This document shows, in pieces, positions 1-64,000 of a stretch of 64,000 nt of DNA; position 1 is the first letter of the stretch; the number at the start of each line of letters is the position of its first letter. The notes under the pieces are model-generated. The model did not search any database, was not told the DNA's origin, and was given only the letters and a program-made list of their open reading frames with translations. Source of the DNA: Eremomyces bilateralis CBS 781.70 (Eukaryota). The translations under genes were made by a program, and so were the position numbers. The DNA is taken from the NCBI GenBank assembly GCA_010015585.1, contig ML975149.1; one strand, 5' to 3'.

Positions 1-2112
1 CGATGCCGACGCCAGCGTCTTGCCGTCCGGCGCGAAGACTACGACGCCGACCGTGTCCGAATGGCCCTCGAGCGTCTGTATTACCGCATTCCATTTCTCT
101 TCGACCCTTGGAAAATTCCGTATCCATCTAGGTATACAGTTTACGAACTGCTTTCTTATTATACTTATTGTCGGTGCGAATACGAGGGCACTACAGTACG
201 TCTGAAGAGGAGCCTGCTCGATAGCTGGCCGATTATAGAGGACGAACCGCTTCGCATCATGGATAAAGCTTAAAATGCCAGGGCAATTACTTAACTAGCC
301 GAATTGTTAGCGAAAGCATTGAACGTGCTAAAGGTATACTAACGGAAGTAAATAGCTCTAAAGACGCGATAGCATGAGCTCCTTTCGACACCTCCCCCAT
401 CCATCCAAGAGCCTCGAGCCAGTGAAGAAGGTGCTCCTGTAAGAATTGATGTACTTGACCATTATCGCAAAGTCGAGCTCCACTTTTCTGGAGGTGCTGG
501 ATCCAGTAAAGACATGCGTACTGGACTTCAGGAGGAAGACTTTGTTCAACTCGGCTTCTCTCGACATTAGCTATAAGCATGCCGGGGGCATCTACGCAAC
601 AGATATCTTGCTTGAGTGATGACGACATAAGCTGGATACAGCTGTTGGTTAACACTTGGTGGGCTTCCTTCTCGTCTACCCAGAAATTTGGATCTCGGCA
701 TCTCTTTTTGTCGAGAAGAAAGTCGCGAAACGAAGGGTGATGCAGGCGAAGCGGATATATGTTGACCTTGGGGACATCTAGAATTGCATAAAGATCCTTG
801 AGCACCTCATCGATCTTTTGCTTGGTATTAAGCAGCCTGTGAAGCGAGCTGGCAGAGAGCTGGGAGAAGAGAACAACGATGCTTCCAAGAATGTGCCTTT
901 GCATGCCATACGATGCTTCCTTCTCCTTTGCTGAGTAACCTGACCGGATAGATTTCTTTAGGACGGTAGTATAGAGCTTATTAAGGTGTACTTCTGGATG
1001 CCCTTCTGAATGCTCTTCTGAATGCTCTTCTGGGTGCTCCTCTGGTGCAGGAATAGAGGTACTGCCTTCTAGCAAAGTTTGCACTCTTTCGTCTGCGAGA
1101 TAACCTTCTTGAATGAACCGACAAGCGGTTGCGGCCCAAATGAACAATCCCCCTGCAATCTGGATCAGGCTTTTAATAATCTCTTCGCCTGGCCAGGAGT
1201 CATCCAGAGAGTGCTCCTGTCTAATAAGTTTAAGATTATACTCGAAGAAAACAGAGATGTCGTGATCTACGATTAAGGGTGATATACTGTGAAGTACAAA
1301 ATCCTGGAGATTCGCATTTAGTAGCTGACTGAATTCATATCGGATTGGAATCTCAGGTCGGCTCGTCAGTAAGACTCGTAGTCGAACCGTCTTTAACAAT
1401 CGAGCTTCAGCCAAGAGCTGTATGATAACCTTGATGTTTTTGTCACCGTCGCACTCATCAAGCGCATCAACGACAAGTATGTACGAGGACTGGCCACCGT
1501 TTTCACCTAGCTTTAATAGTGGACGTAGGATAAGCTGCTGCCACTGGTCACGGAGTGACTGACTCGCAATGTCGCGGCGCTTTATGATGGCATCGCAAAT
1601 GTGCTGTTGGAGAGAGGGTATGTTGTTCGCCAGCTGCCACGCAATGCTCGTGATGAACTTGCCTGCATGGCTGACATCTCCACCGCCGCGCGAGAAGAAG
1701 AAGCTGGCTCCGAGATGCTTCTCATCAAAGCGCCTGCGGGCGACAGTGCGCGCAATTGTCGACTTGCCCGTGCCGGCCAAGCCGTTCAACCAGAAAATAG
1801 AACGCCCATCTTGCCCATCAGCCCAGTCGTATATCTTTTGGAGGAGGTCGACGCGGGTATCGGGAAGGCAGGCCGGGTCGTGTTGTCGCTGGAATGAATT
1901 GAACGGCGCGTCCTCTGCAGTAGGGAGGGAGTTGAGCACATCGTTCAAGTCTAGATTTCAAATCAGCTTTCCTGCTGCTTTAAGGCTATAGCCAGCTAAG
2001 CACACTCACTTTCGCTGCTCCCAAAGCTCACAGATCCATAGTTAGTGCCAGCGAAAGCCAGTGAATTCTGGTTGGCGGACACACTACTAATGAGTTGAGT
2101 GTTACCTGACAT
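1..2112 (-). CDS. NACHT-WD40 NLR (HET-E/NWD-like STAND protein) with a short N-terminal motif; 3' end runs off the window. Exons 2112-2010, 1950-344, 294-<1
   Basis: Walker A GLAGTGKST, FFFSRG, Walker B LVVDALDEC, LLTSRP and HHPSFRDFL in ORF 287-1948. Intron 2009-1951 (GTGAGT..GCTGAT..TAG) joins exon 1 MSGNTQLISSVSANQNSLAFAGTNYGSVSFGSSE in frame. Intron 343-295 (GTTAGT..GCTAAC..TAG) leads into LSNCPGILSFIHDAKRFVLYN..APLQTYCSALVFAP.. and the first WD40 repeat TLEGHSDTVGVVVFAPDGKTLASAS. Confidence 0.93.
986..1045 (-). repeat. Five imperfect 12-bp in-frame tandem repeats inside the NLR (PEEH-PEEH-SEEH-SEGH-PEVH)
   Basis: + strand units gtgtacttctgg / atgcccttctga / atgctcttctga / atgctcttctgg / gtgctcctctgg. 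Confidence 0.9.
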
Positions 2113-2762
2113 GAGTTTGGAGTAGCGACGCTAAGTTTTGCTAGGTGCCGGTTGTTGCTCTCTTCTGGCACATGTTGCCGTGTGTGGGCATGCGAACACC
2201 TGGGAGTGAGTTCATGTCTGTATCCAGATGAGTTTCATCCTCAACCAGCGAATGCATTTGCAAGGCTCGCTAATCAAAACTCCTGCCTTGCCGCTATCCA
2301 CTACTGGAGAGCAGCTATCGCCTGCAAAGTAATTAGCGCAGACATCAATACTACGGGTGTCTTGGCACAAGGATGAAAGCGCTGAGGGAAAATAACCTGC
2401 AAAACGCCCTCTAGGAACCTGAGAATTCCCAGGACGTTCTACCAGCATCTTTAGTTAGTGAGGTGAAATTACTTGCTTGATTATTCTAAGATGTAGAAGA
2501 CATAGGATTCCTTTTATAGTAGGAATTATTGTGTTAACCCTTTGTCCTGTGTTCTCTTCCTTAACACTTCCAGTCATCCCTTTTTCCAACATATTCCCGT
2601 AGTATGTACGCTCATTAAGGATTAAGATCAATCAACACTTTCAATTCTTGGTAATCAAGTGCTCTCCTGCTGAAGTCGCATCTCCAGATCACCTGATCAA
2701 AGGAACAGCTATTCTCTATCAGATATCGATCAAGCCACAGAGGACTGAATATCATTATTTCC

Positions 2763-4052
2763 TACACTGACAGGACATAAGTCTGGTCAGGGTCGTCAAA
2801 TCACGCGAAAATCCCCCATCACCACCCACACATTGAGATACGCTCAAAAGCGTAGAGAGAGCGATCAGTATACTATTTTTTGATTTCCTAATTGAGACGC
2901 GTCTAGTATTTCGTATGCCAGCCCTTTGCTTTGACCACCGCTCGTAAACGCTTCGGAATTGAGTCAATCAGTGCCCAGATGGTCTCCTAAGGGATCACCC
3001 ACCACGCCTGATTTAACGCCGTGTTCATGGCCTCCCGTGCGTCCTCTGAGGCACCTATCATCTTCAATTCAGGGTGGAGCTCTAGGACCTTGGTTTTTAA
3101 TAGGTGCCACATGTGTTCGATGGGGTTAAGGTCTGGGGAATGGGTTGGCCAATCGATAACCCAAATACCATGCGTCTCCAGCCATTCTTGGGTGATTTTG
3201 GCCGTATGGATCCTTGCATTACCCTGGATAACAGTATCCCCAGGTACATACATAGGGAGGAGCCCCTCCTCTAACGTAGCGATGTAGGATTTCGCGGAAT
3301 AGCCCTGTCTTAGAGGGTCTTCGTCGCGGTCCATGATCACCAGCTCCGACCTCCCTTCACGCGAGATTGAGCCCCAAATCGTCTGCGAAATCGCCTTTCC
3401 AGGGGTCTTAGGCTCGATCATCTTTGGCTCGTATGCTTCGTGATATAGGCGCCATATCCAAACCTGTTTTCCGCCGGCACATTTCTCATAAGAGTACTCG
3501 TCTGTAGAGTGGGTCCTTGAGAAGTCGAAATCTACGAACTCACAGGCGAATTGGAGCCGGTCTTTGACGTGGTAAGGCCTGAGATGGGGCCTCTCCTTCG
3601 CTCGCCACTTCGTAAGGTGATATTTCTTAAGCGTTCGGTAGACAGTCTTCTTTGAGATCCGGAGGTATTCGACGCCTGCGAGGAGCTCTGAGTACTCCAT
3701 CTTTGGGAATCTGCGTGCAATTTTGACGATATGCCGTTCGTCTGACCGTGATAATATAGGGGGGCGGCCCTTACGAGGTCTAGATTTAAGGAGGTGGTCT
3801 TGATCCCATCTTTTCTGCGTCCTGTACACCGTAAGTTGCGTAACGTTGAACTCCTCCGCCACTTCGCTCTTCGTTTTCCCACAAGCTAGGTTCCCTAAGA
3901 TCACAGCTCTTTGAACATCGGTTAATTCGTCGTTTCTGCGTCGATTGGCACTAATTTCATTACCGAAAGACCTCATTTTAATGGTGATGTTGATGGTTAA
4001 AATGGTGGTATTCAGCTGAGATAAAAGTCTTGATGTGTGACTGACCAGACTT
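2763..4052 (-). mobile_element. Tc1/mariner-superfamily DNA transposon (DD34E, impala-like), defective
   Basis: Left end TA-CACTGACAGGACATAAGTCTGGTCAG (2763-2790). Its inner 12 bp recur inverted at 4041-4052 (CTGACCAGACTT), but the outer part of that TIR is missing. A transposase lies between the two ends. Confidence 0.88.
2903..3976 (-). pseudogene. Tc1-type transposase pseudogene
   Basis: HTH region with RKGRPP, then STDE, QGNA (canonical QDNA, so the second catalytic D is G) and WPTHSPDLNPIE with 34-residue spacing. Premature TAG at 2989-2987; the frame continues ETIWALIDSIPKRLRAVVKAKGWHTKY* to 2903. Confidence 0.9.
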
Positions 4053-4238
4053 GTGGCTTAGTACTTTACTCCACTCAAGCGCCACGCTCCTTGCCTCCTT
4101 TATTATGTAATACGCGTTGTTTCATCTCATTTACAGTACATAATGATCGATCTCTTATGACCAAATCACCCTGAAATCCAACTATTCAGTAGAATCAGTC
4201 GGATAAATCTAACTAATAGAATGAGGCTCCCTACCCCG

Positions 4239-5560
4239 CTACACAACGTTTGTAGCAACGTCCTTATTGCCATTTCCTATAAATATAGGGCTCCTTAGTG
4301 CAGCTGCTTTCCGCAGGTTGTAAATCTTTTCTACCCTTGAGGGCGGGCCCTGCCTACCCGGATCTCTTTGTCGTAGTTTGCATGCGACTTCTCTTACTTG
4401 ATCTAGACAAAGGGTCTCTGCGCTCTCTTTTGGGAGTGCTCGTTGTCCGTCGATTGCTGGCTCAGCATTCACTTCCTCGTCCATATCTATGTCCATATCT
4501 ATGTCCATATGGTTTGAGTTTTCCGAGGCAATGTCACTTTGTGCCACGGGTATCCCTAGCTGGTTCGGGCCGGGCAGGACATTATATTGTGTTTGTATAC
4601 AATCGCAGGTTTCACCAGTCTGCCTATCCAGACTCCTGCCACAGTTTTCTGAGCTGCGCCATCTGCACTTCGCTCGTCCACAGTCGCCCCCGAACCAAAA
4701 GGGTCTCTGCCTGTGGAACGCCTGTTTGTTCCTTAAGCATACATCACCAGCGTTCCAGCCTAGCGACTGGTCCTGTCTCTCTGTATACCGACACGCGCAT
4801 CCGTTCTCTCGAGCCACGTGGTAGTCTCTCCGGCCGGGGTTTGATCCCGCCTGCTTTCAGATTCACCGAGGGTCAGAGCCCATTGAAGGGATGAGGTCCT
4901 TGGAGCCAGCAGTGGCTACCACGCACTACGCCCCGCGACTACTGTAAACAGTAGCCGTTTCGCGTTGCCTATAGAGGTCTCCCTCTGATGGGCCGACCGT
5001 GTCTTGCAGGATAAGGCAGTACTCATGCGTTTCACGCCGGGCAACGCAAGCAGCCTTATCCCATTAACCAAGCTCGTGTCCTCCATCATCTTAAGTTGGC
5101 CCGTGATTCTCCTATTGTATAGATCCAAGCGACGGGTCTGTGTCTCCATTAAGCCTCCCACCAGGAGCATACCTGTGTTTCTCCTCTATCGACTGGCCTG
5201 TAACTCCAGTTCCGTAAACTGTCGTGCTTGTCGCGCCCGGTAAGCTCGTGTCGTTATGGTATTAACAGGTTCCGATAGAGGGGCCTTAACAAGCGCTCCC
5301 GTTGCGAAGAGGCCCTCCGGCCTTAACAGAGTTCACCTAGATTTATACAAGTTAGCCTTAACAAGTTCTTTAGAATTAGGATTGTTCCAAACCCTCGCTA
5401 CACGCAACTCGTTGCTCACGCGTAACCCCAGAGTAGGCGAGCCTGAGGGTGTCCTGTTAGGGGCCTAGGACGCATCCTCATCCACCTGATAATAAGTCAG
5501 GCTTCCGGATCCAGCTGCGAGCTAAATAGACCCCTATCGGATGGTTTTCATCTCCCATTT
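4239..5560 (-). pseudogene. Degenerate coding remnant of unknown family
   Basis: One minus frame (~5550-4916) reads as protein with sparse TAG/TGA stops (..LRVARVWNNPNSKELVKANLYKSR*TLLRPEGLF..ASR*RRNTGMLLVGGLMETQ..). ORF 4239-4817 follows downstream and contains a 12-bp MDID repeat. No family recognised. Confidence 0.3.
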
Positions 5561-5877
5561 TTATCCCTCAAGAGGCTTCCCTTGATGAAAGGACACCGTG
5601 TTTAAGCAGAGGCAGTAAACACGGTCGTGCTGGTGTTGGTGGTATGGCGATACCCCGCTCAACGCTTGCGACCTGCACGCGTAATGCGTGCGTCTCTCTC
5701 ATCGCCACTACACTTAGCCATCGATCGAGAACTCTTCCCCATTAATGTTTCCACCCGCGGCGACATGGACGCGTACAGTTGGACTTCGCGGGCAGTTCTG
5801 CCTATTAAAACAAGGATAGAATTGTATGTTCCTACTTTTTATACCTGATTTCTCCCCCCAATGTTCCTAAGTGCAAG

Positions 5878-6059
5878 TTACTGGCACACTCCTGAGTAGC
5901 AGTTCCCAGGACCACAATGATCAGAAGTACTCCTGCAATAGCCGTAATTACTGCAGCAATCCCCGTTACAACACAGGTCTTGTTGCCTGCAAAGTTCGGA
6001 CCACAGGAGCCATCTAGGCTGGGTCCTCCGTCGTCCGTATGACATGCACCGCCATCTAG
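5878..6059 (-). pseudogene. Hevein-type chitin-binding (CBM18) domain remnant, frameshifted
   Basis: Minus strand reads LDGGACHTDDGGPSLDGSCGPNFAGNKTCVVT, then after a frameshift GDCCSNYGYCRSTSDHCGPGNCYSGVCQ*. This is the CBM18 C-G..C..CC-S-x-x-G-Y-C..C..C..G-x-C pattern. Not in the ORF track. Confidence 0.8.
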
Positions 6060-6739
6060 GAGACGCTTAATGTAGATTCCGAAAATATGAGAAATATGTA
6101 CTAGCTACAAAACGTCGACCTTCGGATCGTTATAGCCAGGAAGCTCGACGTACAAGAACATCAATGATATTGTGCGGTGGTAATAAGCCAAGTTGAAAAG
6201 GCGTTTCAAGGGGAGAACAACCAATTATAGAGATCGATGTAAGCCAAAAAGAATTTAAGCCACGTAAAAATAAGTGAAGTTGTTCATTTTATCACAGCCT
6301 TGCACTCCTTTGAAAACACCTTACCCGTCTTTCGCCATGCCAAAAGGAAAATAATATGAATCACTCAAACAACCGTAAGATGATAGGCCTTGTATACTTG
6401 CAATGCTCCTTCAGTGCTCTGGACCATAGCGAAGAACATTGTTAAGAAGAGTAAAGCGCAACCCAGAACGTGCACCATTGAACGCCATCCTGCCGATCCG
6501 CCCACCTGGAAGGCTGGAAGGATCGACAGGATCGTCGGTTGCAGTTCGCCAAGGCTACGTGGCGTTGCTTGGCGTTTACCTCTCAGATCAATCACCTCGC
6601 TCTTCCACCAACGACCACCGTAGTTCTTTTTCCATCCAACAATCACCTTGTTCCTTTTCCATGGAACAATCAACTTGAGCACTTTGTGCCGTCATCACCT
6701 ATACCAACAACTCGCTCTACTGATATGTGACCTTCAAAC

Positions 6740-7606
6740 ATGCTGCACACTCGCATTTGGCAGCGTGCGGCCCATGGACATCATGCTTCCCGTCATGTCT
6801 ATGCACTCCTACGCCAATCAAGTCCTATCGATCGATTCAAATCCTATCCAGGTCTATTCCGCACTACAACCCGTACATCTTTATTTCCCTATAGTTTTAA
6901 TATTTACTAATAGCTCTATAGGTTTGCTGCATGACGATAGTAACATTGCTCCGTCTCAGTCCTCCGAGTCCCCTCCTCAGTCCGCTCAGCCCGCTCAATC
7001 CTCTCCGTCCCCCCCGTCCTCTCCGTCCTCTCAGCCCTCCTCTCAATTCTCACCTGCGCAGAGCGCTACTACGGACAAGATCAGCGCGCTCCAGATAGAC
7101 ATGGCTACTACATCAACACGATTGGATCACCTCAAAGAGTCTTTTGGGATCCAAGTTGTTAGCCTCAAGTCCGCAATCAGTGCTCTCGATACCAAGTTCG
7201 ATACGAAGTTCAATATTCTCGATACCAAGCTTAGTGCCCTCACGACCGAGTTCAATGCCTTCAAGGCCGAGTTCAATGCCTTCAAGGCCGAGTTCAATGC
7301 CTTCAAGGTCGACGTCAAGGCCGAGTTCAATGCCTTCAAGGTCGACGTCAAGGCCGACATCAATACCATCTCGTATAGCCTCAATACCAAAATTGATTCA
7401 AAGTTTGCAGAATTGCAGCAACAACAAATGCGATTGGTATGGCGGGTGGTCTTTACTGTAAGTAATATCCCTCCAATTATATCGATATACCTGTTAATAG
7501 TATATAGCTTTTAAGCAGTGTGGTTGTGGCACTTGGCGGTGCGACCACCTTATTTATGCGAGACCGTTTAGCTCCGTTGGAGACTCGTCCTGTTGCGGAG
7601 AAATAA
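6740..7606 (+). CDS. Predicted mitochondrion-targeted coiled-coil protein with a C-terminal transmembrane anchor (CCDC90/MCUR1/DUF1640-like architecture). Exons 6740-6872, 6922-7457, 7508-7606
   Basis: Introns 6873-6921 (GTACAT..TACTAAT..TAG) and 7458-7507 (GTAAGT..TAG) keep one frame. Product: Arg-rich, acid-poor N-terminus MLHTRIWQRAAHGHHASRHVYALLRQSSPIDRFKSYPGLFRTTTRLLH, a Ser/Pro/Gln linker, a heptad coiled coil, then hydrophobic LVWRVVFTLLSSVVVALGGATTLFM and RDRLAPLETRPVAEK*. Confidence 0.75.
7246..7353 (+). repeat. Perfect 21-bp units (ccgagttcaatgccttcaagg) x4 with 12-bp inserts (tcgacgtcaagg) x2, encoding EFNAFKA and EFNAFKVDVKA
   Basis: 21-bp units at 7246, 7267, 7288 and 7321; 12-bp inserts at 7309 and 7342. 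Confidence 0.95.
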
Positions 7607-7719
7607 TATATAATCGCAATAGGTATGACTACGCATTAATGAGAAATGGAATAAGATTTAATTAGCACTAAAACAAGTTTATTATACCCCCCCTATACGA
7701 CTAGTTAGGTTTAGAGCTA

Positions 7720-8890
7720 GAATAGAATAAATCACCTGTTGACTTGGCTGTCTTCAACATCAAGCCATTGTCTTATTTCCAACCTGTGTGGATTTTGATG
7801 CCTCAGACATCTGGACCTTGTTGATTCTGGATCTGATGGACCGTGGACCAGGATGGCTATTAAGGCCGGGTCGGCTGATGGATAACTATTATTATTTGGT
7901 CCATTTAACGCCTGATACGGTCCTATCTAGTCCATGCAGGCTGTATCGCTACTATGGAGGACAAAAAACCCTGTAGGGAAACCCTTTTAGAAAACCACGC
8001 TAGCGCTACGGCGGCTTGCCCGCTAATTATAGCCCTATTTTTATCCTCAATTGTTGTTCACTGCTGGGGACCACTGCTTCCGCTCTCGCGGATATCTTGC
8101 GAACCGCCTGCATTACGCAGGCCTACCCCTTCTTCTCCCTCTCCCCCTATTCATCCCTAATCCCTTGGAACGGCGCGAACCCTGAACGGTCTTCCTCTTC
8201 TATCTTGCTGGCGAACTGAAATTGTAGGAGTAGACCGCGTGCGACTATCCAGCGGGCCGCCGCTATTGCACTCGCCGGAGTGGAGAGGATCTCAAGCAGG
8301 CCCTGTGTTTGGATCCGTGCGAATAGCTCTAGCCGAGCCTGTTCGCGTATTGAGCAATGGATCAGGACGTGACGTACTGTTTGCGCAGACCACCCGCAGG
8401 CGCAACTCGGGCGTATCTCCGGAACTCCAACCCCTGCAAGCCATGTGTTGAGACCGATCACCTCTGAGCGGAGGGGGAAGAGGGCAGTAGCGACGTGTTT
8501 CGGGGCTCCGTCATATAGTTTTAGGCGGTCCTCGCGCCAGTTGCCCTTCCAGATGCTTGCCGTTTGGTTCTGAGCCTTGCGTTGCCATTCCTCCTGCCAG
8601 TTGCGATCCGCTCACTTCCCGATGGCGGTTTTTATGCGGAAGGGTTGTAGTGGGGGACTCCTACCTCCCCCACGGCGGTGTTGTCGGGCTTCTTGCCTGA
8701 CCATTTGGATGATCTCCTCAGCACGCTGGCGCCCCATCTCCGCCACGCTGTGTGGACGTATGCGTATCGCACGCGGCCTGCGTCTTCCTCTTACTCCTTG
8801 CACACCCCTATTCTGCAGCGTCCCCCAGACCCTTTCCAGTGTTTCCGATGTCTTAGCCACGGCTGGGTGGCTGGCTGACTTGGCGTAGTA
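7720..8890 (-). mobile_element. Non-LTR (LINE, Tad1-like) retrotransposon 3' remnant
   Basis: Minus strand ..IGK*ADRNWQEEWQRK..WREDRLKLYDGAPKHVATALF, then a frameshift into LRSEVIGLNTWL..CACGWSAQTVRHVLIHC (ORF2 C-terminal CCHC finger)..AARWIVARGLLLQF. A possible TATTC-repeat tail lies near 7720-7730. Boundaries are approximate. Confidence 0.8.
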
Positions 8891-9344
8891 GCCTAGGGCG
8901 CTTGCTTGGATGTAAATACATGATCAAAAGATCCCGAGGTCCAGCGCCAGTGCGAAGAAGTACAGTGACTAGCGAAATTGGCTTCCGCCCTGCGCGGCCC
9001 AGAAATTCTCACTGCACCGCCACCTCGCACTCTTGGCGTAATCTTTACGCCATGGTTCTTAGTTATCAATATAGTAGTTACTGTATTCATTCGGCCCCTA
9101 AATGCTTATCACATTGATGCCTTACCATGGCAATCACGTGAACCCAAATGCCCTTCGTACCGTCGAGCCATTCAGCGCAGCGAGTTCTCCTGCGAGGCTG
9201 GGTTCAACCTTCGCCAGCCTTATCCCCATTTCCAAGTGTACCACCACATCCCCGTCATGGTTCATTCACTCTTTATCAAGAAACGATGTTTGAGTCTACC
9301 GGGAGACTTAAACTCTGGAACACTCCCTACTCTAAGTAAGAGCC

Positions 9345-12034
9345 ATGCGTCTACTAAAGCGCAGCGGCAATGGGGAGCTCAGTATGACCGACGACCTGGT
9401 TGAGGACGATATCCGTCGGAAATACGCCATCCTCTCGCATACATGGATACACGGCGAGGAGGTTACATTCGAGGAATTTCAGAAAGGTACGGGAACGCAC
9501 AAAGCTGGATACAAGAAGATCGAGTTCTGTGGAGAGCAGGCCGCTCGCGATGGGTTAGAGTATTTCTGGGTGGACACTTGCTGTATCGATAAGTCCAACA
9601 ACACTGAGCTGTCGAAGGCCATCAACTCCATGTTTCGATGGTACCGCGATGCGACGCGATGCTATGTCTATCTGTCGGATGTATCAGAGCCGGTCCCTAA
9701 TACAAACAACTCGCATTCGCCACCTTGGGAGACGGACTTTCGGCGAAGTCGATGGTTTAGGAGAGGCTGGACGCTTCAAGAGCTGATCGCTCCTAAGGTA
9801 GTCGAGTTTTTCTCCAAAGACCGAGTGTGGCTGGGAAACAAGAGATCGCTCGAACAGCAGATTCGCAAAATCACCGGGATTCCTGCGGCGGCCCTTCAAG
9901 GAGGTGCACTCTGTCAATTTAGCGTAAAAGAAAAACTGTTATGGGCTCAAGGTCGCGAGACAACGGGGGCGGAAGACCAAGCATACTCATTGCTGGGGAT
10001 TTTCGGGGTGAGCATGGCAATGATTTACGGGGAAGGAATAGACGAAGCGTTCCGGCGGCTCCATTTGGAAATTGAGAGAATATCCAAAGGCATATCATCC
10101 TCCTACCTCTTCTCACATCACAACGACGAGGAGTAAGGGCCGGCTAACTGAAACAGGCAACCAATTCGAAGACTTCTCGGTCAGCTTTAGTCTCGCGGAT
10201 GTTTCCGAAACTGAGCAATTCGTCGCAAGACAGACAGAATTGCTAGAAATGCACAAGACCCTTCAAGGCGATGGTAGTCGTCGCATCGCTGTCCTTCACG
10301 GTCTGGGAGGAATCGGTAAAACTCAGCTCACGGTCGCCTATGCTAAGCGGTATCGAGACAATTACTCGGCGGTGCTCTGGCTCAACGCCAAAGACGAAGA
10401 CTGTCTCAAGCAGAGCTTTGGCAATGTAGCTCGGAGAATACTCCAAGAACATCCGTCTGCTCCACGTCTCGGTGGTGTGGATTTGAAAGGGATCTTAGAC
10501 GAAGTAGTAGAAGCGGTCAAAGGGTGGCTAAGTGTCTCCAAGAACACCAGATGGCTCGTCATCTATGACAACTACGACAATCCTAAATTACGAGACGATT
10601 CGAACCCGACAGCATTAGATATCAAACGATTCCTCCCTGAATCATACCAAGGGTCGATCATTATTACCACGAGGTCGTCGCAGGTTACAGTCGGCCGTCG
10701 TATACCAGTCGGAAAATTGGAGGATATGCAGGACAGCATCGAGATTCTATCGAATGCGGCAAGACGAAACGGACTACGCGATGGTAAGAGATTCCATAAG
10801 TAAAAACATGTTTCTAACATGACCGACAGATCCGGACGCCATCGCACTTGTCAAAGAGTTGGACGGACTTCCTCTTGCACTAGCAACAGCCGGATCATAC
10901 TTGGATCAAGTGGCAGTCAGCTTGGCCGAGTATCTTCAGCTGTACAAAGCATCATGGCTGAAGCTACAGAAAAAGAGTCCGGGACTAAGCTCGTATGAAG
11001 ACCGAAAGCTCTATTCGACCTGGAACATTTCTCTAGGCCATGTCCGACGGCAGAACATGCTCTCGGCTCAGCTTCTTCAACTGTGGGCGTATTTCGATAA
11101 TCAAGATCTTTGGTTCGAGCTTCTTCAGCACAACGACTTAGAAGATCCCGAGTGGATTCGTGCGGTCACTGAGGACCGAATCAACTTCAACGATGCTGTT
11201 CGAGTGTTATGTGACCATGGACTGGTGGAAGCGGATTCATTGTCGCACGAGTTGGAGTCTCGTGGATACAGCATGCACAGCTGCGTACACTCCTGGACTC
11301 GTCATATGTTAAATCAAGAGTGGAACTGTAACCTAGCGAAGCTAGCGCTGAAGTGTGTCGGATTACATATTCCTGGAACTTCGAGTGATCGGTGGTGGAT
11401 TACGCAGCGACGGCTTCTAGGGCATGCGGCCAGGTGTTCCTTAATGGAGACAGAGGCATACGGCGAGATGGAATGGGCGTTACATAACCTGGGCCTGCTC
11501 TACGGCGACCAAGGGAAACTGAAGGAGGCAGAAGAGATGTACATGCGAGCGCTACAAGGAACGGAGGAGGCGCTTGGACCGAAGCACACATCCACTCTTA
11601 TTACTGTGGGCAACTATGGTGAGCTGTATACGAAGCAAAACAGGCTAGTCGATGCCGATAAGCTGATCCAACGGGCTCTGCGAGGATTGGAGAAACTACT
11701 TGGCCCTGATCATTTGATTACACTGGGGGCAGTCAATGGCGCTGGTCTTTTGTATCACAAACAAGGTCGGCTTTCTCATGCAGAGAGGACGTATCAGCGA
11801 GCATTACAAGGATATGAGAAGGCAGTCGGGAGTGAACAAGCCAAGACTTATGTCCCTGCGCTTGACGTAGTGGATAACCTCGGTAATCTATATGTGGAGA
11901 TGGGAGAGGAGGAGAAGGCACTGGAGATGTATTTGAATGCTCTTTCAGGATTTGAAGTTGTGCAAGGCCGGTCGAGCAAGCGATGGCAGGATATTAGTTC
12001 CTCTTTGGCAGCATTGCATGGGGATGTGGATTGA
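9345..12034 (+). CDS. HET-NB-ARC-TPR NLR. Exons 9345-10089, 10157-10783, 10830-12034
   Basis: HET motifs YAILSHTW, WVDTCCIDK, AINSMFRWY, WFRRGWTLQEL. P-loop HGLGGIGKTQL, WLVIYDNYD, IIITTRS, GLPLAL, MHSCVH. About four TPR units (HNLGLLYGDQGKLKEAEEMYMRAL..). Intron 2 10784-10829 is canonical; intron 1 is modelled as GC-AG 10090-10156. Confidence 0.92.
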
Positions 12035-12076
12035 AATGGCCTATTCCTAACGCTAATAGCAGCTTCTATGGGCACG

Positions 12077-12239
12077 TGTTACGAGAAGGGGATATCACGT
12101 GGTTGTGTTGTAGTTGACCGTCACCACACCCCGTGTGACAGTAGCTGTGACAGGAATCTTGATGAGGTTCCATCTCTACGCTAGGTTTGATTAGGCTTAG
12201 GCTCTCAGCCTATGCTAACCATGGGCCATGCCCATAACA
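12077..12239 (-). mobile_element. Short solo LTR related to the one at 12542, in the opposite orientation
   Basis: TGTTA..TAACA termini. The reverse complement begins TGTTATGGG..TGGTTAGCATAGGCTGAGAGCCTAAGCCTAAT, matching the start of 12542-12731. No matching target-site duplication (gcacg vs cctcg). Orientation is relative only. Confidence 0.7.
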
Positions 12240-12960
12240 CCTCGCGGCGTACCTGCTCTCTCTTCTTTTAGGTGTAAGAACCACTTCGTCTCCTTCCTGC
12301 ATAAGAGCTCTCTACACTATCAGGACGGTTGATACTCGATTAACTTGTCGGACCTCCTCAGATTCTTGATCTTCTAATGCAACGCTAGAGATCCAAGAGT
12401 CGGACACATAGGTCTAGAGAAAGGCACGACATGTATCCTAGGCCAAGGCTACCTCCTCTAGTGAAGAGCTGTAAAGGTATATAACTAGATATCGTCCGGC
12501 TTGCGGTGTAGGACGTCGCGAACGTATCTAAAGGATGTGAGTGTTATGGGTTGAAACCCTTGGTTGGCTAAGGCTGAGAGCCCAAGCCTGATTAGGTTAA
12601 GGGTTGATTCAGAGTCCAACCCTCTTCGATGTAAACAAGAAAGCTTCCCCTTCTTGTTCTCTTCTTTAACTTGATCTAGAATATATTTGGCTACGTGTAT
12701 GTTGTGTGCATCCAGCTACCGTGCCGTAACAGTGAGTGTAGGTCATATGCATGATAAGTCTAGGTGTTCCGTACTCCTTGAAGAACGACGTGGCGTAGCC
12801 GCGCTTATAGATAGTTGTCCGACAGTAGGACCGTATCGTCGAGGGGCTTGCTCTGGAAGCCAGCTAGAAGTTCCTTTGCATCTTATTCTCCGGCTTCGCC
12901 CTTTCTAATAGCGCGTTGTGGCACCATAGTCAAAGAAGTTTCTTAGAATAGTCGTAGAGA
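12240..12960 (-). pseudogene. Degenerate coding remnant interrupted by the solo LTR
   Basis: Removing the LTR and one TSD copy gives a continuous minus frame with scattered TAG stops: ..TTIYKRGYATSFFKEYGTPRLIMHMTYTH|IL*IRSRRPTPQAGRYLVIYLYSSSLEEVALA*DTCRAFL*TYVSDSWISSVALEDQESEEV.. Family not recognised. Confidence 0.3.
12542..12731 (+). mobile_element. 190-bp solo LTR with a 5-bp target-site duplication
   Basis: TGTTATG...CGTAACA termini, flanked on both sides by GTGAG (12537-12541 and 12732-12736). Confidence 0.9.
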
Positions 12961-14047
12961 CCTTTGGCTGCTTGGAGCGTTGATAGCGTCGACTACTTCT
13001 GGAACTGAAGGAGAGCACTGTAGAACTGCGAACAGGGCTCCTGACTGAGACCGAGACTGGAAATCTAGGGAGAAAGGGCATCTTTATGGTCCTTACCAGA
13101 GTGTATTTTCGACGGGCCCTCGTCTTTCAGTGGTATTGACCCTATGTTTTCGACCTCGTTTATACCGCTGGGAGAGTTATGGGGAACTCCCAATGCTGTA
13201 TGTTTTTGTTTTTGCTTTGTTTTAAAGCTGGCTATCAGGTATCTATTTCGCTGCAAGCGGCACACACCAAGTTGGAGGATATTCTATTAGACTTGGTGAG
13301 GGAGGGCCGGAGGGGAGATGGCAAGGACATGGTCCATGCCGTACATATATCAAGCCGACCGGCATATGCAAGTTAGGTCCTTTGATACAACAATCGGAGA
13401 CTGAAATCTCCCCCAAGCCACGGGTCTCTTAATTCCTATCGGCTTGCCTGGCCTCGAGATGGGCCTTATATAAGATGGAATTCGATATTTCTCTAGAAAT
13501 GCTGGGCTAGTCTCAATCGGTTCAGAGCTCACGGATAGAACTGGACCGCGAATATGACAAGAGGAAACTACGATGAAAACACTCCATTCAAATTCCTGGG
13601 CTTCATAATCCGGCACGACTCGATCACAGGCCACGATTCATGTGTTTGATTCTGGAAAACGGGCCGTCGAGCGCTGGATTGACGCTGGAGAACTCTACAT
13701 TGGCCCAAACGAGTTTCTGGACTCTTCTCCCCATGGTGGTCAACGCGATGGCGCCTAGCAGTTTTGGAGGCCGCCACGTCCATAGCGTAGTCACCATGTT
13801 TGCTGGCAATTCTGCGTACTTCGACTGTGTCTTTGGACAACTCCTGACCCCCTGTACACCTTGTCCGTGCTTGTCCTTTGTGGAGGGACTATCAGGGTAG
13901 TAAGCAGGCTTATCATCCAACTGAATAAACCGACAACACCAAGAAAAAGGACAGCCGAGTCTCGCCGACTGGCCAAGTCGGAAAAATAGTAGATTCCTGT
14001 TCAATAAAACCCTTTCGGATGCTTGGATTTCGTCCCTCGATCTGCCT

Positions 14048-14542
14048 CTAATGCGCACTCGCAAGTCCGTCCCCTACTACGTTCGCATCAAGTTCGCCCA
14101 CCAGCCCTTCGATCTCGTCACCAAACTCCACCTTCTGCCCCCTATCATCCGGACACATCAAGTCCAGCTTGCTATCCGGCCCCTTATCCATAATCAAGAG
14201 CTTCGCGAACTCCACCCGCCCGCTCGCGTCGCTCCAGTGTCCCAAATTATCCTCCTGCGGCCGCTTGGGGTCCAGCATCAACAGCATCCCCAGCGTGCGC
14301 CCCACAAAGTCCCAGATGAAGTAGACCTTGTTCTTGTACGCGGCAGGCGTCATGAAGGTTTGGAATTTGTTCTCGGCCATGGCGGGGTGGTCGATGAGGA
14401 GGCGGTAGAGGCGTTTGAGGTAGTTGACTTTGGAGGCCCATTGTTCGTTGGCGTCGGTGGGCACTTCGGCATTGAGCATGGCGTCGGTGTATGCTTGACG
14501 GGTGGCCACGTTGGGGTCGGGGAAGCGGAATCCACTAGGCAT
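14048..14542 (-). CDS. Hypothetical 164-aa protein, intronless
   Basis: GCC-ATG start, strong GC3 bias and globular composition (..KNKVYFIWDFVGRTLGML..). No family recognised. Confidence 0.7.
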   Translation of the reverse strand: MPSGFRFPDPNVATRQAYTDAMLNAEVPTDANEQWASKVNYLKRLYRLLIDHPAMAENKFQTFMTPAAYKNKVYFIWDFVGRTLGMLLMLDPKRPQEDNLGHWSDASGRVEFAKLLIMDKGPDSKLDLMCPDDRGQKVEFGDEIEGLVGELDANVVGDGLASAH

Positions 14543-15859
14543 GGCGAATGTATAGAGCCGGGCTACCTAATTGGAGTAAACAAGGAAATTGGAGAGGGTC
14601 CTATAGTTTCCCTGGAGATTAAATGCGAATTCGAGTTGATACATGTGCGGCTGAAGCTTGAAGAGCTGAGACTAAAGCTGATAGATAGGGGGAAGAGACG
14701 GTGACGTAATTACAATGTATTGAATGTGTTCCTTCCGGAACGGTACCAAAAAAACATCGATATTCACCTGAAGACTTCAAGGGGAACAAAACCGCGGTCC
14801 ATAACCACGACTATACCCGCAATACGATGAACCTCCTTAGTTGCCAACTGATATCTTTGCCTTGGACGTTCTGTCTTTGGTGCAGTCGAGATTGATACGC
14901 ATGCTGGCCAGAAGGGCTCCTCCAAGGTTTCGAACACTCTGAACCATAGCTGTCATCAGACGGCAGATAAAAGGTGAACGAAATAGATCTCATAACGAAT
15001 GACTCTAGAGATGACTGTACTGTAAGCAAGGCCTGGCAATGTGCCAGCACGGAATTGGGAGGCCTTCTGGGAGGGAATATGTGAAACCCGCATAAGAAGA
15101 TAGGGTTCTCGTCGAGCTATGCGGAAATAGATATATAGGACCTGCATGGAGGATTTGACATCCTTATTTATTTGTACCGGCAAGTGGTTGTTAAAAGACA
15201 ACTGCTTTACTGTACCCGTCGAACGTTTGATTTAGCATTTGTTATTGATGTTATAACTTATACTAACTATAGCTTCAACTTGTTGTCAGGGTCCATCCTC
15301 GTCAATATGATACATATAATGGATCGCCGAATCTCCCAAATTTCTTCGCGTTTTCACAATGATCTATAAGTCAACCGACTGCAATTTGTCGCCAGTATCC
15401 GTCTCTTCGACAGACTGGTTTTATGAATACCTTCGCAACAGCTCGTTTCCCAATGGACAGCCGATATGATGATATGCAATGTGGAAGCCTTTAATCCCGT
15501 ACGAAGGACAATCTATCACACTGGCGGTTGAATGGAGATATAATCGAATTCATTTTATCCTATTTTCTCACTGGCGTATCTTTACTATTTTCCCCGTTAC
15601 CGAGTCAATGATTTCTTTCGTACTTCCATGTCAGGGCAGGCTAGCACTATGAGTCTTCCCATCCGGTAGCGATACGGCCGATGCGCCGTAGCCCATACAC
15701 GACCGACACACACCGCACCGGCCTGCAGCTCATGAACAGGGGAGAAACGGCCACGGCTCATCGTCACGTTCTGTTCGTGGTGTGCTTTGCCATCGAAGGC
15801 CACGGGGGGTGAACCGCGGTTCAGGGGAAACGCACCACTATGAGTCGAGGGATGTCATC

Positions 15860-16740
15860 TTCACTCTGTCATAGGACGGGCATGACTATGGCAAGGACGT
15901 GGCGGGTCCGATGGGCTAGCTAGATGCTCTGGATCTGCCTGCCTTCGTCCATTTTCCTGTTTCGCTCGTAGAGCACTATGCATAAGATTCCTTGCTGGGA
16001 GTGTGGACTCGTCGTCTCCTATCGTCTTCTCTTGGGATAGGATCAAACGGCCCTGGATGAGGTAGCGGTTCAGAATGCTGTAAAGCGGCATCTAAGCGAG
16101 GATAGAAGCGAAGATATGTACCTTGTTGCTTGATTTCAATGGAAGCTTTTGAACTCAAACTGGGACAATCAGCAAGACTCTAAGCGGTAGGGCCGAAAAG
16201 CTCAGTGCAGGCAAATCATCCAATTCTATCAGGGAGACCCCTTCGTCCGTCTACCACACCATCGACAGTGGTGGTTCTATTAAGGCAGATGATCAGCTGC
16301 TACAGTGGAAACAAGACGATACATTCGGCATCCCGTCCTGGCATCAGTATCGGCATTGTGCAGAAGCTAGCGAAACCGTCTACAGGTATCGATTCGAGAC
16401 CAACCGATGCTGAAATTCTTCGGGTTTTATAGAAACGACGACTGAAACGACAGACGAAGATTATCAATTTCCTATCCGGTGACTGCCCGTCGCAAGAGTG
16501 AATCAATTCCCGGCAATCGTTCTTTCTGCCGCCGAGGGCTTGTCCGTAGGGCTCTTGGGATGTGGAACGAGATCAGACAAATTGCTGCCCAGGGGATGCC
16601 CAGATGTGGAAATATCCTGGGACATGGTCATCCAGTCGACCAGTCGAGTTGCTTTGCGACTGTGCCCCATCTCTAGATGATCGTGGGCAACGATTCCCAG
16701 AGGGTTGGGCTCCACCGTCGTGCTTGATCTTCTATACATG
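15860..16740 (-). pseudogene. Possible highly decayed SRPK-like (CMGC) kinase remnant
   Basis: Colinear fragments in several frames (MYRRSS..HDHLEMGHSRKATRLVD..GHPLGSNLSDLV; IHSCDGQSPDRK; VDGRRV..FGP..LADC) loosely resemble fungal SRPK-like kinase motifs. Resemblance by eye only. Confidence 0.2.
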
Positions 16741-17758
16741 TATATGAAACTTCATATAGAGCTATTTGTAAAGTGCTCTATCCTCTAGGGCCGGGGTGCG
16801 CCTTGTCCTTGGATTATTGGGCGATTTTCTTCGACGGTTTACCTACTACAATTCCTATTGAAGGAAAGGGCGGAACCCCTTGACCGAGTGTTTTAATCCT
16901 CAAGTTTATGTAATATGTTCACTATACGAACAACTCCTATAATTCCGGTGACAGGAATGGAGCTATAAGGATTCCTTAGTGACCCTGTAATTGAGCGCTC
17001 GTGCCGCCTCGTGGGTGATGATCCAGTTTCACCGCGCCTGTTGCGGAGAGCAATATATATCCCTGTCGACTACCCCATGATCTACGTGCATTCAATGAAT
17101 ACCGCCCTCCCCAGCCAAGCCCGCCACCAAATCCTGTATGAACCTATTGAACCTTACTGGACTCAAGCTCAACTACTCCGCTATCGTGAACTCTACCCGA
17201 AGTGGGGTAAGCCCCTAGATGTCCTCGTGTTTAAATGTGTTAAAGCATATATAGGTCGCTAGCGTGATCCTTTAAGGGTGTGAATTGTCTGGTCGTTCGG
17301 ATCGCGACTCCGGTCTGTACCATTTTTCTTCCCCAATTGTTCTTGGACCTCAACGACATGGATTTACCCCGCATCTTGTATAAGGGACCTCCGAATATCC
17401 GAAGCGAAGGCGCCCTGGTAGACCTCAGGGTTGCCCAAGCGCCGGGCGGCCAAGTGATTCAACGTTTCCCAGAACAATTTGGCACCGCGGCGCCCCGCAG
17501 GATGGCAATCATTGCCGTTTGGCGCGGCGAGGCCGGGGGGGTGGCTCTAACTGCACATGTACATGAGATCGATTGACCTCTCGCGTGCTTGATATGATTT
17601 CCCTGCCCTCGGCAACTCGTACTCATCCAGAGCTTTAAAGTCCTCGAGACACCGGATTCCGGTCTAGGCAGTATGGAGCAGGTTCTCGTCGTTCGAGACA
17701 CGGTTTGACTTCGAAAACTCTCGCTGTGACTTGCGCTCATAGTCTCCGAACGTCCAAC

Positions 17759-19748
17759 ATGGGGAAGCCAGATGATATGAACATTGACGATACCAAGGCG
17801 GCGGAGGCCGTGGTTGTGGAGGATGTTAACAAGCTCCACCTCACGGTCAGCCAAGAGGCTGCCACGCCAGGAGAGGGAGAGGCGATGATGACCAAGGCTA
17901 AGTGGTTGGCATGTATAGCTCTCGGCTTAGGATACACGACGCAATTCCAACAAGGAGCGTGTACCGGAGCTATCTTGAAAAGCATTGACGAAGAGCTGGG
18001 TAAGAGAGATAATAGGTATAAGAAAGAATGAAGCTGATGACGAAAAGGACCGACAAACTACTACAATTGGATGCTCGGTGCAAATACCATTGCAACTGCC
18101 GTGACATTGCCACTGGCAGGAGGCATATCAGATATCATCGGTCGACGTTGGTTCTTGATCTACGGTGGTGTGCTAGGCATCATCTCTGGAATTGTGGCGG
18201 TATCGGCCCAAAGCATTCCTCAGGTCATCGCTAGCAGCGTGCTTGCCGGTATGGGTGGAGGCGCACAACAGCTTGCGTGAGTTATCACGGATCTCGGCCG
18301 TTGTGAAATTACGAAATTGCTTACACCCGTTGTAGCCTCGCTGCAACCGGAGAACTCGTCCCCAACAAGCACCGAGGGAAGGTCCAAGCCTGTCTCGATC
18401 TTGCCATCCTCCCATGGACAATCTTCGGAACTCTCACTGGTAGGTATCCTGTGTAATTGTCAGTCTGGGGTGCGAATGCTGACCATTCGTCTAGGTGGAG
18501 CCATGGTCACGTACCACAGTCTCACGTTCCGGATCAACTTCATTATCGGCATCATCCTCAACACCATCTCTTGCCTCATGGCTTTTTTCTGCTACTTCCC
18601 CCCTACCAGGACCCACAAGCTCATTGAGCGTGGAACGACGAAGTGGAAGGCTCTCGCCTCTCTTGATTGGATCGGTGTGGGTTTCCTCACTGTCGGACTC
18701 GTGCTGCTTCTGGCCGGCGTGGCTCTGGGAGGCGCAACATACCCCTGGGATCATCCTGGATGGATCGTTCCTACGGTCCTTGGGTTCGTCTCACTCGTGT
18801 CTCTTGGTTTTTGGGAGTGGAAAGGGACCAAGGAGCCATTCATGGCCAGAGAACTCTTCGCCGGCAAACTCCGCACGTTCGTGCTGTTCCTCTGCGTCGA
18901 TTTCGTCGCTGGAATGGCCTTGTATGCCAGTGCGGCGTTCTGGGCGCAGCTCTGCAGAGGGGTCTGGCAGGTGACCCCGATCAAGGTTGGCGTCTTGAGC
19001 ATTCCCGGAGGATTCGGCGGTGCAAGTAAGTCCTTCTCGTGATTGAAAGGCCGGGACATATCGGATCTGTAACTGACTTGGAATAGTTGGGGGCTTTGCT
19101 GCCGGGATGGTGATCGGTCGCTACAAATACACTTCCACCAAACACTGTCTTATCTTCGGCACCATCCTCAAGATCATTGCAGATGTCATGCTCATGCACC
19201 TGAAGCCAGGAACCATCCCTCTGGGACTCGGGACTGGTTTCATCTCGATGGTCTCCACCGGCTGGACTAGCGTGTCCCTTATCGTCTGCGTGCAACTCAC
19301 CTGCGAAGATGAGGACATCGGTCTTGCTACGCTGATGCTAGGATCCGTCCGCGCAGTTGGTGGTTCCGTCGCGGTCACCATCTACTCCAGCCTGTTGACC
19401 AACACAATGAAGACCGACGCAGGTCCGAGGGTCGGGGAGGTGGTGTTGAAGATGGGCCTGCCCATATCTTCGTTACGACCGCTCGTCCTATTGCTCATCA
19501 ACGAAGACACGGAGCTCGCAGGTCACCTGCCCGGTATGACGCCGGAAATTTTGCAGGCCGCGCGGGATGCGCTCGCCTGGTCGTGGACACTCGCCTTTAA
19601 GCGCGTCTACACTGCCGCCACCGCGTTCGCTTGCCTCGCTTGCGTCGCTGCGATATTCACGAAGGACGTGTCACACGCGATGACGGACCATGTAGCGGTT
19701 CGACTTGAGAATGAGAAAGAGAAGGAAAAGGAGATTACAACAGCTTAA
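17759..19748 (+). CDS. MFS efflux transporter, TRI12-like (14-TM type), multi-exon
   Basis: Hydrophobic segments, MFS motif A GGISDIIGRRW, WKALASLDWIG, DIGLATLMLGSVRAVGGSVAVTIY, MTDHVAVRLE. GT-AG introns near 18000, 18277, 18440 and 19026. Confidence 0.88.
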
Positions 19749-20325
19749 GAAGGTAACCCGCGCATGATACTGATGAAAGGCGTATCTCTGTCCGTCAATA
19801 GGGGTATTAGTGCAATGAAATGGATTCTCTTGATTGACTTGCAAATTTCGATATATCCGAACGAATGTTAATGCATCGTCAAGTAAACAGATATCAACAG
19901 TGAAGCAGTACAAATGAAATCCAAGTCCGACAAGTAATCAATGACTATTATGTAGACGCCGAGTGGTGTTGGACTTGAAATGAGTGCATGTCGCGATACT
20001 AAAAGAAGCCGAGGGTCTCAACTCTCAACTCTCTCCCGTTCCACACCAGACGTTGGTTCCTTCCTTGCGTTCGTTGTGTGACGCCAAGTTGCACAGCCAC
20101 ACATCGACTTCGTCATCAGTCGACATCTCCCCCCAGACCAGCCATCATCATCACCACCGCCGAAACACCACAGTGAAAGGTACGCAGCCTTTTTGCCTTC
20201 TCTCTTTTCACAACGGCTGGAGCCTCCAACCTACAAAGCCATAACCTGATCTACGTGATCTCCTCCTCAACACCTCGCATTTCCGTCTGGTCCGAACCCA
20301 TCAGACACGCCCCCTCCCACCCAAC

Positions 20326-20898
20326 ATGTGCACCAGCTCCGACCTCTTCCTCGCCCTCCTCGCCGTCCTCTTCCCCCCCATCGCCGTCTGGATCAAAGTC
20401 GGCGTCTTCACCTGCTCCTCCCTCGTCAACGTCCTCCTCACCACCATCGGCTACCTTCCCGGCCTCCTCCACGCCTGGTACATCATCGCCGCCTACCCCG
20501 ACCCGAACACCTACGACTACGACTACGAAGCCCTTGAGTCCGGCAACGCCGACGGGGCTACCTACCCTCACGAACACGCCGTCGACGGCGTCTGGATCTA
20601 CGTGCGAGACCCCCGCCTGGCCCGCCGCGCCATCGTGCAGAGTAAACATCCGAATGGGTACGGCGCGGCGGCGCAGGAGCAGCAGCGGGGAAGGGGCAGG
20701 GAGAGTGATCGGCCGGCGCAGAGGAGCTATGGGACGACGGGGGGGCAGCAGAGCGGGGTGACGGGGCAGCACGCGGCGACGGGGGGTCAGTCGCAGGCGG
20801 GCGGAGAGGGTGGAGGGGAGGGGAGTGCGGGAGGGGCGGCGCCGCCGAGTTATGCGGATGTGGTGGCGGGGGATCATAAGGTTCAGCAGCATGATTGA
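20326..20898 (+). CDS. Pmp3/SNA (RCI2) family proteolipid with C-terminal tail and PPxY motif
   Basis: DLFLALLAVLFPPIAVW..NVLLTTIGYLPGLLHAWYII signature; PPSY near the C-terminus. Confidence 0.9.
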   Translation: MCTSSDLFLALLAVLFPPIAVWIKVGVFTCSSLVNVLLTTIGYLPGLLHAWYIIAAYPDPNTYDYDYEALESGNADGATYPHEHAVDGVWIYVRDPRLARRAIVQSKHPNGYGAAAQEQQRGRGRESDRPAQRSYGTTGGQQSGVTGQHAATGGQSQAGGEGGGEGSAGGAAPPSYADVVAGDHKVQQHD

Positions 20899-21705
20899 GG
20901 GGAGTTGGCGAGGATGGTGGTGTGGAGAACTGGGGAGGTTGTCTGGGCGCGGGCGATGCATGGGGGGATTGATCCATTCTAGGGGACGGTATGCGAATGA
21001 TACGCGGTGGCAGGCACGCCGTCTTGTTTCTTTGTTCTGAAGGCAGTTGGTGCTGGCATTGAAGGCGGAATTATTCTATTCGTATTGAATGATGTCTATG
21101 ATTAGTGCCTGTGGAGGGCAGTGGTAGCATGGTGGACTTGGCCTGTTAATCTGGAATCTTTTTATACCTTGAAATGGAAATCACATCCTCAATGATACTT
21201 CCTTAGGGTGACATTGAGACATCTGCGCTATGTGGACGATAATAACTACCTAATAGCATGGAAGAGCCATAATAATCAAGTACGCGAGTCTTTTGGTGTT
21301 AGGTGATAGACTATATTACGCGCATTGTCCTTTATGCATTTATCTGTGTCGACCGGAGTCATTTATGTAGCCCACTCCCTGATACATTTTATAATGTCGT
21401 TGGTCCATTCCAGGCCGAGTCCCTCGCACCGTCGACGGACCCCAAACGAAGGAGACACAAACCATATACACCGTGTCCAGTAAGGGGGGTCCCTCCTTCT
21501 AGTCCACCCGTCCGATAGAACTCCAATCGATGCCGCTAGAAGCAATAACAATAATAGGGTATTATGCGAGCGAACGTATGAGCGCGCAGAAGCAGGCTCG
21601 AGCTCCCAGAAAATAAGAAAGCAGGTCACCCCGGGAATGGACCGCTGCGTCCGGGTGAAAAAGTGAAAGTACGGTCGTCAACCCGGCGAGCAGACGGGAC
21701 GAACC

Positions 21706-22968
21706 TCACCCACTAGGTCTACCCGCCAAGTCCATATCCATGAAGGCGTTCGTGTCCCGCACCAGGACCATCTCCGCCGCCCGGTCTACAAAGTCCTGGT
21801 GCGCCCTCGCTAACACCGCCTGCGCCACCGTCTCCCCCACCACGCGATGCACCTCGTTCTTCCCGGACCACATGTGCTCGACAAAGACGCCGTCGCACCC
21901 GGAGTTCGACCCCAGCCATCCGTTCCCCTCGGTGCATGTGATCTCATGCAGGTCAGTGGGGCGGTCGTACGCGTAGCGGATGTACTCGCCGAAGGCGGCC
22001 TGCTCGGCGGGCCAGTTCTGGCGGAGGTTGTCGCAGCCGGGGAAGCGCTCATGGTCCTCCGGGCAGGAGGCCCAGGCGCGGAGGATCTCGTGGGTACGGG
22101 GGTTGTTCTGGGCGATGATAAAGCCGGCGTTGTTGTAGACGCGGCCCTTGGTGTCGAAGTTCTGGTCGGCGATGGGGTCGCGCGCCATGGTGAGAGAGGC
22201 GCCCGGGGGGACTTGCCAGCGGTTGAGGAGCCATTCGAAGGGGAGGTTGAGGTGGGTGAAAAGGGCGTCGGCGTCGATGCTGATGACCATGTCGTAGTTG
22301 TGAAGGTGGTCGGAGAGGGCGGGGATTTTGGTCCAGGGGGCGACGCGGTCGCTGAAGTTGGGGGTGCGGATGAGGTGGTAGTCGTAGCCGTGGATCGTGG
22401 CTGTCGAGGTTAGAAAATCGCAGGGGGAAGCGGACGACATGTGCGCATACCGTAAAGCCAATGATTCAACATTCCCGTGCTCGTGTATCCATGCTGTCCG
22501 TAGACAAACCGCTCCGGGTTGAGCGCTTGTTGCGACCTGTCCAGCGGCCTCGTGTCGATATCGACAATCGCCAATCGCCTGCCGAGTGGTTTGGTCCATT
22601 GTGGCGTGCCCTTAAGGACGTATGTCTGTCCCCGCACGGTGGTGAAGTCCGGTGCGTCGAGCGGGTACCGCATAGGTGCCATGAGTTCGCGCATCATCGC
22701 GGGAAAGAGGGCCTCACCCTCGATAGTTTGATGGGGTAAGAAATCCTGTGGTGCCGGGCTGTATTGATCTATCAATCCACGGCTCTGTCGCATTATTCGG
22801 ATCGGATACTCACGGATGGTATCGCAGGCCTTTCCCCTTGCTCCATGGGACCGAGTCGCGATCGATCATCACGACTGTGAGAAGAAAAAAGAACAGAATC
22901 CCAGCCGCGATGGCAGCGCGGGCCCAGGTGAAGTTCATCATCTGGAAACCAGGCATGGCGCGATACAT
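21706..22968 (-). CDS. Type II membrane glycosyltransferase, GT34 (Mnn10/Gma12)-like, 3 exons
   Basis: N-terminal TM AAIAAGILFFFLLTVVMI. NHWLY|ATIHGYDY, WTKIP, DxD motif IDADA, NAGFII, WPAEQ. Intron donors at 22813 and ~22451. Confidence 0.8.
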
Positions 22969-25322
22969 TATGTGGAAGGGCCGAGTGTTTGGAGGGTTCG
23001 CGGAGGTCTTGAGTCGGTGGCGATCCTGCTATCTAGACATGGAGGCAAACCCGGCTGATCGGAGCACAGGGGGCTCGGGAGGAAATGATAAATGATAAAA
23101 GATTTGAGACAGTGGACGAGCGGAGAAACGAAAAGGGGGGGGAAAGGAAAAGGGAGCGTTGGATTTCGACTTTCGAGTTAGGCTGCCACCGGCGATGATG
23201 ATCAGATTCGCTGACTGAGGGAGTGAGTGGAGAAGGGGGAATTATTATTGAGATATAATAAGCAGCGCAGCGAATCTACGATTGGGCATTCGAGTCGTAA
23301 TTATGAGCGGCGATTTTGACGGACGAGGTGACATGAACGATGAACGATGAACGACGTGGAGGAGAAATCACCAAATCTACCAATCCGCCAAATTATTCTT
23401 TCCTAGATCCCGCGATTCCGTTCTAGTATTCCGTACATCTTAGCAGTTTGGTTCGTACCAAACTCCCAATCACTCTCCGCACCCTTGCAAGGCTGCCGAC
23501 TCGCCTGCGTACGTAGTTCGCCGTTTAATTTTACATCAAAGAATCCTCCACTCGCCCAATCCGTTGGTCCTTCACATACGGAGTACATATATATGATATC
23601 TCCATCCTTCCAATCCTATCTTAGGACGTCATACTGGGACAAGGCTGGGCGGTATTCGCGGGTCATATACGCCCATTTGCTTCTCCAAGACCGCCCAAGG
23701 CCACCGTATCACTCCGCGGACGGCTAAACCGCTGTCTCGATGACTCCATTATTCCGAGTGATTGCCTCCGATGGAAGATTTGCAGCGGACATGGCCATTG
23801 GCTGCGTGGCTTCAGCTCCTCGCCAGGGCTCGCCTTTCCTCTTAGGATTCGCCGGAAACTAACCCAATTCCGTCGAGCTGGTGGCGCAGGGTAGGGGCGG
23901 GAAACTCAAAACTGGGAATCTGCCTGGAATAGGAGATAAGGGTCTCGATTTCGTTTCGTAATTCCCTCCCGAGTCCAGGCTTAACGGCCTTTCCACGGTG
24001 ATACAATCCTGCTATTAGCTGGTTAGAGAATCGTTTGTGAATTGCGATTGCTGTTGTTCAGTAGCGTCCGGAAATTAACATCAGGACGAAATCACGAAAC
24101 CCACCCCGGTAGAGGATCCTACAGGATGAAGAATCCTACAGAATAAAGGATCCGTGATCACCAGTCAATTCCAGCATCGATTGATTGAGACGTGAAACAT
24201 AGCCACATTCGATATAGAGATCAGCCCACGCGTCGTGCAAATCGTAACCTGATTCCTCATAGAGCCCCTTGGCATACGCTCTGCCCTCTGTGACTGGTCG
24301 TAGACTCGCATCCTTCCAAGTCGCATCATGCCGTCGGCTAGCTCAGGCTGACGCCTAGCGGGACAGGTTTCATCGTTGATACTCACAAGTCTTTGGGAAT
24401 TGGGATCAGTTTCGCAACATCGGATGAAAAGTTCAGGAAGATGATTAAAACATTATGAGATGTGAATTCGATGGATGGACGAGTTATGGTGCTAAGCCCT
24501 CGCGTGCAGCCTGCAAGCAATTGACCTCCCGTTTTTTTAATCAATTGTCTCGCCAAAGTTACTCGAAGGAGTCAGACGCTGACATGGATCGAACGAAAAG
24601 GGTTGCGATTGGTGGAAACTTTCCGGACGATATCTTGGATAGATGGGTGGTATGGTTTGGATAGTGATTGCTGATGCCCGAGAATATCGACGGAGTATGA
24701 TTGAAATTCACCGCCATGGAGGTTACGAAAGACAGACTAGGTGATCAGACATAGCCGTTAAGCCTGCGACTCTGCCGACATAAAGGCTAGAAACTTGGTG
24801 GGCGTGGTCGGAGTGATGTAGGACCGTCCTGGATCCTTCAAGGGGACCTTTAGAACTTTAAGTGATAGAAGTTCTACAAGCAATTTATGGCAGGAAGAAG
24901 GTGGGCTAGAATTATATACGGTATACCTACTCCATAACCTGGAGTACTTAGGTAATACATACTGTACCGCCCTCCCCCGAACTCCTCGACCCACCTTCAT
25001 ACCTATTCCCACTCTTATCGCCCCCTCCCGCCTCCCGGCAGCGTCTCATAAGGTGCGGAGTCGCATACATGACCGGTACCGAAGTAGCCGCAGCCTGCGG
25101 GAAGGGATGGAGATTGTCGTAGGCGGAGTGCCCGGAGTTGGCGGCGGAGGGCTGGAAGACAGTATGCTGAGACGCGAGAACGAGATGCGCGATGATGGAG
25201 AATACGATGGCGAGGAGATAGCGAGGGGATAGCACGAAGGGAGAAAATCCGGCACGTGGAAACTGAAAATTGACTCGGTGTATTTGTGACCGACGTTCGA
25301 TCAACGTCGAGAAAGCCTACTC

Positions 25323-28322
25323 TCACAACAAACTCATCTTCACCTTCCTCTTCCCCGTCGACGCCTCCTTCTCATCCCAAATCCTCACCCTCACCATCTC
25401 AAACAGCGCAATCGTCGCGCTCCGCGACCCGCTGATCGTCAGCACGTATTCGTCCGCATCGTACGTGCCATGCGGCTCGGGCGTCGCCAGGTCGCGCAGA
25501 CGAATCAGACTCTCGACGCCGAACCGCGGAACGAACACGATGAACCCGTTCGAGAACACGCGCATGACGAACCCGTCCTCTTCGATGTCGCGGCCCTTCA
25601 GCGCCTGGCCGACGTAGTACTCGACGCTGGCGCGGCCGGCGTGCTGCGCGTTGCGGTGGCGCACGTTGATGTTCTTGCAGACGGCGTCGAGCTTGGTGCG
25701 GCTGTGGAGGCTGGCGTCGAGGGTCTCGTAGTCGATGGCGGCGGCGAGTTGGCGGTGGACTTCGAGGTCGGCGTACCGCCGGATGGGGCTAGTGAAGTGC
25801 GTGTAGATCTCGCTGGCGAGGCCGTAGTGCTTGAACTCGGGGTAGGTGTACTCGCCGGAGCAGAAGTATTCGGCTGACATCATGCACCGGGTGGCGAGGA
25901 TTCGAACTAGGGTGTTGAAGAAGGGCTGCTTCGGATCCACGCACGTGTCGAGGGAATCGGCGACGGCTTTCGAGCTGTCCGTCCGCAGCTCCATTCCTTT
26001 GCGAACCTTGAGCTGGTTCTGAAGTTCCTCGAAGTTGGACCGCGGGGGTGCCGCGTGTCTTCTCAGGAGGGCGATCTGTGGATAGACTTCGTAAACCTTC
26101 CTTGCTACACTGATGTTCGCGAGAAGCATGAATTCTTCAACCAACGAGTTAGTGTCCAGTAGCTGCTTCTGCTGCACATCCACCGGATCTGACGTCTCCG
26201 ACTCGGTTTGGACTTTGACTTCGGGACTGGCGAGGTTCAGCGCTCCATTGTCCATGCGCTGCTGCTTCAGCTTCTTCGAGAGCATCAACAGCGACCGCAT
26301 GCCTTGCGTGAGCTCATCCTGCTGACCCTCATCGTCGATCCGAAGTTGCGCTCGCTCGTAGCTGAATGCCTCTCGCGATCGAATGACGGACTTGGTGAAA
26401 TTGGTACCCACAATCTGCGCATCCGGCGTCAATTCCCAGACGACCGAAAATGCAAATCGCTCGACGTATGGCTTCAGGGAGCACAAGTCTGTCCCCAACA
26501 GCATCGGAAGCATATCGATGCGCTTGTCCACAAGGTATACCGTCGTTCCACGCATGGAGGCTTCTTTGTCCATGGCATTGTTTGGGCGCACAAAGTTCGA
26601 GACATCAGCGATGTGGACGCCGACTTCGAAGTTGCCGTTGGGTAGCGGTTTGGCATGCAGAGCATCATCGATATCTTGGCAACTCGGGGGATCGATACTG
26701 CAAACGAGCAGATCTCGTAGATCCTTTCGCCCTCTCCATCCCGGATCCTCCTTGCTGGTGGGCACTTTCCAATCATGACCTTCTTGCGGCAGACAGTCGA
26801 GAACGGTCTTTGGGAAAGGCCTGTACTGCACATCATATTCGAGCAGTAGCGCTTCCGTTTCTGCCTCCTTTGACTCCACCTCTCCCAAGGACCGCACAAA
26901 GTGGCCCACGGGATACCTTGAATCACGCTCCCAGCTATCAATGGTGACAAGTAGCCGCTTGCCAACCAGCTCTCCTGCCTGTCGTGTTCGAATGCGAATC
27001 TTGGGGATCCGCTTGTCCATTGGTATGAGGAACACCATCTGCTGCGCCCGGTTCTGCTTTTCGGCCACTCGGATCGAACTACCATCAACATGACCGACAT
27101 ATTGCCTCCAGTTTCTCTTGATGACACCAACAACTCGTGCGGTGGGTTGGGGTTTCCCTTCCAGTGTACTGCCATGCACCCTCTTAACCTCGTCATTGAG
27201 GAGTCGCCGTTCACGTTCACTGAATACGGTCTCGCCCTCGGCTTCCGCGTCGTCATCTTTCGCCAGTGTTTCCTCGTCGATGGCCTGGGACGACGGAGTT
27301 TTCCATTGGGCTTTGGGTAAGACTTCCACCACGACGGTGTCTCCACTGACGGCTCGATTCGAGTTCTCTCGACCGAGAATGAGCAGTGCTCGCTCAAATG
27401 CAGGCACGTGCACACTTCCCTCCAAGGCGTTGTAGTTCGATACGTTGAATATGCCCTGGTGCAAGGTACCGGCTTTGATGCCCGTGAGCATCTTTGACAT
27501 GGTGTAATGTTCCGGGTATACTGCTTTTGGTCCTCCTGTTCTGGTTTTATCACTCTCTGAGACCATATCCAGGAGAGTCGTGGCGTCTGGTAGAGTGGAT
27601 ATGTATTCCTTCAGGGGCACAGCGTCCAACCCTTCTGACTTCGCTTTTTTAACGTTCTCTTTGTCGTCGCTAAGCATGACAATAGTGGGAAGTTTCGCCT
27701 TTTTCTTTGAACCCTTAATTTCCTGTTGCAGATGCGCCTGATACCAAGCCACGACCTTACGGACAGCTCGATCATTGCGGTCATTGATGCTTTCGCCAGT
27801 TCCTCGTTCAACGTGAGTTTCCTTTCGGAACTCGTTGAAGAAAACATAGAATCGCTTGTCGTCGTTACGAGTCAAACTGACGAGTCGATTATAGAGAGGC
27901 AGAGACCTGTTCTTGACCTCTTCAAGGACTGTTTGGAGAACGACGACATCTTTGAAGGCACTCTCGACCTCGAAGACGTCCATGGCGCTGAGGAATGCAT
28001 TGGTGTCAGGGACAAGATAATGGCCATTTGTATATGCCCCTGTGCGCGCTGGCTGATCCGATAGCTTGGGCTTTGGAGCTGTGAAGAATTAGATATAACC
28101 AAAACCGCTGTTTGGTAGGATCGAACCTTGTTTGTTGTACCCCTCTAGGCTATTCAGAAGGCATGTTGAGCACAGTCTTGAGGAGCAAGGAATATCATCT
28201 CGGAGATAGACTTCCCTCACAATCTTTTGGACCTTGCCGGATTTAGTTGATCTGACATAAACTCGGCTTGATAGCGCCAGTGAGGACGGATCGGCCGTCC
28301 TTGGTCGCTTGAGGCTTGTCAT
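25323..28322 (-). CDS. DIS3: Exosome catalytic subunit Dis3/Rrp44 (PIN, CSD, RNB, S1)
   Basis: KIVREVYLRDDIPC, NDRNDRAVR, SIDPPSCQDIDDALH, YTHFTSPIRRYAD; one intron at ~28070-28125. Confidence 0.98.
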
Positions 28323-29130
28323 GGTTGACTACGGTACGATCCGATATACGACTCCCTGAGTCAACGCAAGCAGTTCTGATATTGAAATCGGCAAGGGCGT
28401 TGATATGAGATTTCAGGAAATCTCTACAGGCATGAAAGGATAGTTCCTTCGCTACACCAAGTATCCCTCTGTAGTGGCAGGGATAATTGGTTGAAATATC
28501 TGCGCTTGAGGCAAGAAGAGGTTGAGAACAGTGCTTGCTTGCGGAAAAGATGATATCAAGTTAGAACCGAACATCCATTTCCTCCAAGTCTCTTGTTTCT
28601 AACCCTTTAACTCCGCCAGATGCCAAACACGGAATACACCAATCACCATGCGGATCCGGGCTCATCGAAGGTTATTTTGTGGACGTGGAGACGAGGATGA
28701 TGAAGGAGAAAGCAGCCGAAGCAAAGATTCTGATGGAGAAATACCAGCAGCTCATGCACCAGGTCTCTCAGGCTTGTTGTCGGAGCAGTTGTCTGCGCCA
28801 CAAATGCCACAAGTCACGGGGTTAGCCACACTCAGTCCCCACCCTGTGGCTTCATCTGTGGCTTCAACCTGGTCAACGCCACCTAAAGCTTCCCAATCAG
28901 CTGCATCCAAGCAGGAGCCTGAGCTCCCATTACACAACTCTCCCGCCTTGGGTTTAATAACGCTTGACGGTCCCCCCAGAGACGTACAAGCAGACATTGC
29001 AAACGTTTCAATCTCATCGGATTCATCCTCCGACAAGGAACCTTCCGTCCGTCCTCCATCTCCTGAACCCCCATCCAAGGACGCCATCGGTCTGCCATCT
29101 CCTCCTGATCCTACCAACTATCCTCGAATC

Positions 29131-30641
29131 ATGGCCGATCCGGCCGCATATATCCTTTCACTGCAGAACAACATTCGGCAGCGGCCCATCTCGTGGGAGG
29201 GTGCTGTGAGAGCAAAGACCATCTCTGATGCCGACCTCAAAGCGATCAAGTCCATCGACAAGGTGCGAACCGAGCAGAGGAAGGAGACCATCGAGTCGGA
29301 TTCAAAGACATATTGCTCGTTATTACTAGGCGGGGGTGGCCAGAGGAGTATATTTGAGTCGGCAGCAAAGAGACAGGATATTATTCAATATATGCTAGTA
29401 CTGGCCGGAGATGTGCTTGAAGGTATGGATAGGAGCTGCGATGCTATCTTCCAATGGCAATTGACATATGATAGATGTACCGGAATTCGCAGAGACCCTG
29501 ATAAAGCATCCCGATCCATACGCACACTTGTTACCCTTTTTGAAGCAACCAAGCAATCTGGAAGAGCCCATAGCATTGCTAGCTTCGACTCTTATAACAA
29601 GACTCCTATCTCCTGCGATTGACACCAAAGGAGCACCGAAAGTCAGCGAAACTCTCCCCGTCGTGTACAAGTATCTTTCATCGCTGTCGAAAACCTCCGA
29701 TGCAGGGCTGCAAGACATTGCAGTGCAGCACTACACAAACTTGTTGAAGAACACTGCGTCGCGGAAGATCTTCTGGGATCTACGCTCCGAGACTGTCGCT
29801 CCGCTGTTCGAGATATTGAAAACTGCTGGTGGCGCTGCTTCCAAGGATAGCTCGTCGATTCTATCCACTCCGACAGCAGCAAGCGTCGGAGGGGTCAGCT
29901 TGCAGCTTTTGTATCATGTTCTGTTTGTCATCTGGAAACTGAGCTTCGATGGCGAGACTCTTGGCGACGGACTCGACGAGTAAGTCTTTTGTTGTTTCCA
30001 ATGTCAACGTGCTAACTGGCCTCAGCGAGTACGACCTAATACCCCTCTACGTCTCCCTCGTCCGCATCTCCCCCAAAGAAAAAACCACGCGCCTCCTCCT
30101 CGCCACCCTCGTCAACCTCCTCAACTCCAACCCCGCCTCCCTCCTCCCCGCCGCCGCCCTCGCCCACCTCCACCCCGCCGTCAAGTCTGTCCAGTCCCGC
30201 CACCTCACTGACCCCGAACTCCTCGACGACCTTGCCACCCTCCTCACCCTCCTCGAAGACCACGCCAAGTCGCAGACCACCTTCGACCTGTACGCCGCCG
30301 AGGTGCGCGGCGGTCACCTCCGCTGGTCCCCGCCCCACCGCTCCGCCATGTTCTGGGCCGAGAACGCCCGCCGAGTGCTCGAGGAGAACCGCGGCGAGCT
30401 GCCACAGCAGCTCGCGGAGATCTTGGGACGCGACTGGGAGGGCGACACGCAGGTGCTGGCGATCGGGTGCAACGACGTCGCGTGCTTGGTGAAGGAGGTG
30501 CCCGAGGCGCGGTCGAAGTTGGAGCGATGGGGGTTGAAGGGGCGGGTGATGGCGCTGATGGAGCATCGGGACGGACTGGTCCGGAGTGAGAGTTTGAGGG
30601 CGCTGGGAGAGTGGTTTAGGTATACGGGGACGCTCAACTAG
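29131..30641 (+). CDS. VMA13: V-ATPase V1 subunit H; an upstream in-frame ATG lies at 28648
   Basis: SLQNNIRQRPISWEGAVRA, LQLLYHVL, KEKTTRLL, HLRWSPPH..FWAENA, LAIGCNDV; introns near 29423-29474 and 29980-30025. Confidence 0.95.
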
Positions 30642-30921
30642 ATTTGGGTGGCCGAGCGTCTTTGGATATTGGCGGTGGCGACGGTATTCACGCACAACTG
30701 CATGTTGAATCGGTTTGCGTATCCTTCCTGTTGGCTAATGAGCTAGTGGAAGGTCCGCTGCTCAAATTCTTGTAGTCTGATATGTACCCTTCTCTAGAAC
30801 TACCCATTCTTTCTGGTATAGAATCTCATGTTCTGAGAGTAGGCTCCTGAACCTCTAACGCCAATCCCATTGACAAACCCGCTCAGGGCTTCGATGAGAT
30901 ACCGAAGTTATCCAAGTTCCA

Positions 30922-32386
30922 CTACGCCTTGCTTCTTCGAGACGACCTCCTGGGAGATTCGGTTACAATAGTTTCCTTCTTCGGTGTTGACTTGGTATTC
31001 GTTTTCGATACTTTGCTAGGCCTATTGCGCTTCGTCAGCGTGCTTAAGACAAAAACATACAAATGATCAACGGACCTCTTGGATTTAGCCTTTGAATTTT
31101 CCACCTCGTCAGCATCTTCGCTATCTTCGCTATCCTCAACATCTTCGGTCTTTCGTCGTTTTCTAGAGTGGTACGGCTTAGCTCAGTCACGCTCTACTTT
31201 TAAGTTGAATCGGCAACATACTTCGATTCCGATGAGCCGGTGCCATTGACGGCTTTCGCCTCTCCATTAGCCGACACATCCGCAGCGACTGGACCGGTCT
31301 TCTTCTGTACGCTCGGAACAATGGCCGATGTACGGCCACCGACGGTGAGGAACGTGATCTTCTCGCCGTTTGGTAGGACATTTTGACCCTTCTTGCCCTT
31401 CGACCAGCGATGCAGCATGAGCCCTTCTTGAGTGTTAGCACTATTCGTGTATATAGGAATGATACGCACAGCCTTTGGGAAACTTGTCCTGATCTGCCAA
31501 GGTCTCGCAGGCGATCGAGCAGACGGAAATGAGGCTGTCATGGAGGGTTTTGATCTGCGAGTTTGAAAAGGTGTTGCAGTACTGTTCAGGGTGAGTCTTC
31601 GCTTGGTATAAGACCTCGTCGCTATCAACGTCAGAATCGCAAGAACGCCCATCGAAGGACGAAAAACATACGCCACCCAGTTTCCAACCCCGCTAATGTT
31701 CGCCTGGTTCAGCAGGAACGCTTTGATCGGGACCTTTTTCTTCTTCAACTTCTCGGAAAACCATCCAACCGTAACGATCTCCTTGTCAACGACAGGATCC
31801 GGACCGTTCTCCTTCAGCGGCGTGGTCTGCCGCAACTTGTCCGCTGGAGCATCCACCAATCGAATCCTCCCCAATCTTCGAGCATCTGTGAACGCCACCT
31901 CCGTCTTCTCCTTGTCGTCCAATTGCAAGATGAACTTCCAAAACCGCGGCGGCCACTGTTCACCTTCTTTCTTGGGCTTGTAGGAGCCTGTCGGGACGGT
32001 CGACAGGTCGATCCATCCGGTCATTCCGAGATGCATGACCGGGTGAGGGGGGGATGCCATCGTCATCCAAAAGTACTTCCCCTGCTGGCCGGCATCGAGG
32101 ATCTTCTTGCCTTTCATAGCCTGCTCGAAAGCTGCGGCGGACGTGCCGGCTTTGCCGTATACGATAGTATCATCTTGCGTCTTCACGGACGAGATAACTT
32201 TGCCAGCGACATGCTTTTTGAGGTAGTGAACAAGTCGAGCAACTTCTCCAATCTTGAGGGACGTTAGAAAGTGGTAAAGGCATGTAACAGCAATGACAAT
32301 GGTTGTAATAGTATGTATCAGGCATATTGAGAAGGACTTCGAACGGGCACTAGGATTAATAAACAATTTGTACTCACCTCAGGCAT
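30922..32386 (-). CDS. Formamidopyrimidine-DNA glycosylase (Fpg/MutM/Nei family) with a basic C-terminal tail
   Basis: A 9-nt exon ATGCCTGAG spliced over intron 32377-32253 gives MPEIGEV. Also GKYFW, HLGMTG, FTDARRLGRI, H2TH ISGVGNWV and TVGGRTS. Confidence 0.93.
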
Positions 32387-32751
32387 TGTGACAGTCCTTG
32401 GGTCTCGCTATATTGGTTGTACAAAACGCACAGCAGGCTAAAATCTTTCAAAAGAGCAGAACCAAACTAATTCCAAAGGCTGTCTTTGAAATATTGATCG
32501 GTTGTGAAATTGTTTGAAGCAACTCGACACGGAGAGGTCAGTTGTCGCGCGCCCTTCGTCATCCGTCGCGTTCAGTTTGACGCGCTGTCACGTGCTCCCT
32601 TAGATGATTTCAACGTCCAACATTTGCCATCATACCAGACAATAGCCATCTAGATATTCAAACCATCGACCTCACCATTTACGTTCTAGCCAGTCCTACG
32701 CTAATATTTCCATTTGACTGCCGATTGCGCTGAAACTCATTGACCGCAGAA

Positions 32752-33513
32752 ATGGATCATCAGGTACGTTACCTTCAGTTTTGTGGGCGAACCGCTGTAT
32801 TGACAGTACTTCAGAATCGAGCAGGCTCCAAATTCGGCGGCGGAGGTGTCGCATCTCAGTCCTCGACCAATGCCGACCGTCGCGAGCGTCTCCGCAAACT
32901 CGCGCTCGAAAACATCGATCTAGAGAAAGACCCATACATCTTCAAGAACCATGTGGGCATGTTCGAGTGTCGACTCTGTCTGACAGTCCACCAAAACGAC
33001 GGCTCCTACCTCGCCCACACGCAAGGACGCAAGCATCAAACAAATCTAGCTCGGAGAGCAGCGCGTGAGCTAAAGGAGGGGAAGGATAAAGAGGGCGCGC
33101 TGCCGGGGATGGCGCAGATCCAAGTGCGGCGGAACCTTGTGAAGATCGGGCGGCCGGGCTACAAGATCACGAAGATCCGCGATCCGTTGACAAGGCAGAA
33201 CGGGCTATTGTTTCAATTGCAGTTTCCAGAGATCACACCAGGGATCAAACCCCGAGTACGGTTTATGAGCGCATTCGAGCAGAAAGTCGACGACCCCGAT
33301 AAGTCGTATCAGTATTTGCTGGTGGCCGCGGAACCCTATGAGACGTGTGCCTTCAAGCTTCAGGCGCGCGAAGTGGATCGAAGAGAGGGCAAATTTTTCG
33401 AGTGGTTTGATGAGGATAGCAAGGAATTCTGGGTTCAGGTGTTGTTCAAGACGGAGCGCGAGGAGCGTTACAGCGGTGTTCCAGGTTTGGCACCTTCCAT
33501 GGGCAAACGATGA
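32752..33513 (+). CDS. SF3A2: Splicing factor 3A subunit 2 (SF3A2/Prp11/SAP62)
   Basis: MDHQ|NRAGSKFGGGG, zinc finger ECRLCLTVHQNDGSYLAHTQGRKH, KIGRPGYK, RFMSAFEQ; intron 32764-32814. Confidence 0.97.
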   Translation: MDHQVRYLQFCGRTAVLTVLQNRAGSKFGGGGVASQSSTNADRRERLRKLALENIDLEKDPYIFKNHVGMFECRLCLTVHQNDGSYLAHTQGRKHQTNLARRAARELKEGKDKEGALPGMAQIQVRRNLVKIGRPGYKITKIRDPLTRQNGLLFQLQFPEITPGIKPRVRFMSAFEQKVDDPDKSYQYLLVAAEPYETCAFKLQAREVDRREGKFFEWFDEDSKEFWVQVLFKTEREERYSGVPGLAPSMGKR

Positions 33514-34799
33514 AACCCTACCTAATAGTCTCTCTACGACTATTGGATTTGGGAACTATAAGAACACTCCCGATCGGCTGGGGTCCATTACGATGTTATG
33601 CAGAGGCTCCATACTGCCTCTCGATATGATATCCACCTGGGTTGTCTCTCCACGCGGTAAACGGCGGGAGTCTGGTGAATAATGGGGGAATCGAATAGAT
33701 ATGAGGCTAGATGGGCATCGAGCTGCACGACGGCAATCCGAATGTCCTATGAGATATAGCCCGTTGGCTTCGGGATGACAAAGAAGGGGTGTAATGACAG
33801 ATTGTATGAGAGTCAAGGAGAGACTTTCTAGTCAATACCAGGATCCAGCTACCTTTCTCTCCACAATGCATTCTACAGCGGAATTTGATTAATATTTACT
33901 TTGCTTTGCTTGTTCAAGAATTAGATTATCCCATGCAAAAATACTTTTGACGCCTAGAGCACCTTCTAGATGTTAAAGTACCGGTATGCGACTCCGTAGC
34001 GCCCTCCTCCTAGTACGAACCTGCTAAGCCCTGAGCCTTACAGTAGAAAAGAGCATTGAAGGTTTGCTAGCGCATTTGATGTAGCTGTTCTCCGTCATGC
34101 TGCGTTAGGGTCAATCTCACGAAACAAGGACGATCCGTTTAGGATTGGGTTACAAAGGGAGGGTTTTGAGACACTATAGTCCCTTGATTCCTGAATCTCG
34201 AGGAGCTAGAATTAGGATCTTTTAGCACTTGGCTGTTCATATGACGGGATGGTCACAGGACACTCGAGTGGAGGATAGATGGCTGGTTTTGCAAAGCATC
34301 GCACGACTTCTATCAATCACGATGGTTGCATATTAAAACGTCGGCAAAATAGGGGTATAGCAGAGGCTCTCCCGATAGAGACCGAACCACCCAAGCAATA
34401 CGCATCAATTTTAAACCTCCTTTCGAGCGTGTAGGGAATCCCTCATGCTTCTTCAGTGACGGGTGTATTCCATGGGGTAGTATCTGATATTCGCAATGGA
34501 ATCAAGTACAAATACTCCCTTGATAGGCGCTTAGAGACAAGACTCATTTCCTGTAGAGCATCAGGCCTGTGAGGAAGATTTCTGCCGTCTCATTCTCATT
34601 CATGTGCAGTTCCTCGGAAAATTGACACACCGCCAGACTCGCGTCACTACTCTTGCGCTGGCTAAGTCCTGTTGAGTGGAGATGGCAATCAAAGTCGGCA
34701 TTTCAAGGCCATTCTAACAATAGAATGGCGTCAATATTCCGGAATTCGCCTAAATTATCAATATATAATGTCAGTGCTGTGTGCGAATCAAGAGAGCAA

Positions 34800-36600
34800 C
34801 TCGCATGACTTGGAGCGAAGTGCTGATGGCAATATAAGGTAGATATCAGGTGGCTGCATAACTGCGATAGGGGAAGGACTGAGATTAATGGGGTGGCCAC
34901 AGTTACTCTCACACTGATAGATATCCAAATAATCAGTGTAATCGCCCGGAATTCGATATATGGTTGCTTCGATACACTGATACAACTGAAATGCTATGAT
35001 TTCAATCGACGAAAGTTCATGACTATGCATCATATCACATACGACCTTTACCAGCAGTCATGGAAAGGAAATCGATAAATCTAATACTCTCCTAGTATGG
35101 TGTATTTGCGAAAAGGGGCTCACTATGTGCAACCCAGTCTATCACGCGCCTCACCTCCCTGCATCATTAAAACTGCAAAATAACCTCAAGTGAAGAAAAT
35201 CAAGTGCGCCACAGTGTCGTATTCTTCTCCTGTCCTTGACAGCGGAACCAAACAGAGGCTGCAGTGTGTCGGATGCATACCAGAACCACCCAGTCGGTTC
35301 AGTCGACCATGCATTCGGTCCGTCAGATGACCGGTTCGACCCTCTGACCAACACCCTTGTCGAGGTTATCGGAAGGCAACCGGATAGGACGCATAAGATA
35401 TGCATATCAAAAACCTGTTTCATTGATGCTATTGGAGAGGAGAGAGAGGTGACGTACGAAGAAGTAAGGAATTAGATAGGGGTAAAGGGAGTTTTAGGGG
35501 TCAGGCCCGGCGATAGTGCATGATGCTATTCGCATGAACTGTGGATAATGATGAAAGGTTGTATTGCAAAAGCGACCGGGCTGAATGGTAACCCGGGTCT
35601 CACCATGCAGTTGAGAATTCCCCAAGTACCGATACCTTTGTCTATATCTCCACGACGACGTTGAATCTTTGGTAACCATATTTTGGGACTGGTACCGACT
35701 GGAACCACACTTCATGTTGACTGAATAGGAAGTGCATCGAACTGTCCTTGGAAGTAACATTCGTCTCACCCAAATACTTTCTAACATTGATTAGCAAATC
35801 ATATGGAAGAGACTAGGGAAATTGTGAGCTGATTGCTGCCACACTGAATAATCAATCGCCAAATATGGAGCAAACATAGCCGTCGCATCCGACATCAGGC
35901 AACAGAAGTGGAAGAGGTTCCGCCAAATTCGTTACACAGGGCTATTCAGATCCAAAAATGGCTAAATATCTAGTTCGTCTCAGGACCGAACACAAATATC
36001 ATTGAGCATGGTGATGATTTGCTGGGCGATGGTCAATACGCCGTGCAACGAAGCCCGTCGTGACTCAGATCTGACATTGATATTGTGCAGTGGGTGAAAT
36101 TGGAGGAAAGGTATTTCACCAATGACGAACGGAATACGCTCCGGCTTATTCACTGGTTGAGGACCTGGAAAAATAATTGAAGTAATCATTGGCATCGTCG
36201 ACAAGGCAAGCCCTGTAGGGGGTGCACATCCGATCCCCGCAATGTGGTGTGGGGGAAAGGGGGGGTGAAGCGATCGATCATCAATGGATCACCACTGACT
36301 CGACTCCGCTGGTGATCTCCAGCCAGACAAAGAAAACCGGCCATCAACCGAACCGACTAGTGTCATGGTCCATGAAACTAGAGACTACACAGTACTTAGT
36401 TCTGAGCCCTTAGGATAAGCCAATAGATCATGCCAAAAATCAACGCCTGTACGACGATATCGTGTAACAACATCCGCACATCTGCAGGACACTGTGTTGA
36501 TGCGATGCGATTTGTGGCTGTTGCACCTATCGGAACTGTTGTGGATCGATCCATCGATAGGAATATCTGGTTTGTTTCACATTCCAGTCTGAGTGAACGA
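34800..36600 (-). pseudogene. Possible highly decayed DHA1-type MFS transporter remnant
   Basis: Colinear minus-strand fragments PDIPIDGS (cf. DPENPxNWS), IASTQCPADVRMLLHD (cf. ASSMFAPGV), MVRPGLPFSPVAF (cf. VRPxxLxFSPIV) and PTGWFWYA (cf. PxGLFWYG), with many stops and frameshifts. By eye only. Confidence 0.25.
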
Positions 36601-39600
36601 TGACCGCCAGAAACCTGTTCGTATATTGACTTTTGCTCCAAGTACCACACGGAGGTGCTCGCCTCTTAATAACCCCTCCGATCTGCTGTCGTCTCCACCT
36701 TTCTTACTCTCTACTTACTGAGCATCGATTTGAACTCATAATGATTAGTTCATCGCGAAAGAGGAAATCCTGCCGGTAACGCCCTGGTTTCGCCCCGAGA
36801 TGGGCACTGTGTATAGCTAAGATGCAGACCGGAAGATGCCTTGAGAGTTGAAATGCATTGTCGATCCTCAACATGCGCCATGCTTCATGCTACTGGTCAA
36901 GCCATGAAAGCTGAGCGACTGGCTACCCGCCAGCAAGTACAGGGATCTCCCATCGACGGACTGCAGGACAACTGGTGTGTGTGGGCAAAATCCGGGTCCT
37001 TGCTGGTTGTTTGATCAATGCTTGCTGCCGTGCTGCCGTGCTGCCGTGCTGCGAGATCTTGCAAGGTGGATTGGTGGCCGGAAAGATCGTATGTGTACAA
37101 GTAACTCCAGAAAGTAGCATTTGAAATTCTACGCCGTTCAAAAATCTGATAGGACCGGCGGCGTATTCTCCGGGACTGAGATCAAATCTGATTTCTCGGA
37201 GACTTTAGCCAATGTCGCAACTGTCGAGCTGCCCTTGAGACAGTTGTCGTCTCTCACATTCCGATGACTGCCCTCTGGCGCTTGGATCGCTATCCATACG
37301 TGAATGGTCAGTTGGGGCCACTTTCCGCCCAAAGGTCAATATCAAACCCGATTTGTCTGGTCGTCATAAAGTGCACAACATATGCATTTCCCCCCATGAC
37401 CAGGTTACGATTGCCTCGTATCGTGAAGGGCACGCCATTGCTGGCCCTTGCGGTTTGTTAAAATCTCGGTTGAAGTGACACAATGGATAGTAATTGAAAA
37501 ACCGACAGAAGCCTCGCCAAAGTCATCGCTTGGATGGACCAATGGGACATTACCCCACTCCAGCCGTATATTAGATTCCGTATATTAATAGCATTTCATC
37601 CAAGCAGATTCACGGGGTTTGGACGTTAAACTCTGCCGACTCAGTCCATTCGGAGTGAATTGATCATCCAAACCTTGAAATTCGCACTGACGGGCACTGT
37701 ACCATTCCACTTGGTCAGCCTCGGTGGGATAGGCGGATCGACTGCTGCCTAGGGTATTTCTCAGAACAACAATCACGAATTTAAGACAACTGGAAACCGG
37801 AGGCGCGTGCCAAGATTTTGTTCATCTGGTCGATATCGCTGTATTCGAGCCGAAGGGTCTGAGTCAATGGCTGATTCCATGCAGCGTCGAGCAGTGGCTT
37901 TCCTGTTATCGGAACCCGGACGACTGCGCCTCACAGTACCTTGATGCATTCGAGTCAAGTTTCATCCTGGCATTGTTCAGGGCTCTTGTCGCTGTCTCGC
38001 CTCAATTCTCTGACATGGGGTTTCAATGCGGTGTACCGGCGGGCGCATGGCGATACTGCTGCAGCTGATCAGTGAGCACCTCAGGCCAGTCCCAATACCC
38101 GTAGCAGAGCGAGTGAATAACGCGGATTCGGACTGCTGAAAACCTCGCTTCGGACTTTCCGCCGAGGAGGGACCTTCAGCAAGGAACTACATCCTCAGTG
38201 TCGATCTGTAGCATGTTTATGTACTCCCTGCATATCGCCGCCGGAACCTGCGCCACATCGACTGTTTGCGGTGGCGATACTACGCAATATATTTGAACGG
38301 CACAGTCGAGCGAAGCTCAGAATCCGTTGCACTCGGGCAGTAGAACGGAGATGAGTGGACGGGAGAACATCTGCGCTAGGGAGAGCGGCCCAAGGACCCT
38401 AAGCTTGCATGAAGGTCATCCTGATGGACGAGCAGCAACAGTCGTTTGATTGGTTGCATGATCCTAGAATGTAGGTCATCCGTCCGTAGGCCTGATAGAG
38501 CGGCGGGGCGAATTAGAGAGGCAGAGAGCAGGACGGGGACGCAATTCAGTGCTTGACTTCTCGAGCACGGAAATGCGACCGATCAATCAGATGGAGAAAT
38601 GGGCCAGCCTGCCCCGCAGATGCGACCCGAGAATCTGGCTTTGTTTCTCTGGAATCCCTTGCGTTCGTCGATGCTGAAAGACGCCCGTTTGTTGATAGAA
38701 TGAGTTGCGAATCGCAGATTCGCAGCGCTTTGACCGCCCGTCCCGCAATGTCTCAGGTTATACGGTTCCTTCGCGGTCCATCGGTTCATGCGAGGCCAAG
38801 ACGGGAGGGAAAAATCGAAACCTTAAGACTTGAGAAGCTGAGTGGAGGAGCCAACGGCAACTGGTCAAAGCCACAGATGATGGTGATGCCACTTGCTAGG
38901 GAGTACGGTTGATGATTCCAGCCCATTCGGACACATTGAACATGCATTGCTGCTGACTGAGACGAGGCGTTCCGAGTTAGTTCGTACAAGATAGAAACTG
39001 TTGGTGAGCAATCAAATGTAATCAATTCTGACAATGGACCCACGATGCCGTTCAGTAACAATCAATTGCATATTGCAACGTACTGTACTTATTTCGGTTC
39101 GACTTCCAAGTCATTTCGATTTTTCAAAAAGTCGATATCTCAACTGGCATGGTCGCAACTCGCGTTCTGTGCTCTAGTTCCCCGCAGGTGGGCGATCGAT
39201 GGCGGCATGGCGCAGCGGCGGGCTCTGCCTCTGTCGAACCGGGAGTAGAACCTGTAGAAGCGATGGGCCGCTGCGGGATCCAAGCACCTGGGCATGCATG
39301 AGCCGATGCGAGTCTGCCGTATAATGGCCTCTAGCCTATGGGCCTCTGGGACTCTCCCCCGATTTGTGAATCTTTCATCCACGATCAAGGCACAATGTCC
39401 AAAAGCGCCATGCTGAGCTTTGACGGTTCGAGTTTGCGCCCACCGAGATACCCATGCCGTCTGCATCGTAGTCGTCGGCCGCGTGAATATCCAACGCCCC
39501 TATTAACTGGGTCCTAGGAGTCAGGATAGGGCTTCATCTGGTCGCGCGATGTCCAATCCAGCGAGGCCAAGACCTATTGACGGAGAAACATCTTGCGCTG

Positions 39601-41847
39601 CTACCAAAACCGGGCCCTAGTGATGCACCTAAGGAAGCTGCAAGCTGCAACGATTCCAGCAATCCGTCTACGTGATGGCGAAATTGCGCAGAAACGGACA
39701 AGCGTCTCCGCATGGGACATGGTGGCGTACTGCAGTCAGTCCATTATCAGAATATCAACCGCTCAAAATAATCAAATTGTCATCGTTCTCTAGGCAGACG
39801 AGGCCGTCCAGCGGAGCCTCCTGCCCGTTATCCAGCAGCGGCTCATCGCTTGTGGCGACCACTACCTGTCTCGGAGTGCGCTAGAGCTTCTTCGAGGCAT
39901 GGGCAGATCTCCAGCTCATGAAGATCTCGGGCTCACAAAGTCCGTTGAGGTCCGAAAAGGGAACGGTTTTCATTATAAAATGTTCACACAATTCACATAA
40001 GGAAATTCGGGCCGTGCTACTTCCTTCACGACTGGACCCCAATCCCCATTCGATGTGTCTCTCATGGCGCCATTCGCGAACATAAAACCGAATTGCGCGT
40101 CGAAGGATTAAGGTCTGAGGATCAGCTCGGCAGCCTAATGGTCGAATAATCAATGAATTCCCGAAATAAAGTGAATGGGGAAGGTTTACGATCGCATTTG
40201 GACTGGCGCCTTAGTGCGTGCAGGGTCAACCGAGTTGCCCGTCCATCCGCCGCGGTTGCGACTTGCAACTGGCGACTGGGGACTCGCGGGCGGACAGGAG
40301 CGAAGCCTTGAGTGACTTTGCAAATTCGCCACCCGCGGATAGCGGTCTTAGCGGAGGGACCAGGGGGTAAGGATTCTCCAATACTATCAGAGATCGCGAA
40401 CAAGGCTGCGGAAAAATCTGTAACCGACAAGAACTTCGAGTACGCGATTTCCGTAGCGCCGCTGGATTTCAAGACTGGCAAAGAGCGGTTGGAGACTTGA
40501 AAGATGTGCGCGTGACTTTCGTGACAACATGAATTGTCGGTGTAATTACCTGGAATGAATCGTGTGGAAGAATCAAACGAGGACAACATCATGGTTCCTC
40601 TGGCTGGCAATATCAAAGGCTTAAACCCGGACCAGGGAATTGATGCCATCTGGGGCTTCGGACGGCGGCTACGAGATACAAGTCCCGCCACCATACACGG
40701 TGATTGGAGGGATGACTAGTCGCGAGCCGAGAGAGTTCGATTTGGCAGACGAGAGACCAGACTGCCAGGTAGATGCCGGTCATGTCCAAACCGATTGGGA
40801 AGCTCAAGCAAAGACCACCGTGACTTGCAGAGTGAGCAGGGCTTCTGGATGGGGACCGACAGGATATTGCAGATAGGGAGGATCAGAAGACTCAGAACAA
40901 GGACAGAAGAGTCCGGAGAGGGGAGCAGCGGACTGCTCATTTTATATTCGAATGACTGACTGACTGACCGACATCGTCATACGTTCAATCACCACCAAAG
41001 ACTTCCTAGTTCCCGCCCCCAGTGCGGAGGACTCTAGCCTGGGGCCAGCCGCGGTGAGACATTTGGAAATGTTACAGTTCTCTTGTGCCTTGGAAGTTGG
41101 ATATTAATGTAGTACGGGAGATACTCTAGAGTCAAGAATAGGACGGGTAAGGGACCTTAGGAAATACCTTGAATGTGTACCCTGAATGTGTACCTGTACA
41201 GTAGTTTCATCACTGCAGATACCATATATTCCGTACTTATTCCTGTCATCCGCTGATATGTACAAGATGTACTCTGTACTACGTAGGTACCCGTACCGGT
41301 ACTTCATGATTCTGCGCCGCTTTTACTCTCGAGGATTGATCGTCTAGAAACATCCTGGTCCAATCGTACCTCTAATATCATTGTCGGCGAACGACGGTTT
41401 ACGAATCCGATATCAACCTGCATTCCCGCCCATTCTCCAAGGAAGCCTATTCACTATCCGGTCTTATTTGCATTTCCATTATTACTCCCACGCCCCAACC
41501 CCTCAATCCTGTCCTCCTGTCCTCCTGTCCTCACTACCATCTCTCCTCACATCGCATTCCTAGGAATTCCCAGGTGACGGTTTCGCTGTGCCTGCCCTTG
41601 CTTCCTACACCCGCCTTACAGAATCCTGCCGGTGAACTCCTGATGGAGAGACAACCATTGCTGAGAGCGTGAAACCTTATTGTCAGGTGAGTTGATCGAA
41701 GCGAACGTCCTATTCTTGGACCATCCGTTCGAAGATCCGAACTCTCTTCGTCTCCCGTCTCGCCTTCTGTTATTCTGGCCTCTGGATGGCCTGGGAACAC
41801 CCGCTGCCGCAGCTCATCACGCGCATCATCATCCAATCCATCAGAGA

Positions 41848-41883
41848 CAAGAACTGCACCAAGAACTGCACCAAGAACTGCAC
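41848..41883 (+). repeat. 12-bp tandem repeat x3 (caagaactgcac), followed by CCAT-rich low-complexity sequence upstream of the RSC7-like gene
   Basis: Read directly from the sequence. Confidence 0.9.
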
Positions 41884-42923
41884 CGCCTTCTGCGACCTGC
41901 GCGCCCATCCCATCCCTTGCCCCCTCCCTCCCTCCATCCATCCATCCCTCGTCCACTCCACCCTCCATCTCCCCTCCTCCATTCATCTGATCCCAATCAT
42001 CCATCCATTTGATAGAAGAGGCTCCTGGGCTTGCCTCTCTCTGTCCTATCCACTTTTTCCATCCTCCATCCAATATCATTTTCCGTCCACCCATCGTCGT
42101 CCATCTTGCCTTGCACCCGCTTGACCGGACCTGGTTGACCTGCGCCTTTCCCTTTTTCCTTGCCCTGCCTACCGCCGACCAACCTGCAACCAACAACCAG
42201 CAACCCACTTCGTCGCATACCCGCGAATGCTCGTCATTAGAGGGTGCGGGAGCGTCCGCTGACACGTTGTAGGGTCAACCAGCTGTTTCTTGTCCGGCTT
42301 CATCCTCCCGCGAATCATCGTGACTCGCTTCCGGCTGTGAAACGTTTTGCACATCTTTTCACCGCAACACCTTGCAGCTTGCAGCTCTTCCCGCCTTCCC
42401 GCACGCACCAACAGAGGCAGGCAATCGGTAAATCATCCAGGCGGTCCATTTCTTGTCGCATATTCGCATACTCGCATACTGGCATCCGATTCTTCCATGT
42501 ACCCAGACCGGCAGACACCCCGACAAATACCTTTAGACCTGAGATCTCACAGCTGCGCTTCATTGACTAGCACCGGACCCCTTCGCGACCGATCGTGATC
42601 CCGGATTGCGCAGAAGCCACTGACTGTACAGTGTGTTCCACCCCCGCTCCCTTGACCTTCCCGCCTCCCGGACCCGCTGGTCGCTGCGCTCGATACCTGC
42701 CAGATCCCGACTTCGACCACTCAAATCTCTTCGCATGTCGTCGGCCGTCACGACTGCACCTCAACGTCTTCCATTCCCGTTGACCATCCATCGTCGCCAA
42801 CGCCCGTCGCGTCGCTCGACCGACTTGTTAAGCTCCTCACCGCCTCCAGCCGCTTGAGCCGGACGGCGTGCCCTCGCTCGGAAACTGGATTCTCTACGAC
42901 AAAGCGTGCTCGTCGCCGGAGCC

Positions 42924-45270
42924 ATGTCGCATCCCGGCCCAATCAATGGCGGCTTGGGTCATGGCAGTATCGATGGATCTGGGACCATCAATCCCGCAGC
43001 GTTAAATGCGATAGGTACGATATGATATTTCTTATGATCTGCTATGTCGGTGCGCGCCTGCGATGCCCGGACCGTGCAATTGATGATGGGCTATGGTGTG
43101 CAATCGCGACCCGTCTTTCGTTACATCCGTCCGCGTGCATCCGCACCTGGCGAGAAATGTTGCTGACGTTGCGCTTTTCCTTTAGTTCCAGGTGTACCTC
43201 AAAGTGCGGTCTACGGTATGGCGCAACAATCAACCCCTCGAGGCATGAAACGAAGCCGCACCCCCGATGTTGGCGATGACCATGCGGTGGGCGCTGAAGC
43301 AGGTCGGTAGTCCCAAGAAGAGTTGTGTGACATAGTATCCGTGATGACGGCGACCTCCAAACATTCTATTTGTCTCGGCGCACTAACGTTTCTTTACGAT
43401 AGATGATTCTAAACCACGAAAAAGAGGTCGACCTCCAAAGGCCAAACTTTCAGACGCCTCGTCAACTGCGGTCCATGGACAAACGCCCATTCACCACCCG
43501 ATTCACACTCCTCGGACCGCCACCCAACAACTTCCTCAGACATCCCCTTCACATGCATCGCCGCCTCCGAAAGCGACTCCTACGAAGACCACCGTTGTCA
43601 AAGCGCTACCGACCGTTCGAGACCACACCACCGATCAGCTTAACGAAGAAGGCGACGAATACATACCGCGTGAGTTCGACGAAGCCGGCGAGAAGAAGAT
43701 TGCTCCCAACGGCGCGCCACTTGACGGACGCGAGTATCATTGTCGCACCTTCTACGTACCGAATCGGGGCGATAAGCTGTTTATGCTAGCCACCGAATGC
43801 GCTAGGGTTCTCGGATATCGCGACTCCTACCTGCTATTCAACAAGAATCGGTCCCTGTTCAAGATCATTGCTTCGCAGGCCGAGAAAGATGACCTGATCC
43901 AGCAGGAGGTTCTCCCGTATTCATACCGATCCCGTCAAATCGCCATCGTTACAGCACGGTCGATGTTCCGTCAGTTTGGCAGCCGATTGATCAAGAACGG
44001 TCGCCGCGTTCGGGATGATTACTGGGAGAGCAAGGCGAGAAAGCAAGGATTCACTGAGGAAGACGCCGCCGGAGAGAAACGACCGGGGGGTGCCAAAGCC
44101 AGAGAAGCCGCCGCTGCCGAAGCCAGTGGAGTTGCGCATTTAACGGCGCTTCCGCACGGAGAGATCATCTACAGCAACGGCCCCAATCCGTTCGAGCAGC
44201 AACCTGGCATGGGCGGACTTGCTGCCTCGTTGGCGCCTTTGCCAATGATCAATCCACTCGCCGACTTGCCACGAGGAGACTACGGCATTCAACGACCACG
44301 TCATGAGATTACAGGCACTCCCTATCAGGATCGCACGCAACCTAGCACAGCAACCGAGATTCTCAACCAAGCCGCGCAGACAGCCGAGTACAATAAGGTC
44401 ATCAACCAGCAGCGCACCAATCGGGGACAGTATCTTGAAGATATCTGGAAACGTCCGCACGATCCTCCTCAACAGCCACGTCCAGCAACTCCCGCCGAGC
44501 AGACCGCCGTCAGTCGTACTTCTCACGCCCTCCCCTCTCCGCAGATGGTGGTTGCTGGGACCATGCCGGGTGGCTCGTCGCAAACTCCTAATGCTCACCA
44601 TCGCGGCCAACAGCCTCCCATGATGGCCCCTTCGCCATACACGCAACCCACTCAACACCATCCCTCCATGGTCGCTCCATCACCGGTCCAAGGCATACCC
44701 CAACCCTCCCTCCGGCCGGATCAGCATCCTCATCCTCTCCAGCAGCAACACCGCTCCCCCAGCGTTGGCTCTTCTAGTGGCGCCAACGTCTCGTCCGCAC
44801 CCTCCCACGTTCAACAACCACAGTCGTCCTACACCGGATACCCACCCCACGCCAACCAGATATGGGGCCAACAGCCACCACAACCCGTCCCCTCTCCCCT
44901 CCAGCACCAAGCCTACGGCTACTCTCAGAACGTCCAACAACAATCCCCCCACCTCCAGCAACAATCCCCAATGCAGCCCCCCCAGCTGCCCCCCCAACAC
45001 CAAACCCCCAACATGCACGCCGCCGGGGCTCCCTCGCCCATGGGCTATCCAAGCATGCATCAGCACCAGGGCGGCATGGGCGGCCCGGCGCAGGGATACG
45101 CAAACCCGAGCCCCGTGCGAAACCCGCAGATGAACTTCCATCCGGGCCAGCCGCAGCAGCAGTTCATGCACCCGGGTTCGCCGGCGCAGGGAGGTGCGCA
45201 GGCGGGACAGGGAATGCATGGATGGACGGGACAGACGGGGCCGGCAGGCCAAAGTTGGCAGGGGTTCTGA
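42924..45270 (+). CDS. RSC/SWI-SNF chromatin-remodelling subunit Rsc7/Npl6/Swp82-like, with AT-hook and a Q/P-rich tail, 3 exons
   Basis: Exon 1 MSHPGP..TINPAALNAI, exon 2 PRGMKRSRTPD, exon 3 KRGRPPK, then GREYHCRTF..FMLATECARVLGYRDSYLLFNKN..ARSMFRQFG. Confidence 0.9.
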
Positions 45271-47407
45271 TTTCTGAAATCCGGGTAGTGTGAGACTGTG
45301 GTGTACATCAGATCGTCCAGTGGGAGGACGAAGGAGAACATGAAACGGCGTCGAGGAATGTTGCGGCGATGGGTCACGTGGAGCGGGATTTGTCAAAGGA
45401 AGTTGGGGATTTGGAAAGATTTGGAAGAAGGCGCGGAACTAAGCGTCATAAGACGCGACGATCCGATGCGACGATGAAGTCAAGAATGCGCTTGGTCTTA
45501 CTTTTTGCGCCGTGGTCTGATGATGGAGCATCACGACTGTGCAACCTGGTACCCGAGGAGGTTTTCTGTACCACCGATGTGGTGTGGAGAAGGGATCGTT
45601 GCCTCGTGGAGTTCTACCTTCGCATGTAGCATCCTGTCCACAAGTGCGACCATAGGTGCAACTGCGGTTCGGCCTACCCAGATCATCGTCACGCATGGCA
45701 GCGAAATGGAAGCATCGAGACCAAGGAGGGAGCGGAAGATGATTTGAGAAGATGCCGTTGTCGCTGGGGACCGCTTGAGAGAACCGCGTTACCCGGCAGC
45801 GAGAAGGACTGGGCGCAGTGGATCCGTCGAGGGATGATCAGTGGATTCTTTCCTTTGTTGAACTCTGCATGTTTGGGATGAGATGGCACGGGGCTACACG
45901 CTCGCTGGGAACTCGCTCATTAGCACATCTGCTTCGGTCGTTCAATACCCCCTTCCGCTTTTACGTTTGCTGGGCTCGGCGGAGGATTATACGGGGGCAA
46001 GTTTTCGAGCATTCGCATGGTATAGCTATCTTTGGGTTTCGGTTTTGTTTCCTGTTTTCCATCTATCTGTCTCCTCGTAGATTCCCTGCTGTTTAATTTC
46101 TATTTCTATTTAATCTCCTGTTTCTTCTCGATTCCGTTTGACATCAATACACCTGGATGTTCAAGATACCAGCTCTCACCTCAGCACACACACGCACACA
46201 CTCTGCTTCTAGCTATGCTCCTGTTGCGCTTTTAATCTTATTTTCTGCACGTTCGGCCACCTACCTACTCCTATCGAAGTGGCAACACATAACATGACGA
46301 TGAACGACGGTGCTAAGACCGACACGTAAACACGAGCGGACAGCGACTGGTTTGCGTGGGAGTCTAATCCTATTATCGTTTCCCCCATTTGCACCACGGC
46401 ATTTGTGAGGTCTCGTTGGTCGGTTCATGTCAGCGTTGCGACAGCGTGCACCACACCCTCACATACACACGCATTGGCGAGTTTGTTTGCGGTTTGCATG
46501 ATAGGGAAGCATTTCTGTTTGGCGCAGGAAACACGGGGTTGAGTTTTCGACTTCTGGCAATGCGGTACAGACGTGAGCACACCTGATTGGGCACAGTTTC
46601 CAGTCGGTGGCATTGGAACGGGTGAGAGGCGGGGAGGATTTCGTTGGTTTCTGTCAGAACTTTTCATATTCCTCCATCGCTCTTGTCAGGTGGAACTTTC
46701 TCATTTTTGGCATTGGGGGTTGGTCTCATCGGGGGACTTTGATGGTGGCACAGTGCATTGTCGTTGCATGTGGGCCTCCGGCATCGATGACCGGTGGGAG
46801 TGATATTATAATTATGTCGAGGCAAAGATGGGAGGGCGGTTTCTAGCGGTTAATGGGGTACTTTTTCTAGTATATAATATTTCTTGCCGGTTTTCATCTT
46901 GGACAATCTTGTCATCTTTCGTGAATGAGGATCGTTTGAACGGGATATCCCACAGTATAAATACTGACATTCTGTTTCTGCCAATGCCTGTGCATTATGA
47001 GAGTCATCTCCCGCTCCGATAAGGCCACATACCTATCAGGAAGTGGTCTTGTGGTGCGTAAGGGATGGCGAGTTAGGTATTTCTACATGTAACAACGATA
47101 TCGATATGGCCAAGCTGGCTTCATGTGATTGGTCAGTGCAGTTTCGGGCCGATGTGTCAAAAGTTGAGCTTCACACAACCACTCCCTACATCAATTTCAA
47201 GCTTTCATATGCACGTAGCCTACCTCCGGACACGTCTTACCCTTGGTTTCTCATTTTCTAATTCGCTCCCATTCAATTGACTACCGACATGGAGCACCTT
47301 ATCCGTTGATTCCATCCAAAACACCCATCCTTCGATTGACTTAGGTGTCGTTGACTGAGCAGTGAGCACACGACTTGGACGGGAGGTCAAGCTGAGCGAC
47401 AGCCATC

Positions 47408-50131
47408 ATGCCCCAACCACTCAGCCACAAGGAAAATACGCTGTTTCGCTCAGTCGTTAAGTTCTACGAAGCGAAACAGTACAAGAAAGGTACTCATCCA
47501 TGTCTTGTTTCTAGGGAAGCGGTACCTAACACCATGCGCAGGCATCAAGGCGTCTGACCAGATTCTCAAGAAGAACCCCAACCATGGTGACACGCAAGCG
47601 ATGCGGGCGCTCATTATGAACGCCCAAGGAAACACTGATGAAGCGTTTGCGCTGGCCAAGACCGCTTTACGCAACGACATGAAGTCGCACATCTGCTGGC
47701 ACGTCTACGGGATCCTCTATCGCGCCGTCAAGAACCTCGAGGAGGCCATCAAGGCGTACAAAGCGGCGCTGCGGCTCGATCCCGAGTCGGCACAGATCCA
47801 GCGAGACCTGGCCTTCCTGCTGGTCCAGGTGCGAGACTACCCGGGATACATCCAGTTGCGGAGGCAGATGCTCCAAGCGCGACCTTCGGCACGACAGAAC
47901 TGGACGGGGCTAGCGGTCGCGCTGCACCTGTCGGGGGATTTGGCCGCCGCAGAGGACATCCTCAATACCTACGAGGGCACGTTGAAGCGAGCGCCGCCGA
48001 AGACGGACCTCGAGCATTCGGAAGCGCTGCTGTATAAGAACACGATCATTGCGGAGCAGGGCGACATCGAGCGGGCGTTGGAGCATCTCGAGAAGATTTT
48101 CAAACACAACCTGGACCGGACGGGCGTAATGGAGCTAAAAGCAAAGTATCTGCTTGAGCTTGGAAGATTGGATGAAGCGAAGAAAGCTTACGAAGAGCTT
48201 TTGGAGCGAAACAACGACTACAGGGACTACTATTTTGGCTTGGAGAAATCATTAGGCCTGGATCGGTCCGACCCAGGGAGCTTAGATGGGTTAAAGCAAA
48301 TGTACAAGACCTATGCAGAGTCGGGCGAACGTGTGGATGCGCCGCAGCGGATACCGCTCGATTTCTTACAAGGTAACTGGTACTTTTTGCTCTGCTTGCG
48401 CAAATCTAACCCCTGTATTCAGGAGACGAATTCCGAGAAGCTGCCGAAGCATACGTGAGGCGATGGCTCGCGAGAGGCATTCCCTCGACATTTGCAAATA
48501 TCAAGGCTCTATACGGAGACGAGACGAAGCGACAAGCGTTCCAAGACATCGTACATAAGTTCACCAGCGAAATCGAGTCGGGAACACAGTCTTCAGTTGA
48601 TGCCGATGCGAAAGCGAAGGGTAGACTGCGATCGGCCATGCTATATTTCATTGCGCAACACTACGACTACCGCCTCACCAGGGATCTCCGGAAGGCGATG
48701 GATTTCATAGACAAGGCGATCGAGCAGGATCCGGAGTTTGTAAATTTGACCATGACAAAGGCACGGATATACAAACACTACGGCGACATCGCCAAGGCGG
48801 CAGAAACGATGAACAGTGCCCGGGAGCTGGACGAGCGAGATCGATATATCAACACGAAATGCGCGAAATATCAATTGCGGAACGACGAGAACGAGAATGC
48901 GCTCACCACCATGAGCAAGTTCACACGCAACGAGACGGTGGGAGGACCATTGGGTGATCTACATGACATGCAGTGCATGTGGTACATCACGGAGGACGGC
49001 GAATCATACCTTCGACAAGGCCACCTGAGTCTCGCTCTGAAGCGTTTTAAAGCCATTTCCGACATTTTCGACGTCTGGGAAGAGGATCAGTTCGACTTCC
49101 ATGGCTTCTCACTACGAAAAGGGCTGATCCGCTCATACATCGACCTCATCCACTGGGAAGATCGGTTGCGTGACCACCCGTTCTACGCCAGTGCCGCCAT
49201 CTCCGCCATCGCCATCTATATCACAATCGCCGACAATCCTCACCTCGCACAGGCGAATGGCGTGCCGAAGGATCTCGACACCATGGATGCAGGGGAGAGG
49301 AAGAAGGCATTGAAGAAGGCCAAAAAAGAACAGGAGAAGTTGGAGGCGGAGCGAGTCGACAGAGAGAAGAAGGCTGCGGCAAAGAAAGCTGGCACGGGAG
49401 GCGATGGTGAGGCAAAGAAGGAGGACACGGATCCGCTAGGATTGAAGTTGGTGCAGACGCCAGAGCCGCTTGAGGAGGCGCAGAAGCTGCTTACCCCACT
49501 ACTTCTATTGACGCCGAAGTCAATGGATGCACAGAATATCGGGTTTGAGGTGTTCATTCGCAAGAGTATGTTTGGCCCTCTTAGCTATACGAACTTGACT
49601 GACATGATCAACAGGGAAATACCTCCTGGCGATGAAGGCGCTTGTGGCAGCCCACAAGCTCGACCCAGAGCATGCGACACTACACGAGCAGCTCATCCGC
49701 ATGCGCAGAACTTGTGAGTCCATGGACGACCATCCGTGTTACTCCTGTGAAAAGCTAACCTGAAAATAGTGGACGACCTACCCGCACCGCTCTCCGCCCC
49801 AACAGCGGCCGTCATGAAAGAAGTGTCCACCATCCTCCCCGCCTCCGACTCCCTCGCATCCTTCAACGACGCCTTCCTCGCGAAACACAAAGACAGCGTC
49901 ACCCACGTGCAGTCGGCGCTGCGCGTCCGGGCCCTCCTCGATCCCACGTCGAAGATGCAGAACGAGAAGGCCCTGGTGGCAACGCTGGAGCTACCGAGCA
50001 TCACGATGAAAGACGCGCAGGGTGCCTTGTCTATTCTATCGGAGTGGAAGTCGGACGCTGTGGTAAGGCAGGGGTATGCTGAGGCGGCTAGTAAGAAGTG
50101 GCCGGAGTCGACGGTGTTCTCACCCAAATAA
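47408..50131 (+). CDS. NAT1: N-terminal acetyltransferase A auxiliary subunit (Nat1/Naa15)
   Basis: MPQPLSHKENTLF..KQYKKG, SHICWHVYG, TPRs, KARIYKHYG, DRYINTKCAKY, EDQFDFH; several GT-AG introns. Confidence 0.96.
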
Positions 50132-50297
50132 ATGGATAGGGGTCGGATTCGGATGCATAGTACGGTTGGCTGCACCAGCGATTGTCAATATGCCTGATTT
50201 AGGCGTGTGTTGAAGCATTTAACTGGTATTAAGTGTGAGTACCGGTAGCCAGCATAAAAATCCAAATGCATGCTCTTAAAGCTGTCGACGTGATGCA

Positions 50298-52227
50298 TCA
50301 TCTACGCTTAAGCTCTACGCGTACTTTGGCGACATGTCCATCAATCCACGTCGTCGCCGGTCGACTACTAGGGACGAGCTCCACCTCGCGTTCACCGATC
50401 TCCCGACTCCTTTCATCCTCACTGAGTTCGTCATCCGAAACCATATCGCTCTCCTCACCCTCCGCCTTGTCTTGCCCCTTTACCTCGTACTCTCCCGTCT
50501 CCCAAATGAGCCGCAAACGAACCGGCTCCAGGTTGAACTTCTTCCCGACAATCCCCATCACCGCGTACACAGAGTACCGCTTCGGTATCTCGATCTCCGC
50601 TTTCGATAATCCGCCGCCCTTGACCCCATCGAGCGCCTTTCCCGCGAGGTAAAATTGAAACCGCACTAGCCGCGCTGCCAACGAGTTCGGATTCACAGCC
50701 TCGATCGCCCGATCGACATTCGGCTCCCCATACTCCCCACACAGCGCCGCATAGCGCGGATGGCCCCTTAGGATCGCCGGTTCCGCGCTCTCCGGATTCT
50801 TCGATAGCTCGCGCGCGATGGAGGAGAGGTAGTAGGACTCGGCGTTCAGGCGCTCTTTGGCGGAGATGGTGCTGAAGTTGAGGGACTCGAGGGGGGCAAG
50901 GCGCGCGATGGTGAGCATGTAGCCGTCGTCGGCGTTGAGGATCTTGCCGTCGGCGGAGCGGAGGTCGTCGTAGAGGGGGTTGTGGGCGACGCGGAGGGAG
51001 ATAAGGCCGGGAAAGACGGCTTGGAGCGCGTTGATGAAATCCCATGAGGAGATTAGATTGTAGGATAGGTCAACGTCTGTTAGGGATGGCTGGAAGACCA
51101 GGGGGGATTTCTCGTCCACCGCTTCTACATCAATGCTCGCGATCCGGTTCCGTTTCAAGACCAGCTTTTGTAAATGCGGGAGGCGGCTTAATGGTCGGGC
51201 GTCATCGAGGTTTTGAAGGAGTCCTTCCTCTAGACTTACAACGGTTAATGAGTCTGGTAGGGTCGCATGCGAAAGTTCCCGCAACCGATTACCTCCGCAT
51301 AGTAAATGCTGGAGACGTACAAATGACGATGCAATGGACGCAATCTGGCGATTTTAGAGATCGAAAAATTTGTAGCAAGGACGAACAAACCTGTTGCCAT
51401 GTGAGGAGGCCATATTGGATACTTAACGATCTCAGACCTTCATATACTGGTTTTGACGCCCTATGATCCGCCGTTGCGAGGTTAATATCTCGAAACCGAG
51501 TGCCGCTGTAACTGTGTCAGTCAACTCTCGACCATCGTACCGTCCAACTCACTCTATCCGCAAGCTCCTTAATCTATCCAGCTCCTCGCAAACCGATGTA
51601 ACCTCCGCCCAATCCTCGAACAAATTGCGGCTCAGTTCCAACTCCAAGATCTTCGGACACGTTTCCCTGACCCGTGCGGCACCCTCCACCACCGCCCCTC
51701 CATCCTCCCGTCGTCGAGAAAGCTGACTCACACCCAGTCCGTCGAGGATGACGACCTTCAGTTCGTGGAAATCCGCCAGCTGCTTGCGGATCTTGTCGAA
51801 GCCTATTTCTTCGGCCGCCTTGGTTCCGAAGGTGATGATCTTCGCCTCGGAGTGGCCATGCACAGAAGTGCCGTCGTCGGGGTTGTCGCTGGCGTATTTG
51901 TAGCGTAACGCGTCCAGAAAGTTTCGCGATGGATCGGAGGGACGGTTGGGTCGGACGAACGAGCCCGCCGTTGGCTCGCCGCTTAAGCCTAGGAAGCATG
52001 AGTAATGGGTTCTTTGGCAATTTTATACATTTGAGGGATGCTTTCGGAGTTGTACATTCAAAATATCTAGTGCCATTGTATTCTCCTGAATGCTTCCCTC
52101 GTCCGGGGTCATCCCACTCTACACCTAACCAGTCGCCCCAGGTGCCTCTGACTTGACCGATGTAGCGGACCGTGCATAGGTGACTGTTAAACGACAGTCT
52201 CTTCCCGATATAGGAGTCTGCTGTCAT
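50298..52227 (-). CDS. TBCE: Tubulin-specific chaperone E (CAP-Gly, LRR, ubiquitin-like)
   Basis: TVRYIG..WLGVEWDDPGRGKHSG, GFDKIRKQLA, ELELSRNLF, LRRs and C-terminal LRLIWETGE. Confidence 0.93.
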
Positions 52228-52704
52228 TCCAAGCTCTTTCTGGCGATATCGTCTATGGTCTGTTATGGTAATCGCTTAACTAGCGGAACTTAATCGGGGG
52301 TTTCTAAAGTGCTGGAAAGCTCTGGAGCTCCTGAAATCAAGAGGTCGCCCCGCTTCCTTCGTTGTCAACACCATACGCTGTAGCTCGTGATTGCACTGCA
52401 CAACCACTCCCATATGCACCAGGATTTCTGTTCCGGTTTACGAGGCTCCAGCTGTTGGTAGGTAAGTAATTTAATGCACCTAGCTAAAATTTACCATGCA
52501 TAGGGCGTGCGTCTTACCTTATTGAAATCCAACCAAGAGGTAAACTTCGCTTTCCTGATAACTAATTAGGCCTGTCTTCTAGACTCTGTTAGACCGTAGA
52601 CGGTATCAGTGGAGCTCGTCGGCTTATCTCGTCTGATTTATTTCATCGATTCATTCACATTTCCACATGATGCTGCAATAACTTCTTCGTCAAGCTTTTT
52701 CAAT

Positions 52705-54045
52705 ATGCGGTCACTTCGCTTTCTCGACGTCTTTAGTTTTTCGTTGCTGTTCGGCGCGGTTCTGTCACACCAGCATGGAGAGCCTGGCGAGCAACCAAGT
52801 GTAGAACAATTACACGAGCTGGAAGCAAAATGGGGGAACGATGTAAGGTATCCTTCGGCCCTGAGATAGAATATTGCTAATACGGATAAGTGGGCGTTCT
52901 CGGGAATATCAACCTTTGCCCATCTCCCCCACGTTCGGTGTCTTACTACACCGAGCGAGCCATACGACATAGCGATCATTGGTGTCCCATTTGATACCGC
53001 TGTCAGCTATAGGCCCGGTATAATCGACCCTAGCGGCATTCTGCTATGGCCGTTTGCTACTTAGGCGAAGAGATATTGACGCGATCCAGGCGCCCGCTTC
53101 GGCCCACGAGCCATCCGCGCCGCCTCTGCGCGCCAAACCCCCTTCCGAGGGTTCAACACGCGCGCGAACCTCAACCCGTTCGCCTCCTGGGCCAACATCC
53201 TCGACTGCGGTGACATCCCCGTCACGCCGTTCGACAACGCCCTCGCGCTGCGGCAGATGACCGAAGCCTACGTGGAACTCGGCCTGCACCCTGTCACCCC
53301 GAAGAACCAAGGGTCGTCCACAGCGTACTACCAGAAACCAAAGCTCATCAGCCTAGGTGGCGACCACTCCATCGCGCTCGCCGCCCTGCGTGGCCTGAAA
53401 GCCATCTACGGCGCGCCAGTCGCCGTGGTTCATTTTGACGCGCACCTGGACACGTGGCACCCGGCGAAGTATCCGTCCGCGTGGCTCGACCCAGAGGGCC
53501 CGGACCAGCAGTCGTTCTTCACGCACGGCAGCATGTTCTGGACGGCACGGAACGAGGGGTTGATCGCGAACGGGTCGTCGGTGCACGCAGGGCTGCGGAC
53601 GCGGTTGTCGGGAATCGACGATGAGGATTATCAGGACGATGCGGAGCAGGGGTGGGAGCGCATTTCGACGGACGATATCGATGAGATCGGCGTCAAGGGG
53701 GTGGTGAAGACGATCATGGACCGTGTGGGGACGGAGATGCCGGTGTATTTGAGCGTCGATATCGATGTCATTGATCCGGGTCTCGCTCCTGGGACGGGGA
53801 CTCCTGAGCCCGGTGGTTGGTCGACGAGGGAGTTGATCCAGATCCTTAGGGGGATCGAGGGGCTTAATGTCGTGGGTGCGGATATCGTAGAGGTGAGTCC
53901 GGCGTACGATGGGAGCACGGAGGCGACGGCGTTGGCTGGGGCACAAGTGGCATACGAGATCTTGACCAGCATCGTCAAGCGTGGGTTAATCGAGGGGGGG
54001 AAGACCAAGCAGGCGGGTGGAACGGCTTCTCGCGATGAACTTTGA
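52705..54045 (+). CDS. Agmatinase/guanidinobutyrase-like ureohydrolase with a predicted signal peptide and C-terminal RDEL
   Basis: [68 protein letters not shown]. Hydrophobic N-terminus [21 protein letters not shown]; ends ASRDEL*. Confidence 0.93.
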
Positions 54046-54305
54046 AGGGGGTGAAGGAAGAGAACAGCATAACATAGTGGCCATTATACGACAAACTCTG
54101 AATGTTAAATAACGCCTTAATTTTATAGTCGCATAAACCGAGTTTCTTTGTTCGGAGCAAACGCCAGATACAAGGAGGTAGTGAACCGTTTAAACCACTC
54201 TAACATTTCCAGTCAATGGCTGGTTAGGTAAGTTCCTACTTATTATACCTGTGTACTTCATAGCTATTGATATCATATACCTTATGAGGAAAGCACCATT
54301 GCAGC

Positions 54306-55311
54306 ATGAATGCCTTTGCACCGCATCCACGAGCTCCGTTCGAGGGCTACTATAGGCGCTTTCACCTACCTAGTGGCAACACTCTAGTCCCAACCCTCTG
54401 CAGCGTACGAAAGATAAAGCACAAGACTCACCTCCTCTCTATCACCTACATCCAGAATCCAGGTGTCGACCAAACCATCTGGCAGCGCGAGTTATCCCCT
54501 TCCCAAATCTCCATGACCCCGTCCACAAATGATTACTTCACCTTGACTGTCCCAGAGACCTGCGACATCACCGTTGGGAAATACCCTACCTCCCCCACTC
54601 AAATCTCCCTCCGTACCTCCGACATCACCCTCGAAGCCACCTCAATATCCCGTACCCCATGGGGCGGACCCTTCGACACCCCCCAGGACTGGCTCACCTA
54701 TCTCCCCCTCCCCCTCCACTGGCACGTCCACAGCCTCGGCTCCCCCGTCTCCTTCCAGCTCCAGCTTCCCGGCATCGCCGATGCAGACAGGCAAGGTCAC
54801 GCAATCCTACACCAGGAGAAGAACTGGGGTGTCACGTTTCCCCAGCGGCACGTATGGATTCAGGCGCGCGACGAGACGCATTGGTTCTATTGTGCGGGGG
54901 GAGCATCTTGGGTGTGGAGGCGTTCCTGCTGGGATACTCCGGGGAGAGGGAGCAGGTGAGCTTTCGGCCGACGTTGGCGATGCGGGTCGGTGGGGTGAGT
55001 CCGACGATGGCGGCGACGGTGAGCTGGGAGACGAGGGCAGTCGAGAGGAGGGCGAGGGGGTTATGGAGGAGGCTAGAGGTGGTCGCGACGGCGCCGGAGG
55101 GGTCGTTCGTGGGGCTGACGGCGCCGTTTGCGGAGGGACTAAAGAAGAATTTCGTAGGGGAGAGTTTCTGCGCGAACGTCATTGTGAAGGTGTTTCGACG
55201 GAGATGGATTGGGGGTGGAGGTCGGTCGAGACTCATCGGTTTGTTAGAGCGGCGCTGGAAATCGGCGGAGGCTGGTATCCCCCGGCGGGTTCGGTGGAAG
55301 AGCGGAATTGA
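54306..55311 (+). pseudogene. Tocopherol-cyclase-like (EKNWG) protein gene split over three frames (pseudogene or assembly error)
   Basis: PFEGYY and HQEKNWGVTFPQRHVWIQA. Adding one G in each of the runs 54896-54901 and 55211-55215 restores one ORF: ..CAGGSILGVEAFLLGY..IGGWRSVETHRFVRAALEIGGGWY.. Confidence 0.7.
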
Positions 55312-56011
55312 TATTAGTATGGAGTATAGGATAAGAACTCTGGATTGTGGTCTTGGTATGGGTTAATATGATTAAGCTTCGGTTCCGCCGAGGTGGCGCA
55401 TCTGCTGCAGTGTGCGCATTGGTGGTCGCATTTTTAGTTTTTTACCCCTCATGTTCCTATTTCTTCGTTCTGATATAGTCATCATGATGGTTTACTTGCA
55501 ATGCCTTCTTGAACGACGGAGTTACAGACCACCGTTACAGGACGGTAGTTATTGGTAATTAAAATCCTGAACGGTTGACCCACACAGGGACAATCTCCAG
55601 GATGGATCGGGATGGGCGCCGGCTCCAAATCGTCGCTTGCTCATCTCCAAGACTCGCGTTACTACCCTTGATTAGACTAGACCGTCAGGGTCTCAAGGAC
55701 GATGCAGCATTGCACATGAACAATCCCACGGCGCGTTTCCTCTTCGAGTAGTTCGTACTTCGGAATTTTTCAGTGGAACGAAGCAACCAAATGGGAAGTC
55801 TCGACTCTTCCGGGAACCGGCACGCTTGAGTTAAGGGGACGGGATTCAGGATGGGTCTTCCCCAGCGCCAGTGCAGAGTTTTGTCTCCACTGTTGGGTTC
55901 ATTATTTCACTCCGCATTCTGATCGCGCTGTCGTCTTATGACTTATCGACCTGATATTGATATCTTGACATCCGTCACACAGGGACTACCAGCAATTGGA
56001 CAAACCTGAAC

Positions 56012-57712
56012 ATGGCCGCGGACAGCAAGAGCCAGGTTGAGGATTCGAGTCCAATCGAGGGCACCCCGACCATTGAGCCCAAGGAGGATGTGCTTCCAAA
56101 AGAAACGGCCAAAGGGCTGGACTTCATCATTCGCGATGCCAAAGCCGCTACCGACAAGGAGCGGAAAATGACGTTAATGCAAGGCATCAGGCTGTACCCC
56201 AAAGCCGTGGCGTGGAGCATCCTTATCTCCACCTGCATCGCCATGGAAGGATACGACATCTGTCTGATCAACAACTTCTACGGCTTCCCAGAGTTCAAGA
56301 AAAAGTACGGCGAGCAGTTACCGGATGGAACGTGGGAGATTCCCGCCCGGTGGCAATCGGGACTCAGCAACGGTGCGAACGTCGGCGAGATCATCGGCCT
56401 CTTCATCAACGGCTGGGTGTCCGAGAAATTCGGTTACCGTTATACCGTCATGGCCTGCTTGATCTTGATCATCGGCTTCACTGCCATCTTCTTTACGGCC
56501 CAGACCGTTGTGCATCTCCTCGTGGCGGAGATTCTGTGCGGCATCCCGTGGGGCGTGTTCCAGACTCTGACCATCACCTACGCATCCGAAGTGTGCCCTG
56601 TGCCGCTGCGAGGGTATCTGTCTACCTATGTCAATTTTTGCTGGGGGTTGGGCCAAGTGATTGGGATAGGGGTCATCAAATCGATGCTTTCTCGCACCGA
56701 TGAATGGTCGTACCGGATCCCCTATGCGCTGCAGTGGATGTGGCCAGTGCCGCTCCTGGTCGGGATCTATTTCGCCCCGGAATCTCCCTGGTGGCTGGTC
56801 CGGCAAGGAAAGACGGACAAAGCCAAGGAATCCCTCCTGAGGTTGACCAGCAAGGATCAAGAAACGAACTTTGATGCGGACGAAACGGTCGCGATGATGG
56901 TCCATACGACGGCCCTCGAGGCGAAGATTACCACCGGCGCATCCTATTTCGACTGCTTCCGAGGCGTCGACCGTCGACGAACGGAGATTGTCTGCATGTG
57001 CTGGGCCATCCAAAACTTGAGCGGGAACTCCTTCTCGGGGTATTCGGCCTATTTCATGCAGCAAGCCGGGTTGGATCCGTCTACGTCCTACTCCTTTGCC
57101 TTAGGACAATACGGCATCAACATGGCTGGCGTGTTCAGCGCCTGGTTCTTGATGAGTCGCGGGATCGGACGTCGATCCCTTTATTTCTACGGACTGTGCG
57201 GACTTTTCATCATGCTCTTCGTTCTGGGATTCCTCGGACTCATCCCCGACTCGCACGTACGCGAGCGTTCGCTTGCGACCGGCAGCATGATGATCGGCTG
57301 GGCCATGATCTACCAGTCCACCGTCGGCACGGTGTGTTACTCGCTAGTCTCGGAGCTGTCCACGCGCCGTCTACAAATCAAGACGGTTGTGCTGGGCCGG
57401 AATCTCTACAACGTCGTCGGCATCGTCTGTGCCGTCCTGACCCCCTACATGCTCAACCCCGGCGAATGGGACTGGGGGAACTTTGCAGGATTTTTCTGGG
57501 CAGGGATCTGCTTCCTGTGCATTGTGTACACGTACTTCCGGCTTCCAGAGCCGATGGGCCGGTCGTTTGCCGAATTGGATCTGCTGTTTGAGCAGCGGGT
57601 GCCGGCGCGGAAGTTCAGCAAGACGGACGTCGATGTGTTTGCGGAGAAGGTGGAGGGCAGCGTGATCGAGCATTACGAGGAGGAACAGAGGAGGAACTCG
57701 TTGGTACATTGA
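56012..57712 (+). CDS. General alpha-glucoside/maltose:H+ permease (sugar porter family), intronless
   Basis: MEGYD, WQSGLSNG, YASEVCP, YVNFCW, PYALQWMWP, PESPWWL, LPEPMGRSFAELD. Confidence 0.95.
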   Translation: MAADSKSQVEDSSPIEGTPTIEPKEDVLPKETAKGLDFIIRDAKAATDKERKMTLMQGIRLYPKAVAWSILISTCIAMEGYDICLINNFYGFPEFKKKYGEQLPDGTWEIPARWQSGLSNGANVGEIIGLFINGWVSEKFGYRYTVMACLILIIGFTAIFFTAQTVVHLLVAEILCGIPWGVFQTLTITYASEVCPVPLRGYLSTYVNFCWGLGQVIGIGVIKSMLSRTDEWSYRIPYALQWMWPVPLLVGIYFAPESPWWLVRQGKTDKAKESLLRLTSKDQETNFDADETVAMMVHTTALEAKITTGASYFDCFRGVDRRRTEIVCMCWAIQNLSGNSFSGYSAYFMQQAGLDPSTSYSFALGQYGINMAGVFSAWFLMSRGIGRRSLYFYGLCGLFIMLFVLGFLGLIPDSHVRERSLATGSMMIGWAMIYQSTVGTVCYSLVSELSTRRLQIKTVVLGRNLYNVVGIVCAVLTPYMLNPGEWDWGNFAGFFWAGICFLCIVYTYFRLPEPMGRSFAELDLLFEQRVPARKFSKTDVDVFAEKVEGSVIEHYEEEQRRNSLVH

Positions 57713-58369
57713 GAGCAGGCCAAGTTCCTGTTATGATAGCCTTATGATCATATATATAAATACCTGACAGGCTAATGGGCACCGTCGTTCGATTTTGGTC
57801 GCCTTTCCTAGCATTTGCTAAATCATGGTAGTGTATCAATCCCCTTGTACACAGTGATCGTTGCTGAGTATATGTGACAGTACTTCGTTCGAGGATTAAA
57901 GGCGATCAGAGTTATCAACTACTAATTATATGTGGTGCGATCTCAAGTGCTCAGTCACCTGGGCACTACGGGCAGCACTAATATATGGCGTAACTAATTA
58001 TCACACAGAATGCTTGTGCTACCACAGTAGCATGCATCGTTCAACTAATATACGAAGGACAATGTCCGAGACAGCCCGGGAATGGGGTATACATATGTAA
58101 ATTGTTCCACGCAATTATGTCATAGTCCGTATCCCGACAATTTATTTCTGGCACGCGGTGAATCTGGTTCAGGGATTGATGATGTAGCACAGAGATCTCA
58201 AATCTCAGCAGACACGAAATGAAGTCCGTGCTGGAATGAGTGGATGGTTCTTGGTTCAAATACAACTTTGATGACCCCACTACATCATGATGCATGACAT
58301 CAACTCCTCCTCCGTCTAAGAAACCTCACCTTTCATGCCCCAGAGGCGGATCTCCATGAAGCTCCCAAG

Positions 58370-60533
58370 ATGGTGCTCTCGTGCAGCATCCTCGCCTTTA
58401 TATCTGGCGCTGCACAGCTATACGTCACCGCTGCCAACCCTGTAGGGGAATCGAGAGGCAGTATCCCCATGTCCAGATCCCCATCTACAGCGCGACCGTT
58501 AAAGGGGCGATTCCTACATATCACAGGTACGTATTGTATCTCGCCTCTTCTGTGCGACGTAGCACAATAGTTTGGACCCTGGAATGTTAATTCGCGAGCC
58601 AGATATCCATTTTGATCCGCACTATAAAGTCGGATCGGATATTGGCAGGGACGAGACCTGCCATCACGGCTCCGGCCACGCCGGCTTCTACGGAACCCCG
58701 AAATCCAGCTGCGACACCCCCGAGAACCTCATCAACGCGACATTCGCCTGGATCCAGGAGCACCTGCGCGATGAGGTCGACTTCGTCGTGTGGACCGGCG
58801 ACTCCGCCCGCCACGACAACGACGAGAAGTTCCCGCGCCACCAGAAGCAGATCGTAGCGCAGAACGAGTTCGTCGTAGAGAAGTTCAGGGAGGCGTTCGG
58901 GAAGCCGGAGGATTGGGACGACAATGACTCGACGAACGACTTCCTCGTTCCCATCGTTCCGACGTTCGGGAACAACGATGTGCTGCCGCACAATATCCTT
59001 TTGGAGGGGCCAAATTTTTGGACGGAGCGGTATTTGAAGATTTGGAAGCAGTTCATCCCGGGGGAGCAGAGGCATCAGTTCCAGAGGGGTGGATGGTACT
59101 ATGTGGAGGTCATTCCGGACAAGCTCGCCGTATTTAGCTTGAACACCTTGTACGAGCCGAATTGAGGGGATGCATGTGGTGCAATTCACTAACATCAAGG
59201 CAGGTATTTCTTCGAGTCGAATTCCGCCGTCGATGGCTGTGCCCTACCAACCGAGCCCGGTTACGAGCACTTCGAATGGCTCCGAATACAACTACAATTC
59301 CTCCGCGAGCGGGGCATGAAGGCCATCATCACCGGCCATGTCCCCCCAGCGAGGACCGAGGGCAAGATGTCCTGGGAAGAGACTTGCTGGCAGAAATATG
59401 CGCTGTGGATGCGACAGTACCGTGACGTCATCGTCGGAAGCATGTATGGCCATATGAACATCGACCATTTCATCGTCCAAGATTTCGGAGACCTGCGTAA
59501 AGACACGAAGAAAGGAAAGATGAAGTTGCAGGGCGGAACGGGGTCGCACATCTCGACGGAGGACACGCGGGGACTTGTCGAAATCAGCTCCGCGAGCAGC
59601 TATCTGGTGGAATTGAGGGATCTCTGGGCGAGACTCCCACCACCTTCAAAATTGGGGAAGAGGGCCGTCGAATGGCATGAAGAGAAGTACGAAGACAACG
59701 ATGGTCTCCTTGATCTGAAAGACGACCATTTTGCGGACAGCTATTCTGTTTCGTTGGTTTCGCCGTCCATAATCCCCAAATATTTCCCGACCCTCCGCAT
59801 CATCGAATATAACATCTCCGGCCTGGAAGGGGCTTCGTCCGCCCCTATTTCCCCCATGCGAAGGCCACCAAACGATCTTCAGAACCCGATCCAGAACTCT
59901 AACCCTCGATTGACGTCCCCGATAGACTCGACAGCCCACGAGAGCTTCAAAGACTATCTTAACCAGACGGACTTCGCCATCGCGATGAAAAAGGAAAAGA
60001 AGAAACATCGGAAACACAAGAAAAAGAGCAAGCGATACAAATTCACCATCCCTCACGGTCCTTCTTCAGCCGCCGTCCCTGGCCCTGCGTACTCCCCCCA
60101 GCCTCTCACCCTGCTGGGTTACACCCAATATTTCGCCAACCTTACCCACATCAGCAACGAGCAGGATCATGGTTCGTCAATCGTACCCGAGGAGCACGAT
60201 TCAACAGTCGGACCCGCCTCCTCAAAACCGAAACCCAAGAAGTTCGACTTCCACGTCGAGTACAGTACCCTTGACGATTCAGTCTTCAAGCTTCGAGACA
60301 TGACCGTGCGAAGTTACATCGGCCTCGCGCACCGGATCGGCAGGAAAACCCAAGCCAGTTCTACTGATGGAGACGCCATCGAAAGTTCGATACAGCCTGA
60401 AGGGAACAAGAAGAGGAAAGGGAAGAAGGGCGGGAAGAAAAAGCAGAATGTGACGTGGTTGACATTCGCGAGGCGAGCGTTTGTCGGTACGTCGGATCCC
60501 GAGGAGCTCGAGAACTTGTGTGGGAGCGACTAG
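58370..60533 (+). CDS. PPN1: Endopolyphosphatase (metallophosphoesterase)
   Basis: GRFLHIT|DIHFD, WTGDSARHD, GNND, GHVPPAR, YGHMNIDHF, LLGYTQYFANLT; N-terminal hydrophobic segment; two introns. Confidence 0.93.
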
Positions 60534-61278
60534 AATATTAGATGGAATGATAGACTTTGACGAGCGTTGGTGTCCTGCGAGGATGTCTGTGTCAAAAGAT
60601 ATGGGATCTACCATCTCTACAAATATAATACCCAAATCATATGGATCAGCATCGCATTTGCGATGAGGACAGTAATTAATCAATCCAAAATTATTTATTA
60701 TCCTGGACTATATAATAACAACGGCTGTATAGTGCGCCTGTAGATGTGAAGGTATCATCCATGTCTCTATGATCCAAAACGATCCCTTCCCTCTCCAATG
60801 CAGGCCCGGAAAAACGTGTCGCTGCTTTCGAGACCCTTTCATATGTGCGTCATACCGCCAAAAAAAAGATAGCCAAAAACAAATGCCATTAGATCACAGT
60901 GTGGGAGGAAAACCCCGGATTTCCCCCGACTAGGTAACCCCTATATTGCATTAGAGATCTGAAATAGATCAGGGAGACTCCCAAAAACTCCGAGCAGCTG
61001 CGTGGACTGCATGTGCAAGATAAGGTATGAACCTGAAGATGGTATCAAGTGAAATCACAACCGAAGCTTCCGCGATGCCAAGATTTCGGTGGAGCGCGGA
61101 GGCCCCTACGTTCGCATCGAGATCATACGATGATTCCGTCGTGTTGCCAGTTGCCCTGGAGGCGGACTGGATTGCTTGCTGTGACATCCGACGGGTATCC
61201 CTTGGTTGAATAAAGGTAGGAATGTGCCCTTATGCGATTTGTCGTTTTCGCGGAACGGCGGATCAAGCGCCTAACAAG

Positions 61279-62687
61279 TCACAACCCCTTTCCGCCATTG
61301 ACGACTTTCTCCATCGGCCCGTTCCCATGCGTAGTATGACCATTCAACCCCGACTCTTTCTGCAGCTGCCATTCCTCCCACTGATCCAGCAGCTCGATCT
61401 GATCCTCCGTGTCGCCGTCCCGGTTCGAATTTGGCGAGAGCAACGTGATGCCGATGCCGTATATCGAGTGGGCCAACAGCACGAACGTCAGGCCGATGAT
61501 CCGCCCCGCGTTCATCCGCTCGCCCAAGATCAGCTGCGTCAGGATCGTCTGCACGATGACCCGCACCGTCCCCGTGGCCGTGAACCGCGTCTCCCCCGTC
61601 CACTGATCCCATTTCCACACCCGCGACGTGGCCGTCCCGAACCGCGTCAGCCCCGCGATCGCCCCGAGGAGGGCGAACTGCGCCATTTTGCCCACCGCGG
61701 GGTACGCCCCGCTCACCTCGAGCACGCGGCCGCTAAGCAAAATGTCCACCACGGTCGGGATGTAGATCCATTGGCGGGATATCAGCATCAATATGATTGC
61801 CGCGAGGAAGCTCCATGCGCTAATCCCCCACGAGGCGTGCCACTGCACCCGCTGCGCTTTCGCCGGGGAGTGATCCGGCTCGCGAGAGAGGCCTAACCAG
61901 AACTGCGGTGGAACCGCGATGGAGACGGCCACAGCAGCCGAGGAGAGGACGCCGAAGATGATGCCGATGGCGAGGATGGCGTGGGCGCCGGCGTCGGCGG
62001 CGACGGAGATGGTGAAGCCGATGATGGCGATGAACGAGGCTACGCCGGAGAGGAGAGCGGGGTAGAAAGGCGAGGGTTCGGGGACGAGTCGGGGGGACGG
62101 ACGGCTCTGGGAGAAGCGGCGGGGGCGGCCGGAGAGCATTAGGGGGAGGGAGAGAGAGAAGAAGATGGCGAAGGGGAGGAGGAGGCCGTGGGCGATGGGG
62201 TAGACGACGAGATCGAGGTATTTGAGGGTAAGGATCCGGAAGATAAGGGTGGAGAGCGAGAGGGCGGATGGAGTGAGGAGGGGAAGTAGTGACTGCGCGA
62301 GGTGATGGTAAGTTTCGCATTCAGAAGTGTTGCCAATGTTGCCAGCCCGGTCTAGCTTCCCATCTTGACATGTTGACGAGACGATGAAAAAGGGGACGAG
62401 AACAACAAATGCCTTACCGATATTCTGAATCCTTTGATTCCTGTGGAGGCTATCCCCGTACATGTCAAGAGAATGAACTCAATGCCGGTCAACATGAACA
62501 GCAATAGGAACGGCGCGTCCAGTGCGTTGAGCGCCGCCTTCATCAAAATCATCGTCGCGATGGACCATGTTGAATCGAACACGATCACACCCGCACTCCC
62601 AGTGTTCGCACGTAGCGTCGACGTGAGCAACGCGACGACGCCGGCATCGATTGTGGGCATATTCGATATCGCGGTCTCCCGTCCCAT
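61279..62687 (-). CDS. Multi-pass membrane protein, probably DMT/nucleotide-sugar transporter-like, with one intron
   Basis: WSIATMILMKAALNALDAPFLLLF, TLKYLDLVVYPIAHGLLLPF, TGTVRVIVQTIL..GRIIGLTFVL; donor GTAAGG near 62418. Confidence 0.6.
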
Positions 62688-63544
62688 TACCTTTCCCCGG
62701 GGGTGAGACGGGGAGAGGTGGGTGGATGGATGGACGGAGACCGGGCGCCTAAGAGGAGCGGGCTTGCGAGGGGAGAGCGACGGCTAGTGATATCTTCGTA
62801 TCATGGTGGTGGAGAATGACGGAGGGGGTGAGTGGATGGGAACAAGGCCCTGGAACGGGATCGGGATTCGGAAGGGTCAAGGTAAAAGACGTATAGGTAC
62901 GTCGAGTACAGAAATGAGAGGATGGTGAATGGTGATAGGGATTAGGGAGGTGCTGAAGGCGCATTTCGGTTCGGATCCGAATCTGCACAAGAAACAGGAT
63001 TATTTAAGATTATTTATTACAGCAATCACAACAGGATGTAACATTAATTACTGCCGCTAGCAGGGGTTAGGCCCACTTGATGCCCTAATATATTACCGTA
63101 ATCTTGATGTCAAACACAGTCATTTCAAAGACAGTCAAAGTCACCCCAAACATCCGAGATTCTGATGACATTGTCGTGACAGTGGCCATTTTCCTCTATC
63201 ACCTCCTATACCTAGATGATCATGGTTATTGAATCGCTAATTGATGCTTGTGTATACTTGATGTGCCTCCGTAATGCAATGTCTATGCTCCATACCTAGC
63301 CAATGAACAGTGTGTTATTTCCAAGGCGTTCCCATCACGATTACGAGATCCAGTTCGGGTGCTTCATGAGCACGTCTTCGGATTATATCATCTAATAAGA
63401 TCTGCCCAAAGGTGGTGGTTTTCAGCCCTTGACATTCTAGCCATTCAAATAAGGCTGCGTGCTCGGTTTCGCAGCACCGAGTCTTGTGCTCGGGACGTTC
63501 CATCTCTCGGTAGGCTATCATGACACAGAGCCCGTGTGTCACCG

Positions 63545-64000
63545 CTACGATATTGGAGTTTCCTTTGTGTCCTGCTGCCTCTTGATTTTGTCAATCCCTA
63601 GGATCGGCCGCAAGTCATCTGCTATTGGAGTGTGCAGCTTAAAACTGTCACCACACTTCTTGAGCTCAGATAACTTCGTGCTCTGACTAATACGGGCCTG
63701 AGTTCGGTATTTTTGTTCCGCGAAGCGTTTGAAAGCTTGCCGGACGTCATTCTCGATGGCGCTAACACCATTGCTTCCAGATTTAATGTTGTCCGGACCA
63801 GGCTTCGTCGATAGATCATTGTCCTTTGTCCCCTGGTTCTCGGTGACCAAGTCCTGATTTCCTTCCTTAATATTTCCCTCGGTTTCTTTGGCAAAATTCC
63901 CACCCAGATGTGAAGCACCAACGTACACTTGCGGCGTTAACGCCTTTCCTACTAATCCAGGAGGGAGATCTAGAAGCATGGGATCTAGAAGAATGGGCTC
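63545..64000 (-). CDS. 3' end of a gene entering from beyond the window, containing a Pbp1/ataxin-2-like segment
   Basis: The frame is open to position 64000. FKRFAEQ..KLSELKKCGDSFKLHTPIADDLRPILGID resembles the fungal Pbp1 motif KLxDLxKFSxxFKLxTPVPxDLVPILAKD, recalled rather than searched. Confidence 0.45.
   Translation of the reverse strand, partial: EPILLDPMLLDLPPGLVGKALTPQVYVGASHLGGNFAKETEGNIKEGNQDLVTENQGTKDNDLSTKPGPDNIKSGSNGVSAIENDVRQAFKRFAEQKYRTQARISQSTKLSELKKCGDSFKLHTPIADDLRPILGIDKIKRQQDTKETPIS

Follow-up and report, generated by a model that had tools for sequence, protein, structure and literature searches.

A putative HRAM2-type amyloid motif ahead of the NACHT domain of a NACHT-WD40 receptor in Eremomyces bilateralis

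What does this NACHT-WD40 receptor of Eremomyces bilateralis CBS 781.70 carry at its N-terminus in place of an effector domain, and with what partner might it signal? The gene lies at the left end of the 64,000-nucleotide stretch of contig ML975149.1 analyzed here (the window) and is read from the minus strand. Given that the frame of the large NACHT exon has no ATG ahead of the Walker A motif GLAGTGKS, an upstream coding exon is required. An earlier note had proposed such an exon, of 103 nt and hidden from annotation, spliced in frame directly ahead of the NACHT domain and encoding a candidate amyloid signaling motif. The exon and its frame were confirmed, although it was not hidden. A word-index search of 5.8 billion proteins with a 44-residue read-through query gave one match from 11 candidates, namely, the public gene model P0002 (588 aa, hypothetical protein, Eremomyces bilateralis CBS 781.70), which is identical to our spliced translation at all 588 residues. 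The exon-1 product is MSGNTQLISSVSANQNSLAFAGTNYGSVSFGSSE plus one base, and the frame is kept into exon 2 at position 1950 through the split codon AAC (N), after which the protein continues LNDVL. No other ATG occurs in the leader, and a stop at 2131-2133, 18 nt before the start codon, closes the frame.

These boundaries were also compared with X1, one public run stored as contigs and possibly of RNA origin, aligned to positions 1 to 2600. One contig of 161 nt spans 2157..2010 with 0 mismatches and ends precisely where exon 1 does, 13 of its letters remaining, while a second one, with 4 mismatches and perhaps derived from a paralog, ends exactly at 1950; no joint spanning intron 1 was listed, and in the bin depths the stretch 2009..1951 is uncovered, which counts neither for nor against the splice. 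The junction 2010/1950 is thus supported by contig ends and by the public model, not by direct read joints. Two other X1 joints, 1304/1371 and 1477/1761, were discarded as paralog artifacts, their shorter sides being 25 and 24 letters long and their ends noncanonical. The features of the gene are collected in Table 1.

Table 1. Features of the receptor gene and its predicted N-terminal motif (positions in the window)
Feature	Position	Strand	Remarks
5' untranslated leader	2113..2157	-	At least 45 nt; X1 contig reaches 2157
Coding exon 1	2010..2112	-	103 nt, 34 codons plus 1 base; start ATG at 2112; N-terminus identical in P0002
Predicted HRAM2-type r0 amyloid motif, residues 4-24 (NTQLISSVSANQNSLAFAGTN)	2041..2103	-	Pattern match to the definition in PMC4518210
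Intron 1	1951..2009	-	59 nt, GTGAGT donor, CTGAT branch-like site, TAG acceptor; P0002 uses the same junction
Exon 2	344..1950	-	Linker and NACHT (NPHP3_N) NTPase module; Walker A GLAGTGKS at 1760-1783
Intron 2	295..343	-	49 nt, GTTAGT...CTAAC...TAG; X1 contig joint 294/344
Exon 3	1..294	-	Linker, then the beginning of the first WD40 repeat; truncated at the window edge

Downstream of the peptide, the exon-2 product matched the Pfam families NPHP3_N (E = 2e-31) and NACHT (E = 5.1e-9), and the spliced translation, like P0002, contains both the Walker A motif and a Walker B stretch (LVVDALDE). The second intron is retained in P0002, which stops at 287, and the public gene model is therefore truncated. 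The X1 joint that removes it skips 49 nt, has CT..AC ends on the plus strand, and leaves 60 letters on its shorter side. Once the intron is removed, the frame stays open to the left edge of the window, and 73 of the 98 exon-3 residues (74%) are identical to residues 542-624 of P0154, a paralog in the same species that continues into WD40 repeats (PF00400 is listed for it). Since exon 3 resembles this WD40-bearing paralog and its frame is open, the gene reads as peptide, NACHT, and WD40, continuing beyond the left edge of the stretch analyzed. The order is that of NWD2-like NACHT-WD40 proteins, with an NTPase module bearing both Walker motifs followed by WD40 repeats, of which the window holds only the start. 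The short peptide occupies the place of an effector domain before the NACHT, as the earlier note had it.

The composition of the peptide is also as first described. Its 34 residues include 9 S, 4 N, 4 G, and 2 Q, proline is absent, and the sole charged residue is the final E34. In order to assign it, we used the definition of the amyloid motifs related to HET-s (HRAM) given by Daskalov, Dyrka, and Saupe in 2015 (PMC4518210), that is, a unit of 21 amino acids in which position 19 is invariably Gly, positions 5, 8, 10, 16, and 18 are hydrophobic (T is allowed at 10), and R or K is preferred at 15. Within this family, the residue at position 3 tells HRAM1 (N), HRAM2 (Q), and HRAM3 (H) apart, while Q at 18 denotes HRAM4 and Q at 16 denotes HRAM5; the copies on the NLR side (r0) have fewer charged residues and more S and H (PMC4518210), and most HRAMs begin at positions 5 to 9 of NLR N-termini (PMC9815663). 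With the unit set at residues 4 to 24, G22 falls at position 19, and I8, V11, A13, A19, and A21 fall at the five hydrophobic core positions. Q6 falls at position 3, and neither position 16 (A19) nor position 18 (A21) is a Q, which is the signature of HRAM2. The ungapped alignment to a HET-s repeat proposed before, in which the first aligned residue and the Gly stand 16 residues apart, turned out to be this same register (Q6 at 3, G22 at 19). The features of an NLR-side r0 are likewise present, with a single copy starting at residue 4, residues 1 to 33 uncharged, and 9 S among 34 residues. Only the preference at position 15 is not followed, L18 standing there in the receptor, Q in the paralog P0154, and R in P0056, a more distant homolog described below; r0 motifs printed in PMC4518210 vary here as well (Q, T, or S), and R/K is given in that paper as preferred, not as obligatory. 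On the pattern of their residues, positions 4 to 24 of the protein would thus be assigned to a single-copy r0 of the HRAM2 subfamily.

A polar peptide may resemble an amyloid motif through its composition, and we therefore weighed the reading that exon 1 encodes a plain disordered leader, rich in S, N, and G. The bare pattern (as transcribed from PMC4518210) is not rare, with 7 matches in six frames of the window where 4.25 would be expected. The peptide matched no Pfam family, and a search of the ESM Atlas with residues 1-40 gave no usable feature match, with all structure rows at TM ≤ 0.40. Against this reading, only 33 of 20,000 shuffles of the peptide's own composition reached the pattern. 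Because such matches are not uncommon in bulk sequence, location matters as much as the pattern itself, and the peptide stands at the extreme N-terminus of a receptor whose NACHT clade has many such motifs. Among 42 short N-termini (20 to 80 aa), the pattern was found only in this receptor, in P0154, and in P0056, and it occurred 3 times in 107,417 residues when the NACHT-plus-repeat portions of the collected homologs were scanned.

The comparison with published motifs bears on the same point. Three of the r0 motifs printed in PMC4518210, RQQDISGVSAQNHSQVFAGHA (row Coclu2_33136), NSQSISGLSATVNSTLLAGQF (row Cadsp1_474010), and ITQNISGVSAESGGKVFAGYV (row Pengl1_430165), are each identical to the peptide motif at 10 of 21 positions (counted by eye), ungapped and in the same register. 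They belong to NLRs that adjoin HeLo-related effectors whose repeats have Q at position 3; given this, and given that Table 1 of that paper lists for Cadophora two HRAM2 proteins only, the three printed systems are HRAM2. Like the receptor, the HRAM2 r0s described there consist of one 21-residue repeat at the very start of the NLR, are S-rich and uncharged, and share Q at 3, I at 5, V or L at 8, A or T at 10, F at 17, A or V at 18, and G at 19. The receptor differs from them in having L at 15 instead of the preferred R/K and in having no adjacent effector on the visible flank, and E. bilateralis is not among the rows compared from the supplementary table. The earlier suggestion of a divergent or new variant does not hold: the motif fits the known HRAM2 subtype, resembles r0 motifs already in print, and follows a known design.

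We then looked for the motif among the relatives of the receptor. With the exon-2 product as query, a full HMMER search returned 21,367 homologs at E ≤ 0.001, and among the best 150 of them, which were inspected, many short N-termini carried HRAM-, HRAM4-, or PP-like strings (by eye). The closest look-alike among these 150 was P0056, a hypothetical NLR of Aspergillus aurantiobrunneus (KAL4911900.1) whose N-terminus begins MATQQISGISATDGARIFAGTN and which, like the receptor, joins a NACHT domain to beta-propeller repeats. Its segment TQQISGISATDGARIFAGTN, from residue 3, aligns without gaps with TQLISSVSANQNSLAFAGTN, from residue 5 of the peptide, at 11 of 20 identical positions (score of 52). 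None of 2,000 shuffles of the peptide reached this score (maximum, 48), and none of 300 shuffles reached it against any of 41 short N-termini. Given that the NACHT domains of the two proteins are 46% identical, the motif is no less conserved across fungal classes than the NACHT. In P0056, positions 15 and 16 are R and I, and the linker after its motif is unrelated to that of the receptor. Together with the match to the printed r0s, this alignment makes a disordered leader a very improbable explanation of the peptide.

The paralog P0154 was found with a profile of two N-termini, those of the receptor and of P0056. Its motif, STQLISGVSANQNSQVVAGTI, is identical to a published r0 at 12 of 21 positions, and every HRAM core position is present in both paralogs. 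Their first 40 residues are, at 80% identity, no better conserved than the whole proteins, at 78%, which counts against the r0 reading.

Other families of short motifs were considered as well, given that the earlier note had described the end of the peptide as a PP-like GxNxG and that the clade of the receptor does include a NACHT NLR (P0023) with an N-terminal amyloid signaling motif of the PP type (Ses_B; HELLP-type systems). The string AGTNYG can indeed be read as GxNxG, and the tail YGSVSFG lies outside the 21-residue HRAM unit, both of which could point to a PP, sigma, or new amyloid motif family. The core of PP, however, is NxGxQxGxN (PMC9815663), and neither this core nor any GxQxG is present in the peptide. 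At E ≤ 10 the peptide had no Pfam match, including HET-s_218-289 (PF11558), Ses_B, and NACHT_sigma, whereas in the same scan the N-terminus of P0023 matched Ses_B with an E value of 1.6e-4, which is under the curated cutoff. The likeness to PP was accordingly abandoned. Since all HRAM core positions are occupied as expected and HRAM2 r0 motifs from the literature align without gaps, we give very little weight to an origin of the peptide in any of these other families.

The scan just mentioned covered 28 of the 42 short N-termini, picked by eye as polar or motif-like, and the Ses_B match of P0023 was the only one obtained, so that 27 of 28 had no match; Pfam is blind to HRAM-type short N-termini. 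The HET-s and sigma profiles matched none of the 28, and only 38 of 155 HRAM proteins match PF11558 according to PMC4518210. The miss of PF11558 by the receptor peptide therefore says little about its nature, and Pfam-based annotation has once more passed over short motifs of this kind. Neither the species, by name or by locus-tag prefix, nor either of two motif strings occurred in 11 of the 13 supplementary files of PMC9815663 (all but files 9 and 10). Among the 10 papers listed for Eremomyces bilateralis with amyloid, NLR, or HET-s, none named the species, which is no proof of absence.

If the peptide is an r0, a partner with the matching repeats would be expected somewhere in the genome. 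The earlier note had placed it outside the window, and six-frame alignment, a scan for the doubled pattern, and Pfam scans all agree, none of them giving a partner. In six frames of the window, no second copy of the motif was detected, the best nonself score being 35 compared to a mean maximum of 37.4 for shuffled peptides. One weak look-alike, at 7403-7456 on the plus strand (score of 29), was rejected as an out-of-frame reading of a coiled-coil ORF (6624-7511), and the only doubled HRAM pattern in the window, at 61891-62043 on the minus strand, was rejected as a hydrophobic membrane-like stretch. We also scanned 132 ORF pieces of at least 60 aa in 2113-20000 and 130 of at least 100 aa beyond (one of these being exon 3), and no Pfam match to HeLo, HeLo-like, SesA, SesB, PNP_UDP, or patatin was obtained. 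Thus, no matching effector was found in the 62 kb upstream of the receptor start, the only flank of the gene in the window. Outside the window, word-index searches of the 5.8 billion proteins returned NLRs only (1 of 11 and 3 of 173 candidates), by a method that needs shared 5-residue words, which are rare between r0 and the effector repeats r1 and r2.

The neighborhood upstream of the receptor holds an ORF for a Tc1/mariner-type transposase, a second NLR (HET, NB-ARC, and TPR), transporters, and housekeeping genes. The transposase ORF lies 0.9 kb upstream of the receptor start, and no inverted repeats of at least 18 nt were found around it in 2113-4600.

The absence of a partner from the 62 kb upstream and from the word-index searches is compatible with a relic or orphan r0, that is, a motif that is HRAM2 by descent but whose effector was lost or never traveled with the gene copy, leaving it idle or serving only to hold the oligomer together. 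Several other observations favor this reading: the proximity of the transposase ORF, the lack of the Walker B stretch in the P0154 model, which hints at gene decay in a small family, and the large excess of HRAMs on the NLR side over those on the effector side. For the motif NLR13, 131 NLRs have been counted against 16 neighbors and 43 effectors, and a scaffold role has been discussed for some motif instances (PMC9815663). On the other hand, the receptor keeps both Walker motifs and a frame that is open over three exons, and all core positions of the motif are retained in both paralogs. A single flank of the gene is in view, and the members of HRAM pairs can be nonadjacent (PMC9815663), although 98 of 155 HRAM effector genes do have an adjacent NLR gene (PMC4518210). 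Together, these points make an orphan r0 fairly unlikely, in our opinion.

We consider it probable, instead, that this NWD2-like NACHT-WD40 protein bears an HRAM2 r0 and signals through it to a HeLo or HeLo-like effector encoded by a separate gene. The mechanism would follow the NWD2/HET-S paradigm (PMC4518210, PMC9815663). A ligand would bind the WD40 repeats, and the receptor would then oligomerize via its NACHT domains. Several unfolded r0 peptides would be gathered in this way and may stack into an in-register beta-arch, a nucleus resembling a beta-solenoid, which would in turn template the C-terminal domain of two repeats (r1 and r2) of a separate pore-forming HeLo or HeLo-like protein and lead to cell death. 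The partner gene would be expected to the left of the window, at the P0154 locus, or elsewhere in the genome.

NWD2/HET-S of Podospora anserina, which is an HRAM1 system, has the same arrangement of r0, NACHT, and WD40 as the receptor, and the 21-residue register and the hydrophobic core positions of the two also coincide. Position 3, however, is Q in the receptor and N in HRAM1, so that the subfamily differs from that of NWD2/HET-S. In addition, het-S adjoins nwd2, whereas the receptor has no partner within the 62 kb upstream. The receptor and its paralog would provide one more NLR, plus a second copy, for the HRAM2 branch of fungal amyloid signaling in a little-studied Dothideomycete lineage, and the analysis also flags a public gene model as shortened by a retained intron.

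A more speculative variant, which we think quite unlikely, is that both paralogs use their r0 in trans, either with a distant non-HeLo/HeLo-like effector or with no effector at all, the r0 then acting as an oligomer clamp, and that the conserved tail following the motif, aromatic and rich in Gly, adds a further arch absent from the published 21-residue r0. This tail reads YGSVSFG in the receptor and HGSVNFG in P0154.

The X1 contig joint (X1 being a public sequencing run kept as contigs and only guessed to be RNA) and the paralogue P0154 from the same species show that the NLR gene extends into WD40 repeats, beyond the window edge. The public model of this gene, P0002, ends earlier, at a stop at 287 that it reaches after reading through a 49-nt intron. 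Compared with the NLR gene, the P0154 model lacks 34 residues, the Walker B stretch among them, and carries DIASQSLR three times in tandem; either the gene model is faulty or this copy is decaying. In the NLR, the NACHT is separated from the winged-helix part by an insert rich in His and Glu, PEEHPEEHSEEHSEGHPEVH (window about 1000-1060, minus strand); the version in P0154 is 10 residues shorter.

Features located in the window, with strand and supporting evidence
Feature	Position	Strand	Evidence
Intron read through by the public 588-aa model (49 nt)	343..295	-	X1 contig joint
Tc1/mariner-type transposase ORF, intact-looking	2990-4057	-	DDE_3 E=2.1e-14, HTH_Tnp_Tc3_2 E=9.2e-14
296-aa open stretch	6624-7511	+	
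HET domain of second NLR	9336-10133	+	
NB-ARC/AAA_16 of second NLR	10042-10800	+	
TPR_12/TPR_10 repeats of second NLR	10823-12031	+	

On the upstream side, a transposase ORF lies 0.9 kb from the NLR start, and no inverted repeats of at least 18 nt were found near it in 2113-4600. Closer to the gene, a 426-nt X1 contig matches 2194-2457 with 4 mismatches and continues as unrelated sequence from about 2457-2461 onward, which suggests a repeated or paralogous element there.

The 296-aa open stretch, for which Pfam gave no confident family, runs from an S/P-rich part through heptad-like repeats (e.g., AEFNAFK) to a hydrophobic C-terminal tail. Another NLR, of a different type, occupies 9336-12031 (plus strand) as three consecutive open stretches in differing frames, presumably separated by introns or frameshifts.

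Follow-up and report, generated by a model that had tools for sequence, protein, structure and literature searches.

The DUF1640/CCDC90-like family is defined by a conserved N-terminal head domain in front of the stalk, which occupies positions 1 to ~28 of the Pfam profile PF07798 and which is seen in a set of true, bacterial DUF1640 proteins (set A3) as the pattern "..DT......L...G.....A.A..". Yeast Put6 (Fmp32) and Put7 are described as inner-membrane proteins composed of an MTS, a coiled coil and a transmembrane (TM) helix, with the soluble part facing the matrix, and the same layout is reported there for human MCUR1 and CCDC90B (PMC7519068); in all of these proteins an N-terminal targeting-type leader comes first, then a long coiled coil, and the TM helix stands at the very C-terminal end. 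For MCUR1, two TM helices have also been described (bioRxiv 10.1101/2025.10.14.682030), and the function of the MCUR1/Put6-type class is still debated (PMC7519068; bioRxiv 10.1101/2025.10.14.682030). A different body of work concerns fungal NLR-partner effectors, which are HeLo, HELL, SesA and PNP_UDP proteins with C-terminal amyloid motifs; small proteins of 200-400 aa whose genes lie no more than 20 kb from an NLR gene were the search frame of a survey of such effector domains and NLR neighbours (PMC9815663).

The gene analysed here lies in a stretch of 64,000 nt from Eremomyces bilateralis CBS 781.70 (contig ML975149.1), which we call the window. Its product, P0004, has the same order of parts as the DUF1640/CCDC90-like proteins, but lacks their head domain, in whose place it has a disordered S/P/Q linker, and it has one TM helix against the two described for MCUR1. 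Compared with the NLR-partner effectors it is likewise small, but it has no such domain, ends in a TM helix and tail instead of an amyloid-type C-terminus, and shares no motif with the nearby NLRs.

A transcribed three-exon gene and the layout of its product

The locus is a real, intact, spliced and transcribed three-exon nuclear fungal gene, its expression being read from transcript-like contigs. Joining 6740-6872, 6922-7457 and 7508-7606 (+ strand) gives 768 nt that encode 255 aa and a stop, and the spliced product is letter-identical to P152DRAFT_453585, which NCBI lists as a hypothetical protein for Eremomyces bilateralis CBS 781.70, in agreement with the intact spliced ORF of the original prediction. 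Exon 1 (6740-6872) starts with an ATG and encodes residues 1-44 and the first base of codon 45, a basic, presequence-like leader; exon 2 (6922-7457) encodes residues 45-223, comprising a short acidic motif, LHDDS, the S/P/Q linker, a coiled-coil stalk and half of the TM helix; and exon 3 (7508-7606) encodes residues 224-255, which complete the TM helix and add a charged tail, and the stop codon (7604-7606). Both introns are of the GT..AG type with 24-28% GC: intron 1 (6873-6921; 49 nt, phase 1, 24% GC) reads GTACAT...TACTAAT...TATAG, and intron 2 (7458-7507; 50 nt, phase 0), which splits the TM helix, reads GTAAGT...TATAG.

Transcript support was drawn from a single public run, X1, whose label "RNA?" is a guess. 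Within the region, contigs of this run span 6750-7727 only; they omit exactly 6873-6921 (depth 556, shorter side 123 nt) and exactly 7458-7507 (depth 267, shorter side 41 nt), and no contig falls on the flanks at 6500-6719 or 7732-7800. Because its contigs lack the introns and the flanks are uncovered, X1 behaves as RNA. Unsupported junctions had been named in advance as grounds for abandoning the gene model, and both junctions are present in these contigs. They also show a 3' untranslated region at 7607-7727 (+), to the point where the contigs end. The ATG at 6740 has no cover of its own, since the X1 contig begins at 6750, but it is backed by an MLH(R)T start conserved in the relatives P0007 and L001.

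The first 45 residues contain eight K/R, five H and one D, the first acidic residue being D32, and end in ...RTTTR, followed by LLH. The hydrophobic moment of this leader peaks at 0.53-0.67 across residues 15-32, an amphipathic stretch. For a presequence, a count of five histidines is atypical. After the leader come the LHDDS motif and the low-complexity S/P/Q linker (6924-7073, + strand; residues 46-95), which have a pLDDT below 50 and are modelled by AF2 as disordered; the linker DNA is an imperfect 9-nt repeat at 6954-7039. The distance from H48 to H114 is 66 residues in P0004, compared with 36-47 in those 12 relatives in which both columns are present.

The stalk (7074-7424, + strand; residues 96-212) opens with a conserved base, DKI..LQ.D.ATT..LDHLKES, and continues into variable repeats. 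AF2 places residues 90-247 in one helix, with 10-residue block means of pLDDT between 84 and 95 over residues 101-230. A Fourier test of the stalk on the Kyte-Doolittle scale was not significant (86/200 shuffles reach the 3.4-3.8 band, and the top period is 2.25) because that scale counts Ala as hydrophobic; when the periodicity test was repeated with large hydrophobic residues only, these recurred every 3.58 residues, a result reached by 0/500 shuffles. The DNA underlying the variable part (7235-7364, +) consists of near-perfect in-frame repeats, with a 21-nt unit (x3.7, 92% matches) that encodes heptads EFNAFKA and a 33-nt unit (x2.5, 96%) that encodes hendecads EFNAFKVDVKA. The reading frame stays open throughout these 130 nt of near-identical repeats.

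The sole hydrophobic segment lies at residues ~214-240, where KD19 reaches its maximum of 2.01 at residue 220 and exceeds 1.6 only in windows starting at residues 214-222. At the N-terminus no hydrophobic segment was found in the first 80 residues (KD19 maximum -0.21 over windows starting at residues 1-62). The TM segment is moderately hydrophobic, with G/S/T inside and R residues on both flanks, and is followed by a charged tail of 15 residues that begins MRDR. Composition, the AF2 helix, periodicity and KD19 thus agree with the layout originally proposed, a basic leader, an S/P/Q linker, a coiled-coil stalk and a C-terminal TM helix, and P0004 is predicted to be a single-pass membrane protein, a membrane-anchored coiled coil.

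A rare family with a variable stalk

We searched 1.84 billion representative proteins with phmmer and obtained 56 matches at E<=1e-3, six of them, the query included, at E<=1e-10. Among the 49 of these 56 that were examined, 17 are family members when P0004 is counted, leaving 16 true relatives; a further search gave six more matches without names, and a word-indexed protein search returned P0004 itself as its sole match. Two of the relatives come from named fungi, Lepidopterella palustris (OCK73517.1) and Emydomyces testavorans (WEW61582.1), and the rest are environmental. E. bilateralis occurs once in each of two protein database searches, a paralogue count that rests on protein databases, and tblastn of the window with P0004 and the 16 relatives finds the gene itself alone. 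The gene belongs to a small, rare and previously unnamed family of Pezizomycotina. That it is accessory and distinct from the core DUF1640 orthologue is upheld by the scarcity of these relatives, and the core single-copy orthologue of the Put6/Fmp32 type was rejected, there being no broad fungal orthologues (six matches at E<=1e-10, two other named fungi).

Conservation across two Pezizomycotina classes extends to the positions of both introns as well as to the leader, LHDDS motif, stalk base and TM helix. The position and 3' end of intron 1 are conserved in L001, and relatives show the read-through peptide INSSIG; the position of intron 2 is likewise conserved in L001, and relatives show read-through tails (VS...YLLIVYS). 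Most of the database relatives are unspliced read-throughs of fungal DNA from metagenomes, which begin and end in peptides derived from introns, and the family is therefore invisible to routine annotation. The spliced relative P0007 has a leader similar to that of P0004, free of acidic residues and with a conserved start; exon 1 of the branch formed by L001, P0014 and P0016 bears acidic residues. A metagenome scan with a narrower alignment, A2, gave 99 pattern matches and one confirmed locus, L001, a decayed copy with an in-frame stop, a lost acceptor site and no repeat region, on a contig of 1638 bp that has no other recognisable gene.

Stalk length ranges from 57 to 128 residues across the family, the expansions of 7- and 11-residue repeats are independent, and the arrays differ in every member. 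This variation bears out the claim of fast evolution, and the middle of the stalk has been rebuilt in each member through its own 7-/11-residue repeat expansions.

Proposed membrane role and likeness to DUF1640

The reading that we favour, still tentatively and at somewhat less than even confidence, is that P0004 is a DUF1640-like mitochondrial membrane scaffold. Judging by composition, the leader would act as a mitochondrial presequence; after import, the C-terminal helix would hold the protein in the inner membrane; and the stalk might then self-associate in the matrix as a parallel coiled coil, forming a scaffold or spacer whose length varies. This is also the mechanism described for the DUF1640 proteins Put6/Put7 and MCUR1/CCDC90B. 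Counting against it are the histidine content of the leader, the acidic exon 1 of the L001/P0014/P0016 branch and the lack of specificity in the likeness to DUF1640, and a TM helix ending 15 residues from the C-terminus suits a tail anchor equally well.

Tail-anchored SNARE-like tethers and tail-anchored proteins of the mitochondrial outer membrane carry one TM helix within ~40 residues of the C-terminus, have no signal peptide and place a helical coiled coil before the anchor; a conserved basic N-terminal leader is no part of these features. P0004 could belong with them, being inserted post-translationally in the ER or the mitochondrial outer membrane, in which case everything ahead of the anchor, stalk and all, would face the cytosol as a spacer or tether, and the basic N-terminus would be no presequence. 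The single TM helix at ~214-240 of 255 with its 15-residue tail is what such a protein would show, as are the moderate hydrophobicity of the helix with its internal G/S/T and flanking R, and the absence of an N-terminal hydrophobic segment. In the ESM Atlas the best feature is a cluster named t-SNARE coiled-coil homology, which at 0.82 falls below the 0.9 bar and serves as a lead only, as do all results from that source (feature scores all <=0.82, TM-scores all <0.5). On the other hand, Pfam finds no SNARE or other named domain in P0004, the conserved basic leader is foreign to the class, and a cytosolic N-terminus needs no acid-free basic leader with a conserved start such as P0004 and P0007 share. 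Moreover, DUF1640 proteins are described as being imported despite their extreme C-terminal TM helix (PMC7519068). We regard a tail anchor as possible but rather unlikely.

To much the same degree, we doubt that the gene is a true, highly diverged DUF1640/CCDC90-like paralogue that has lost its head domain and rebuilt its stalk. PF07798 is the best Pfam match of P0004 (22.2 bits, E 1.4e-4), but the score lies below the gathering cut-off of 33.5 bits. The match is colinear: residues 92-233, among them the TM helix, align with positions 29-170 of the 175 in the profile; since it starts at position 29, the head domain is missing, and profile positions 1-28 are without a match. PF07798 is matched at E<=0.01 by 6/17 family members, of which P0006 alone passes the cut-off (35.3 bits), against 9/17 members that match Baculo_PEP_C. 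The stalk repeats of bacterial DUF1640 proteins are hendecad-like and resemble those of P0004, the hendecad EFNAFKVDVKA being similar to the repeat in their consensus, and phmmer retrieves seven bacterial proteins that pass the PF07798 cut-off (P0036, P0042, P0058, P0053, P0022, P0047 and P0048).

These points in favour of descent have to be weighed against controls. Aligned by hhalign, the family set A1 matches the true DUF1640 set A3 at 95.6% (E 1.2e-8), through the repeats only, and the control set A4, of a different architecture, scores higher (97.7%, E 1.5e-12). On PF07798, scores of 24-32 bits are likewise attained by P0024, P0033, P0034 and P0045, whose architectures are unrelated. Neither an MCUR1 nor a CCDC90B chain is present among the best 60 of 361 PDB sequence matches of the A1 profile, the best match being apolipoprotein A-IV (E 1.5e-6); the PDB profile matches (apolipoproteins, haemagglutinin HA2, fibres) were set aside as repeat-driven. 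A literature search for DUF1640 paralogues in fungi gave nothing relevant beyond the MCUR1 papers. The strongest profile-profile score with the family (97.7%) belongs to the bacterial LDTKID-type Baculo_PEP_C/NPV_P10 repeat proteins (P0024, P0035 and P0052), with which it has in common short polar repeats with F/L/I at the core; in these proteins the TM helix is N-terminal or lacking, and they have no counterpart of the leader, LHDDS motif or conserved stalk base of P0004. This likeness is compositional. The match to CCDC90/MCUR1/DUF1640 claimed at the outset therefore stands for layout, and homology in sequence is not supported, given the sub-threshold PF07798 score and the higher-scoring control. 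As far as sequence can tell, the likeness to DUF1640 is one of layout, which may reflect either shared descent or convergence.

The same family data could describe a young, weakly constrained orphan, transcribed and open but without a conserved cellular role, its repeats drifting freely. In favour of this are the rarity of the family (16 relatives found among 1.8 billion representatives), the clear decay of L001, and the low-complexity expansions seen in the linker and stalk. We consider this improbable: the leader, LHDDS motif, stalk base, TM helix and intron positions are conserved across two classes, the frame has stayed open through the 130-nt repeat region, and spliced transcript-like contigs exist.

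Neighbouring NLR genes and the meaning of the family

The gene was originally described as sitting between two NLRs, among decayed elements on both sides. To its left, 4.8 kb away, is a NACHT/WD40 ORF (1-1957, - strand), and to its right, 1.7 kb away, a HET + NB-ARC + TPR gene (9336-12034, + strand). The position is thus as described, but the arrangement is loose, with a Tc1/mariner-like ORF (2987-4057) intervening on the left and an unnamed ORF (8147-8611) on the right. The patch around the gene is rich in transposon remains, and such remains or ORFs separate the gene from both NLRs. Decay on both sides holds in part, but the frame changes of the right-hand NLR coincide with canonical intron signals. 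From ~17.6 kb onward the window consists mainly of ordinary conserved genes, and the NLR patch is therefore small. Mobile cargo was rejected as an explanation: 2400-9400 contains neither inverted repeats nor any flanking direct repeats larger than the pairs that chance would give.

Another reading makes the protein a partner of the NLRs on either side: they might guard it as a target or decoy, it might determine allorecognition, or an NLR might trigger it as a death effector directed at membranes. What speaks for this is its proximity to both genes in a transposon-rich patch, together with the pattern of a rare, patchy and fast-changing family with a decayed copy, a pattern shared by non-self recognition genes. 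The position is as claimed, but the other marks looked for, a motif shared with NLR N-termini and a second copy in the window, were not found: between the termini of P0004 and the first 120 residues of both NLR ORFs there is no common motif (blastp-short matches only at E 23 and E 42), and Pfam finds no known effector or NLR-partner domain in P0004. DUF1640, CCDC90, mitochondria and coiled coils each have zero occurrences in the main text of the survey of NLR neighbours (PMC9815663). With transposon-like ORFs on either side and an NLR patch of small extent, the link between the gene and the nearby NLR genes is one of position alone, in one genome, and a partnership with them is very improbable. 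Equally remote is the broader proposal that this rare, lineage-restricted and mitochondrion-directed coiled-coil family acts as a polymorphic NLR partner, be it a guarded mitochondrial target, a decoy, or a factor in allorecognition or death, whose stalk is remodelled by repeat expansion per lineage and whose gene is kept in birth-and-death NLR patches.

Were such a partnership true, it would add an NLR-linked component of a kind not seen before, lacking both the amyloid motif and the HeLo-type domain; this idea would matter more, yet its evidence stays at the level of linkage. If instead P0004 is a DUF1640-like mitochondrial membrane scaffold, some Pezizomycotina would possess, as an accessory, a membrane scaffold resembling MCUR1/Put6 in type, with a stalk that changes quickly in length by the gain of heptad and hendecad repeats. 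Membrane-anchored spacers that differ naturally in length could then help to probe what stalk length does in the MCUR1/Put6-type class.

Gene model and protein layout

Read from the sequence and joined in translation, the gene at 6740–7606 (+) consists of three exons (6740–6872, 6922–7457 and 7508–7606) separated by two GT..AG introns, at 6873–6921 (49 nt, 24% GC), with a TACTAAT branch-type signal near its 3′ end, and at 7458–7507 (50 nt, 28% GC). The joined exons give 255 codons and a stop, and the product matches, residue for residue, database protein P0004, which is annotated as hypothetical in the Dothideomycete Eremomyces bilateralis CBS 781.70. One public run (X1), labelled “RNA?” by guess in a search where no matching run was recorded as RNA, contains 57% of the sampled words of 6500–7800. 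Its contigs on this stretch span 6750–7727 only, omit exactly 6873–6921 and 7458–7507 (both introns), and include no sequence over 6500–6719 or 7732–7800. Lacking introns and flanks, they behave as RNA and thus support both junctions, which bears out the original prediction that splicing yields a complete, intact protein. The contigs stop 10 nt short of the ATG at 6740; this start is supported by the MLH(R)T start conserved in a spliced relative (P0007) and in a metagenome locus carrying another relative (L001). A 27-nt tandem repeat at 6603–6685 (~2.8 copies, 81% matches), 55–137 nt upstream of the ATG and outside the cover of the transcript-like contigs, likely sits in the promoter or 5′ leader.

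The layout claimed for this protein (leader, S/P/Q linker, coiled-coil stalk and one C-terminal TM helix) is right, judging by composition, an AF2 model, periodicity and hydropathy. Residues 1–45 contain 8 K/R, 5 H and a single acidic residue, D32, and residues 15–32 have a high helical hydrophobic moment. LHDDS, the first residues from exon 2, is followed by a 50-residue S/P/Q stretch, encoded by an imperfect 9-nt repeat and disordered in the AF2 model. The same model places residues 90–247 in a single helix, with mean pLDDT of 84–95 in 10-residue blocks over 101–230. Across the stalk (96–212) large hydrophobic residues recur with a 3.58-residue period at a power reached by 0/500 shuffles; on the Kyte-Doolittle scale, which alanine dominates in this protein, the periodicity is consequently not significant (86/200 shuffles reach it). 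The mid-stalk DNA is made of near-identical repeats, of 21 nt (3.7 copies, 92%) and 33 nt (2.5 copies, 96%), which encode heptads and hendecads, both of them coiled-coil periodicities. The N-terminal part shows no hydrophobic signal; the sole hydrophobic segment, at ~214–240, is split by intron 2 and followed by a charged 15-residue tail.

Resemblance to DUF1640 proteins

The best whole-protein Pfam match of P0004 is PF07798 (the DUF1640/CCDC90-like family), colinear over profile positions 29–170 of 175 with the TM included; its score of 22.2 bits is below the cut-off of 33.5. Among the 17 members of its family (alignment A1), PF07798 matches six at E ≤ 0.01, one of them above the cut-off; Baculo_PEP_C matches nine. 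Proteins of clearly different build score similarly or higher on PF07798, all sub-threshold: P0024, with an N-terminal TM (24.1 bits), P0033, fused to an ion-channel domain (29.4), P0034 (29.5) and P0045 (31.7). In hhalign comparisons, the family matched seven bacterial proteins above the PF07798 cut-off (A3) at 95.6% (E 1.2e-8), in the repeat region only, and a control of seven repeat coiled coils below that cut-off (A4) at 97.7% (E 1.5e-12). The DUF1640 head domain is unmatched in P0004, and no MCUR1 or CCDC90B chain appears among the 60 best-listed matches of the family profile to PDB sequences. Given the sub-threshold score, the higher-scoring control and the unmatched head domain, we do not file P0004 as a DUF1640 member. 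The original observation on the gene is confirmed and its proposed likeness to CCDC90/MCUR1/DUF1640 proteins holds for layout; family membership is unproven and partly contradicted.

PMC7519068 describes Put6 and Put7 as inner-membrane proteins with an MTS, a coiled coil and a TM, their soluble part lying in the matrix. Their layout is like that of P0004, whose leader is a putative MTS on composition, and by analogy P0004 may work as they do. The best explanation, which we advance tentatively, is that P0004 would be a DUF1640-like mitochondrial inner-membrane scaffold with a coiled-coil stalk of variable length. The main rival, a tail-anchored protein with its stalk in the cytosol, seems to us rather unlikely.

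Neighbouring elements and the NLR link

A NACHT (NPHP3_N) ORF identified with Pfam at 1–1957 (−) continues into a WD40 repeat at the edge of the window. It has no Met ahead of the P-loop, and the 1 kb upstream holds three ORFs of at least 68 aa, none with a Pfam match, so that either its N-terminus is truncated or a very short one lies behind an intron. An uninterrupted Tc1/mariner-like transposase ORF of 356 aa follows at 2987–4057 (−; HTH_Tnp_Tc3_2 and DDE_3); its DDE_3 match is limited to profile positions 59–135, and a search of 2400–9400 found no terminal inverted repeats. At 8147–8611 (−), an ORF of 154 aa that matches nothing in Pfam has a Cys/His-rich stretch that may resemble the tail at the C-terminus of ORF2 proteins from non-LTR retrotransposons. 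The right-hand flanking NLR (HET, NB-ARC and TPR by Pfam; 9336–12034, +) occupies three reading frames. The elements on both sides had been called decayed, which holds only in part: each of this gene's two frame changes falls on canonical intron signals of the GTAAG...CTAAC...AG type (GTAAGG..GCTAAC near 10130; GTAAGA..TCTAAC..ACAG at ~10785–10829), so the gene looks spliced rather than decayed and, on this sequence reading, may be intact. Between about 17600 and 64000 the genes are for the most part ordinary and conserved (a TRI12-type MFS transporter, Pmp3, Dis3/Rrp44, V-ATPase subunit H, Fpg glycosylase, SF3A2, Rsc7, a NatA auxiliary subunit, a CAP-Gly/LRR protein, arginase and a sugar transporter), so the NLR/transposon patch is confined to the first ~14 kb or so of the window, bordering a conserved block.

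A functional tie between the gene and the NLRs is speculation, with position alone in its favour. Pfam finds no known NLR-partner domain in P0004, and P0004 has no motif in common with the N-terminal 120 residues of either NLR ORF (best E 23 and 42). The main text of PMC9815663, a large survey covering fungal NLR effector domains and their neighbours, mentions none of DUF1640, CCDC90, mitochondria or coiled coils. The DNA retrieved for relatives amounts to a single 1.6-kb contig.

A rare family with remodelled stalks

A word-indexed protein search returned P0004 itself and no relative. HMMER against 1.84 billion representatives gave 56 proteins at E ≤ 1e-3, of which 49 were inspected (the other seven are mostly long proteins matching only in repeats); 17 of these, P0004 included, form the true family. 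Their shared features are LHDDS, a short linker of S and Q, a stalk base of conserved sequence (DKI..LQSD.ATTK..LDHLKES..T.I), a repeat block that varies and a TM that begins LVWRV.F. Among ten relatives checked by cluster, two come from named fungi, Lepidopterella palustris (Dothideomycetes) and Emydomyces testavorans (Eurotiomycetes), and eight from assemblies of metagenomes or runs. Searching a 5.8-billion collection by profile gave six more sequences, none from another named genome. The 64-kb window contains no second copy of the gene.

Many relatives are unspliced read-throughs (P0006, P0008, P0010, P0014, P0016, P0019, P0025, P0027 and P0040), with N-termini (..INSSIG..) that are the translated 3′ end of intron 1 and C-termini (VS..IFTI.YLLIVYS..) that are translated intron 2. 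The lengths and termini on record for them are artefacts, produced by gene calling on fungal DNA without splicing, and these intron-derived peptides show that both intron positions are conserved, as does the DNA alignment with L001. In that locus, 1015–1580 is a decayed copy that keeps exon 1 and both intron positions; its linker carries an in-frame TAG, its intron-1 acceptor reads ATGG rather than ATAG, and the whole stalk repeat block is absent.

The repeat unit, 7 or 11 residues long, is particular to each family member. In 15 members, 57–128 residues separate the conserved LDHLK His from the TM; the linker spans 66 residues in P0004 against 36–47 in other members. Rarity, member-specific repeats and this variation in length together indicate an accessory, rare and fast-changing gene, in agreement with its earlier description as a fast-evolving accessory copy; P0004 is not the core DUF1640 orthologue. 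The locus neatly illustrates a small, unannotated family undergoing rapid remodelling.
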